Below, piece after piece: positions 1-64,000 of a stretch of DNA of 64,000 bases. The position numbers and the translations under genes are program-made. Below the pieces are notes generated by a model. That model was not told where the DNA came from, did not search any database, and saw nothing but the letters and a program-made list of their open reading frames with translations. Position 1 is the first letter of the stretch. Each line of letters opens with the position of its first letter. This stretch comes from Pavona decussata. Taxonomy: Eukaryota. The stretch lies in contig CDRNST010000038.1 in NCBI GenBank assembly GCA_977016875.1, positions 2,852,001 to 2,916,000 of the forward strand. Direction: 5' to 3'.

Positions 1-35
1 ACACAATTTTCCACTTGGGGAAAAAGCCGTACATT

Positions 36-388
36 TTAGCAACGACGACGGCGAGTGCGGCAAAAACGTGATTATTAAAATGAATTTTGTGTTTCAAACG
101 TCGTCGCGATTATTCCAACTCGCTACAAAAGGCAAATGTAATGTGTAGGTGAAATTTTCTGACCGCACCCAAGTTTAGAAAGAGAAAGAAAAATTCGTCT
201 TCCTGTGTTTACGTCCTCCATAAAACGTCCTATCAGGAATTAGGAAATTTCACGTGCTAGTCGTGCAGTGACGCAACGAAATCTACCAAAAAGTGTAATG
301 CACGTGTAGAGTTGTTGTTTTGGTTAAGCCTGTTGTTTTTTTTTTTTACGTTTTCGTCACCACCACCGTCGTTGCTAAAGCTCCCTAT
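36..388. mobile_element. MITE-like element
   Basis: Inverted ends tttagcaacgacg...cgtcgttgctaaa. Confidence 0.6.
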
Positions 389-835
389 TATTTAGTGTGC
401 ACAAAATCCAGATTATATACTCAAAGTGTACAAGGTGGGAGCGTTTATAAACTTCATTTTTTAAAGTTTTTAACTTCATAGCTGAAAACGGTACCAGGGA
501 TCTTGGACTGTTTTTAGGTTTTCAAGTAATATATTAAACACGAGAAAGCGTGTTTCATCAGATATCCAAACACTGAGAAGTAGGTTGAAAAAACGAGGCG
601 CAGCCGAGTTTTCTTAAACGACTTCGACGTGTTTGGATATCTAATGAAACACACTTTCGAGTGTTTGATATGGGTTCTCAAATGATCGATAATTCTTGGA
701 GAAATTCAAGGCTAAAGTTGGCAAATTTTTATGGTAATTAGCAACTCATATCCAAACCGCGGTCACAGTAGTGATTTTCTTTGTTTTCTCTTAATGAGTT
801 TGAGAATGTAGTAACGTTCATATCCTTCTCCTTAG

Positions 836-985
836 GTTCTTTTGATGGTTATCCGTGTTCTTGGTATTCTGTGTGTTGGTGTCGCGCACCAGTCCAACAA
901 ATCCACCCAACTAGAGATCACAAACGCTGAAGCGCTTTTCACGCTTGTACAGCTCCTTCGCACGTCTAGAATGTCAATCATTCAG
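836..985 (+). CDS. ANKAR: ANKAR exon (ARM repeat)
   Basis: ccttag|GTT...CAG|gtgggt; 150 nt, phase 0-0. Confidence 0.88.
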
Positions 986-3241
986 GTGGGTTGGCTTAAA
1001 GGCTGGTTCACACGAGCAACGCAAACGCAAACACAAACGCAAGCGCAAGCGCAAGTAAACATACGTGTGAACTACCACAACGCAAACGCAAACGCAAGCG
1101 CCAACGTAAAGGCTGGTTCACACGAGCAACGCAAACGCAAATGCAAGCGCAAGCGCAAGCAAACATACGTGTGAACTACCACAACGCAAACGCAAACGCA
1201 AGCGCCAACGCAAGGAATAGAAAAATTTTCATTTCCTTGCGCTTGCATTTGCATTTCACACGTGTGAACCGGGGCAACGCAAACGCAAACGCAAACGAAC
1301 GATGAACAACACTCGTTCCATGCCTCTGCGGTTTAAGTTCAAACCAAGATGGCGTCCTCATGCGAAAAAACCTAGCAGAGAGTGTCAGAAAATATCCTGT
1401 GCTTTAAGAAAAAAGTTGCAGCGGATTCAAAGAAAGAAACAAGAAGCAACTGGCATGGAGTGATGTAGTAAGAGAAGTGGGGCTAGAAAACGGTATGCCT
1501 TTGCATTTGGCGCCTTCGCCTTAACAGACGACGACCGAGAACGAGAAAGAAAAACAATCCAGAGGGTCCTTTTTCTTCGCATATAACGAACTCATAATAT
1601 GACCAGCTCCCAGCTGGCTTGATAACTCAGTTGGTAGAGCACTGCACCGGCATCGCTGAGGTCATGGGTTCGAATCCCATGCAAGCCCGAATTTCAGACT
1701 TTGCGTAAATACATGTAATTGCCAAGGTCTTTCTTTTATTTAATCTTTCTTTCGCAGGTCAAATATACGTTTCATATATTCATTTTCATTAAAAAAAAAT
1801 TCAATTCGTCGTTTCTATATAATAGGTAAGTACAGTAATTGTTAACAAAACTGGACCGTAATTTTTAGCGTTTTCATTGATACAAATATAGTTCTTACAG
1901 TGTTATTCAAAGTATCACTAAAAGGACTTGACACCCATCCAGGCCATCAGTTTATTATTAGTATGCTTGTTCGGACATCAAGCGAACACCGAGCAATACA
2001 GTATACAAGTTCACCGTGGCGAACATTCTATTTTAAATTTGTAGGTTGAAGTCGCCATAACTTTGGGAAAGATTGTCCTCAACAATCCGCAAACCCAGAA
2101 GCTTCTAGCAGAGCAAACCAAGTTTCGCGTGGTTGAACTACTCCATCACCTTGCAAGCAAAGAAGAAACTGTCCGTCACAAGGCCGGGATGGCTCTAGCG
2201 ACGTTCGCCTACAACAACACCGCACAGCAGTACGCCATAAAAAACGCGGGCGGCATTTCACTGAGTTCATTCGAAGAGTTTCTGGGGTCTGAGAACGAGT
2301 TGTACCAGGCTCACGCGGCTTTTCAGATCATTGTCTTGGCGCGTGTGATTGACAGCGATCAGGTGAAACTGACGGCACATGGCGTGGAATTACTGGTGTG
2401 CCTGCTCAGTTCTGAACAGCACAGTACGCAGATTCTCGCGGCTAGTTTGACAGCGAGCCTTGGTCACACGCGTGCTGGTGTCCCTGCGGCGCTTATTACT
2501 GCAGGTATGCGATGAAAGCGTGTAAACTGTAAACAAACGCCTTTCAAACCCTGTTGCTTTGTGTATAGCAGTAGTTGTCAAGCAACCAACCAGGGGAGTG
2601 TTTTTATGATACCAATGCGACTTTTATTCCGGTACATGACCGATGTAAGGGCGATTTGAAATCGCCCATGTCACCTAGGTGCGATTTTGTGGCAACGAGA
2701 GTACAAAACACACATCAAAGTTCCCTCTCGCCACAGAAATCGCGTCTAAAGTCACATGAAAAATCGCCCGTGTTAACGGCCCTTGGAAATTGTCTTTCAT
2801 CCCCGATGCAGTAGAACAGCATCCTTCTAAAGCTTTTTCCATGTTTTGTCCTCAGGAATAACAAGTTAACTCGTGATCTTTTTTACCGTTGTTGCGTAGG
2901 CTCTGTCGAGGCACTGCTCTCCAATCTGTCTTCACCCAACGAAGAAGTTCGAAGCAGCGCCGCCGTTGCCCTGGGTTACTTGTCATTTGATAGAACCGCT
3001 GCCCGCTTGATGCTGCAGACGTGTAGAAACACCCCTGGGCTGCTGGAATCTCTTGTCAATAACCTTGGCAACGGTAAAATATCCATGGAATTTATGGATG
3101 AGTGGAGACAGACAAAAATGGTTGGATTGCCCTCAGCCAGGTAAATCCATTACACCAATGTAAATTGCTTTGAACATTCAACTGCATATGGCAAACCTTA
3201 ACTTGCTGTCCGCAATCTGCCGTAAGATATACTTGATCATG

Positions 3242-3282
<41 letters not shown>

Positions 3283-5207
3283 GTCAATCAACCAATCAGT
3301 CAATAAATCAATCAATCAATCAATCAATCAAATCGATTATTCAAAATGAACTCTTGGCAGTCTATGTGACCGAATTACGTGCGCTAAATTTATAAAAAGT
3401 GCAAAAATATAATAACTAACATACTATGAAATCATGTACATTATATGTTATGAGAAAATCTGTTTACATGTTGTAACTTCAACTATGACTAATGATAAAA
3501 GAATTCTTAAAACTATCAATCTTTCAGACTGGGGGGTGGAACGCTCTCTTACCTACACGGACATATTATTCCTGTCATGCGCGCCGATGCTTTCAACATT
3601 CACTCCTCTACAGTAGTCAGTAAACTATGACTGAGATTACTAGGCGTTGAATACTCTCTGGTTTATTTATATTAAAAGAAGTGAGCGTCTTCAAAGCTCC
3701 TTGGGAGTTCTCAAAATGAACAGTCAGTCCCCGCGCCGTAAATAGAATCTTTTATGAGCTCGTGTTGTTTACGAACACGCGAACAGCCTTCTTTGCCTTG
3801 AAACGGCAAACATTAAAAAAGGGAGCGGAAAAACCGTCATTTCACGATACTTTTTTGCTAAATCTCTATTCCCACGAGTACTACAGTTAATTCCTCAAAA
3901 TTCATCGAACCTAGTTTAGTTTTGCAGTTTTTAGGGATAAAAAAACCTCCCAAGTAATTCGTCCCCGCCCCCCACCCCCCCTCCCCCCTCGCCGAAAAGA
4001 AACCCAAGGAATAAATACCTTAGTGTTTAACTTTAACATAAGTTAATACTTCTTTGATCAACAGTCTTGAGATTCACGGTGGACCTCCCGTACCTCAAAG
4101 ACTTCCACCTGAAGAACGTAAGTGTTTACATTTTATTTTAAGAAAGGCGTGAAAATCCCTATGAAAGCTTTTGTAGCCGCGCTTTGTTGTACTATCTACC
4201 CTGTGGCGTCGAGAAACTACTGCGTCTGTATTAGGAGAGTTTTGGAAATGCCGGAAGCTGGTGAGGCCAACAAAAACTCGTTTTGAAGGCAGCGTTTTTA
4301 TCTCGAGGGATTTTGTGACAGGTGACATTTTTGGCGTTCTCTTGGACCTTCGGAAATGTCAACGGTTTTGATTCTTAATGGCGGCTGATCTAACTTAAGT
4401 TGAGGCTTGCGGGTTTGGCAGGGGTGGGTATAATTTAAGGCGATGTCACGCAACTGATAAGTCACCATGATTGACATATATCGTCACCGTGACGTCACCC
4501 CTGGTAAGGTCGTGAAGTGACCCCTCTCCTTCAGTGGTGACGTCATTAGTATTGACGCCTCCCTCGTGTGACGTTACCTTAAATGACGTCACACATGGTG
4601 CAGCTTATTTTATTTGTCCAGCAGACTTTTTCAGCTTTTTAGCTTCCAACAATTTGAATATAACTTTTGATGCTTCATTTCTTGGTTGAGATATTATTAA
4701 TTAAAAGCCAATCGCTTGCTTGTTTTATTCAACAGCGTTAACTTCATCTATGGATGTGTAGTTCGGTGGAAATAATTTCTGAGATCTGTAAGAAATTCCT
4801 CCATAGCTCTTTCACGTGTTTAACGACACAAGCACCCAAGTTTATATCGCAGTTGACTGCACCTACACCCACGCCTCAACACGTCTATAAACACAGTTTA
4901 TAAACTGCAAAGCATTTTATCCTTAAACTCATAGCGTTTTCTTTCAGGGAAACGCCGACCTCGCACAACTCAGAGCGTGGCCTCGTTCCGACCCTTCCGC
5001 CGCCAAGACGCGAAGAGGGTGGCCTCGGCACCAGTTGTAGTAAACAGCTATCGTAACCAAGTGAAGGCGGGGATAATTCGAGCGATGTTACCACGCTCGG
5101 ATTCCTCTCAAATGAGAAGCGCGTTTGGGGCCGCGGAGACATGGAAATCTAAATTGCTGACGTCACGGCCTACGTTAGAGAAGAGACTGTCCAGTAAGAA
5201 TTCGTGA
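836..5207 (+). CDS. ANKAR: Ankyrin and armadillo repeat-containing protein, 3' part; exons 836-985, 2045-2504, 2900-3140, 4065-4117, 4948-5207 (5' end outside window)
   Basis: Spliced translation VLLMVIRVLGILCVGVAHQSNK..Q/VEVAITLGKIVLNN..AFQIIVLARVI..SLGHTRAGVPAA..EEVRSSAAVALGYL..VGLPSASLEIHGGP matches my recollection of the C-terminal ARM region of vertebrate ANKAR (GVAHTSN, AAFQIVVLAKVI, SLAHSRAGIP, GLPSLSLEKNGGP). All introns are GT-AG with phases 0,1,2,1. Confidence 0.9.
1000..1500 (+). mobile_element. PIF/Harbinger-like remnant with duplicated left end and decayed MADF ORF
   Basis: TAA-AGGCTGGTTCACAC start repeated at about 1000 and 1110; (AACGCA)n subterminal repeats; LAESVRKYPVL*EKS..FKERNKKQLAWSDVVREVG at 1372-1491. 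Confidence 0.7.
1595..1790 (+). mobile_element. tRNA-derived SINE (family 1)
   Basis: A box TAACTCAGTTGG, B box GGTTCGAATCCC; related copy near 10.0 kb. Confidence 0.7.
2045..2504 (+). CDS. ANKAR: ANKAR exon (ARM repeats)
   Basis: tgtag|GTTGAA...GCAG|gtatgc; overlaps ORF 2063..2515. Confidence 0.92.
2900..3140 (+). CDS. ANKAR: ANKAR exon
   Basis: gcgtag|GC...CCAG|gtaaat; open frame GSVEALLSNLSSPNEEVRSSAAVALGYLSF...; missed by the ORF track. Confidence 0.9.
3241..3332. repeat. (TCAA)n microsatellite
   Basis: direct reading. Confidence 0.95.
4065..4117 (+). CDS. ANKAR: ANKAR short exon
   Basis: caacag|T...GAAC|gtaagt; SLEIHGGPPVPQRLPPEE; phase-compatible. Confidence 0.85.
4948..5207 (+). 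CDS. ANKAR: ANKAR terminal exon (basic low-complexity tail)
   Basis: ctttcag|GG; in frame with ORF 4977..5207; stop TGA 5205-5207. Confidence 0.78.
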
Positions 5208-6889
5208 CCGCATCCGGGACAGTGCTGAAGATTAAGGTGCACTAACCTAAACCGTTCATGTAAATGCGTCGAGTATGTGCCCCGCCGAGCTTCAATCTTG
5301 TTCTTTATTTCATCCATCCAAGATTGAAACTTTGTTATAAGGACACGTGGAGTTATACCCTGCTGTATTTCGTGAACTCTTTTGAGAAAGATGATATTGG
5401 GTTCTGACGTTCTTCATATCTCTAAACCGGCAAACACTTCTATACGGCACCTTATCCAAATTGTGTTTATGTAAGTGTCGTTCCCTTTGAAGTTTTTCTT
5501 TGAATTACAGAGTAATTAACGCAGGATTCGAACGGGTCAGGGAAGACCTGGAAAGTAATGAAATTTTGTAATTTCGTTTTCCAGGCCTGGAAAGTCATCG
5601 ATTTTAATTGTGGGTCATGTAAAGTCATTGAAAATGATATTTATGGAGAAAAACCACCAAGAAAGCATTCTATTGGGGAATGAAAATGAAGATGAAAAAT
5701 TAAAACAAAACAAAACAAAACAAAAACAAAAAGGAACCAAGGAACAGATTTTCACTCAGTAGAAAAAACACTGCGCATTTTGACACTGTACACACCCTGT
5801 AACGCCGATGTTTATTGCGCAGCCAGAATAGCTCGACACTTGATGCTAGTTGTAAGCCATGTTTTCAGTCAATGTTGGATTCCTAGCGTAATGTGAAAAT
5901 TATCGGAACCAGACCCAATGGCAATGATGGCTTTGGTCAGCGGAAGAATAAAAAAAAAACGGAGCTCTGGGAACGAGAATGAGAACGAGGGCGACTTTTA
6001 CAAGAACGCTTCCTCTAGATTATCACGTGACACCTATCTTGTTCCAGTGCCTTCCTCGCTATGTACACGGGTTGGTAACTGGGAGGTGCGGGGGGACTGG
6101 CACGAGGACCAGATTAAAATGTAAAAGTTGTGGTCGAGATGTAACGAAAAATTTCTTTAAATATAGTTTAGACGGGTTAAGCAAATCAATAAGAAAATTT
6201 ATACACAGTTGTCACTTATTTAACAACAAATTATACAGCAATGCCTAATTCTCGCACATTAAAAAATGTAAGTGTAGAAATGTAAATAAAATGTAGTAGT
6301 GAATTTGCGAGACGGTAATGCAAATCACGAACAAATTGATAATACGCACAACGTAATAAAAACTATTGATATGCCCAGGAGTGAAATCCTCTTTTTGAAA
6401 TAAGGCATAAAATGCAGGAAGTACGAAACAAAACGTTAATGCAACCAGCTTTCCATTACGGCAACTGTATTTTTTTATCGTTATTTTAAAATTTATTTTG
6501 CGTTGAATGAAGCTGCAAGTTTGCGATCCTTGTTCTTGTTAGTGCAGGCAAACAGCTTAGAGCTGTTTAATTCCCATCCCGGCCGAATTTTACAAGCAAT
6601 GTGCTACTTACTCTCTCAAAGGCGGACAGTCGCGCTCGTCCCGAGGGTCTCTGCCTTACAGAGAGGATTGTAAATGCGTTTCTCGAATACATGGTGTTAT
6701 TGCGTTCGGCGTTACTGAGAACGCATACTATTCGTGTCGCTTCATTCTGGATGCTGGGTAATTTCAGGGTTTGGGCGCCATCTTGGACTGGCTTACCACA
6801 CGCCTCGATTTCATGCGGGAGCTTTGAATCCCGCTGGCTTAGTGAAGTCCCGCGGGTTGACTCGCTTCGGTCTGGATGCCATATTATTT

Positions 6890-6935
6890 CACATTGGTGG
6901 GAGGCGAGTGCTCTCACCACTTCGCCATCCCTGCT
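6890..6935 (-). mobile_element. tRNA-derived SINE (family 2) head fragment
   Basis: Reverse complement of AGCAGGGATGGCG.AGTGGTGAGAGCACTCGCCTCCCACCAATGTG. Confidence 0.65.
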
Positions 6936-7949
6936 TCATAGTCGAGCGTTTAAAAGAAATCCAGATAACCTGCCCAACAAACTAATAACGGAGTGGTGAT
7001 GCTATTTATTTTATTTCGGTGTAATAAAACTGAGATATGTTTATGTATGAACTAGTCGATGTCAACTGAATAACAGTACTTGTCTATTGGAAAGAAATCA
7101 GTAATCTAGAGCAAGAGCAAACTAAGAAATTTTTTTCCCCACGAGTCCATGTATTGAAGCAATTTCTACGAGTTTAAATAGCCTACAAAAATATCGCATT
7201 CAATTTTCTTACATCTTTTTAATTAATTCGAACATTTATGATTAGGAAAAATTATAATTGGGAAAAATAAGTTTACTATCTGCAAAAAGAATGCCCTTGC
7301 AACTAAAACGGTAATAGTTGGTAAGAGATCATGCTTGATGGAATTCTCAAAAAGAGCCGACTTACACAGTAGTCATTTTGCATTGCAAGCATGGTAATAA
7401 AGTAGGGCCATGTTGGCAATTACCCCGTACCACCAACGTATGTAGAATTGTTTAACAAAAACGTGTTTGCAGGCGTATATATAATATACGGCCTGCAAAA
7501 GCGCAACTCTGTTTACAGCTACTCGGATTCTCAATTTAACTGGTTTTGAAAACCTGAATTCGCAGTAGACAACGTTTTTTTTTTTTTTTGTACAGTTTGG
7601 TTTGATGTCAAAAAGTACGAGCAGTTGATTTGAAATCGTAATGTAACATATCACATTATACCATTAGTACAGTCTCTTAAAATCTGTTACAAAATAATGA
7701 ATTTTTGCGCTGAAACTATTTCCAAAGCAGCGATATAAAAGCGATGTTTTCGCACTACAACGTGGGAAAACTAAAACGCAACATTATTTTTTGCACAAAC
7801 TAGTTAACTGGAACTTATCTTTTCTTCCCTTGTTGCTGTGATCCTTTCAGTCACAAAAAAGAGCCCAAAATTGAAACGTCTTAAAATACAAGACCAACTA
7901 TCAGCTTGTGAATTATCGAAAAGCAAACGGCTTGAAAATCTGGCTAAGT

Positions 7950-8270
7950 AGTAGCCTTCATTGAAATGGTGACGCTTAAAGATTCCGTTCACAGATTCGA
8001 AAGTTAATTTTAAAACACCTCGTACAGTATGGTAAACAACATCCTGGAAAGTGCTGCTCAGTAGCTTTCATTTGAATGGTCAGACCTCAGTCTGAAGGAT
8101 TCCGTTCACAGACTCGAAAGTCAGGGTACCGATACTGTTTGTTTTGCTGTACAAGGTGTTTAGGAAAGTACATGCTCAGTACAGCTTTCATATGCAGACT
8201 TAAGGATTCCGTCCACAGACTCGGAAGTTGTTTTGCAGTACATGAAAAGACCACTGTAACTTTCATTTAA
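7950..8270. repeat. Degenerate tandem repeat (agctttcatttgaatggtca...gattccgttcacagactcgaaag) x3
   Basis: Three visible units; reverse-complement relatives near 25.7, 30.9, 31.6-31.9, 39.7 and 49.8 kb. Confidence 0.75.
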
Positions 8271-9127
8271 AAAGCAAACATTCCAGGACTTTTTTTAAAG
8301 ACACAAAAAGTTCATGAACTGTATCACAGGAGGCAAGGGTTTTCTCCGGAATAAAAGGGTTCGGGATTTCCAAGTTAAATTATTTGAACCTAGGTCTAAT
8401 TTATACGCATTTTACTAGTGTCGGATGCAATTTAAGTCCACCGTAAATTAGTCCAATAACTACAACAACAACACGTTATACAGTTTGCTTTGAGAGGTGA
8501 ATGGCGAACAAACTGCGGAATCGATTACTGTCTCTAATAACTTGAATTACATTCGACACGACTAAAATGCGACGTATAAATTATTTATTGTTAAAACTTC
8601 TTAAATAAACCAGCTCCCCTTAAATCTCTTAAATTGTTCTCTTTGTATTTGGCTACTCATAATATGTCCCACCTTAATTAAACGTTTTGTTATCCTACTC
8701 TTAATTAACTGAAAAGCTTAAAATAATAATTATTAATTATTTCACTGTCTTTGCACGCTCCTTGCATGTGACTTGGCTTTGAGTGCAGCTTTACAAGCAA
8801 CCGAAATTTCCATGCTTCTTACTATAGCTGAGCAAACTAGAATGTCTGGGATCGTCTGGGTGGACGAGCGACTGCTTGACGTGTTATTCAAGAATTTTAA
8901 GCTCTTTCCGCCATATTCCGGCGTCCACACGAAAATTCCCGGTAGGCCTTTGCGCGAGTGGCTGTTCACTTTCACTGCACTGTTGTGGAAGCTTCAACAT
9001 GAACCCGAACTCTAAAAATCCGTGCGGCTATTCAATATTAACGTTTGTCTCTTTGAAGGTGAAAGCTTTCATCTTCCTATACTTGCAGCGGGATTAGAGA
9101 GAAGATAATGTCTGTGTCTTTTCTCTA

Positions 9128-9250
9128 TCACATTGCCGATTCGTGATGGCTTAAGCTCCCGGATTTCGATGATCTCGACGGCATAGTTCCTGAAGTCTTG
9201 TCAAAATTGATATACAAATGGTCTTCGTACATCCTCATATCGATGTATTC
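9128..9250 (-). CDS. RTK alternative terminal exon B (EYIDMRMYEDHLYINFDKTSGTMPSRSSKSGSLSHHESAM*)
   Basis: tttgcttgtctccag|GAA acceptor, phase 0, TGA at 9130-9128 followed by TAG. Confidence 0.75.
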   Translation of the reverse strand, partial: EYIDMRMYEDHLYINFDKTSGTMPSRSSKSGSLSHHESAM

Positions 9251-12200
9251 CTGGAGACAAGCAAACAGTACCATCAGCTCACTGGGCAAAATGATTGGCA
9301 CTTATCAATCAATTACTACGCGCTCGTAGAAGGCAGCACCTTTGAGGAAGTTAGATCGTGGCTGATGAACCGTCAAAATTGACGTACAAAGAGTCTTCGT
9401 AAGTCCTCATGTCTACGTATTCCTAGAAAGTGATTAGAAGAAGCGGATGTGAATGGACGAATGAATGATGAATGGTCCCTTCAAATCTATCGTTGCTCAG
9501 GAAGGGGGCGAGAAGGGGGGAGGGGGGAAGTTGTCTCCTAACATGCCCCCATCAAACGTATGAGTTTATGTCGTTGTGTCTTGATTACCTGAGGCACCAT
9601 GAGGCACCATGTAACATAAATATCGAAAAATGAGAAACTAATTATTCAAAACAAAGTAGTTTAAAGGCCGTCTGCTTATCCTTCTTTTCTTGCTTTAAAT
9701 AGTTAAAATAATATTTAAAAGAAAAATGTTGAATGAATGAACAAACGAACGAACAGACGGACGGACGGACGGAGGGAGGGAGGGAGGGATGGATGGATGG
9801 ACGGACGGACGGACGGACGGATGGATGGATGGATGGATGGACAAAATAAAAAGTACTCACTCTTTCGTCACTGAACAATTTTGTGAGGTGCTGAGACAGC
9901 TCTGTGAATGTTGGTCTTCGTTGAGGGGCCACTTGCCAACAGTCCAACATGAGCACGTATCTAGAATAAGACGAACAAGTGCTATTTCACCACCACCACT
10001 TCACCTCTACGGGTATATTACGAATTTACAAAATGACCAGCTACCAGCTCAGTTTGTAAAGTGCTGCGCGGCCACCGGTATCACAGAGGGCATGGGTTCG
10101 AATCCCGTTCTTTTCGTAGCTGCTTATAAGTTGCGTTCATATCTGTGAAGGTCTCTCATTTATTTCTTCTTTCATTCGCAATTCAAAAATAAACATCTCA
10201 TATTTTTCACTTCCAACAAGTGCTATTTCATTCTTTTTGTTTTCGTTACATTCTTCAGCATATTGGGATTGTTTCTATCGGGTCTCTAAAAGTTTAGTCT
10301 CCCTCGCAACCGTTTTTACTGTGAGGGCGTTGCGTGACGACACTAAAAACAGCTGCGAGGGAAACTACTAAAAGGTGTATTGTGCAGGGGGCGAGTCACC
10401 GTCCTACGACCCTAAACGTGATCAATATTTTCCGGCTTATTTCATTTCATTGTTAATTTTGGGGTCTTTTCTTTCTGATCTTTCCTTCGTAGCCTAGAGA
10501 TAATCCTGCACGCGGATGACTGAGTAACGAAAGTTTCTATCGCAGACATTTTTTGGCACATACAATTTCGCCCAAAAGCAGGGTTAACTGGTCACCAGTT
10601 AAAAACCCGTCAATTTAAATCTCCCTTTACTGTGATTGATTGAGTAAGTTTCCTGTGGGCGAGTTTGCATAAGGCGAATCGTACCTATGAAATTTAGTTT
10701 ACTTACAGTTCTTCTGAGCAGTGCTTAGGTTTGTCCATTCTGTAGCAGTCTTGAAGAAAGTTAATCACTTCTTGAGAATTCATGCCAGGATATGGAGACG
10801 CCCCTAATGAAAAAATCAGTCTGTCTTTAAGCCCTAACAGTGATCAGCATCAAATTTCTCCTTGTAATATCAATGCTTATTCAAACTCTGAGGTCAAGAG
10901 AATTAAGGATATGATCACCCAAGGGGAATTTTCTTGATAGTTTAATAAGTTCTGTCCAGTACTTTCATATGAAAAGTATGGGACCAAGATAGGAGAATTT
11001 GCTCTTTGATATTAGGGGTTAATAAATGCTACAGTTATTTCAAAAGATGACGTTTATCGGGATATGATGCTGTTCGTTTGAATGAGCTCCTAACAATTAT
11101 TTTACCAACTGTAAAGTCACTACTCGTTCAGATATGAGACATTTGAAATGAAAATACAATGACTGTTCTGATGGACTCTTTTCGTACCGAAATTTGATCT
11201 CTTCCTTATTAACTTGGTCCCTGCGTGTTATTCTGTCACATAGCCGATCTTGAGATGCAAAGTTTCGAGCATAATCTATTTGTGGTGAAAAACAAATTCT
11301 TACCTAATGTGACAATTTCCCAGAGAACAACGCCAAATGACCACCTATATAAAAAGGAAAATAAAAAAATTAATAATTGCTACCTGGGCAGTTCTTCTAG
11401 AATAATTTAAGTTTAATTCGTGTTTGTTCATTTAGCGTGATACCAGTATGACATTTCGCTGGTGAGGGCAGCGGAGGAGTCACATGCAATCAAAATTGCA
11501 TTGAACACACTTTCTGAAGATTGCCTGTTACGCTATGAGTTCGTGACGTAACCTTCGCGTCATATGACGCCATCATTTCCCGTTGCGAACCTCAAACAAA
11601 ACATCTTTGGAGGTGCTATCTATCCGAGGGGTCTCGCTGTCTAGCTTTATCCTTGGGAAATTATGGAGGAAGGACGGAATCGTCTCCCCTCCCGGCCTAG
11701 ATGGGGATAAAATATGTTTCGAATGCATTTACTCAGTATTGGCTCTGACTCCTTTTTAGACTATCGTAACAAAATGTTTCAAGGATTTACTTACACGTCG
11801 CTTTTTGATGTAGAGACTCCATCCAACAATGATTCAATTGCCATCCATTTGATAGGGAACCGACCTCCCTGTGAAGACAATAGTCAAATGACTAAATAAA
11901 CTGATTCTCGTAAAGTTGAACGTTCTATTCAGTATGGAATCCTCTCCACTGTTTCATTACGTACAAGAGATGCAAATAGGCTAACCGAATGGCCAGTAGG
12001 TGCACGCTGGTATGTTTAATGCAACCCTATTACATTGAAGTAAGTTTACTTTAAAAAATAGCCAAAAAATAACAATTGTCTGAAAAGTACCATGTTGCGT
12101 ATATAATACACGAGTTACATAAGTGACTTCTCCGTTCATTGTATCACTCGTCTTTTGTTCATGTATTCCTGGATTTGCTTGTTTATTCCTCCAATTCGTT

Positions 12201-15200
12201 TCTCGTTCGTCCCTTCGTTCTTTCGATCGTCCGTTCGTTCGGTTGCTCATTCATTATTTCTTAAATATTTCTGACATTCATTTGTTCGTCAAATGCCCAT
12301 TCTTTCATTCACCCCTTCTCTTTCATTTCTTTGCTCATGCGAATGACGCTTTACGTTCATCCGTTTGTTCCTTTGATCGCTCATATCGTTCATTACAAAG
12401 CAGAGCCTGTTTCCCGAGTTACCCAGATTTTGACCAAATCTTCAGCCTGACCGACATCGCAAACACTACCTTACCTGTGTTTTTCTTGTGTAATGGTCTT
12501 CCACGTAAATATCCCTGGCAAAGCCAAAGTCAGCGACCTTACAAACTTTGTTTTCGTCGATCAAAACGTTTCTAGCAGCGAGATCTCTGTGAACAACCTT
12601 CATGCCAGACAAATGAGCCATGCCTCTCGCGGTCTGTATAGCAAATGATAACAGGTCCCTTGAGCCGAGCTTTTCAACGGGTACTTTGTATAGATCTTGA
12701 TAGTATTTGTCTTCCACTCCTCGGCAGTGGCGAAGGTAGCTCTGGAGGTCACCGAACGCACAGAATTCCACTATGACCATCAGAGGCTCTGTTTTTTTTT
12801 TTAATGAGAAAAAAACGTCATATAACATTTGACTCAAGCAATTGACTATTGATAATGCGAGGCCGAGGACGAGGAGTTGAACTCGGGACTATCAAGAAAA
12901 AAACTCCGAGTAGTACGAAATACGAAACTAGTAAGAAACTCCAACTTGTTTGAAATCTGAAAGTATGACTATATCACCTTATGCTACTGATTGCAGACTG
13001 GAAAAATGTAGAACGCGAACATTCACGTGAAAGCTGCAGAGCAGTGCTTTTTTTCTGTGTTGCTGTTCGGTCATAGAGAAATTTAGAATTACATTTACGC
13101 CAAACGGCAAACGACAGAATGATCACGTGACCACGCTTACCCGATATTTGCCGCTCGCTGTTTTCAGTTTCTCAGTAAAATTGAGTTGTTTTGTGTTAGC
13201 ATCAAAGGACAATTATTTTGCACCATTTTCATCTATGTACTTATTTTCACAAGAAAACATAAACGCAAACCCCACGTTTACCGTTACCGTAAACGCGACT
13301 CTTAATCTCTCTCTCTATCTTCAAGTATGTGGATAGCATCCTTGCTTGAGAGCATTAAAACGTTAGCCTGTTTAGCAGTACGTTACTGTGGTGCTGCTCA
13401 TTGTGCTGTGAAGGTGGCCCTAACTTTTCAGTCTGTAGATCAAGTCTTATAGCGTGGCTATTCCAAAAAAAAAAAAAAAAAAAATAGAGCAATCTTGCTT
13501 TACGCTTAAAACAAAACGTATAGGAAAGGGCTTTGGAAATCGCTAGAGTCCCAAGAAAAAATCTCCTGAATACACCGGAAGACCATTCCTTGGAGAATAT
13601 GGCCTCTAACCATGGGCACATGAAATGCAACGGCTTGACAAGAAAACAGACCTTGTCTTGTACAACAGCCCAACAATCCAATAACGTTCGGATGAGGATC
13701 AATAAGCTTGAGTAGCTCCAACTCCGCTATTAGGTCTCTTCTGGCCGTTTCACTGTCACATTCTGATTAAAACATAAGAAAAGGAAGTCAGAAATGCTGC
13801 AAGGAATGGTTTAAGACACTAATGACAGACGAAGAACATTACAAATCAATGGAGAGCACAAATAGCATCATATTCAACCTGCGCCAAGCAGCTGCAAATT
13901 TTCATAAATTACATGAGAACCTGCGTTTACCAATTAAAATTTAAATGAGTTGCGTTTGTGTAGCCTCCATCGCAGGCGCAGGCGCTCTTTTTATTCGTCA
14001 CGCAATCTTTCCTCCTCAACAAAATGAAAAGAACGATAGGGGAGGAAAGATAGATTGCGTGACGAGCTAAGGGTGGCTGAACGACAGAAAACCGTGTATT
14101 GTGAATTTAAGTGTGATCAAAGATGATCGGGTTTCGGTTATTTTTTGCGGTTACTTTTATCACTGAACCAATTTAAAGTCAAGATTAAACCAATTATGAC
14201 TTGATCACACGCATTTTTGCGCGCTTGGCGTTTTTTAGAGGTTTCTGGAGCCCTATTCACGAACGGCCCTTCTGAGTTCAGATGTATCCTTAGTATTGCT
14301 TATAAAAAAACAGTCTATTGTTGGAATAACACTAAACAGTAGTATTTTGCTAAGTGGTAATACTTGGTATACATGCATCTTAGCTTGGAAGGGTTTCCTG
14401 AATATGGCCCCTGTTTGTAGGTTATAATGATTGCTTTCCTTTCGGTCTTACAATACGCAATCGAATCCTTTCTAGATGCGATCCATTGCTAGTGCTAACC
14501 GAACAGATTCACAAGAATCTTTCTGGCCCAGAAAAAACGGCATGAAGCGCTTTTTAAAATCTTACCTTTGACAATCTTTACCGCCACATACATTTTGCCC
14601 ACGCATCCTTTAATGCCCTGCGCCTGACCTTTCATTACTAGGCCAAACGCGCCAGATCCCAGCACCACTTGCAGGTCCACCCTGTTGCGCGGGAATTCCC
14701 AGGGACTGTTGGATAACGAGATGGCCTCAGCTCCTTGGGGCATATCCGGCTGCTGGGGGAGGGGGATGTTGGGGATGTGATGATGATCGTTCAATAACTG
14801 CGAAATAAGAATAAAAACAGGTGTGAAGTTGAGGACATTTGACTTTTTTAACCTCAAAGGGAACCTCCACTCTGACAACAAACTTTGACGTTGCATTGTT
14901 GGAAACGTCTAAATTCTAAATTTTAGTTTGAAAAGTAGAAATAACATTCAAGTGTGCTAAAAATTTGATTCGATTATCGTCTATTTTCGCTTTTAAATTT
15001 CCTAATCTCCCAATCCTCAAAAAGTGCTTCTTCACGTAACACTATCGTGAGTTTGGATAGTGTATCAATGCGCGTTAACAACCGTGACTAGTTTGGCACT
15101 AGTTTGGTAAATACTAATGCTTTCTATTTATTTGGAAAGTAGCCCATGGATAAATCACCATGTTTTCATCGAGTTAAAGAAACATGGATTTTGACCAAAC

Positions 15201-18200
15201 ATTCTTGCAGTAATTGCCAATTAGCTGCCGATCCCTACACAATTGAGCTAAATTTCCCCCCTAGATTTCACGTTCTTTTCTCACCGAAGTCATTTCAGCT
15301 TGTTCCTGTTGACTAGTTGGTCGGCTGTTGACCGGCGTATTTGCCGGCGGTGTGCTGTTCTTGTGGATTTTTCTGACGAAGCAAATCACGCAGATGATGG
15401 CGATTAATATCACTAAAAAGGCGCCACCGACTCCGGCAATCAACAAGGTCATGTCGCGAGATAGTCCCATGAAACCTTTAGAGGACTGAGCACTGGTGTG
15501 GGATTCTGAAACAAAGAGATACGAAATGTAGTCAAAAGTTAGAACTCTTTCTGTCTTTCTCTCTTTCTTGTCAATCATTTTTAGTACGGTGAAGGGATCC
15601 AAGACGTAGCACAGTAACTTGAATGCTATGACAGGTTGCTTAACGAAGTCCCTAAACGTTCTCAGAATGTTAAGGGGACATTAAATGGTGTGCCGCTAGC
15701 ACTAATGACAAGAATGATGGATCAGAGAATTAACTCTGCAGTGTATGTTAAAGTGCTAAAGTCGATCCGTGAATTTCCCACTGAACGTTACCGTATTTAC
15801 TCGAATAAGCGCCGCCCTCGGTTAAGCGCCGCCATGGAGCGGAAGGGTCATTAAAATAAGCGCCGTAGCTCCGTTGCGGCGCTTATTCGAGTATTTCCAT
15901 AAGATGAGCAACAGTCAGGACATTCACTCGATGTCGGACATCGAGTGAAGAGTTGTTGAAAACCTGCAGAAAAGTATTGACGAGGCTGTTATGAAAGCGA
16001 AGACTTAGGTTAGCTTGAAGTCGGTAGTCCATGAAAAATTACTCATGAAGTAAATTAATTTCTACAATCAAAATGTTCTGTCTTTGTGGTATGAGCCTTT
16101 TAAATAAGCGCCGCGCTCGAATAAGCGCCGCACAGGAGACACGAAAAATTAAATAAGCGCCGCGGCGCTTATTCGAGTAAATACGGTAACCCTAGTAAGG
16201 AAATGGGAGACTGCGCGAGACAAAGACAAAAATCTTTGACCTCGGCGGAAGTAGAATCCACGGACTCCGGATTTGATCGTCCGTTGCTTTACCAACTGAG
16301 CTATAAGGCCAGACGGGAGAAAGTCGTGGGTGACTATGGTAATAATTGCAGTAATGTAGGATCCAAGGAATGTTGAACACAATGAATCTCAGAATGTTAA
16401 ATTATAGAAGACAAGAACGATCCTTACGGCAGTCAGTAAAAAGGACGAAAACAGAATTTACCCTATTGATTATTTCTGTGTCAACCCTATTTTGTCTGAG
16501 TCAAAGGGGGCTCCGCCACAAGCTTCAAGAGCATTACGTCCTAAATGGGACGATGATGTCACATGTCGCCGGAATTTCGCCATCTTGGATTTCTCGATTT
16601 CTTAAAACCTCAGACGTCAACCGTCAAAATTGACTCAAAAATAATCGAAAACCAGTAAATAAACGCTAAAAGGATATAAATATCACAGCATTGCGAAGAT
16701 GATTCTCAACAGATGCCTGGCCAAACTTTGCTGGCATGGAAACAACATGTTTCGTGAACAATGATATAACATACCAAACTTTTCCCAGATAGACTTCGGG
16801 AAAAATTACAAAGGGTTGTCTTAGAGCGGTTTCCAATTGACTGTCGTAAAACCAAAACCAAAGTAATTATTCTGGATGAACAGATGTAAACAATGCAACC
16901 AGCCAATCAGAATTCGAAGCAAATACATGTAACTGGCGCCAAGCGCGGGAAAACGGGTACGGCCAAAACACGATTGGCTCTGGTTTGGACTCCCATTGGT
17001 TGAGAAAGTGGCGCGAGTTTTGTTAACCAATCACAGAGCTTAGTAATGAAAAACAAAACCAAACGCGGAATTACTTTCGACACTCAATAGAAAATCGCTC
17101 TGTTACAAAACACCTCACATACCCGCTTTACTGGTCTTAGCCAGATAGGTCGAACTAGGGGGACTGGTGCCCAGGCTATTTGTTGCTAGGATACGGAACT
17201 TGTAGTCGGTGTTGGACTTAAGATCCATAATTGTGTACTTGACTCTGTTTGGCGGTTTGATTTGAATCTCTTGCCATCTACTTTCTGATTCTTCTTTGTG
17301 CTGCAGCTTTAAAGCGATCAGTTCCAGGCCCCCATTATCTCCAAACTTCCATCTCACTACCGCGCTTGATACGCCCGCCTCTACGTCGATAATGGTTGGG
17401 CTTTCTGGGGGAGCTGAGGAGTGAAAAACCAGAAGTTTTAAGAGCAATACGACCGAAATGGGAGGAAGATGTCACATGGCGTTACAATTACGCCACCTTG
17501 GATTTCTTAATTTCTTTAAAACTTCAGATAACCGTCAAGATTGACTCAAAAATACTCGAGACCTGTAAACAAACGCTTAAAGGGTACAAATATCACAGCA
17601 TTGCGACCATATGCTTGAAATAACATTCTCAACAGATGCCTGGCCAAATTTTGTTGCCATGGAAACATCATGGTACGTGAAAAGTGATATAAAATATTAA
17701 ACTGTTCCCAGATATACTTCGGGAAAAATTACAAAGGTTTGTCTTATTACAAAACGACTCACATACCTGCTTTACCGGTCTTAGCCAAATAGGTTGTACT
17801 AGGAGGACTGGTGCCCAGGTTGTTTGTTGCTAGGATACGGAACTTGTAGTTGGTGTTAGACTTAAGATCCATAATTGTGTACTTGACCCTGTTTGGCGGT
17901 TTGATTTGAATCTCTTGCCATCTGGTCTCTGATCCTTCTTTGTACTGCAGCTTTAAAGCATTGAGTTCTAGGCCCCCGTCATCTCCAAACTTCCATGTCA
18001 CTACTGCGTTTGATACACTAGTCTCTACGTCAATAATAGTTGGGCTATCTGGGCGAGCTGCAGTTGCGTGGGAAAAGAAAATAAAAAAAAAGTGAGCAAT
18101 AACGCGTGTACAAACCACTGCTGTCTGTTACTAATAATAACAACTAATTACATGCAGCAGGGATGGCGCAGTGGTGAGAGTGCTCGCTTCCCATCAATGT

Positions 18201-20023
18201 GGACCGGGTTCGATTCCCGGAGTTGATACCTTATGTGGGCTGAGTTTGTTGTTGGTTCTAGTGCCTGCTTCGAGGGTGTTTCTCCAAGTTCTCCGTCCCC
18301 CAACACTTCCAAATTGCGATTCAACTCTTGAGGGCCACTCAAATTAACCTCGAGTTACCGTGGTGCTACCCTCACTTAACATTGCTACTATTATTTTTGC
18401 GCATCAAGTTCTGAAAACAAAACTTACTATTTCCCGTCAGTGAAATCTCCGCTGTGTCCCTGCCTAATGTATTCACCACCTCACAGGTGTAGGTCGTCCA
18501 GGATTCTGTTGTAACGTCCTTGATTTCAAGAGTGCTTCGACTCGTTACGTTACCCTGTACCGTTGTCACGCTGTGGCCGCTGATTTCTTCTCCCCTGCCG
18601 ATACTGAGCGTATCGTTGTTAGCGTCCTTCCAGGACCACGTGAATTTTGGCTCCGGATTCCCGCGAGACTCGCATATAACGCTGGCTTCCTCACCCACGT
18701 TAGCGTGGAACTTTCTTTTACTAAATATTCTGGGAGGTTCTAAAAAATAAAACAAGCAACAGACCATATTATTATACAACATACGGCAACACTGCCCAAA
18801 AATGGTCATGGTGCCCTGAATATTCGTTGTTCGTAGTCAACAGATATCCTACAATATACGTAATTTCGTGTGTCGGGGAGAAAAATGGCAAAATAAAGAT
18901 CGTCTACAGCTTTTCTGCAATAAAACTGTGCCTCGTTATCGATGTGCTGAATAATAAAACAATTATCCTGCTCAATCGTATTGAAAATAAAAAAAAAACT
19001 TATGGAATATCCCCAGATCTCAGCCAGGCCTCGTCGGCTAAGTATCAGGCGATATTCCGCGCGATTTTCGCAGGATAATTGTTAATTATACGACTGAATC
19101 ATCTAAAGGGCGCGTGTTTTGTGTATGACCACGCGCGCGAGACTTGTCCGTGAAATCCAGTTAACTTAAACATTCAAACTGAAAAATGCCAAAGCTACGT
19201 TACCAAAGACAGTGACAGTAAAGCTTGTGCGATCCGTGCCGAGCTCGTTGGAGGCTATACAGATATATGTTCCAGTGTCCTCAGATGAAGCCTTTTTTAT
19301 GAGCAATGTTCCATTGGCCTCCCAACTGATCCTGTCCTTTGGAAGCTGTCCATTAACTTTCTTCCACGTCACCTTTGCCTTTGGAAACGCGCTGACGGTG
19401 CAGTCGAGCAGGAGATCGCGTGATTGTGTGGACTGAGTAATATTCAGTATGGGTGGAGTCGTGCTTCTGATTATGGGACGGGCTGAAAGATGACAAAACA
19501 TTATGCACTTGACAAACTTTTGTCAGTGAAAAGACTGCGTAAAGTTCTGGTTTATCAAATTCCCTTAAGGACAGTACCTACTAATACCGAAGTATTTCAG
19601 CGCAGTTTACTATGCGGGAAAAGCAGATATTAGCAAGGGTTATTGGAATCCAAAAACCAAATTGGGGTAACCACGCATTTTTTAGAGATAAATAATCAAC
19701 AATTATTCTAAAAAGCAGTAAAATACAAAGCAATACATGACGTTTTTTTTTTTTTCAAATTGAAGATTTATTATCTCTGAAAAATCCATGGTTACCCCCA
19801 ATTTTCTTTTTGGATATCAAAAGCATTTGCTAATTTCTGCTTTCTCCACATAGTTTTAAACCACGCAAAAATATCCCTGTATTAGTAGGCACCACCCATA
19901 GGAAACCCGAGTATCCTGAGGTATGCGCAGTAACAAAAGTAGGCACCGTCTTGGACATCTGTGTTTAGAGTAGTGGCTCCCAAGAAGATCAATTGCCGGA
20001 TACGACTTCGTGCGTAAATAAGA

Positions 20024-20079
<56 letters not shown>

Positions 20080-23000
20080 GGGGAGTGATCAGGGGGTGTT
20101 GAGAGAAAAGTTATAAACGTGGAGATTACAAAATAAAGCAATTTCTGTTGTATTGATTTTTAATTTGGAGTGTGGGATTATAATCCCTGTTTACACTTCC
20201 CCCCCCCCCCCCCCTCCCTCTCTCCTGGATCAATAGCTAAACAGCAGAAAAACATTCAAATCAAGCAATGTCGTTGGAAACTTGATTCACGGGAAATGAA
20301 AATCGTCTGCGCAACAGCCTGCATTGAAAGATGAAGTATACGAGAAATCTCGAAAACATCTTGCGATCTTGAGACCTTCCTGGTTAGGTGCTGTTTGTTC
20401 GTTTTTGTTTTTGTTTTTTTTGTTTTTTTAACACGGATGTTCGTCATCATTCTGCAGCATATCCTTGCCAAGTTGCCATGAGTATCCCTGTAGCTGTCCT
20501 AAAGTCATAACGAATTTTATTCCAGTTGTATTCCTGAGGTTTGTGGCAAACTGGGTACTCTTTGCGTATTACGCGCGTACTAACCAAATTCCACATTTAT
20601 CGCCTTTTCACTTTATCACCACACAGACCGTTCTCGACATCATTGATCCTTTCAGTAAAGTGAGACATACGTAGTCTCCCTCGCAGCCGTTCAGTGTCTC
20701 GTCACGCAACGCTCCTCACCAGGAAGGAGCGTTGCGTGACGAGACAGAACGGCTGCGAGGGAGACTGGGACATATGCCGCACTGATATCAATCCTCAGGA
20801 ACACGGTGACAACTTCCATACAGGGGATACACGGGGAGGCCCCGAAAGGCCTGTCTTCTTTCCCTCGTAATTAACGAAAGAGTAGCAAAATTTTCGGAAG
20901 GGAACCGAAAGGGTAGAAAGCAAATCCAAGTATTAGAAAGGTTAGCAGGGTTGAAATTCCTGCCAGAAATTATGACGTGGTGATTTCGCTTGTCGCAGGA
21001 CAAAAAAGGACAAAGACATTTCTTTCGTTTTCTTGTGTTACGGCGCTTATGTGACCATTTTTGACGTAAAGGGAATTGTATTTATGAGCAGGTGACCACG
21101 GTGAAAGTTGGTGCATGAAAGTTTAAGAGATGGAACCTCAAGGTGGAGGTTTAAAAGTATGAAGTGTTGACCATAAAGTGTGGTTTTCACTAGCGACGCA
21201 AGCACAGGAACAAGAGCTTTATGTCAAGTGAAAGCGAACGCGACGCAAGCACAAGCGGAGGCAGAAGAAAAGGAAAACTTTTCATCCTTGTGATTGCGCT
21301 TGCACTTGTGCTTATGCTTGCGTCGAGGCCGTTCTCACTGTGAAGTAAGCACTCTTATGCTTCTGCTTGTGCTTGCACCTGTACTTGAGTCGCTAGTGAA
21401 AACCAGCCCTAACCCATCTTTATCTTTGTCAAGATGTAGCGATGATCCCCAAATGTTGAACTGATGTTCCAACTATTTGATAACAACGCTCAAATAAGTT
21501 GCTGTCAGAACATGATTAACGTTGCCAGAAATTGAAACCAAACGCAACAGTTTCTACTCAACTAACAAGAAAAAGGTAGATTTTTAACAGTGTCGAATTT
21601 CGACGGTATCTTGTTTGAAGAAAAAGCGCGCGAGGCTTAATTTACTTTAATTCTGTCAGACGTAGGTTTTAACTCCTCCAATTCGTTTTTGAGGTAAAGG
21701 TATATTCCCTCAATTACGTTTAAGGCTGTGGGTGAGCTTTCTAGGGCAGAGGATTTCTCGGATCTGACTGTTTGACTAAACACAATGGCCGCTGATTTGC
21801 TTCAATAGTGCGGATTGTCAGTAACATTGGGTCCACCTGTCCCCGATGGAACTGTTGTGGTCAAGATTAAAAAGTTGCCAGTCTTGTTCATTTTTCAGGT
21901 TTTGTCCTGTAGTTTAAAACAATGTTCCTTGGATATCGGTGCAAATTTCCCTAGAAACCTGTGTAATTCAATCTGAGGCCGGGAAATTGCTTGGGTAAGG
22001 AGGAGCCCAAATCATAAGTAGAAATGTTTTATGGTTGAGCACCCAGCCTTAGAATTGCATATCGCTTCCAAACGATAACTCTGAAAACTGAGAATGTATC
22101 TAGAAGCCAAACGCCGTGTTTAAAACAAAATGTTAAAAAGCTTGTCAAACAAAGTGGATTTACAAAATGACAGTTCCACGGTTTCGCTCTTGTAAGTGGC
22201 GCTTTGTGTTTCTATCGACCAAGATGACTATTTGTACCTTACAACGTCTGTTTGTAATCGGACTAAACTCACCTTTAACATAAAGCAGCACATTTTCTGT
22301 GGTGTTTAGAGGGCTGCCACCTGCAATAAACAGCGCACGGCAGGAGTAGTTTCCGTGATCATAGCGGTTAACCCTGTTGAGTTGAATGGAATGGCGTCCG
22401 ACCACAGAGATGGATCGCTGAGTGTATTTGGAATGCGAGCTTTGACTGACGGAGAAAATTTTCTTTGTTCCATTAAACCAGGACGTTTGATACCACATTC
22501 CTCCTTTGATCAAAGTATTACAGGGAAGGGTAACATTTTGACCTTCCCTTGTTGTGATGGTCAATGATGACGCAACAAACAGACCTGTAACGAAAGACAA
22601 CAAGAATTTCAAATCAACCTTTTAAGGTCCTATATTAACATGCATTTTTTCATCGCTGTTCTTGATACTCTTCTTATGAAACTAGTTGAGAGAATTTGTT
22701 AAATATCAAAACCATTTTCTCTACCCGGTATCTTTCAACTGAAGGATTACACTTCTGCCAATCACACAGTGACAATTTCAAAAGCTATATGAGCGGGGAA
22801 CGGGGATGGCGCAGTGGTGAGAGCACTCGCCTCCCACCAACTTGCTCGGGTATGTGGGTCGAGTTTGTTGTTGGTTTTTGCCCTTGCTCCGAGAGGTTTT
22901 TCTCCGGGTACTCCGGTTTTCCCTCTCCTATAAAACCAACATTTTCAAATTCCAATAGGACATTCTCACTATGGCGTCATTTGACTACAACTACCAGAAT

Positions 23001-26000
23001 CCTTCAGTTTTTTGTTTTCTCATGCTAATTAGAGCTATTGTTCTTTGCTCTCACTGGGATTACAAAATTTGAATTTGAAAAGGAAAACAAAATGAATTCT
23101 GGTAGTTGTAGTCAAATGACGCCATCATGAAAATGGCCTATTCGATCTCTCCAATTCGGTGCCCGTACTGCAAAGCGCATTTGATCACCACGTCATGGAA
23201 TTATGTGCTATACAAATTTACAAATTTACAAATTTAGTGACTTCGAGCGACATGACAAACAACACCACATGAAAGTACCTCTCAATTATAACAGTCAAAT
23301 TGTTACGCCTTCCAGGATTTTTCCCAGAACTAAAACGTTAGAACCACCTTGTGCAACATGATAGACAGAACAGCATTAAGATTACCACTCCATAGCTTTC
23401 GCCTAAATGGGTACGCTTTCGTATTTTTAATATTGAGAGTCTCGAAAAAGGTGAGCTGGAAATACCTTGAAACTACGCGATAAGCACCTGGGCGGAGGGG
23501 GGAGGTGGGGGGAGGAAGGGGGTTTTACTTTCTATAATAAAGTATTCGAGAAGGCTCTGCCCGAAAGAGGTCCCTTTTTCAGGCTGGAGAAATACAAAGC
23601 TAGCTGAACTCTAGAAAGGGAGAGTGAAAATTGTCATTTAGGTGTTTTTAAAGGACCTTTCAAAATATCTCGAACAGACTAACCAAAAGAAATGCAGTTT
23701 GTCTGTTGTAGGTATGTGAAAGGGAGACACGATTTCCTATGGAAGGTATATGAAAAAGTTACCTTTTTTGTCAAAATGGTGTATAAAGGGGAAAGCGTTG
23801 GATCTTAGGACGGAACCGCCCTATATTCTCCCCCTCCCCCTCCCCCCTTCACTCCTCCGAGCATAAGCAGCAATACGTGATCAGTGGAACTAACTGCTCG
23901 ATAGCTTTCGTTCGAATGATTACAATTTAGCATTTACTCACAGACTCGTACAAATATAGAACTCCCAGTATAAATAGCTGCATTTTCGTATAAATAGTCA
24001 CACTAGACACACTAGCCTGAGTATCAGGCTTTTCATCTTTTCATAGGGGGAGGGAGGGGGACGCCTCCTCCCCCCTCCCCTTAGGAAGGCCTAATGCTCA
24101 GGTTATAGTCACACTGTATGTTTTCACCCGAGAAAAAAGGTTACAATGAGCATCTACAACATAATTCGCCAAACCTCTCAGAAAAGAACATTTCAACTGG
24201 TGTGCTCTGACCTAAGTCCCCATCCAGGGGCCTCTCCATGAAAAGCCCAGAGGGGTTTTGTTGAGAGCCACTGATCCTCAATATTGTAGTGACATCACTG
24301 TCAATGTTATTATCAGGAGCAAATAACCAACCAATCTATCAATAAGTCCATCGAAACTTTATGAAAAAATTCCAAACGGCAATCAGATGTTTCCCGTTAA
24401 CTTAAACATCTGTTTATCACTCGCATTTATCTATCCAATTTGCTCTCGAAGTTTAGTTTACAGATCCCTTGTATTGAAAAATCAAATAAATGATAACTTT
24501 ACCACCGCGGGGCAGCTGTGTGATTACAATCGAAAAATCCTGCATGTATAAAAATTTTAAAAAGCCAATAAAACCAACGTTTGCAGTTCTATTGGTAGAT
24601 AGATGAATGAAATAATTGATAATTGTTCAAGTTGTAATAAAAACCATACACCAGCATTTGCCACTCCAAAGATGTTTGACTATTCAGCACCTTACAAAGG
24701 ACAATCTTGAAAACGTTTAACTGGCGTGCACGTTTTCAAAAATGTTGTAACGAGAAACCAGAGAACGGTCTCAGTATTTCTCGAATTCTGTACTTGCCAC
24801 TTAACATACCATGTTCCTCTTATTATTTAATGTGGGTGAATGATCGGAATATATCGCGGTCACGACCTTTTCCGATATTAAGATTTCTGATGTCTTCTGA
24901 AAACCTTGATACGCCGAAAATACAAATTAATCAGGATATGGAAAATATAAAATCAAAATAAATGGAATGGTGAATGTGAGAGGGAAGTTCGTGGTTTCCA
25001 ATTTCGTGAAATAACGGACTTTGTCATACTCGTGTGATATAGAAATCACGATGCTATCTCCTTCGTTAGTTTATACATCGTGCAACAATGTCAAATTTAT
25101 GTCTTTTATATCGCTTATGAAAACACAATTCAGATTTCATAGGCGATACGCTTTCGGGAGATGAACGCAGCTTGGGTCTGTTACCACACTATGAGAGTTC
25201 ACTGGTCTAACACAGGGTTGGCTCTAACGCGGCCACAGGGAAATTGTTCGCAATTACAACAACGAAGTTAACGCTCGCTTGCAGGAGTGATTAATTTGTT
25301 AAAATGACCACCACAGAGTATCGGAGGCAGCAATTTACAAAAAAATAAAAACTAACTAAAAAGTTAAACTGTGTCAAATTGTGCCAAAGGAAAAGCCACA
25401 AATGGAAGTCATTTTTTGGAAATACGTTCGATGTTGTTCAAAGGTCGCTCAGAAAACAAGAAAAATAAATAGAGGTTAAAATCGAACCAATTGTTATTGC
25501 AGCTCAACGAAACTTAATAGCGAGGAAACGTTGTATACTTAGAAGCTACAAATAGCTGTTTTCAGCGACACTAGTCGCAAAAAACTGATTTTGATTTATT
25601 GCCAAACAGAGATGGAGTCTTTAATTGCTAGTTTTTGCTAAATACTTAAATAATAGCCTTTCCGGTTTAGACGCCATGGGGCTCTAGCTGAGTCTGATCT
25701 ATGGTTAAAATCCTAAAGAGTTATAATCCTTCAAACGAAGGCCATTGAGCAGTACTTTACTGTGTACAAAGTGAATCTAAAGTTTCAGTCTGCAGATGCA
25801 ATTCTTAATTGTGATCTTTCATTTAGAAAGTTACTTCAAGCCATTTTTTCCCGCTGAGATGCTCTTTATAATGATGCACTCAAGGCGGTTCCGTTTGTAG
25901 CCATGAATAGAAAGCTATTCCATCGGAACGCTTTGAGGTCGTTGCTGCTCGTTTCTAATAATCTGGAATTTGATTTCCTGCGTTCGAAATTTGGTCCAAC

Positions 26001-26331
26001 AGGGAGTGAATGTAAACCTTGACAAAGTGTGACTCGATGGCAATGTTGCAAAAAATTTGGATCGCTTTTCGCGACGGTTAAATTACTCTCACTTTAACAC
26101 TGAAGTCAAGGGCGGAATTCCTGAGTAGGAAAGGAGACATCCTTATGTCTGCCAAACAGACGCAAGTAAGGTTAGAATACTTTCCGTTTGGTGGAAGTTT
26201 CGCTCTCTAATGGATTAAGGCCAGCTTGGAACAACAACAAAGCAATTGACCAAAATTAAATACATAATGAACTTACCTTTAAAAGCCACGAGAAGTACAA
26301 CTAGAACTATTCGTGAAGACATGACCTCCAT
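9128..26331 (-). CDS. Receptor tyrosine kinase, SP-Ig-Ig-Ig-FN3-FN3-TM-kinase, RET/FGFR-like kinase; 14 shared coding exons (910 codons) plus one of two terminal exons
   Basis: Phase-consistent GT-AG chain. Kinase motifs [54 protein letters not shown]. TM segment LLIAGVGGAFLVILIAIICVICFV. Confidence 0.92.
9351..9422 (-). CDS. RTK alternative terminal exon A (EYVDMRTYEDSLYVNFDGSSATI*)
   Basis: ctttctag|GAA acceptor, phase 0, TAA at 9353-9351. Confidence 0.68.
   Translation of the reverse strand, partial: EYVDMRTYEDSLYVNFDGSSATI
9735..9841. repeat. Compound tetranucleotide microsatellite (GAAC/GGAC/GGGA/GGAT)
   Basis: direct reading. Confidence 0.95.
9861..9960 (-). CDS. RTK last kinase exon
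   Basis: YVLMLDCWQVAPQRRPTFTELSQHLTKLFSDER|gtgagt, phase 0. Confidence 0.92.
9992..10210 (+). mobile_element. tRNA-derived SINE (family 1)
   Basis: gaccagct..agctcagtttgtaaag..gggttcgaatcccg, homologous to 1595-1790. Confidence 0.65.
10295..10367. mobile_element. Ultra-short palindromic MITE, 9-bp TSD
   Basis: TAGTCTCCCTCGCA...TGCGAGGGAAACTA; flanks ctaaaagtt / ctaaaaggt. Confidence 0.75.
10707..10803 (-). CDS. RTK kinase exon
   Basis: GASPYPGMNSQEVINFLQDCYRMDKPKHCSEE. Confidence 0.92.
11304..11344 (-). CDS. RTK kinase 41-nt exon
   Basis: [13 protein letters not shown]; atatag/gtaaga sites. Confidence 0.92.
11795..11868 (-). CDS. RTK kinase exon (P+1 loop)
   Basis: [25 protein letters not shown]; cacag/gtaagt sites. 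Confidence 0.92.
12475..12788 (-). CDS. RTK kinase exon (hinge, catalytic loop, DFG)
   Basis: [34 protein letters not shown]. Confidence 0.94.
13074..13315. mobile_element. MITE
   Basis: Imperfect TIRs tagagaaatttagaatt.catttacg / cgtaaacgcgactcttaatctctct. Confidence 0.6.
13652..13762 (-). CDS. RTK kinase exon (alphaC helix)
   Basis: ECDSETARRDLIAELELLKLIDPHPNVIGLLGCCTRQ. Confidence 0.92.
14566..14797 (-). CDS. RTK kinase exon (Gly loop, VAVK)
   Basis: WEFPRNRVDLQVVLGSGAFGLV..VAVKIVK. Confidence 0.93.
15285..15505 (-). CDS. RTK transmembrane/juxtamembrane exon
   Basis: tttcag|AA...TCG|gtgaga; hydrophobic helix followed by RKIHK. Confidence 0.9.
15791..16186. mobile_element. Tc1/mariner-type MITE, TA TSD
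   Basis: TA-CCGTATTTACTCGAATAAGCGCC...GGCGCTTATTCGAGTAAATACGG-TA perfect TIR; internal ATAAGCGCCG repeats. Confidence 0.9.
16195..16312 (-). mobile_element. tRNA-derived SINE remnant
   Basis: Minus strand GGCCTTATAGCTCAGTTGGTAAAGCA with a degenerate B box. Confidence 0.55.
16824..17100. mobile_element. MITE inserted at TA in the duplicated FN3 intron
   Basis: TIRs gagcggtttccaattgactgtcg / cgacactcaatagaaaatcgctc; empty paralogous site gtcTTAttacaaaac near 17741-17755. Confidence 0.85.
17123..17413 (-). CDS. RTK FN3 exon copy 2
   Basis: Paralogous 291-nt exon; about 16 of 97 aa differ from copy 1. Confidence 0.92.
17767..18057 (-). CDS. RTK FN3 exon copy 1
   Basis: PDSP..VTW..YTIMDLKSNTNYKFRILATNNLGTSPPS; 291 nt, phase 1-1. 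Confidence 0.92.
18155..18330 (+). mobile_element. tRNA-derived SINE (family 2)
   Basis: GCAGGGATGGCGCAGTGGTGAGAG..GGTTCGATTCCC..TGTGGGCTGAGTTTGTTGTTGGTTCT. Confidence 0.8.
18428..18739 (-). CDS. RTK Ig domain 3 exon
   Basis: VICESRGNPEPKFTW..STLEI..YTCEVVNTLG; 312 nt, phase 1-1. Confidence 0.92.
19204..19482 (-). CDS. RTK Ig domain 2 exon (I-set)
   Basis: LDCTVSAFPKAKVTW..NGTLLI..EDTGTYICIASN; 279 nt, phase 1-1. Confidence 0.92.
19565..19953. mobile_element. TTAA-type MITE (Kolobok/piggyBac-like)
   Basis: ttaaggacagtacctact ... agtaggcaccgtctt inverted ends. Confidence 0.6.
20024..20078. repeat. (GAT)n microsatellite
   Basis: direct reading. Confidence 0.95.
20672..20767. mobile_element. 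Ultra-short palindromic MITE, 9-bp TSD
   Basis: Near-perfect hairpin; flanks agacatacg / ggacatatg; same family as 10295-10367. Confidence 0.8.
21178..21410. mobile_element. Harbinger-like MITE
   Basis: TIR tggttttcactagcgac / gtcgctagtgaaaacca; gcaagc repeats. Confidence 0.8.
22273..22584 (-). CDS. RTK Ig domain 1 exon
   Basis: EGQNVTLPC..W..DHGNYSC; 312 nt, phase 1-1. Confidence 0.9.
22800..23150 (+). mobile_element. SINE (family 2) with a MITE (about 22954-23142) nested in its 3' end
   Basis: SINE tail ttcca-at-tcgatct is split by an element with long TIRs atggcgtcatttgactacaactaccagaat. Confidence 0.8.
24013..24105. mobile_element. Ultra-short palindromic MITE, 9-bp TSD
   Basis: TAGCCTGAGTATCAGGC..GCCTAATGCTCAGGTTA; flanks tagacacac / tagtcacac. 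Confidence 0.75.
26277..26331 (-). CDS. RTK signal-peptide exon (MEVMSSRIVLVVLLVAFK)
   Basis: tttctcag|ATG...AAAG|gtaagt; phase 1 joins GLFVASS of the next exon to give a hydrophobic signal peptide. Confidence 0.78.
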
Positions 26332-27545
26332 CTGAGAAATAAACCAAAAATCTCTCTTTTGCTAAATTGTCCTCTAAGCACCTGAAAGAGATTAGCCCTT
26401 GTGTAAACTTCAATTTTTTTCAAAAAATGTTTGGATAGAATCTGCTGATTCTATGATAACTCTAGAATATCAGTTCAAACCTTATGTTTCTTAAATCAAA
26501 CCAATACTTGTATTGATTTCCATTTTAATTGAATTCAAACGCCATTTAAACAATCAAACGATCTGTTTAGAAGATGTAAATGTTTCGTCGTTGGACCGTC
26601 GTTCGGGAGAAGTTTTATCGAAACTATGAACAACCCTTATCAATGGGACTCGACAAAACACTTAGAATACTTCAGGATTTTAACCTCAATAAGACATCTT
26701 TTCAATCAATTAGTTTCATCGGTATGTTTGTGGCCTGTGCATTTTATGCTCAAGTATTACAGCCACGCGAAAAGTCTGTTATTAAGTTATCTCACGCTGG
26801 AAATCAGCGATAAGAGGTCACTGTCAATGATTCTAACTTGTTTATCTTGGGACCGCAATCGGAACACCTATTTCCCGCGGTTTTCTGACGTTTCGCCCGC
26901 TTTTGAACGCTTGCCACAGAATTAGGGCGCGAAAAGAAATAACCATAATTAATTCCAAGAGGTGAATAATTCGAATGCTTTATGTTGGTGTGAGAGAAAC
27001 TTTCCCAGACACACATACATAAACAAGAATGCAGAGTTCTCAGACGGGGTTGTAATTTGTCAAGGTGCAGTACTTGGTCGTTCAATCTGTGACCTATAAT
27101 CCAGTGGTGTCTCTGGCGCCTGAAAACTCACAGGAGATACTTCAAGTAAAAGGTCACAGGACATCATGTTTGTTTTACAACCGCTAGCAGACGCGACAAA
27201 ATAGCATTCATTTTGCTCTGCGATGTGCTGGGAAACGAGATAACTAGCAGTTTCTCAGTAGCTTTGATTTCAATGGCTACATGGCTGTGTTTTTATCCTA
27301 ACCGCAGAATGTAAGAAGGATTAATTAATGGTTACATGTAATGTCGGTTACAAAATGTAGAAAAACGGAGGAGAATCGTGGTCACCACAAAGTTAGTAAA
27401 AAGTTGGATAAATACGAAAACATGAATCACAAATTTTGTAGTGATCAAAGCAGCTTTGAAAAAAAGAGGCTGCAAAACACCATTGCAAACGATAAATGTA
27501 GAATTGCCATTTCGTCGAGTTTAAATTTTTATAATAGAAAATCGC

Positions 27546-27675
27546 NNNNNNNNNNNNNNNNNNNNNNNNNNNNNNNNNNNNNNNNNNNNNNNNNNNNNNN
27601 NNNNNNNNNNNNNNNNNNNNNNNNNNNNNNNNNNNNNNNNNNNNNNNNNNNNNNNNNNNNNNNNNNNNNNNNNNN
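27546..27675. other. Assembly gap (130 N)
   Basis: N run. Confidence 1.
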
Positions 27676-30600
27676 ATCGTACTTGTTCGTCAATTTATTG
27701 TTGATTAGATCCTTTACTGCAGGATCCGGTGCTTTGATCACGTTGTTTCGGTTACTGTGTTTTTGATTTACTTCAATAATTGCATCGTTTCTTTGAAAGT
27801 GATGTTTGTTTCCCATTCTCTTCCCTCTTTGTCGAGGTGTTTAAAACAGCGAACCGTTAAAAAGATCCCTCCCCCCTCCCTCCTTCCTTTCTTGCCCTCC
27901 CCCCCTCCCGAGGGGCTTGGGAAGGGCAAATGATAATCCTACTTGCAAGATACGTTGCCGTCTGTGGCCCAAAAGCGACTTGTGCTTTTCCCCAGCAACA
28001 GTAAATTCTATATTAATAAGAGATGTGGGGTGGCCCGCAATAGGACGCAGGTAATCCGGCTTGGGAAAATAATATTTAATTTTTTGAGTACGTCTCTCTC
28101 CTGTCTAGACTTTTTGCCTGTGTAAAGTCGGCCACAATGTGGACCATGCACCCAGAACAGTGGTCATTTTAAAGCTTTCACTGTCTAGCGCCTGTCTTTC
28201 TTTTCAAACAAACAACGCGATACACGAAACAAAGATTATTTTCGCAACTAAGAAGAGTGCCCGGGCGAATTATTCTTGTTGAGAGAAAGCGGTTTTTTTC
28301 TGGAATTCTTGGAGGGACGTATCGTCAAGTGGCTAAGAATTCGAAACACACCCTACTCATATTTCAGAATTAAGAAAGTCTGTAGCTTTCTTCAGGTCAG
28401 TAAGCAAAATGAAGATTTCAAAACCCATACCCTTTGGGGGTGGTAGATAACTGCATAGTTTATGTAAGGGAGTGCCCTAACCCTCCCCTGCAGGGGTTGT
28501 GATCTTTTCAGAAAGAACTTTGTACAGGGAAAACCGTTAAACTACAGCTAAGCTGCATTGCAGTGCCTCCAAATTCTGCACTCATTCTCATCTTGTAATA
28601 GCTTGCTTTCCAAGAGCCCTACAGTGATGCACTGATTAAATGACGTGTTAAAGGTCTGACTGTGTTTTAAATCGTGGTAAATAAAAACATTTAGTAGCGA
28701 TACTTATATCCATATATTTCCTGTTTCTATCTGATAACTTAGTTATTTTCGGGATGTAATTAATTACAAAACTGACGTCGCCAAAATTGGTTGAGCCATA
28801 GCTGGGAAAAGATTCAAATACACCAATTGTCGTGGGAAACCCGACGGGTTGAATATTCGGGTCGGAAGTCCTTAATCGCGCCAGAAATTCGGATTTAGTC
28901 GTGAAGAAAAATAACAGTTTTCTTTGGTGAAATGTCTCGTCAAGCTGTCGTAGCATTGGAAAGCTAATTCCTTTGTTTTCGGATCGAGCGGAAAATATGT
29001 CGTTTTAAGGGCGAAACAAGGTCAGCTTGCATTTTTGGAAAGCCTTCAACAGCTCGTTAATTCAGGGAATAGGATTCTGCTGCCTAAAACGTTCTGGGAA
29101 TTAAACCTTCAGGTCAAAGAAACGAATAGATAAAACGGTGTTAGCATGGATAAATACGCCTTTGAAGCCATAGAACGATATGGGAATGCAGGAAATAATA
29201 GTTTAAGCACACTGCCAAAGTAATGCGACGTATTAACTCTAATTGAAATATTTCGTAGACGCTTATAGGTGGATAAGCGTCCGTTAGTTCACGTGCAGCA
29301 TGCATCAAATACGGCGTGATTCGTGAGACGATGCAAGAGCTTCTCTGCTTCTTTCATCTCTTCAATCAGATTTTCTGTGATTGATGACAATTATTTAAAC
29401 TCAAGGAGGGCTTTCTAGGCATCCATTCATGTATCGCAAGGAAATCAGGCAATTAATAACACTTAACAAAATTGAAACAAGGCTCTATTTGTAAAGAAGA
29501 CCTTGACTAATTATACAAACTCTTATGGGATTTTGGTCATAACACGCCGCTCAAAAGATTTAGCCGGGAATTGGCCCCCCTCAATGCAAGATTTTTTTCA
29601 AATGGTACTGAATGGACGCCATGTTGATTGTTGTGTGCTTTAGGGCCTGGGAACTAAACGTGATTCAATATCACCCCTGTGTACCATTTGTCAATGTTTA
29701 ATAACGCACCTAAATAGCCTAACATGCAGCACCTAAGTCAATCAAAATTCAATTAGCGAAATATCCTGTCTGAAAACTTGAATTATGAGCTGATGAAACT
29801 AGTCATGTGCTTGCTATTTTTGCACACTGCTTTGTAGCTTATACAGGCCTCGTCTCACGTACACGTTGATCACGATCCTGGATTCCGATTGTCGCGTGAT
29901 TTTTAAACTTTGCTTCATGCTACAACTTTTTTTTCGTGCGGTATGGCAAGCTGAAATATTCCAATGTTTTGCTCTTGTGGAAAGATAATCATTACGTGAT
30001 TGGTCGTTTTGCACGCGACCGGCGTAGTGTTTACAAAGGGAAAAGCTTTTAATAACCATGCACCCTCGTGCTTCGTATTCACCCTTTCTTTCCTTATCAA
30101 GGGTGACCAACAGTTTTAGTCACACTTATATCCGGAGGGTTTAAAATTTTAGCACATAAGAGATGGGTATTAAATCGACATAATCGCGTAAAAAATTCAT
30201 CCTTTTACATACACTTATCTTTCACTAATTATAAGAATTTGGGATCTATTTCACAGCGTTTGGAGTGCACAACAAGGTCAGGGAAGTTACCCAAATCACT
30301 AGCTCGACTGTTTTCGCCCCCGTCCTCCCGAAACAACATTCTAAGTCTTCAGCTAACAATATTTTTCGTCTGTGTCATATCCTTAGGGCAATGAACGGGC
30401 AAGTCACGGAATTAAGAAAGCAGGTTGCTATCACACAATTCAACTATGAAATTCATTCAGTGTTTGGTTTTCACTGTTATTCGTATAGCAATGCATTTTG
30501 AACAAATTCGATAAACTGCGTATACGATTTCCTCCCTACAACCCCCCTCCCCCCCCCCCCCAAAGAGAAAATTTACATGTAGCGTTTAACAATATTTAGC

Positions 30601-30971
30601 AAGTCGCGAATTTGAAAGTTGTCGTAGAAATCGAAACCTTCTCTACAATTCTAGGTTGTAGCCATCGCAAGCTGTACGTTTACGTTTTCAAGTCAACTTT
30701 TGGCGACCTTATTCATTGGCAACACATTTCAGTGACAGTTATAGCAAGGCAATTAAAAATATTAAGATAAGCCTGCACGTTAAACCTATTCTCCCTCGCC
30801 TTGGATCATTGACTGAGGAGAATAAATTGGGGGAACACTGGTAGACTAGTTTTTTCAGAGGATAACAAAGTATCAGATAATGCGTCATTAAATATTGGAG
30901 TGTGACCACTCAAATGAAAATCTTTTGAGCTGCGCTTTCCTATGATGCTGTTTATCACGATCATGCTTTTA

Positions 30972-31564
30972 TTTAACATGCTCAACTATGCACGCATTTT
31001 GATTGGTTTTTACCAATGATCTATTAGAGGACAGACGCATCGATGACGTCATCATTAATATATATTTTTCCCATGTTTTTTTAAAATGGCGGAAAGTTTT
31101 GAAAATCTAGAGAATATTTTATCTGACTGGGCGAACGAACATGTGGAAAAACGTCTTGCCGAAGCGTTGGACAGGTAGGTGAAGCAAGAAGAAAAAAGAA
31201 AAACACGTTTCTTTGTAGAAAATGACTTGGAAAAATATTCGAGCAGTCTTAGTCGAGTGCGACTAGACGAAACACAAAACGGGTGGTGAAATTAGATTAA
31301 GGCAAGTAAAACTTGTCAGTGATTAATCTATTTAAATACCAAAACGAAACAACGAAATGAAAGATTTTGAAATAAACAAGTGATTTTTTGTATATTTTGT
31401 TTCTTTATTATACAAAACAAATAGATTCCATGTTGCCGTGCCTCTGTTGAGCAATACATCACAGAAGACGTTCTCCTCGTGTGCCACTTTGCTCGCAGGC
31501 TACTTCTTACCATATTTTGACGTCATCTAAACAGACGCACGGCAACATGGAATCTATTTGTTAA
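30972..31564. mobile_element. Non-autonomous DNA element interrupting a satellite array
   Basis: Inverted repeat aacaaatagattccatgttgccgtg (near 31416) / cacggcaacatggaatctatttgtt (near 31540); satellite units on both sides. Confidence 0.55.
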
Positions 31565-34500
31565 GCACAACTGGTTGCAAGTTTTGAATCTGTGGATGAA
31601 ATTCTAAAGTGTGACCGTTCAAATGAAAGTTACTGAGAAGCACTTCCTATAGTGCTACCTATTTTGCTGTACAACTGGGTTTCGGACTTTTGAGTCTCTT
31701 GAATGATATGCGTGACTGAAATCCTTGAGATTGATCATTCAAAGAAATGACACTGGCCAGTACATTCCTGTGGCGCTGTTTGTTTTACCGTACAAGTAGA
31801 TTCTAAATTTTCAGCTGTTGCATGAGATCCGAAAGTGTGACCATATCAATGCAAGCGATGTAAGTACTAATGCCCGCTGTTTGTTTTCCAAAACGTTAGA
31901 AAATGACATATAGTCTGGCACTTAACAAAGTAACTTTAACACCTCAATATTAACTGTTTATAAATTCTTATCTTTGAAGCGGGCTAAAGTCTGATGGTTC
32001 TACTAGGGCAGACTGTTTACTCAGCTTGTTAATTTATAGTTTAAACTTATCATTTCATCAATCTTAGGTGTTTGATCTAATTCCTACCTCAGTAAATTGC
32101 GGTCTTGTTGGAAGATCTACCCGTCGAGCCGTTCATTATAACATGAAAGTTACCATGATAATTTCAGACGGAAAATGTCTCGACCCAAGCATACATTTCT
32201 GACAGTACCTGTGTTCAGCGATGTAATACGATACAGCATTGACTAGTATATAAAAGCATTAATTTAAAGCGCAAATCCTTAAAAAAGTCGTTTATCTGCT
32301 TAACATAACGAACATGACACAAATCCCACTCAAACTCGAGACCACGATCAAAACAAAACACCCACAAACGAGGATTTTCTGCACGCAACGCGGACCTTTG
32401 ACACTTGAATCCAATTACTATCAAAGACATCAATATGTCTTTTTAGCAAAATGTTTGGGAAGTCTTCCAGTCTAAACGCAACGACCCTTCCATGCGTTTC
32501 TTGGTTTTTTAAACTGAATCATGACCTAGCCTCCCCTTGAACTTCACCCTACCCTATTTTCCCTACCTACCCATCCCTGAGTCGTTTTTTCACGTACGTG
32601 CACCAACGCATTAAACATGGCGGAAAGACGAAGTGGTTTTTGTAGGATAATCACTATCTTAAGTAATGCCAATTCCTTTGTTATTTTTCCGTAACGTTTA
32701 AGGATCATGAAATAACTCCCAGATTTCTGCAGTTTTAGGGTGTTTTAAATTCTTCTCATTGCCTTGTGAGGCGCTCTTTGATTTTCCGAGAAATGTAAAA
32801 ATAGCGAATCACAGGATGTGATCCAGTTCCTCGGCGAGCTGCCCTTCCTCGACTTCAGCTTAAGCGGAAATTAATATTTATCTAACCGCCAAATTTCAGG
32901 GAAGCGATTAATTTGGAGTTTGAAAAAACAAAAACAGCTTGTTCGATTGCCAAAACGAGGGCCAAGATACTGTTCATTGTTTACACACTCTAAAGTTATT
33001 TTTACATTTTGTCCCTGTATTAAACGATATGACATTTCCAAGATGTGTCGGGAAAGCTTTTTATGTAGGGAAAGCTGACAAGGGCAAAGCTTTTACAAAT
33101 TGAGGATTTGGTTTCGTGGCGCCCGTGTGGCGCGAGTTAAGCTCTGGAAAGATATGATATGCTTATAAAACCAAAGGAAGGTTTAGGTCTTGAAAATTAA
33201 AAGTTGCAAGATCTATTTACAGATTAATTAAAATTCTACCCTTCGAGAAAGAGATCCCTCGATCTTCCAAAAAGAATCGGGAAAAGGAAGAACTGAGAAA
33301 GAAGGGAAACGGTTGGTCCCTTCCCTTTCCCGTTCTGCTTGGGAGATCGAAGGAATCTCTTCTCCGACGCGGGGTATTGAAATTCAAACTAGGGCTTGAT
33401 TTTGGTACAGAAGGTTTAATATCAATGGAGGAGTCTTCTATAGCAATGGTTTCATTCACTACTTTTCACTTCTTGCTAAAGTACTTAACTGATACAACGA
33501 ATCCTATTATTGAATCCGTTAATACGAAAAGACGGAGCTAAAATTCAGCCATAGTGTTAAACACATACAAAGTTTTGTCAAAGTTCTACACCGGACAACA
33601 AATGTTCGCTCTTAGCAAAACAGTATGTTTCTTATCCATGAAAGAAATCATAGTCCGAGACAAGTCAATGTTTATTTTCATTTCGCTAATAAAAGATAAC
33701 AATAATTTGGGTTCCTTTTGGTATTTTTCCAACTTCACATTTCATCGACTTTTTCGTGCTGTGAGCTGCCGCCGGGTTTAAAGGCCTCAATAAAGCTTGC
33801 AAAACCTCTGCTTTTCACCTCATTTTTTGCCTCACTCTGTCGGCCTTCTGTAAAATTAACGTTATCAATATGTTAACTAAAACTCAACTTTGCCCGGCAA
33901 CTAATTGAAAATCATAGCAAAATACGGCTGAACTTTGAACATCGGGATGTTTGTTTTAATCCGTTTACTGACGAAAATAAAGTCTTACCTTTTAGCAAAA
34001 AGGATTCCAAAAGGCGAATAATCCTCCCAGCGTTGTAACTGAAACTCTAAAAGTTGTCATATTAAGTCTCGAATCGATACAGATAAGCATTGACTTAGGA
34101 TCCCTAATTAGCAATTCTCAAAGTTTCCGACTTTTTGCGGCTTTGTAAAGCTATACACTTCTAATACGACCGATTAGATGTAAACAATTTTGTATATCTG
34201 GGCAATCTAACGAAAATCGAATTTTACAAGAATGGGCATATGGTCTCTCACCAACTGATATGTATCGCCCAGTTCTGAATGCGATTACTAAATTTAACAG
34301 GAAAAGGACCTGAAAAATCGGCTTGGATATTAAACAGCAAACTCAAGCCGAGAAGTGTTACGGGCAGAATTTCATCTTAAATCACAGGCTTCTCCTGAGA
34401 CCATCTCCGCAATTTGTTCAGATAGTTTAACAGGGGCTTTGGGGGAATTTAGCTCCGTGGCTGAACGAGAGGTACCCTGTTTCCTTACGAGATATTTTTC

Positions 34501-34910
34501 ACATCAAGTGGACCAGATCTTCTTCAAGGAACACTATTTATTGCAGATCTTGACTAATTCTGTTATAGAACTCAAAAGCTTTTACTGAAGGACATTTGTC
34601 ATATAAGACTCACAGCCAATAGTATTTCGACAAAGTCAATTGCACTTGGAGGAAATTCTAAAGATATTACTTTTCGCGTGTTTACAAACTGAAGCTCATT
34701 TCTTATTCGAAAGAACAGCAGGTGTTCAACACCTATGTAATTTACTTTACGGTTACAAAGGCTGCGATATTTCCTAAATTGCAAAATGTCCAGTAAAAAT
34801 AAAATTTGCCAGGTGAACTTTTTTTTGTTTTTTATTTATTTCTCTGGGGAAATTTAGTTCAGCTAGACAGTCAACAAGCAAGATTATTAGCTCGCAATTA
34901 TTGTAAAATT

Positions 34911-35019
34911 TACGGTGGTCCAAAAGTGTCACGGCCATTTCATTTTCATCAAGGCAATTTCATTTTCACGGCAATTTCATGTGAAATTGAAATTGCCGTG
35001 ACACTTTTGGGCCACCGTA
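34911..35019. mobile_element. Short palindromic MITE
   Basis: tacggtggtccaaaagtgtcacggc / gccgtgacacttttgggccaccgta. Confidence 0.8.
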
Positions 35020-38000
35020 AAAAATTAGCTCCTAACTAACTTATTTTTATCAGGTGCGATTTTTTTACACTCTTAACTACCGGTATATTTTTTACAACTG
35101 TATTGTGGATTTTATGTTTATGCAGCTGAACATCATATTTTTATTTCTATTTTTGTTGTATATCCTCCTTACGTAACTTGAGTTATAAGTTGGGGTCTCA
35201 GTAAAAACTCTCTTGCCTAAGGGAAACGAACTAAGTCACTACATACTATTTAAATGGTGTTTTCACGGCGGCCATGTTGGTGGAGAAGTAGAATAACAAA
35301 AAAAATTTGGATACAAATAAAATCTTTTTCTCAAAGGAAAATCATTCTATTTTTTCGTTCCTCCAATACGGCTGCCGCGAAAAACGATTTGCCACGCGCA
35401 AATTAACCCGAATTTATGTGGGGTTAATTGATCTCGAGGTTTTATATTTCTGTGAAATTAAAAAATATTTTATTTTTATGAAATAATATGACTCGGCTTT
35501 TTATAGACAAGTACATGTATCGCCTTACATCCAAAGTCCTATTTCATCATCGAATTTCAAATCAGCAGCTTGGTCGACACCTCGAGGTGTAAAAAACGTA
35601 TCTAAGAAGCAGACTAGTTTTTCAACGAGGTTCTTCGGCGAAAGTCGAACCAGAAAAAAGCAAAATTTTAAAACTTCGTAATGATTGGAAAGGAAAATCA
35701 TTTACATGATGAAGTGCCAACGGTAATCCAAATTCGCGGAATTATGAAATCACCGAGTATGGACCCTTCCGATTTCTAGCAAGGTCACCGGATACACTGT
35801 AGAATCCTCGGTTCTAAAATTTCAACCAGAAACATTTCAGAAATGTGCGAGGGTATAAAATCGATGGAAACAGCTAGAAGTGGTTATATGGAAACATAAA
35901 GACGTGCTGTGACCCTGAGCATCAGAGAATGACCTGAGATATCAATGTGTTGGCAGAAAGATAGCAAGGAAGCGATATTTTCTTCAAGTGTCGAATGATA
36001 TAGATACTGATTTTAACAGCACAGCTGGTGTCAAATAGCGCTCATAACTCGTATCTGACCTACTGATCTCCTTTGGAAGGAAATACAAAAGTAAATAAGG
36101 AGAAACTGCGCCTTCTTATCGCTGCTTATCGCCAAAATGTCGCTCGCTTGATTTAATTTTTGTCGCTTGAAGTGTTGCTGTTTTAAAAGCGAGGACACTA
36201 ATTAAAAGTCTTGCTCGAGAAGTCCCTGCTGTAAAGATTCCCTGCAACCCGCAGCGTCGGGCGATACGGGAAAATATCTACTCGATACCCGAAAAAACCT
36301 TGTCATGACCGCAAAATCACATGAATGATTGTTTTAACTGACATCTAGCTAGTCTTTGTTTTAACTCGTACTATACGCCTTGTTATGTTTTCATGCAGAA
36401 GAATTTTTAGAATGAAGTGTCAAATATACACAGTGTCACCTTTTTGTTTGTCTGCCTAATGTAAGCACTGCTTTCAGTTCAGTTCAGCAAAATGTAATGT
36501 CACGTACTTGTCTATGCTAAAGAATGCGACACATATCTTTTTAAAAAAACAATTACTGTAAAATAACTTCGAAACTTTTATGTTTTAATACTTGATGTTG
36601 CAAGTTTTTGTTTTGTTTCGCAAAATAAAATGCTGATTGTCGCAAGAGGTGTCATTTCGCAGTTTCACCATTGTCGATTTCTGGCAATTTCTTTGTCAAA
36701 GAACTATAGCCCATAGGAAGTCGTTATGGCTACTTAGAATGAATGGAAAGTAAAACAAACTCGACAATAGAACAATACAAGAAGGTATGAGCAAATTTGA
36801 ACAAGCGCGCAACAAAGAATAGGCTTGTTCAGTAGCTCGACTGATCTCTGTATTAGATCATTTCTTGGACACCACAACGCAATGGGATAAATCGAAGGTG
36901 AAACTTCGCCCAAGCGACGCATTCGAAACGACCCTGCTATATCAATTGGCTCATACTCGCTGATCGTTAAATAAACCTCAATATACCCAAAATAGTAATC
37001 CAGAGGACATATTGCACACGCTAATTTCCTATACGTGAGGTCGAAATATCCCAGTGATCGCTGAATTACCTACGTTAACGAGTTTAATTGTCACTGAATT
37101 ATTTTCCCCTATGTAGAAAGTAAATAAATGACTTTTCTACTTACTCAAGACGCTGTCATATTTTATACCGTCGCCCGGGGTACTTGGTGAAGTCAGATTT
37201 GCGATTTAGCCCACTTTAGAACTTCCACACGCATGTACTACGAATAAGCTGTGTGCGTTCAGAACACAATGGCTGCTCTAGATGACAATTTGGAATTTGT
37301 TGCGATACGATCTCGGTGAATTCAAATCCCCGCTGGGCTTTTCTTTGCGTCGAAAATCTTCTAAACACTCTGTAAGCCCCACTCCTTTGACGAAAGATTC
37401 CTGCACGTCCCACTGTCTTCAAAACGCCGATAGACAATTTGTTGGCCCTCTCGACTATCGGACCTTCGTCCCTCGGAGTATCGAAGCTGCCAACTCCTAC
37501 AGCAACGACAGAAACCACACAAAAATGCAGTCACTCTTTTCATCCACTGATTAGATCTTTGTTCTTTCAATCCTTAGGCGTAATTGACATTAATTGACTG
37601 GCTGGATGGCTAATTTAACAGATCATCAGCTTCTTTTAATCACCATTGTCTAACCACCAATCAGCTGTCGACGTTGTTTTCAAAGTAAACGGAGCTGCCT
37701 TTTCCTAAAATAAAGGCTGAGCTGAGATATGACGCAGTTGTGTGGGAAAATGATCTCCACTCTTCCTCCAGATGTGAACAACAAATTTCTTTGCTAATGT
37801 TTGTTTTCTAGGCGTCCTAACTCACACGTTTGCTAACTAAATACTAAAACCTGTTTGCTGATCACTACTGCAAACAAATTTCACGAGCACAAAAACGTGT
37901 TAAATGGACAAATCAAAATAACGCGCGCACGGTTAAATTTTTCACACGTTGAAAACTTGCATCAACTACCTTTTTATTTCACAGCGGAAAGCAGCAAATG

Positions 38001-40513
38001 CCTTTAGATAAGATCTAAATTATTTCTAATTACGTCTCAAAATAATAGACATCTTTCTGCAGCGTTGAAACCCCAAAACAAGATACTTGTTGACTGTCGA
38101 GTTTTTTTTGCATGCATCTATTGACTGTATTCTAATGCAGTGTTGTTTTGGACGGGCACTTTACAGTTTTAGCACCCACTCGCTCTTTCAAGGAAACTAA
38201 GAACCGTGTAATGTGGTTCAACGTCTCTTAATTCGTGGTTTAAATCCAGTAAAGTGCCCTGGGTAAAATAAAACCGTTGAACGAAAACTTCCAGCGGCAC
38301 TGAAGTTCCTTCCTGTGGCGATGCATCGTGGTTTTGATTCTGCCATTGGTTCCAAGCTGTACGTGAAGTTCTAACGTGTGACTATTCACATGTTCGAAAT
38401 TAAAACTATCGAGTAGCACGATTTTGTACTGAATTTGTATCCAGAATTTTCCATTTTAAAATGTAGGAATCACTTCTTTTAAAAAACACTCAGCAACAAA
38501 GTACTATACATTATACGACGCGTTTTCGTGATGCAAAGATCTCGGTTTTGTCGAAGAAATGTTATTTCCGCAGGAAACTTGGATGGCCGATAGCGAAAGC
38601 ATCATTTATTGAACCATCTTGTTGACGCGCTAGATCAGACTTGTGGGTTTTTTTTTTTGCATTAAATAATCCTAGCTGTGACTGCTGGCTGAAATACAAA
38701 AACCACATCACATGGAGAGTAAACAATTGCTCTCATTTTACAATTAGCGCAGAGCCTGTGAAAATATTTTCCTTCAGAGTAGAGCAAACAAAAACATTGC
38801 ATGGTGTGACATTTGCACTAAAGATATTACCTATCACGATTACCTATCATGCCTCGTTGAAAAAGCGTAAGAGCGGACACTGGTTGTTGGAACTTGCACC
38901 TCAACAATGGCAGCCGATTTGGAAATCCGATCAGGTGGGCAGTGCCAATACCTTTGTTCACAGTGTAGCCGCAAAATGACACGAAAGGTTTTGTGTTTTT
39001 TTCAGTTTCTCTCTTTTTTTTTATAAGTACTGCAGCGAGAATCACCGATATCTGTTTTCACATGACATTTTAACTTTAACGGCTTTTCGCAGAATCTGCA
39101 GCGGTTCTGCAAAGATACAGAGGGACTGATGCTGAATGCGGTAGGGCTGTTCCTATCTGTGAGGGTGGTATTGTCCCTTACAGACCATCTACGATTAGCA
39201 AATGGTCATATTAGCACTGGTTGCGTACACAGTCACTTATTATTGTATTAGACGTCCACTGATTTCAAAATCGGTCATCTGAAGGTTGACTAGGTCAAAA
39301 CTGGCGTCCAACGTATCCACTAACAATTCCGGCAGTTTACACAACTGAAAAAGAGAAATGATGAATATTGTTTCGTTCGTGTCAGGCCGCCTGTAATGAT
39401 GTTCTCCGCCCTTGGTGCAGGTCGAGACAGGTAGTGATCTCATTATCAGTTCCAGGAATAGAAATTTAAGCGGCCGGCTCCAGTAATTTCCATCTTTTGT
39501 AGCTCCAGATCAGTCGTGGAATTTTCGATACACCGCACAACATTTGAGTTCACGTAAATATGATTTCTATGTGGTGCTGCTCTGTAGTTCTAATATTGGC
39601 GGTGGTTTCCGTTTTTGTATGAAAGTCAGAGTGTTAAGGAAGCTCTAACTATTGGGTCTGCGGATAAAATCTTAAAGTGTGACCACTCACGTGAAAGGTA
39701 CTTGAGGCTTAGTTTCCCGCTGGGCTATTTATTGTACTTTATAAGTGCGGTGTTCCTGTGTTTGAGAAAGAGCTAACGAGACCATGCCTGTGAAAGGATT
39801 CATTTAGGCAGGCCTGGATGGGATTGCCTGGTAGCTGAGAAATGGTCAAAATTTTAACTGTCAGCTGAGAAATGGTGTTTTTAAAACTGACGCCTAGAAA
39901 AGTTACGAAAGACTGTTAGCTGAGATGTCTAAACTTTGCCTGAGTATGAATTTTACTTGCAAATAAATAACTTCCCAATAGCTGTGTAGTTAATGCCTAG
40001 AGTACAAGTTGCAGTAAGGCGGAACATGGCTCGGAGCTTCTCACAAGTTAGTCGTAAATTTAAGGTCGTTAGAAGATGATAAGCAGTGTTCATAACGGTT
40101 CGAAAGAGATCGGAATTACTCGAACGCTCTTCGGAATTCGTGTATGGTTGGCTAACGAGAAAGACACAGTGGATACGATAAAAAAAAAACGCACAAACAA
40201 GTGACCGAAAGTTAACTGAGATCCGGATAAATAAACGGATAGCTGACAAATGGCTTAAAATTTTAGCTGATCAATGAGAATCCAGCACCCCCCTCCCCCC
40301 CCAGACAGACCCTCATTTAGGGATAAGAGAGTCACTCGCAAAATAATTTAGTGATAAGGGAGAACGACGACTTATTTTCAGAGACGACTCTATAAACCTA
40401 GTTTAACAACCTTGCAAATTTAATAAGGAACAAAAGTCCTTAGAATTGTAGACATGAGGGGTAACACCCCTGTCCGGCCCGAACGGGCCTCGCCATGACC
40501 TCTCAATACTTAC

Positions 40514-40553
40514 GGCCCGGCCCGGCCCGGCCCGGCCCGGCCCGGCCCGACCG
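40514..40553. repeat. (GGCCC)n pentamer repeat, probably transposon subterminal
   Basis: direct reading. Confidence 0.85.
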
Positions 40554-42956
40554 GCGCCCGACGCTCTGTTATTTTCGTTTTTCGAAAGAAGTTAACTAAA
40601 TTTCAAATTTTCTTTAATAAAATTAATTAGAATGAAACGAGTAGGGATAAAAGCCGGCCGGTGAGAATTGCCGAAGACTTTAGCCGCGCGCCTACTTCGT
40701 GCAAACAGTGATCAGCTTAGTGGCGGCCGGGAAAGTCGGCTGAATTTGCAGACTAAGTTAGAACGAAAATTAAATTGAGCAAAAATCCTCAGCTTTTGGT
40801 TAGATTAGGAAACGACTTACATGGCCCACAATGGCGGCATTTTCGGTTCAATGTTGCTTTTCTTAGTTTTTCTTTGATTCCATGCCGTGCTCGGTACCAC
40901 AGCTAAAAAGCCGCCTACCCATTGCTCAAAAATCTCAGCTTCTAGCTACGTCATACTACCTTTGATTGCCTTCCGTTCAGTGCCAATCGGCTGCATTAAC
41001 CGCACGTTCAAGTGAGAGTCGACAATACAGAGCTGTGAACGCTTCGGTTTGGCTAATTTACGAGAAACCGAGCTTCTAACAAACTTTACTGATTTATAAC
41101 CCGAAATATTTCGAGTCTGTGTATTGTAAAAATTCGCCAAATTCCGTGGTAGATGGTGCCGACAAGCGGAACCCTCCACCACTCTTTTATAGCACCAAAA
41201 GTTCACCACAAGGTCGTCAAAGGTCCTTTCTTCGCAACTAGGCGACACCGCATCTAAAACCGCATGAGCCTACAAGCTATTTTACAGCAAGCTTATCTTT
41301 CGTCTTTCGCGTAAGCCTCGCAAACAGATTTTTTTTATCGCCGCACCATCCGACCCAAGTTACCGGTATTTTTCAGTCAATACAGATTTTTAAATCAGGG
41401 ATTTTGAGGCATTAATCTGAAAATCCTGTATTTTGACGAATTGTGAGACCTTTGTCGGTAGATGGGTATCTGGGCAGTTTTGGGCGCAGCTGAGCTGAAC
41501 ACCCAGTTATCGATAACGATAAAGAAGATGAGCTTCTTTGGAACCATTTCAGGTCTTTTCAATGTTTTTCGAGTTTGCGTGTTTTCTATAAATAATGTTT
41601 CTGGATTAATACTATCGATAATGAATGTTCTTTGTTGGTCTAACTTCGCTTTTTTTAGCTATATATTTACCTTTTTTCGATATCCTGTTTGGTAAATTTT
41701 GTTTTGATAACGAAAAAGGTTTCCGTTCCATAAATGCGAGCTATTACACATTTTGTTTGTGAATCCAAGTAGCCTCAATTAACTGCAAGTGGAATTAAGA
41801 ATTGTTATAAGGTCAAATTTTGTCCTACAACACAAACCACCTTTGTTTGATACAGTCAAACCAACGCAAGAAAGACAACCTAAAAAGGGGTAGAACTAGT
41901 GCCCGCATTATGTGAGTGAAAGTCTCACGGAGGGAGAATTTTTATGAATTTTGTCCTCTCTTGGAGCAGGTAAAATGACATGAGATGTGTACGAATTGTG
42001 GATGTGTCGTTATCATGTGATAATTAGAAAACTAAAGCCGGCTGCAGTAACAGGCTTGTTGAGCAAAAACAAACGCATTGCAAGTGCGTTTTAAATTTTA
42101 GTACATTTCTTTACCTTTATCTGGAAAACAACCTAAATTAAATGTGAACACTCGACGGCGACCGTGAATTTTTGTTTCTCTTCTTCTACAAAATTAATTT
42201 CTTGGGTAGCCTTGTTCACCATGGAATAAACGCGTTTTCCAGCTATAGGTAACTAAAGCAAAGAATATTTATTATTTTAAGTGACGTTTTCGTTGGATTT
42301 AAATGAGCTAAACCACAGTAAAGGTTTCTGTAAGAAGAACTTCAATTGAACGTCTTTGAAATAATTTTAGAAATAATTTCGTTTATTTTTTTGTCTTATA
42401 AAGCACTAAAATATCTTTAAAAGTACAACTTGAGATGTATCATTGATTACGATTGAGGGAAACTGGATTGCAACTGGAACGAAAAAAAAACCGTCGACTC
42501 AAAGAGATTTTGATTAAGTTTATCGGGGCGGTATTAATCCTAAAACTGATTTGTAAACAAGTTGAGCAATACACCGGACGTTCCGTAAAAACTAGATCAG
42601 AATTAGTCCTTGTCCTTAAAGAATTATCACCTTAGAATATTGCTAAAAAAAATGTTAATTTTATTTTGTAGTCGATAGATGACAAAGCCAATTATAGCCG
42701 AAGATAGCAGAAGTTAAACCCGAAGCGCGCGGTCATTTGTAAGTCATTTTCCTTCGTGACCGAAGCGAAAATTTCTCAGCGCCACACAAAAAAACCCTGA
42801 AAAGGGAACTTTTTATCACTATTTTCGATATGCATATGTTTCAAAGCCTTTCCCTTCTTCGACTTCAACAAAATCAGGTGGGACTTTGCATATTCAAGTA
42901 AATTCTGTCCTTGGACAGGTAAAATTTGAAAATTAATTGAATTGTTGTTCTTCTCG

Positions 42957-42998
42957 TCTTCTTCTTCTTCTTCTTCTTCTTCTTCTTCTTCTTCTTCT
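42957..42998. repeat. (CTT)n microsatellite
   Basis: direct reading. Confidence 0.95.
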
Positions 42999-45119
42999 GC
43001 TTAAAATTACTTTCTATATTTTTGTGTTCGAAGGGACGTTTCACCTTCCCTCCCTTCATCCTTGTTTCCTCGTTAAAGAGGCTTCTTTCTTGCTAACTAT
43101 ACAATAAAGATTGCTGAGGGCACCATTCTACATGAACAAATATTTCATTTATTTGTAATCACTCAAACAAAATAAACAGCTTTACTATCGTGCTGGTTTC
43201 CTAAGCATCTCTAGAGTGTTTATAACTGTTTGCCTTCATGTCCGCACGTCTGGCTCGCAAATACCAAACCTCTGTCATTAATCTTTTCTGTTTGCTTGCA
43301 CTTCTGTTCGTTGTTTCCGACCAGCTCATCTACAGGGTGACGAATGCACAACTTCTCCTTCACTTTCCCGTCAAAATTCCGTAGCAATCTAAAACGCATT
43401 CCCCTAAGAATTACAAGCAAAGGAATTCCAGCTTCGTTATCGATACATGACTAGGGTAATAAGAGGCTTAAGGTTAGGTCTTCCGGCTTCTCAATTGACC
43501 TTGACAAATAAACAGTGAATCTAACCAAAGAGCCGAAAGCTTCGAGAAGTGTGAGCCTGAGATGCCACAGATTTGCGTAAAAAAGCGACTGGCATACTCA
43601 GCTACTCGAGTGCTGGCCAAATTGGAAAAAGTGTGAATTCTTCCATCAATTCTAAATTTTATTATTTATTTCCCTTGGGGTGGGTAGAACGGGGAAAAGT
43701 ATACCATCCCTGTGATCAACCCGTGATCATATACAAGCTATACACCAAAGGTATATGCCGGAATGGAATGGAATGTTTTGCAAACTCAGCCCTAAAACAA
43801 CTAAATTGTCGTTTAATTTTCTCAGTTTCCTTGTAATTTACTCACGAAACCTCAAGCTTTGCTCTTAAAAACCCCAGTGTACTCATTTGGTTTAAAACAG
43901 TAAGTGAACCCGGTCTACAACAGGGCAGGATCTTTAGCTCACTCACTCCAAATTCCCAAGGAGTATGCAACAACCCCACTCTCTCAGTCCCACCAGCCCC
44001 ACCCCCGACCCCCTTCCCGCGGCTCGGAACGTCGGCACATATAATTACATATGGGTGGTCTTTCGAAAGATGCCATCAAAGAGACTTTACACAGGCTTAT
44101 TCTGTCGAAAGAAACCGGTCACCACCGATCATTGGCGGTAGTCTCTTTTCAAATTTACCATTTCACGATTTGTGATTGCGGTTAGAATAATGCGCCTCTT
44201 TATTGGCTTTTGTTTGAAAAAAATAACTTTACTTGATTACAACATTTCCGCTTGTTTATAAGTCTTTAAGCCTCCCAGTAAATGCCTCCGCGTTTCTTTT
44301 TGTAATCCTACCTTGTTATCTGCAAACAGAAGAAAATGATGGTTCGGTTCCATTTTTCTATCACAGCTGAGAGCGTTTGGACATTTCAGAATTGATACTT
44401 GATCGGGACCCATGTTAACTAACATTACAATAATATAGTCCCGCATTTTTCCATAAGGGGAAAACGGAGGGAGGGGGTGTAAAAAGCCCCTCGGAATTTT
44501 GTGTGGGCTTAGTTCACACCCTAGCCCTGACAGACTCTCTGCGGGGGCTCCCGGCCCATCCTACCCCCACTCGTCTGGGATCCTTTCTCTCGTGCCCAAA
44601 GCTTCTTTAGGCACCATTTCCGCCGCTCCCTCTGGGGCCTTAGATTTCTCTGATGTAGTTGCAAGTGGGAAGCCAATTCCCAAATGAACGTTCGCGGGTC
44701 AGTGTTGCGCAACTGGTTCGCCTGCCTCATTCGCTTCTCTCTCGACAACTTCCGTTACAAGGTATTAACTTCCTGTCGTTATAATAGCTATATTTACTAA
44801 CTCGCATTTCATTTTTTACACATACTTGCGTGAGCGTAGGACGAACATACTGTTTTGTTGATGATGCAGAATTATTCAGCGTGACTCAGTATGATTTAAG
44901 GCTCAGTTGTGTAAACTCCTTTACCTGTAAAGGCTGTTACTATAGAAATTTACGTCAAGGTATAAACCGTTAATTTCTCTGTAATTACGAAACTTTTGGA
45001 TGTAAGGGACCAGACGACGCAAAAAAAACTGTTCTGAAAACGTTCCGTTGCCGGATCTCTCGTAGTAGAAATGCGCGTGCCAGACATCACTAATGACGTG
45101 TAAATAAACCAAACTTTTT

Positions 45120-45325
45120 AATTTTATAGCTGTTACTTTTTAACCTGTATATGCATCTTATGTACTGTTTTATACGCTACGTCGTGTACACTAGTTAACC
45201 ATTAACCGTTTATGTTTACGTTCAAATTTAAACTTTTAAGGGCCGTTAGTTTTTCTCATTGTAACTCTGACCCTGAAGAAGACTAGTTGTACTAGTTGAA
45301 ATATTGGCCCAAACAAATAAGCCCT
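45120..45325 (+). mobile_element. Penelope-like element 3' terminal remnant with minimal hammerhead-like motif
   Basis: T-rich tract, then CTGAAGA-A-GACTAGT(TGT)ACTAGTT-GAAA-TATT-GG. Confidence 0.5.
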
Positions 45326-45604
45326 TTGCCGTAGTGTCAGCCCTGCAATCAGTTTGGTTTCTCTGTAAGATATGCGGTAAATATAGATCGATATCATATT
45401 TGATCTAAGTAAGGTTATCGAATGTCGTAGATGTAGTCGTCGTCGCTGTCGTCGTTGTAGCCTACGGTACCTTTTCTTAATTTTCGCCGATAATCCACTT
45501 CAGCTAGTTCCTGGTTTTTTCTAATACAAAAGTTCCAACTGCAATGAGAATCGCAGACCAAAAATGGGACTAAACCGATTTCAATATCCCCACAAGCGAG
45601 AAAA

Positions 45605-46015
45605 GAGTAGATAAGATAGAGATAGATAGATAAGTTTATTGAAATAATTGAATCGCAGCCAAAGGCTGAATTGCATAACTATATACAAGAAATATTAAAA
45701 AAGACTTATATACAAAGCCCGTTAGTCTGAACCCTCTCAAGGTCTTCACAGGGGTAATCTTGAAGGTTGTGATGGAACACTTGAGCGCGATACTCAAGAA
45801 CCGGTCGTATAACCATGCAGTAAAATTTACTCAGACTTTCGGCCCCAAAATCAGCCCTTCTCAGTTGGACCAGGAAATAGAGTCTCTTGTTGGCCTTTTT
45901 AATAGCTTCCTCTACGTGGTCATTCCACTTAAGATCGTTCGAGATGGTGACGCCGAGGATTTTTGCGTTCTCAACCACGGACAGATCTTTGCCATTAATC
46001 AAGACTGGATCGTAG
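45605..46015 (-). mobile_element. 5'-truncated non-LTR retrotransposon (LINE, CR1/L2-group-like RT C-terminus)
   Basis: KILGVTISNDLKWNDHVEEAIKKANKRLYFLVQLRR..FYCMVIRPVLEY..DLERVQ; followed on the minus strand by AATAAA and a (TATC)-type tail. Confidence 0.85.
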
Positions 46016-46400
46016 AACACGAACACGAACACGAATGTCTCGTTCAGTATACTCATAGACTGCTTTGAGTTCCTTTTCTCCTAATGAGGGTATGAACGAG
46101 AAGAGATTGGGGCGAGAAGAGTCTCTTCTCGCGCGCCGATCTCGTCTGATCCCAATCCTCCTCGTCCCAATCTTTCGCTGCGTGTTACCACAACACAAAC
46201 TTTGAGAGAGAAACAGACTGCAAGCAGTCTAGTACTGTTTATTCAAAATTTGAATTAAACTGATTGCGCTTGCGGACTTTTTCAGGTACCAATTAGTGAA
46301 CTTTGTAAGAAGTTATGATTAGAGAGTTGGTGTGGATTATATTTTTACTTGAGGTTAACTTAATTAATTTAGATACACGGTGATACAGGGCTCCATTTAA

Positions 46401-48155
46401 GGGACCGTTCATTTTTTATGAGCATGGGGGGGCTGGTGGGATTTGGTTAATTGCCACTACGAAACTGTATGATCCCCCCCTAGCATGCAATTTTTTTCCA
46501 CATGGCCCCCCCCTAGCAGAACTATTTTTTTCTGATGACCCCCCCCCCCTCCCGCCCAATCAGAAACAAATCATACTCCTAACTTTAACAAAACGCTTAT
46601 GTACTGTTTATATCAAAGATAAACGTAATTGTTACTGTGATTTCTTTACAGTACTATTAACAAGTAACCGTTCTCTACTTAGGTAAAGATTTCTCTTGTT
46701 TAAAAAAACGTTTTATAGATAGCAACACGTTTACGGCAACGACAAACCCTAATTTCCATTTAGATTCTCAAAGAAACTATAAAAATTAATCAAGCAAATG
46801 GTTAACGTGAAATTACTCCCCTTCGAGTAGAAACAATTAATACACGTACAGATCTGACTAACAAAATACGGATCGAAGCATACCAATCAACGATTACGAG
46901 TCATATTAAACAGAAAAAAACAGCGGACGCACAGATATCAGTCGCGTAGGTAAGGGTTAGATAGGGGTGTTCGTTGAGCCCCAAATCTTGCTTACTAGGG
47001 GGGTCCAGGGGCATGCTCCCCCGGAAATTTTTGAAAATCTAGGTTCCCAGAAACCTCATTTCCTGCATTTTGAGACCCATTTTAGGCAAATCACAAATTT
47101 GTTTTACAGCAGCTTTTTGAGCTACATACATCATTCCTACGGCATAATTGTTTCAACTTAAACAAGAAAGTTCAATGTACATTCCGCGCCCTGTCGAGTT
47201 CTGATAGCTATTCGATCTACTGATAGTCATACACCAAGCTGGTAAACTGCATCATTCTCGGGTGTAGGCCTTCGAACAAATTGACTATCTCGTCAAAATT
47301 GACAGGCATATCATATTTGACATGCATTAGAACCAGGGCAGACATTCTACTCTCTCGCATGGTACACCTCATGTAATTGTTCAACCTCCTCATTAAGTGC
47401 TTTCTCTTCCGCCATTACTGATCTGTAAAGGGGGTTCGTTCGAACCCCTCGAACCCCCCCTCTTACGCGCCTGGATATTAAAGTACTGCTATTAAAAATG
47501 ACAGTTACAAGCTTTTCTGAAGATGGCTTACGGCTCAGATTTACCGTCAACTGAAGTCACCAACAACAGTTCTATTATTAAAACTAATCTGGATGTCCAC
47601 ACTAGGCATACTACTGAGTCTACTGATACTCCTGGGTTCAAATAATTTACTAATCAACAGTCTTTATAAAAGTGAGTACTATTAAAAAGAACATTAAACA
47701 ATCTATTGATATAGTTCAGAGTACAACCACTTTGTAGAAAACTACTCCCCCAAGGATGATTCAATAGTGAGACTGATACGTTTTTATATTAATTTGAACT
47801 TGTACAAACATAGGTGTCTACCTCAGTTTATATTCATTATTGCTTTTCCAACGGATATGTTTCATTTCCTCAGTTGTTGTTAATATAAAATGCAGATTTC
47901 GACCTCAGTATGTAAAACAAATTAAAAGTGGTTAGGAAAATCGCATTAAATAAAATTGAAATAATATTCAATTTCTTCATCTGTTTCTGTGTTGAGCCAC
48001 TTTCAATTTCCCCTACTAGCCAATTATTTCTGGTGACCCCCCCCTCTTTCACTCATTTTTTTTTGGTAGCCCCCCCCTTTAGTGCCATTTTTTTTTTCGT
48101 GGCCCCCCCCTAAATCCCACCAGCCCCCCCATGCTCATAAAAAATGAACGGTCCC
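46401..48155. mobile_element. Non-autonomous PIF/Harbinger-type element, TAA TSD
   Basis: TAA-GGGACCGTTCATTTTTTATGAGCATGGGGGGGCTGGTGGGATTT ... inverse copy -TAA; about 44-bp TIR. Confidence 0.9.
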
Positions 48156-48201
48156 TAACCGAATTGGAAATTTCCTGTTAAAATATTTGGTCCAGTTAAA
48201 T

Positions 48202-48341
48202 NNNNNNNNNNNNNNNNNNNNNNNNNNNNNNNNNNNNNNNNNNNNNNNNNNNNNNNNNNNNNNNNNNNNNNNNNNNNNNNNNNNNNNNNNNNNNNNNNNN
48301 NNNNNNNNNNNNNNNNNNNNNNNNNNNNNNNNNNNNNNNNN
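48202..48341. other. Assembly gap (140 N)
   Basis: N run. Confidence 1.
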
Positions 48342-49107
48342 AGGTGATTTTTGGTCTCGAGATCCCAGTCTCTAACAGCCTACAACTGCAGTCGAGCATT
48401 ATAGTCGGCATTTTGGTATATTCCTGACCTGTTTTCGTGATTGTCTGTGATCTTTTAGACGTTAACAACGTCATTAAGTTTTGGACGCCATTCTAACTGG
48501 ATTTGTCTTCAATTAATTCAGGAATTACTGAAACTCACGAGATGGCTGAAGCATAAATTGGATTTTGTCTATAATTTTGCCCGGCTTGATTTATTGATGA
48601 GCTGTTTGAAAGTGTTAACAGAGTGCTTTCAGTTCTTTAATCACCAAAATGAGAAAAAAAATGAGAGTTCAATGTGTTAACTCATCTCAGGACAAAGTAG
48701 CCAGTTCATTTAAACCCAAATACGGATATCTTAATATAAATGCACACTCAACTGCGCTAACCTCGAGGGCCAAGGTGGCCAAACATCTTTTATTTTTGTC
48801 AATAACACGGTGGAGATTCTTTTGTTAGAAGTCATAATATAAGAAATCATTCTTGAACACCAACGACAAATATTCGTCAAAGATTTCGTTACTCATCCAA
48901 GTGGTTTTCTCAATGGCCCCTCACCACCTGAAATTAATAATAATTTCTTTCATTGTTTTATTGTTATTATATTTCTTTCACCCTTTCTCTCCACGGAAAG
49001 GAACGTACTGTAAAATTCTCTAAGATGTAAGAGGTCGTTCTAATCTCTAGCTAGTGATTGTAGATTAAGTCCACTGATTCAAGCCATACGAACATCAACT
49101 TTATTTC

Positions 49108-49351
49108 AATAGGCCATTTTACAGTTGTGTGCTTAGAGACATGGCGTTGAATTGGAAGCGAGGCTGGGGGTGACCTTGTTTTGATACAAACCTCACTGCT
49201 TTTCATATGTAGATTATGCTGTTTTTATGCTAACTAGTTTGCATTTACATATGAAAAGCAATGAGGTCCGTGTATCAAAACAAGGTCACTCCCAGCCTCG
49301 CTTCCAATCCAAGGCCAGGTCACTAAACACACAACTGTAAAATGGCCTATT
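49108..49351. mobile_element. Foldback MITE
   Basis: aataggccattttacagttgtgtg ... cacacaactgtaaaatggcctatt; long internal palindrome. Confidence 0.9.
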
Positions 49352-51282
49352 CTAATTTCAGAATAGCACACAGGATGCTATTATCTTCAAATGTGAAAAA
49401 AGAAAGAAAAGAGAAACAATTAACAATAATATCTACACGATTAAGTATCTAAGAATTTTATAAAATGAAGAAATAAACTCTAAGAAGTGATTGACCGTGT
49501 TTAAGTGTGACCTGATTTCAAATGAAGCTTCTGGGCGCTACTGACTTTCCTTGGATAATGTTTACTATACTGTCAGATAAATATGGTGATTATAACTTTT
49601 TAACTTAGCTGTGGATAAAATCTAAAAGGGATACTGTAGAAGTATTATGGATGAGATAAACTGGACGCCGTTGTATTGAACACAACTTTAGTTGAAAGGT
49701 CAACTGCATGATTTGGTACAAGATGGCGGAACCACGGCTAGAACCAGTCCCTTGGCGAGTGGCCGCTTGAACTGAAACAGTTACTGAGCAGTACTTCTCT
49801 GTTGCATTGTTTATTCGGCTGGACACGGGGCTGTAACTTTTCAGTCCGTAGACGAAATCCTAGAGTTTGACTATTTGGATCACAAATTAACGTTATCTTA
49901 AATAGGAAAGGCGAAATACGCCCTTTCCCCCAACTAGGCAAAATATGGTGGCTATTTTACCTCCAATCAGACTTACCATGTTACTTGAGAAAGATAATCA
50001 AAGTTGACATAAGCGGGTTTGGGGAAACCAAGGCAAATAATATAAATGCATTTCTGTGGTTAAGCTTATTACTTAGCAATTTAATAAAAAATAATCTCAA
50101 GTTAAGCAGGATCATGTTTGCAAATGGAACGAAGATAAAAAAAAAAGTGATGTAGAATTAATTGTATTTTTGTGTGGCAATGATATAAAAAACAAGAGAC
50201 TGTGGTTGTCTGTTCTCACGGCAGCTTACTGAGCCACAAGATGAACTGTTATGTATTTTTGTGCCTTGTGACAAGGAGAAACGCAGGCCAATTTTGGTCG
50301 AACAAGGAGGATAAAGGAGATTTTCGATAAAGCGAGGACCAACGACGAGCTAAACCGAGATTCTTTACTAAACCCTCTCATGATTCCTAGTCCGGGATTC
50401 TCAGTAACTCAGCCCCATAGATGGGAGGCGAGTGCTCTCACCTTGGCCCAATAATCCTTCTACTATATCTATTTTACTGTTCAAAGCCTTATTGATACAC
50501 GGGACTTCAGATGAGAGAGCCTTTTATATATGGTAATTGTTATTGAAACCTCCCAACGGAGCAATTTTTATCACTAGCTTTTACTAATGAAAAGAAAAAC
50601 TTCACAGCTGGCACTATTGATTGAAATACGCGAATTGTTTTGGAAGTAAATAGAGCCAAGTAACAGGAAGTTTTTACAGGGCGGATTAAGGTGTTGGTCA
50701 TTTTTTGTGGGATTTATATTTGTTTTGTTGTTTTTATAACGTATTTTAAGCTTTGTATGGGCTAAGATTGGCTACGATAGACGCCATAAATCGCACTGAT
50801 ATTTCCGGCAATCTCATCAGTACCAAAAACAAGAGAACATACTAAAAATACATTGGCAAGGAATTAAATATACATTGAAACGGCCAATTTAAGGCATCGA
50901 CCTTTGATTCTGTTGTCAAATCAAAAAAGACTGGTGACAGCCACCTTTCTGGATAGTTGAGCGAGAGCCGCCCTATAAAAAAAGAGCGATTCTGAAATGC
51001 GCAAACAACGAGAAGGGATTGGAGACATATCTCCGTCCGCCCGTTCGGTTCAGTTTGGTTATTTCTCTTGTCAGCTCGACCATTTCGAAAGGGCCTGTGA
51101 ACACTGATCAATAGTTATAGCTTCTACATAATACTTTTTCTGCGGGCTACTAGTTCAGTTTTGTTCGAGGCGGACCCAGCGTCTGAGGTCGTATTGATAG
51201 TCTTAGTGATCCTTAGTCGGCCGGTTTCAACCTTCAAATTAAACCTACTATTAGGCATTTGCTTGACAAAAAACGTAGAGGC

Positions 51283-51714
51283 CCGGGGGGTACTCCAAAA
51301 AATATTGGATAGGGGTGTACGGCCAAAACCCTTACCCTATTTATGACCCAAATCTGCGATTTTCCCTACCCTATTTATGTCTTGACCAAAAATTTGATAC
51401 CCTATTTATGACCTGATAGTGTCTGGTCAACTTCAGTTCAAAACTCCCTGGAGCCCAGCGCGTGACCAGAGCGCGCGTGACAAGCCGTTGCGGCACGTAC
51501 ACAGTTGCCGTAAACATCATGATGAAAAAAAAAAAAAAAAAAGGAATTCAAGACTAGAGTGCAAAAATCGATACCCTATTTATTATCAAAATGACGGCAA
51601 AACGGCTAAAATCGATACCCTATTTATGACCAAAGCGGCTGAAAAACCAAACCCTTTGGCGTCGCACATACCTATATAGCTCATATAAGGGAGTATCCCC
51701 CCCCCCCCCCCGGG
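51283..51714. mobile_element. MITE with CCCGGGG termini
   Basis: cccggggggtactcc ... ggagtatc(c)nggg; internal taccctatttat repeats. Confidence 0.8.
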
Positions 51715-52344
51715 CGTAGAGGTAACGGGAATCTTCTAGCAATCAACTTTATTTGCTCTGCCAACTTGCTCTTCTTTTGCACACTTACAACTGAACGAAA
51801 GGGGTTGTAAGCACGAGTGACATTTGATGTCATGTACGCTGTCAATCTAACCAGGGAACAGGGAATTGTGGACGAAAGCCTGACTGATCTATAGTCAAGC
51901 CCACCTAGCTAGAAAGACTCATTCCTAGAAGGCATGGCTGACGGAAGGATATCCTTAAACCGCCATGTTCCTTACTAGTGCATGACATGTTCTTCAGTTC
52001 TTCGATTCCAAGTACGACTATTAGGACTATAGTTATAAACTCACGGCTCCTAGTATGGTAACTAGTAACTATTAAGTACTTACTTCAGAGCTTATAGCCT
52101 TACTTAATACTGTGCTGTAACGGCATGTCTGTAACTCTACCTGAACTAGGAACAGATGGTTCGCACAAGCGATAAACAATACGGTTTATAAAAACACACC
52201 AAAGGAGAGAAAACAACACAAATGGGGTAACTAGAAATAGATTAAAGGCTAAGCAATAAGATTAACAGTATAGTTAAGTGTTCTTCTTAACCTCAACCTT
52301 CAAGGAGATCTTGGCCAAGGTTAAAGGAGTGGCAAACCTATCTA

Positions 52345-52426
52345 TACCCTGCGAGCAGAGGCCCTTCGAACTTCCTAGATAAGTCGACTTATCTAGGAAG
52401 ATCGAGGGGCCTCTGCTCGCAGGGTA
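52345..52426. mobile_element. 82-bp near-perfect palindrome MITE, 9-bp TSD
   Basis: TACCCTGCGAGCAGAGGCCC..GTCGAC..GGGCCTCTGCTCGCAGGGTA; flanks acctatcta / acctgtcta. Confidence 0.88.
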
Positions 52427-52575
52427 ACCTGTCTATAGCACAACTGTCAGTTATTATTAATTGATCTTGAGCCACAGAAACACTGGTTATTGTAAATTAA
52501 TCTATTACTAATTGAAGTTAGCTTCTACTGAGTATGTAGTATTGTCTTATAATACGCCTTAGATGGTGCTTCTTT

Positions 52576-53017
52576 CAGAGGCACCTAACGACAGTTTTCT
52601 CTCAGATCCTTTGAAACGCTATTTTAGGCTATCTGGAGTGCCTTTAAAGCCCTGTAGGTTCATTTTAGGCTGCGCTATAATATTTTTATCTGTTCCGTCA
52701 TTCTAGGGGAACTTGAGTCTTTTCGAAACTACTAGGGCATTTTTGTCCATTTCCCGAAAACCTTAGGTCTTATTTCCTTTCCGAAAATCTTAGCTGACCT
52801 TTTTTCGGTACCCGAAACGACATTTTTGTCAATCCGAAAACAGTAGGCCTTAATAATCTGTCCATGTTGTCCTTAGGCTCCTTAGTTCATGTTGTCCTTA
52901 GGCCTTAAATTTCCCGTATCACGAAAGTTCGAAGTGAAAATTCCCTTCAGAAAATTGTAGGGGATTAAGGGCCTTCCGAACAGATAATTTACCGAAGCGA
53001 TCCGTTGGGTGCCCCTG
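52576..53017. mobile_element. MITE (CAGGGG-type ends, hAT-like)
   Basis: cagaggcacctaacg / cgttgggtgcccctg. Confidence 0.65.
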
Positions 53018-53455
53018 TTCTTTGTGGAAAACCAAGTTGGGCCACCTTTTTACAGTTCTCTCGTTGTACCACCCCCCCCCCCCCCCCACCCACCTGAAAG
53101 CCTGATACTCACATTAGTATCGATAGACTTCAAAGATCAGTTTCGTCGTTTCAGTGTAATGAGAATTTTATTCGTGCAGCCTTCAGGCGCCAAGGCCTGC
53201 ATTTCGTGGAACGGACATAAAAACAAGGGCGCGGGGATTGATGGGAGGGATACAACAGTCCCACAATACCCGCACTGCACGAAAAAAACGGATTTACTCA
53301 ACTTTGAAACTAGAGCAAATCTGTAGCAAATTTAAGGCTCTAAATTTGACACAACTTTTCCTTTGATACAAATGTTACGCAAATAAACAAATTTGCTTCT
53401 GCTCAATTTGCGTGCAATTGTTGCTTAAATCTGATATTTGCTTCGAACTTGCGTC

Positions 53456-53815
53456 AGTTTTGCAACATAGGTAAATCTACGAATGCCATACATATTTGCT
53501 TCAGGTTTGCTTACTATACCAAAGTTGAATATTTTACCGCATAGTAAATGCCGGCAAGCACTGCACAAATGCCATGCTTGCATTGTCGATTGAACACATT
53601 AACCACGATGCAGAACTGCATGCATATTGCCGTTTAGTTTATTCACATTTGCTCGAGGAGTAAATATACTAATTTGCCCCAGTTTCGCAACATAGGTGAA
53701 TCTACAAATGCCATACAAATTTGCATCAGATTTGCTCATCATACCAAAATTGAATATTTTACAGCATAGCAAATGCTGGCAAACACTGCACAAATCCCAT
53801 GTTTGCACTTTCAAA
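53456..53815. repeat. Direct duplication of about 130 bp (53456-53585 and 53680-53812)
   Basis: gcaacataggt.aatctac.aatgccataca.atttgc.tcag.tttgct occurs twice. Confidence 0.8.
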
Positions 53816-55169
53816 TAAAGCAAGACGCCTGAAAACGAGAAAGGTCTGAAATTGGTCTGAAATACTTTCATTTGGAGGATTGCGAAGACGATCTCACTCC
53901 ATCTACCTGTATTCCTAGCAACCTCGTGAGGCCGTTGCTAGGGAAAATCTGTTTGCTATATCTCAGCACAAGTTTGGTCGTATCAAACCAAATTTTGTGG
54001 TATTCATTAAGCTAAGTTTGGCTCAATCGATGACGTCATTGCCCCACGCGTGTAGTCTGACATGACCCAAAAACAGAAAAATGTGGCAAAACACATTGTA
54101 AGTTGTTCTTTTCTCAAGTACTTTTTCCATCATATTGGTAGCATTCGTTTTGCGTTTCGTCAAAAATTAAGAAAAGGATAAAGCTTACTTGAAGTGTCTT
54201 AATTTGATCAATTTTTGCTTTTCATTTCTGTTTTTTGTATTTTCGCAAAAAGCATGCTAACCTTACGTTTCAAGAAAAACAGCTTCTCCCTCGATTGACT
54301 TTAAAAGAGGGTAGTTAGACTTTCTTCTCCCCCAAAAACGGAAGTCGTAAAGCCACAAGTGCGGAGCGGAACTTAAATAACTTTGCATTCACTTTATTGT
54401 TCAGTCTGGAGTGTAGTTATCGTTTCTGAATTACTTCAAGCTTTAGTTAGTCCTTTATCCGAAGAGGTGGCTATTGTTGGCAAACCTCTAGCACTTCAGT
54501 AGGAGCAATCCTTCTGTGTCTGCCGTAAGACTTGCGTTCTTTAAAGAACTGAAGTCAATTCATGGCGTGACGGCTTCCGGAGCATTAGATTCCGCCCTTT
54601 GAACCCCAGGCTGGGGTTCCAAGAGCGGTGTGACTGATCTTACTTCTCCGAAAACCTTTCCAAGCTGTAATTCACTTTCTTCACTCTTAAATACTACGTA
54701 CAGCAGACACGGCCTCGGGAACTTGTACAGATGCATTTATTTCTTGTATCCTTTTAAACAAAAATATAACCTTGGTAGTTCACTTTCTCAAATTCTCTGT
54801 GCGATGTGACCTCATAGAAAGAAAATGGACCCTTTTCCCCCAAAAGTGTTGTTCTCTTGCTAAGCAACAATTTTCATGATAAACTAAAGTAGTCATATTC
54901 TTGAATATTCATGTTTTTAAGCGGAAAAATCTGGGATGATACTTGTCTGTCGACCCAAACGCGCGTTGTTTGGAATAAAACCCGTTTGTTTACGTCAAGA
55001 AGTTTTTGCCCACGTTTCTCGATCTTTTTGTCTGGTTTTTGTCCATATTTATCCGCTTTTAATTTCTGGCTAACGTACCCTTCTCATTTTTCAGAGGAAG
55101 CATACTTTTCTCATTTACTTTGCAGTTACCTTTTCGATACTTTATTAATATTGGTGAACTCGTCGGTCG

Positions 55170-55435
55170 CGGAACCCGGAAGTGAAATTGTACTTGACTG
55201 TTGTGTACGTGTACTTAGCAACGAGATAGGTAAATGGACCCCTAAAACAAAATGGGCTTCTGACGAAATCTTATTTTTAGGCCGGAATCAATATTTCTTC
55301 TCATTAATGTTGGATTGCTTACCACTTCACCTGACTTTAAACAAAAGAGCGTTCGATCGTTCGATCTCGCCTGATCTATTAATGAGCCCACGGTAAAAGG
55401 TACCTCGCGGTCATACGCCAAAAACAATGGCGTCA
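55170..55435 (+). promoter_or_regulatory. Probable SCAP promoter/TSS region
   Basis: ETS-type CCGGAAGTG near 55176 and YY1-like AACAATGGCG near 55423, upstream of the first coding exon; TSS not determined. Confidence 0.4.
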
Positions 55436-55776
55436 GTCCAATTTTAGACTTGGAACAATTTTATAGAGCCACTATTTTTGTTCGTTATATCACAATCTGA
55501 ATAGCGCAATGGCAGCAAACGGATAAGCGATAGAAGGAGAGGCGTTTGTGGATTGAGGAAGTGCAAAGATTCCGCTAATTTCTTCTAAACATGGACAAGA
55601 TACGAAGTTACACGAAGGCCTGATCGTGTCACATGGTCCGTGGAGCACATTTCTTGATGGCTGTCAGGAAGGAAGTCTGCAGCTTTGAGTTAAATTCAGG
55701 AAAGGAACTCTGAACTGCAAAAAGGGCGTAGATCAGTTATTAATGTCGGCGGAAGGAAATCTTTTTTCACGTTATC

Positions 55777-55949
55777 ATGAGGGCAAGTGGGATCATGATG
55801 GAAAGCGAAACGAAAGACTCTGAAAATGTTGAGGAGAGCGAGAGTGGCAGAGACTGGATTTCTCGCCTGTGTTATGAACATGGATATTTTTGCGCTACAC
55901 ACCCGAAAATAGTCATATTTTTTACGGCAGTGGTCATTTTTACATGCAG
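55777..55949 (+). CDS. SCAP: SCAP coding exon 1 (start may be ATG 55777, 55795 or 55798)
   Basis: In-frame stop upstream at 55741; ends TGCAG|gtgagt; TM1. Confidence 0.88.
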
Positions 55950-58900
55950 GTGAGTTAAGTACCAAAGTACACCTACAACCATTGTAGTCAAATTAAAGCG
56001 TGCCGTTGTACATGCACATCCATTGTAGTCAAATCGAAAGAAAGGATGTACGGTGGGAGGGTGATTCCCTGGCGATGACACACTTTCCATGGATCCATGA
56101 ACCCTTTTCACTCCGACGAACGCTAATAATAGAAATAAAGGAAAATCAAACAGTTTCATGATCATTTGGAAAAAAAATACTGAGAAACAAAAACCTACCT
56201 ACAGTAGCTTAACTGTACGTAGGAAATAAAACACTAGGCAAGCTACAAGGTTTCTACGCAATTTTTTTTTACTCGTGCTGTATCCATGGTTACTGCTTAT
56301 CCAGACAGGTTTCTGTTAAGTGCAAGTTTGTATAGAAACCTTGTCAAATGCAGTTTTTTTTTTACTGTAACAACCCGCTAAGAACCTGAAAATTAAGAAC
56401 CTGTTAGCCAATTTTGGATTTTATACCCCCTATAAACAAGAACCTATTTAGCCTAAAAATTGAAAACCAGTTCTTATTTTCTTAAATCATATTTTAGTAC
56501 ATTACAGCTGCAGTGCAAGAACCTATTTGAAGAAAAAAAAGAAGATTCTCATTACTGTACAAATGATTTTTTTTAAAAAAATAAAAAAGAGTGCAAGACA
56601 TTATGTAAATTTACACAGCAATACGAAGATTACCACGCTAATGCAGTCTGAACAATGTAACACTGCAAAAAGTGGTCACTTAAATTAAGTGCTTTTCTCC
56701 AGAATTATTAGAACCTTTTTTAAGAACCTAAGTAGCCTAAAATTGTGTTAACTTCCATTTATGTCAGAACCTGTTTTGGCTACTTCCCAAAAATGTAGTC
56801 TCTTAGTTGCAGGTTTTTACTGTATCTTTCATGTACAAAGTGTTCACAGCATTAGATTTTATCCATCAACAGAAAATATTCATCCCCTTCTGGGGAAGGT
56901 TTTTTATTTACACAGCCCCACCCTACCCTTCCTCTCATCCACAACTCTTTGGAAATTGCAGGTTGGTTTCATGTACTCTCATTTTAAAAGTGTCAAATGG
57001 TTTTAACACCCTTCCTCTTGCTCTTGGAATTTTCAATGACATTTCATAAGGTTCGAGGGGGCACTGACAGGGAGATGGAGGAAGGGGAGGGTTGGGGATG
57101 GGATAACAATCAATAGTTTCTTGTATTGCAAATTAACCAGTAACTAGTGAGGCAATTGTTCCTTGATATTTTCCATGTAAACTGAATTACTAATTCTTTT
57201 TTCTTTTCTTTTTTTCTAAGTGCACCCCTACTTTCAGTACCTTTTTTTGGGGGTTCAGCAACAATAGAATGGATTACATTGAGTTCTTCTGGGGTGTCTG
57301 TTGCTGACAGCAGGGGTCAAACACAAAGACTACTACAGGGAAATGACAGCACTATACCAAGATGGGTAAGATAAGGAGTTACAAGTACTTTAATAATAAT
57401 TTGTAGTAAATTTATATGGCTTGCATGTATGTAATGAACTTCAATAGACATGCTTCTGTCTAGCACAGTTGGGTTTATATTGGCAAGGTACATTTAGAGT
57501 TAGTACCTGCCATGTACTGTAAATTGATATTAACTTTATCTAACTCTAAGTCCAGAGATCTTCATTTTGTTTTTCTAAAACCTCAGTTGGCCCTAGTTGG
57601 CCCATCACTGTAGAAGGATGTTTGCAGCCTCAATGCAGCTTTGTCCTTGAAATGAAAGTTGGGTGTTATTAATACTTGTTCCCTTGGTGGGGGGGGGGGG
57701 GGGGGGAGGACTCACTTTTGAAAAGTACAGGGATACTTGTTGTCTCAATTAGGGGTGTAAATTTTCAATTAGTGATGGCCTCAGTCATAGTACTAATATT
57801 TTCAACCATCCAGGTATCTCTTAGGGTTGTGAACAAAGAATCACTTGTCTGTCCATTTTAGAATGGTAATTTTTAGGGATTGTGTACAGCCATACTCAGA
57901 TTGGTCTCCTGAAGGAGTTAAACTCAAATTTTCTGATGAGCATCCCCATACTTTTCCATGGGAGTCCCCTCTTCTCTACCCCCCCCCCCCCCCCCCCCCC
58001 CCCCCTAACCCCACCTAGGACTTATGCCAGGACCTGTTCAGACCCATCATTTTTTTCGTGGTACAGTGTACATGTATCAGATGTATCAGTATGTTTTTTA
58101 ACTTCTGTTCAAGTTTTCTAATACCATTTTGTTCTCCAGTTTGTAGGTGACCCAGTTCTTTATATCCAGCAGTTTATTTTAATGGCACATGTCAGTCCGT
58201 GGAGACCACACCTGCAGAATAACTTGGTGATAAAAGAGGCACTGAAACCTGCATTTAACATCACAAAATTTATCACAGATTTCCAGTATCGACAGGGGTG
58301 TGTAATCCATTGATGTTCTAAAAATTGTCATTGTGGTACAACTTAACTGTTCCAGCTGTGGAGCAATTTTGGCAGATTGTCTTAAAAAAATCCTAATGCC
58401 TAGGGGTCAGCCCTGGGGTGGGGGAAGGGGGGAGGGGGAGTCGGCACTACTGGAAATGACTGATGCAACAAGGGCTTTTTTAAGAGATCTACATGTAGGT
58501 GATTTCAGGAAAACACTACGGGGAGTGGGGGATTAGGGGACTCCTATTTAAAACTGATGGGGATGATCATTGTACCTTTTAGGAGTTAAAATTTGTCGTT
58601 TGGTTCCCCTTTGGGTAATCAAATCTAAAATGACTTCCATGAGAGGTATAGTGATACAGTTCAGGGTATTAGTGAGTCAAGAAATATGACAAGAAGTAAA
58701 TGTCAATCATCTGATTTGGTACCTCTTAAAGGACCCTAGTCAGCCTCCGCCATTTTCGATGCCATCAAAATTAATGATATTGCATGGTGAAGCGAAATCT
58801 TATTGCTTTACTGTAAGTTGTGTTCCTGAAAGTATGTTTCATTATCTTTAGTAGTTTCACGGTGATTTCGTTCCTTTCGACATGCTCTGAATTAAATATA

Positions 58901-61900
58901 ATAGCCAAACTCTCGCACATAAACAAAAACAAAGGTGTGGCTGTCTAGGTCCCTTTAAGGCAAAAAGTTGTTCAGATCACGTCCACCAAACAGAATTCTA
59001 ATTTTGACTCAAGACTCCTTTCACATCTGAAACACTGGCTATGGTGTGCATGACTTGGCAATGTTAATGTTACACCTGTTGTAATTCAGTTACAGACTGC
59101 CTTAACTTGACCGCATTTGCCTTCTGTTATAGGAGCAACACCATCAAGTTAAGTGATGTTTGTTTACAAGTGAAGTCTGGTTCAAGTGTTGCTCTTCTGT
59201 CTGGCTACAGAATCAAAGACCAGACATATCTTCCTTCTAAAGGATGTCTTTTGCTTTCACCTGCTAATCTTTGGAATAGAAATATACAAAGGTAAAAGAG
59301 TAATTAAAAGTAACTGAAAGTTCATTTAGGACTTTGTACAAGGGGACATACAGTTGTAAGTGCTGATTTGGTCTTGAAGTCAGATTCCTTTAAAGTAGCT
59401 TCTTTTCGGCGCATTTTTCAATGCATGGACTGGTTAAATGGCACAAAAAATGTTCTCATTACTTTTCATACAACTTTTAAAAGCAACTCAAACAAAAAAT
59501 TAAAGCATTGCTAGTTGACTTCTTTACTTGTATGTATGGTTCAAACAGTCTCCAGGCAAAGAAATAAATACAAAACTTGTAACATTGCATTTCATGTTAT
59601 TCAGTCTGTCTGCCAAAATAGAGCTTCTTTGGAGTTATCGTGATTTTAAGAACAGACAGATACACTATCACTTAAAAATAATGCTCCTCTTGTACTTAAC
59701 TCTTCAATTTTTGTTTTCAATTGGTACGTAAATAGAGAACTTGATTTGAGAAGCTGTGGGGTAATGTTCGTAATGTTCGAATTCCAATCTTGGCTTTCAT
59801 GCTGACATTGTATATTAAGTGGGTTGTCTTAGATTTACCCTGCTCTTAGGATTCCTCTTTCCCTCCCTCAACAAAAACCACCATTTCCAAATTCTAATTT
59901 GATGTAGCTACAATCATGGACAAAACTTGTTAAGAAAACTGCAAATTTTGGGCATATTTTTAAATCTATCTTAAAGAAAACACCGCGTGGAGAGTAGCAA
60001 CTCCCCCCTCCCCCTAAATCAGTAGGTTGCTTTGAAGCCCGGACGATGACCCAGGCTTTTTCTCAGCGATAGAGCAACATTGATGAGGGGGAGGGGGGGG
60101 GGGGGGGCTGTGTTGTTAACGTATCATAACTCTAGTGGTCGAATTTGGAGATTGACGTAAAAGTTCCTTAACAGTTTTGTCCACGATTGTAGATGGAAAG
60201 GAACTCTGCTGTGTAAAGCACTGTGCCTGATGTAGCTTTTCTTTCATAAAATTGTTTAATCTATTCAGGACTGCCTCCTTCAGTCTTGTAATCTGTCTGT
60301 CCTTCTGTCTGTCTGCCCGTCTTTCAGTCAGTCAGGCAGTCATGAATATTTGGTTTTTATTGACTGGGTTGGTAAAGGTAATTTGGCTACCAATCAGTCA
60401 GTCAGTCAGTCAGTCATGAATATTTGGTTTNNNNNNNNNNNNNNNNNNNNNNNNNNNNNNNNNNNNNNNNNNNNNNNNNNNNNNNNNNNNNNNNNNNNNN
60501 NNNNNNNNNNNNNNNNNNNNNNNNNNNNNNNNNNNNNNNNNNNNNNNNNNNNNNNNNNNNNNNNNNNNNNNNNNNNNNNNNNNNNNNNNNNNNNNNNNNN
60601 NNNNNNNNNNNNNNNNNNNNNNNNNNNNNNNNNNNNNNNNNNATACACTGTATGTTCAAACAATCGAATGTTGATATTGAGTTGTTTGGACAGCTCCTCA
60701 GACGCTCATACCCTATCATCTCACCTACTCCCCACCCCCCTCCCCCCTTCCTTTCTACCCCCTTTCAACTGGTTAGCCAAGAGACTGAGTTGTAACGTTA
60801 CATCTTTGCTTTTTGAAAACTGAAATAGCTGCCAAAAAGAAGATAGAAAAAATAGCAAGAAATTAACATAAATTTCATTACCTCTGCATGCCACTATAAG
60901 CATTGATGCATGATACATGTGCATGGCAGTAACGTTTGATAACATTTACATTGTTGCCATTTTAGGTTTGATGAAGACCCCTCAATACTTGATGATCTTT
61001 ATTTAGACCACAGCAAGCCATCACTCAATACTGCGCTGAGAGGTACATGTATGGATCCAGTGGCTGTTGTCAGGAAATCAGGGTTCATCACATTCAATAT
61101 CTTGAAGTCCTTCAATTTGAAGCAAGCCATTGTGGTGCTTGGAAATTTCTCACCAAAACTCTCTTAACCCTTTAATCCCTAAGAGTGTGAATTGGCACAT
61201 AATACCATAACTCTGTCAACATTTGTCCGTTTTGTATGAATTTTTGACACCAAGATGGTCTTGTGAAGATCTTCTCATTAAAAGGATGAAAACTTAACTC
61301 CCTCCCATATGTGATATGGTTGACCAAGTTAAAGCATCTCTCACACTAATGAACATGTTGAGAACTGCAAAATAAGCTATAGTTTAGGGGTATACCTAAT
61401 ATACACAAGAATTGGGACATTTTTGAACTTTTAAACTTTTTACGTTTTAAGGCCATTTATCTCAAAGCCATAGCTTTTCTCATTCATAATTATATCAGTT
61501 ATGAAATACAGTCATGAGTAGCTTTAAAATGGTATATCATTATGGACATTGAGTTTGTAGTCCTGGATCTGGAGAAAATGTCATTTTGCCCTAAGGGTTA
61601 TCAGTATATTACATTATAATGTACTGATAACCTGTGATTAATTGATGTTTTGCACTTCACTTGCAATAACAACCTGTGATTATGGGCAAGATTTCCATTT
61701 AATTACAAAATGAAGCTCAAAACAGCGGATAAAACATTGGAGCAGCATTTCCTGAAGGAATTTAAGGCCACATGTAGAAATTCGGGTGAACAAGGCTGAG
61801 CTAAAACAACAACAAGTGATCTGAAAAGTCATTTAAGTCGGTTATACTCTCAGCCCTTTAATTAATGATATTAAGTTATTACAGATTAGTACAAATTATA

Positions 61901-63986
61901 CACAAAATATTGTAATGAAGTAGTGAAAGTCAGCGTTTAAGTTAACAGTGGACATGATGTACAACAGTCAAGATTATTAATAAACTTTTTTGTGACTAAA
62001 AGTAAGATGTTAAAATTTTTTTTTTGCTATCAACAGAGCACATACTTGGTTTGCCACTCAGACAGACAGGAATCTATCCTAATATGCACACTGATGGGCC
62101 CAATCATGTCATCCAGTATGCCATAACGCTTGTGCTGTCATCGCACGACTCAAGGTACAATATTGTTCATTGTGGCTCAACTATGACCCCGCCTGACACC
62201 TCAGTTTTAAAAAGGACACATGTCCCTATGTCAAGGTCAATACAACGTTTTGAATGGCATATTGTTAGGGGCATAACTGAAGATTTGGCATAAAAATCTT
62301 AATTTCTCAATCACGATCACATGACTCAAGGTACCATATAGTTAATTCTCAACTCTGACACCTTAGTTAAAGGCCCTTGTTCCTTTATCATTGTCAATGT
62401 CAAATTTTGAAGGTCTCAGTATTACATTGTAACCTGGGCATAAATGAATATTTGGCATTTTTTATTTATTTATTTTTTTTTTAATTCAATATTTATCCAG
62501 GGGCATCCAATCTTAATTCCTCAATCACAATCACCTGATTCACAGTACCATATAGCTAATTCCCAACTCTGACACCTCAGTTAAGGGCACATGTTCCATT
62601 ATTAATGTCAACTGATGTAATATTTTGAAGGCCGGCCTGAGTATTACATTGTAAGGGGCGTAACTGAAGATTTGGTGTAGCAATATTAATTTCCCAATCA
62701 CATGACTCAAGATGTAAATATGAGATTCTTAACTCTGATACATCAGTCAATAGGGCAAATGAGTCATATGAATCAAACATCTGCCAACTAGGAGAGTGTA
62801 GCAGGAATGGCGCAGTGGTAAGAGTACTTGTCTCCCATCGATGTGGCCGGAAATTATTCCTGGACTTGGCGTTGTGGGGGTTGAGTTTGCTGTTGGTTCT
62901 CGATTGATCATCCTTACTCCAAGAGGTTTTCCTACGGGTACTCCATTGTTCCTATTCTCCTTAAAAAACCAACATTTCCAAATGCACATTCAATCTGGAG
63001 AGCATTCCCATACTGTAAAGCCATTTGATCTTCTTGTCATGGAATCATGCGCAATACAAGTTTACAAATTTGTTTATTTATTTAACAACATTTGACTCGT
63101 CTTGAGAGCGGAGCTCAGATATTTTTCCCAAGTACATTTATTGCTGTGTCACTGACCAAAAAAATGTCAATTATAATATCACATTTCTCTCGTGATAGGA
63201 ATCATTTATTTATAAAAATTATGGTATTTTTATTTAATCTCCGTCTATCCAGTTACATAGATGAACTCAGCAAGCAGTTAAAGAAGGAATTTCCTCTGGC
63301 TTCCCCAACAAAAAAAGATGGCAGTGTTGAAAGAGATGATGTCGTGCACATATACTACAAGGTGTGGATGAAGGCAGAAATATTCTTGTTAAATAAAAGA
63401 AGTAGAGGTTGCAAGTGGATGTTTCTTGACAGAAACCTTTGCAAAGAACGGTGGTATTTTTGTTGGTTTGTCACAATAATTACATGGCAATCAACAACTG
63501 TGATTGCATGTGATTGTAGCACTTGATTGTTATTAATAAACAATTTATTATATTCTACTCACATTTGTTGGAAATGTAATGATTATAGCCTATTCTGTGC
63601 TATGTGCCTTGTTAGCTATACAGTATCTATCATCTCATGTCCAACACATGTTTGTGGTTTATAATTAAATATATAATTACTTTTTTCAGGGTGAGGACAG
63701 AGAGCTCATTGAACTCCTTCCCCTCTGTGTTACCTACTGCATAGTGTTTCTGTACTTGGCATTCTCTGTTGGTGAGTTGATGCCATTTTTGAAATACAAT
63801 TTACAGAGTAACTTAAATTAAAGCAAGAGAATTGATCGGAGATAAATTATTTTTTACAGGGAAGATAGAGATGGTGAAGAGCAAGTGGGGTTTGGCTTTC
63901 AGTGCCGTCATCTCAGTGATCGCGTCTCTTGTCATGGCTTCAGGATTATGCTCCTTCTTTGGCCTTGTTACTACTCTAGACAGCAG
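55777..63986 (+). CDS. SCAP: SREBP cleavage-activating protein, N-terminal part to start of the sterol-sensing domain; exons 55777-55949, 57221-57365, 58140-58297, 59133-59291, 60966-61042, 62037-62154, 63253-63361, 63690-63771, 63860-63986
   Basis: Spliced translation has SCAP signature blocks: [64 protein letters not shown] (human, from memory: [44 protein letters not shown]). All phases are consistent. Confidence 0.95.
57221..57365 (+). CDS. SCAP: SCAP coding exon 2
   Basis: ttctaag|[15 protein letters not shown]|gtaag. Confidence 0.88.
58140..58297 (+). CDS. SCAP: SCAP coding exon 3
   Basis: [21 protein letters not shown]... Confidence 0.9.
58730..58954. mobile_element. TTAA-TSD MITE (Kolobok-like)
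   Basis: TTAA-AGGACCCTAGTCAGCC ... GGCTGTCTAGGTCCCT-TTAA, nested in another repeat. Confidence 0.75.
59133..59291 (+). CDS. SCAP: SCAP coding exon 4
   Basis: [23 protein letters not shown]. Confidence 0.92.
59908..60192. mobile_element. MITE inserted at the 3' end of a degenerate SINE
   Basis: ctacaatcatggacaaaact / agttttgtccacgattgtag. Confidence 0.8.
60431..60642. other. Assembly gap (212 N)
   Basis: N run next to a (CAGT)n duplication. Confidence 1.
60966..61042 (+). CDS. SCAP: SCAP coding exon 5
   Basis: [16 protein letters not shown]; phase 2-1. Confidence 0.87.
62037..62154 (+). CDS. SCAP: SCAP coding exon 6
   Basis: [17 protein letters not shown]. Confidence 0.88.
62143..62757. 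repeat. About 170-210 bp tandem repeat x3.3 starting at the SCAP exon 6 donor
   Basis: gactcaag..ctgacacc.cagtt..ttttgaa..gcataactgaagatttgg..aatcac units. Confidence 0.8.
62800..63000 (+). mobile_element. tRNA-derived SINE (family 2)
   Basis: agcaggaatggcgcagtggtaagag..tgagtttgctgttggttctc..aaaaccaacatttccaaat. Confidence 0.8.
63253..63361 (+). CDS. SCAP: SCAP coding exon 7
   Basis: [16 protein letters not shown]. Confidence 0.88.
63690..63771 (+). CDS. SCAP: SCAP coding exon 8 (TM2)
   Basis: [23 protein letters not shown]. Confidence 0.92.
63860..63986 (+). CDS. SCAP: SCAP coding exon 9 (sterol-sensing domain)
   Basis: [34 protein letters not shown]. Confidence 0.94.
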
Positions 63987-64000
63987 GTGAGAAAATTATC

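What the first reader, a model, noticed from the sequence alone, without database searches (positions are those of the whole stretch)
9128..9424. Duplicated alternative last exons give the RTK two different phosphotyrosine docking tails
Seen: after the last kinase exon (phase 0) there are two paralogous exons 172 bp apart. Each has its own AG acceptor and stop: EYVDMRTYEDSLYVNFDGSSATI* and EYIDMRMYEDHLYINFDKTSGTMPSRSSKSGSLSHHESAM*. All three tyrosines are kept in both, and changes next to them are conservative (V/I). Known: pYxxM binds PI3K p85 SH2 and pYxN binds Grb2 SH2; vertebrate RET also uses alternative C-tails (RET9/RET51). Inference: both tails are under selection and form a splice-controlled signalling switch that arose by exon duplication. 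Tail B ends in a class I PDZ-like S-A-M. Neither exon is in the ORF track.
Basis: partly seen in the sequence, partly recalled or inferred. Interest (0 to 1): 0.75.

Follow-up and report, generated by a model that had tools for sequence, protein, structure and literature searches.

The report
Two spliced tails on coral receptor
A coral cell-surface signalling receptor (a tyrosine kinase of the FGFR/RET/Cad96Ca group) ends in one of two duplicated short tails chosen by splicing; stony corals and sea anemones both keep two tails, and I found no paper that describes it.

Summary
On the minus strand, the last kinase exon (9960-9861) of a receptor tyrosine kinase (3 Ig, 2 FN3, TM, kinase) is followed by two paralogous coding segments. 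Each has an AG acceptor and a stop: tail A 9422-9351 (23 aa) and tail B 9250-9128 (40 aa).

RNA contigs show both acceptors are used. One run joins the kinase exon straight to 9250. Three runs (two samples) show the bubble expected when 9422 is also used.

One correction: these are two nested acceptors of a single terminal exon. The A transcript reads on through the spacer and tail B, which become its 3'UTR.

Both tails are annotated as RefSeq isoforms in Acropora, Montipora, Porites, Pocillopora, Oculina and Orbicella. Tail A is always 23 aa. The tail B core is almost invariant, with 9-11 synonymous against 1-2 replacement codon differences.

Sea anemones also carry two alternative tails in the same order. 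An octocoral and Hydra have one.

All three tyrosines are kept in both tails. What differs consistently is the C-terminus: GSS[AL]T[IV] in A, ES-x-[ML] (PDZ class I-like) in B. The first tyrosine aligns with the FGFR1 EYLDL site. The function is inferred, not shown.

The parts
9861..9960 (-). Last kinase exon (end of the C-lobe, ...DCWQ...RRPTF...FSDER). It ends in phase 0, with donor GT at 9860-9859.
   Evidence: Pfam PK_Tyr_Ser-Thr match. RNA joint 9960->10707 with CT..AC ends in all 4 runs. Sequence.
9423..9860 (-). Intron removed in both isoforms. It holds a (CCAT/CCGT)n microsatellite at 9745-9842.
   Evidence: Zero or near-zero RNA depth over 9447-9831. TRF.
9351..9422 (-). Tail A: proximal acceptor AG at 9424-9423, 23 codons plus stop (E-Y-V-D-M...N-F-D-G-S-S-A-T-I).
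   Evidence: Sequence. A 226-nt RNA contig covers 9221-9421 plus 25 further letters in X1, X2 and X10. That is exactly the length simulated for splice 9861->9422. Orthologous 23-aa tails occur in 6 other coral genera.
9251..9350 (-). Spacer: 3'UTR in the A isoform and the last part of the intron in the B isoform. It contains the B polypyrimidine tract and AG (9252-9251) and a conserved inverted repeat, TGATTG...CAATCA, at about 9292-9314.
   Evidence: The RNA contig is continuous across 9251|9250. Alignment of three genera.
9128..9250 (-). Tail B: distal acceptor, 40 codons plus stop. Core EYIDMRMYEDHLYINFD, a Ser/Lys-rich stretch, and the end E-S-A-M.
   Evidence: Sequence. X4 contig of 1832 nt joins 10809-10707 | 9960-9860 | 9249-8600. 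Orthologues.
8600..9127 (-). 3'UTR shared by both isoforms. It continues below 8600 and its end was not determined.
   Evidence: One contig per run covers 8600-9250, and the contigs run over the lower end of the stretch laid. The only AATAAA in 9128-7400 is at 8589.
10707..22621 (-). Rest of the gene: Ig (22621-22163, 19522-19169, 18836-18375), FN3 (18127-17762, 17471-17118), TM/juxtamembrane (15680-15264), kinase exons (14908.., 13766.., 12888-12469, 11379.., 10809-10707). These coordinates are open frames that contain the exons, not exact exon ends.
   Evidence: Stop-to-stop frames. Pfam.

Best explanation
SHOWN.
- The gene is a single-pass receptor tyrosine kinase with Ig and FN3 domains and a kinase of the FGFR/RET/Cad96Ca group.
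- The start of its terminal exon, meaning the acceptor plus about 70 nt that encode the post-kinase docking motif E-Y-x-D-M-x-x-Y-E-D-x-L-Y-x-N-F-D, was duplicated in tandem.
- The spliceosome joins the last kinase exon (donor at 9861) either to the proximal acceptor (9422) or to the distal one (9250).
- The proximal choice gives a 23-aa tail that stops at 9351. The spacer and the whole tail-B sequence then become 3'UTR.
- The distal choice removes tail A with the intron and gives the 40-aa tail B.
- Both forms occur in RNA of this species. One sample showed only B.
- The arrangement is conserved across both major clades of stony corals. A two-tail arrangement in the same order (divergent copy upstream, conservative copy downstream) exists in sea anemones. 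One octocoral and Hydra have a single tail.

INFERRED.
- After receptor activation the three tyrosines are phosphorylated and recruit SH2 proteins. Y1 (Y-[IV]-D-M) is at the place of FGFR1 EYLDL and RET DYLDL, so PLC-gamma and/or PI3K p85 are candidates. Y3 (Y-[IV]-N-F) fits Grb2.
- Both tails keep these sites, so the splice choice most likely changes the distal part and the carboxy-terminus rather than which effectors dock.
- Tail B carries a Ser/Lys-rich stretch ending E-S-x-[M/L]-COOH, a class I PDZ-ligand consensus. Tail A ends S-[A/L]-T-[I/V]-COOH.
- The switch would therefore tune scaffolding, localisation or trafficking of the receptor, much as RET9 and RET51 differ.
For: - Gene anatomy.
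- Kinase affinity: FGFR2 scores 311 bits and RET 304 bits over the kinase of the Pocillopora orthologue. Cad96Ca and RET are the nearest named bilaterian proteins.
- Splicing: the X4 contig joins the kinase exon to 9249/9250. X1, X2 and X10 show an upstream contig that ends 5 nt past 9860, a 226-nt contig over 9221-9421 plus 25 letters, and a shared contig that starts at 9250, with no depth over 9447-9830. A k=31 de Bruijn simulation of the two isoforms gives exactly these pieces (212-like upstream, 226, 54, 651), and a B-only set gives one contig.
- Conservation: A and B isoforms are present in Acropora, Montipora, Porites, Pocillopora, Oculina and Orbicella. Both exons, each with an AG, are in Pocillopora and Porites DNA.
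- Substitution pattern.
- Anemones: isoforms and genomic order.
- Single copy in Dendronephthya and Hydra.
- Y1 aligns with FGFR1 EYLDL in the HMMER alignment and with RET DYLDL. Cad96Ca tails carry D-Y-I-E-L-x-R-F-P-D-H-x-Y-Y-N.
- Drosophila Stitcher/Cad96Ca drives PI3K-I/TORC1 through an unknown adaptor (PMC3720245) and PLC-gamma calcium release (abstract of bioRxiv 10.1101/2025.06.02.657513).
- RET9 and RET51 differ in binding SHC, GRB2, c-CBL and SHANK3 (PMC3459860).
Against: - No phosphorylation or binding data exist for any cnidarian orthologue.
- The 25 letters beyond 9421 in the 226-nt contig were not printed, so the A junction rests on exact length arithmetic and on the absence of upstream intron depth, not on read letters.
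- Contig depths (A about 0.4-0.5 of the total in three runs, none in X4) are rough figures, and the runs are labelled RNA only by guess. The intron-less joints do show that they hold cDNA.
- Tail A is less constrained. Orbicella has Y-V-S-L (no Met at +3) and Montipora has Y-D-I-F (no Asn at +2), so the SH2 motif readings do not hold for every tail A.
- Met is an unusual last residue for a PDZ ligand.
- RefSeq X-isoforms are computed models, and I could not see their RNA support.
Confidence: 0.8

Rival explanations
1. Tail A is a decaying duplicate, and its use is splicing noise at a cryptic acceptor. Only tail B would be functional.
For: Tail A evolves faster: 4-9 replacement against 4-6 synonymous codon differences. 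It loses single motif residues in Orbicella and Montipora. One RNA run shows no A contig.
Against: The AG acceptor, frame, 23-codon length, stop position, all three Tyr and the GSS[AL]T[IV] end are kept in seven coral genera of both major clades. Exon A is 74-83% identical in DNA where its flanks are 35-44%. The A-specific contig has about 40-50% of the depth of the shared contigs in three runs.
Confidence: 0.05
2. Both isoforms are real, but the protein difference is neutral. The choice of acceptor would matter at the mRNA level, because the A form has a 3'UTR longer by the spacer and tail B, with possible effects on stability, localisation or translation.
For: Both tails keep the same three tyrosines. 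The spacer carries a conserved 23-nt inverted repeat that is present only in A-form mRNA.
Against: Isoform-specific C-terminal ends are conserved at the protein level: GSSATI or GSSLTV in A, and ES-x-[ML] in B. Synonymous changes are frequent in both tails. Selection therefore acts on the peptides.
Confidence: 0.1
3. The two segments are two true alternative last exons, each with its own cleavage/polyadenylation site.
For: In sea anemones the two tails lie 1.1 kb apart, which would leave room for a separate poly(A) site there.
Against: In this species the A-specific RNA contig runs without a break through the spacer into tail B (9251|9250), and the shared contig continues to below 8600. There is no AATAAA or ATTAAA between 9351 and 9128, and the only one down to 7400 is at 8589.
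Confidence: 0.05

Closest known systems
RET9 / RET51 alternative C-terminal tails of vertebrate RET
   Same: Both are receptor tyrosine kinases of the same kinase group (RET 304 bits). Alternative 3' processing after the last common exon gives two C-termini. The RET isoforms differ in adaptor and scaffold binding (SHC, GRB2, c-CBL, SHANK3) and in trafficking (PMC3459860). A Tyr right after the kinase domain (RET D-Y-L-D-L) aligns with Y1 here.
   Different: The RET tails are unrelated sequences, and RET51 adds extra docking tyrosines. Here the two tails are paralogues that keep the same three tyrosines. The choice is between two nested acceptors 172 nt apart. There are no cadherin domains in the ectodomain. 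The resemblance is analogy, not shown homology, of the splice event.
Arthropod Cad96Ca / Stitcher ('Ret-like' RTK)
   Same: It is the nearest named bilaterian protein over the C-lobe plus tail (52-56% identity). Its tail carries the same module, D-Y-I-E-L-x-R-F-P-D-H-x-Y-Y-N, right after the kinase. It signals through PI3K-I/TORC1 (PMC3720245) and PLC-gamma (bioRxiv 10.1101/2025.06.02.657513).
   Different: Cad96Ca has a cadherin ectodomain, one tail in the proteins retrieved, Phe in place of the second Tyr, and a different conserved end (LSGEKL).
FGFR1 Tyr766 (E-Y-L-D-L) PLC-gamma docking site
   Same: HMMER aligns the coral E-Y-I-D-M with FGFR1 E-Y-L-D-L at the same distance from the kinase end. 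The kinase scores highest against FGFR2 and FGFR1 among solved structures. NCBI names the orthologues 'FGFR2/4-like'.
   Different: The ectodomain has FN3 domain(s) after three Ig. The tail has Met at +3 and two further conserved Tyr. That Tyr766 binds PLC-gamma is from memory, not tested here.
Alternative splicing that arises by tandem exon duplication (the principle of Kondrashov and Koonin 2001; cited from memory)
   Same: The alternative segments are paralogous and lie in tandem. Each has its own acceptor, and they are mutually exclusive in the protein.
   Different: The classical cases are internal, mutually exclusive exons. Here the duplicated unit is the start of the terminal exon. Exclusivity comes from the stop codon of the upstream copy, so the downstream copy stays in the mRNA as UTR.
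RefSeq computed isoforms X1/X2... of the orthologues
   Same: The same two tails are already present as model isoforms in Acropora, Montipora, Porites, Pocillopora, Oculina, Orbicella, Nematostella, Actinia and Exaiptasia.
   Different: They are unannotated as to meaning. None of the papers listed by five full-text searches describes the duplicated tails; these searches returned up to thousands of matches and only the top 1-10 of each were seen.

Membership tests
Receptor tyrosine kinase, FGFR/RET/Cad96Ca kinase group | Tyrosine kinase catalytic domain with the HRDLAARN and DFG motifs | tested here: met
   Pfam PK_Tyr_Ser-Thr, E 1e-29 on exon 12888-12469. The translation shows HRDLAARNVL and DFGFARD.
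Receptor tyrosine kinase, FGFR/RET/Cad96Ca kinase group | Single-pass receptor with an extracellular ligand-binding region | tested here: met
   Three Ig and two FN3 exons, plus a hydrophobic stretch in 15680-15264. The full-length orthologue P0008 has a signal peptide-like start, Ig x3, FN3, TM and kinase.
Receptor tyrosine kinase, FGFR/RET/Cad96Ca kinase group | Kinase closer to this group than to other RTK groups | tested here: met
   FGFR2 311 bits and RET 304 bits are the top solved relatives. Cad96Ca and RET follow the cnidarian orthologues. No tree with all RTK groups was built.
RET / Cad96Ca proper | Cadherin repeats in the ectodomain | tested here: not met
   Only Ig and FN3 families were found in the window exons and in the orthologues' precomputed Pfam lists.
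FGFR proper | Ectodomain of two or three Ig domains only, and FGF binding | tested here: inconclusive
   Three Ig domains are present, but one FN3 (two in this window) follows them. Ligand binding is not testable.
Alternative splicing from tandem exon duplication | The alternative segments are paralogues in tandem | tested here: met
   15 of 23 residues and 42 of 51 nt are shared. These are the only two copies in the genome.
Alternative splicing from tandem exon duplication | Both splice junctions are used in RNA | tested here: met
   The B junction is directly in a contig (X4). The A junction follows from the 226-nt contig and the bubble geometry in X1, X2 and X10, reproduced by simulation. 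The letters of the A junction itself were not printed.
Alternative splicing from tandem exon duplication | Both copies are conserved in relatives, and an outgroup has a single copy | tested here: met
   Six further coral genera and three anemones have two copies. Dendronephthya and Hydra have one.
RET9/RET51-type isoform switch | Isoform-specific docking tyrosine(s) | tested here: not met
   All three Tyr are present in every tail A and tail B examined.
RET9/RET51-type isoform switch | Isoforms bind different adaptors or scaffolds and traffic differently | not testable with these tools
   This needs binding and cell-biology experiments.
Class I PDZ ligand (x-[S/T]-x-hydrophobic-COOH), tail B | Consensus at the last four residues, conserved in orthologues | tested here: met
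   ESAM, ESIM and ESPL at the end of tail B in all 8 coral genera. The anemone upstream tails end STTF, STMF or STFF.
Class I PDZ ligand (x-[S/T]-x-hydrophobic-COOH), tail B | Binding to a PDZ domain | not testable with these tools
   No experiment or complex prediction was run.
SH2 docking motifs (pYxxM p85; pYxN Grb2; pY-[ILV]-[DE]-[LM] PLC-gamma type) | Motif present at conserved tyrosines | tested here: met
   Tail B has YIDM and YINF, invariant in corals. Tail A has them except Orbicella (YVSL) and Montipora (YDIF). Y1 aligns with FGFR1 EYLDL.
SH2 docking motifs (pYxxM p85; pYxN Grb2; pY-[ILV]-[DE]-[LM] PLC-gamma type) | The tyrosines are phosphorylated and bind the named SH2 proteins | not testable with these tools
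   No phosphoproteomic or binding data were available.

The most novel reading that the evidence does not exclude
The two-tail arrangement would be one ancient splice switch, born in the hexacorallian ancestor before stony corals and sea anemones parted. It holds the PLC-gamma/PI3K/Grb2-type docking tyrosines constant while turning a PDZ-ligand carboxy-terminus on or off (ES-x-[ML] in coral tail B, ST-x-F in the anemone upstream tail). It would thus control where and with which scaffold the receptor signals, not which effectors it can recruit. That would be a cnidarian counterpart of the RET9/RET51 logic in the same kinase group.
Probability: 0.3. Interest if true: 0.7.

Novelty: new variant of a known kind. 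Interest (0 to 1): 0.5.

Why it matters
Alternative C-terminal tails are a known way to diversify receptor tyrosine kinase output in vertebrates (RET, FGFR2, ErbB4; the last two from memory). Very little is known about regulated signalling isoforms in early-branching animals.

This case is clean and deeply conserved, and RNA supports it. It sits in a receptor whose nearest bilaterian relatives (Cad96Ca/Stitcher, RET, FGFR) control wound repair, growth and calcium waves.

The two tails keep the same tyrosines and differ mainly at the carboxy-terminus. That gives a direct and simple test of whether scaffold binding, rather than effector choice, is what such switches regulate. It can be tested in Nematostella, Exaiptasia or Acropora.

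It is also a textbook-quality example of a protein isoform born by tandem duplication inside a terminal exon. A paper on Pocillopora acuta lists a 'Cad96Ca' receptor among genes up-regulated in aboral (skeleton-forming) tissue (PMC13581030). I could not establish whether that is this gene.

Tried and rejected
1. Looking up genomic loci by isoform failed for six proteins, because only the longest product of a gene is on record. Loci were obtained for Pocillopora, Porites, Nematostella, Dendronephthya, Hydra and Actinia only, and all 12 look-ups are used.
2. A tree of the 23-residue tails (30 rows) gave a polytomy. Coral B and anemone-upstream each group, but coral A joins neither. One duplication against two independent ones is therefore unresolved. 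Pairwise scores also show that coral A is no closer to the anemone upstream copy than to the downstream one.
3. A search for more anemone proteins with the upstream-type tail found only Exaiptasia and Actinia.
4. Covariation in the conserved spacer hairpin: the stem never varies among three genera, so there is no evidence for or against a structure.
5. dN/dS between the two paralogues within the window was rejected as uninformative, with only two synonymous-only codons.
6. Earlier notes of the scan gave only the FN3 note and nothing by words.
7. None of the papers listed by five full-text searches describes these isoforms; each search showed only its top 1-10 matches.
Exons were searched one at a time by reference. 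Exon pieces were joined only inside a local script, to compute expected contig lengths.
9. The 3' end of the mRNA was not determined.
Full report
**What is in the sequence.** The finding lies on the minus strand. One search shows the end of a kinase exon (...TTCAGTGACGAAAGA, last base 9861) followed by GTGAGT. Further down there are two AG-preceded segments that both start GAATAC.
- Tail A runs 9422-9351 (23 codons plus TAA).
- Tail B runs 9250-9128 (40 codons plus TGA).

Over the first 17 codons, 42 of 51 nt and 13 of 17 residues agree. Over all 23 codons of tail A, 15 residues agree, and the three tyrosines are kept.

Outside the coding parts the two regions share only a pyrimidine tract and AG. 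In the whole 602-Mb assembly the tail occurs only at these two places.

**The gene.** Stop-to-stop frames and Pfam give, upstream on the same strand, three Ig exons, two FN3 exons, a transmembrane/juxtamembrane exon and six tyrosine-kinase exons (HRDLAARN, DFG).
- Among solved structures, the kinase of the Pocillopora orthologue scores 311 bits with FGFR2 and 304 bits with RET (single window exon).
- Among named proteins, the cnidarian orthologues (called 'FGFR2/4-like' or 'Cad96Ca' by NCBI) are followed by arthropod Cad96Ca and vertebrate RET at 50-56% identity over the C-lobe and tail.

**RNA evidence.** One search found 14 runs of the same organism that hold part of the stretch. Contigs of four of them (three samples, four studies) were laid on 8600-10900.

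All four carry the intron-less joint 9960->10707 (CT..AC on the plus strand, which is GT..AG on the gene strand), so they hold cDNA.

In X4, one 1832-nt contig reads 10809-10707, then 9960-9860, then 9249-8600. This is the kinase-to-tail-B junction; the G at the joint fits either side. That run has no depth over 9293-9446.

In X1, X2 and X10 the picture is as follows:
- The upstream contig stops 5 letters after 9860.
- A separate 226-nt contig covers 9221-9421 and has 25 further letters that do not continue into the genome at 9422 and above.
- A third contig starts exactly at 9250.
- Depth over 9447-9830 is zero, or about 3 in X2.

I simulated a k=31 de Bruijn graph of the two proposed isoforms. 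It gives an upstream unitig ending in GAATAC, an A-specific unitig of exactly 226 nt (24 nt of kinase exon plus 9422-9221), a 54-nt B-junction unitig, and a shared unitig starting at 9250. A B-only set gives one unbroken contig, as in X4.

From this I conclude:
- Both acceptors are used.
- The A transcript reads through the spacer into tail B, so the two are nested alternative 3' splice sites of one terminal exon, not two last exons with separate poly(A) sites.
- Contig depths suggest A is roughly 40-50% of transcripts in three runs and undetected in one. These figures are rough.
- The letters of the A junction were not printed, so that junction rests on the length match and on the missing intron depth.

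**Relatives.** A profile-free search with one kinase exon led to full-length orthologues, and cluster look-ups gave their isoforms.

In Pocillopora verrucosa and P. damicornis, Oculina, Orbicella, Montipora (two species), Acropora (three species) and Porites lutea, RefSeq lists one isoform with a B-type tail and one with an A-type tail. A Logan transcript protein of the Porites cluster (P0324) also carries tail A.
- Tail A is 23 residues in every genus. It ends GSSATI (Acropora, Montipora, Porites, this window) or GSSLTV (Pocillopora, Oculina, Orbicella).
- The core of tail B, EYIDMRMYE[DN]HLYINFD, is invariant but for one position. The tail always ends ES-x-[M/L].
- Genomic DNA of Pocillopora (L003) and Porites (L004) shows both segments in the same order, each behind a pyrimidine tract and AG, with spacers of 77 and 92 nt.

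Among window, Pocillopora and Porites, DNA identity by segment is:

| Segment | Identity |
|---|---|
| Exon A | 74-83% |
| Exon B | 65-77% |
| Spacer | 47-69% |
| Intron upstream and 3' sequence downstream | 35-44% |

Over the first 23 codons, tail B has 9-11 synonymous-only against 1-2 replacement differences. Tail A has 4-6 against 4-9. Both tails are under purifying selection, with B under much stronger selection.

**Age of the duplication.** Sea anemones also have two alternative tails as RefSeq isoforms (Nematostella, Actinia, Exaiptasia).
- In Nematostella (L005) and Actinia (L008) the divergent copy (...Y-M-N-F-D-S..., ending STTF or STMF) lies upstream.
- The conservative copy (...D-H-L-Y-V-N-F-D...) lies about 1.1 kb downstream. 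This is the same order as in corals.
- The octocoral Dendronephthya (L006) and Hydra (L007) have a single copy between the last kinase exon and 6 kb downstream.
- A tree of the 23-residue tails is unresolved.

So either one duplication in the hexacorallian ancestor or separate duplications in corals and in anemones remain possible. The coral duplication predates the split of the two main stony-coral clades. That the genera listed span both clades is from general knowledge of coral phylogeny.

**What the tails are likely to do (inference).** The module is older than the duplication.
- Arthropod Cad96Ca tails read D-Y-I-E-L-x-R-F-P-D-H-x-Y-Y-N.
- RET has D-Y-L-D-L at the same place.
- HMMER aligns the coral E-Y-I-D-M with FGFR1 E-Y-L-D-L.

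From memory, those vertebrate tyrosines (FGFR1 Y766, RET Y1015) dock PLC-gamma. Met at +3 also fits PI3K p85, and Y-[IV]-N-F fits Grb2. Drosophila Stitcher/Cad96Ca activates PI3K-I/TORC1 through an unknown adaptor (PMC3720245), and PLC-gamma-dependent calcium release according to a preprint abstract.

The consistent differences are:
- His (B) against Ser or Asn (A) at Y2+3.
- The Ser/Lys-rich extension of B.
- The carboxy-termini: ES-x-[ML] is a class I PDZ-ligand consensus, and S-[AL]-T-[IV] is not.

The anemone upstream tails end in a conserved S-T-x-F, also a class I consensus, while their downstream tails have no conserved end. RET9 and RET51 likewise differ in SHANK3, GRB2, SHC and c-CBL binding and in trafficking (PMC3459860). 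The most likely role is therefore a splice-controlled change of scaffold binding or localisation. This is not shown.

**Novelty.** The isoforms exist as computed RefSeq models in nine genera, so the raw fact is in databases. None of the papers listed by five full-text searches describes the duplicated tails or their conservation; some of these searches matched hundreds to thousands of papers and only the top 1-10 were shown.

I class it as a new variant of a known kind: alternative RTK C-tails, and isoforms born by tandem exon duplication. The unusual points are that the alternatives are paralogues nested in one terminal exon, and that the arrangement is so old.

**Limits.**
- The runs were laid as contigs, not reads.
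- Run type is guessed.
- Only three coral genomes gave DNA.
Exons were searched singly by reference, and the joined form was used only in a local script.

Noticed in passing
window 17118-18127 (minus strand): The window's gene has two very similar FN3 exons (frames 18127-17762 and 17471-17118). The full-length orthologues retrieved are about 830-870 aa, and the Nematostella protein shows a single FN3. Whether both exons are spliced in was not checked.
   Followed up: partly
window 9292-9314 (minus strand); L004 about 17393-17415; L003 about 14183-14205: There is a conserved element in the spacer between the two tails: AATTGATTGAT, then 6-8 nt, then CAATCA. It forms a 6-bp inverted repeat about 40-60 nt upstream of the tail-B acceptor and is identical in three coral genera, while the rest of the spacer varies. 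It could be a splicing regulator or a hairpin. There is no covariation to test it.
   Followed up: partly
window 10825-10900: RNA contig depth jumps to 2,000-100,000, with many different loose ends starting at 10825. This is a very abundant repeated element (SINE/MITE-like) in the intron upstream of exon 10809-10707.
   Followed up: no
window 9745-9842: An imperfect tetranucleotide microsatellite (CCAT/CCGT/CCCT on the gene strand, about 24 copies) lies in the last intron. The reads tool skipped it.
   Followed up: no
proteins P0229, P0007, P0154, P0032, P0048 (Acropora, Montipora and unnamed): Other coral receptor kinases (for example a CUB+Ig 'FGFR3-like' protein) end in a related module, ...N-M-H-I-Y-D-N-x-L-Y-x-N-[LV]-E-D-L. 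The three-part tail motif is therefore shared by several cnidarian RTK paralogues.
   Followed up: no
RefSeq isoforms of Acropora (857/849/841/833 aa) and Montipora (871/863/855 aa): Besides the tail choice, there is a second alternative segment of 8 residues elsewhere in the protein. It combines freely with either tail in Acropora (X1-X4). It was not located.
   Followed up: no
L003 16290-18340, L004 21396-21574, L008 22903-26045: The gene downstream of the receptor is a large ankyrin/ARM (ARMC5-like) protein in Pocillopora, Porites and Actinia, so the neighbourhood is conserved between corals and an anemone. The window below 8000 was not examined for it.
   Followed up: no
window 9176, 9118, 9262, 9269: The RNA contigs differ from the window at these places. 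At 9176 the change is a synonymous third-position change in tail B (Ser codon 25), seen in one run. At 9118 the change is in the 3'UTR, seen in all four runs. At 9262 and 9269 the changes lie in the pyrimidine tract before the B acceptor, seen in one run. None lies in tail A.
   Followed up: partly
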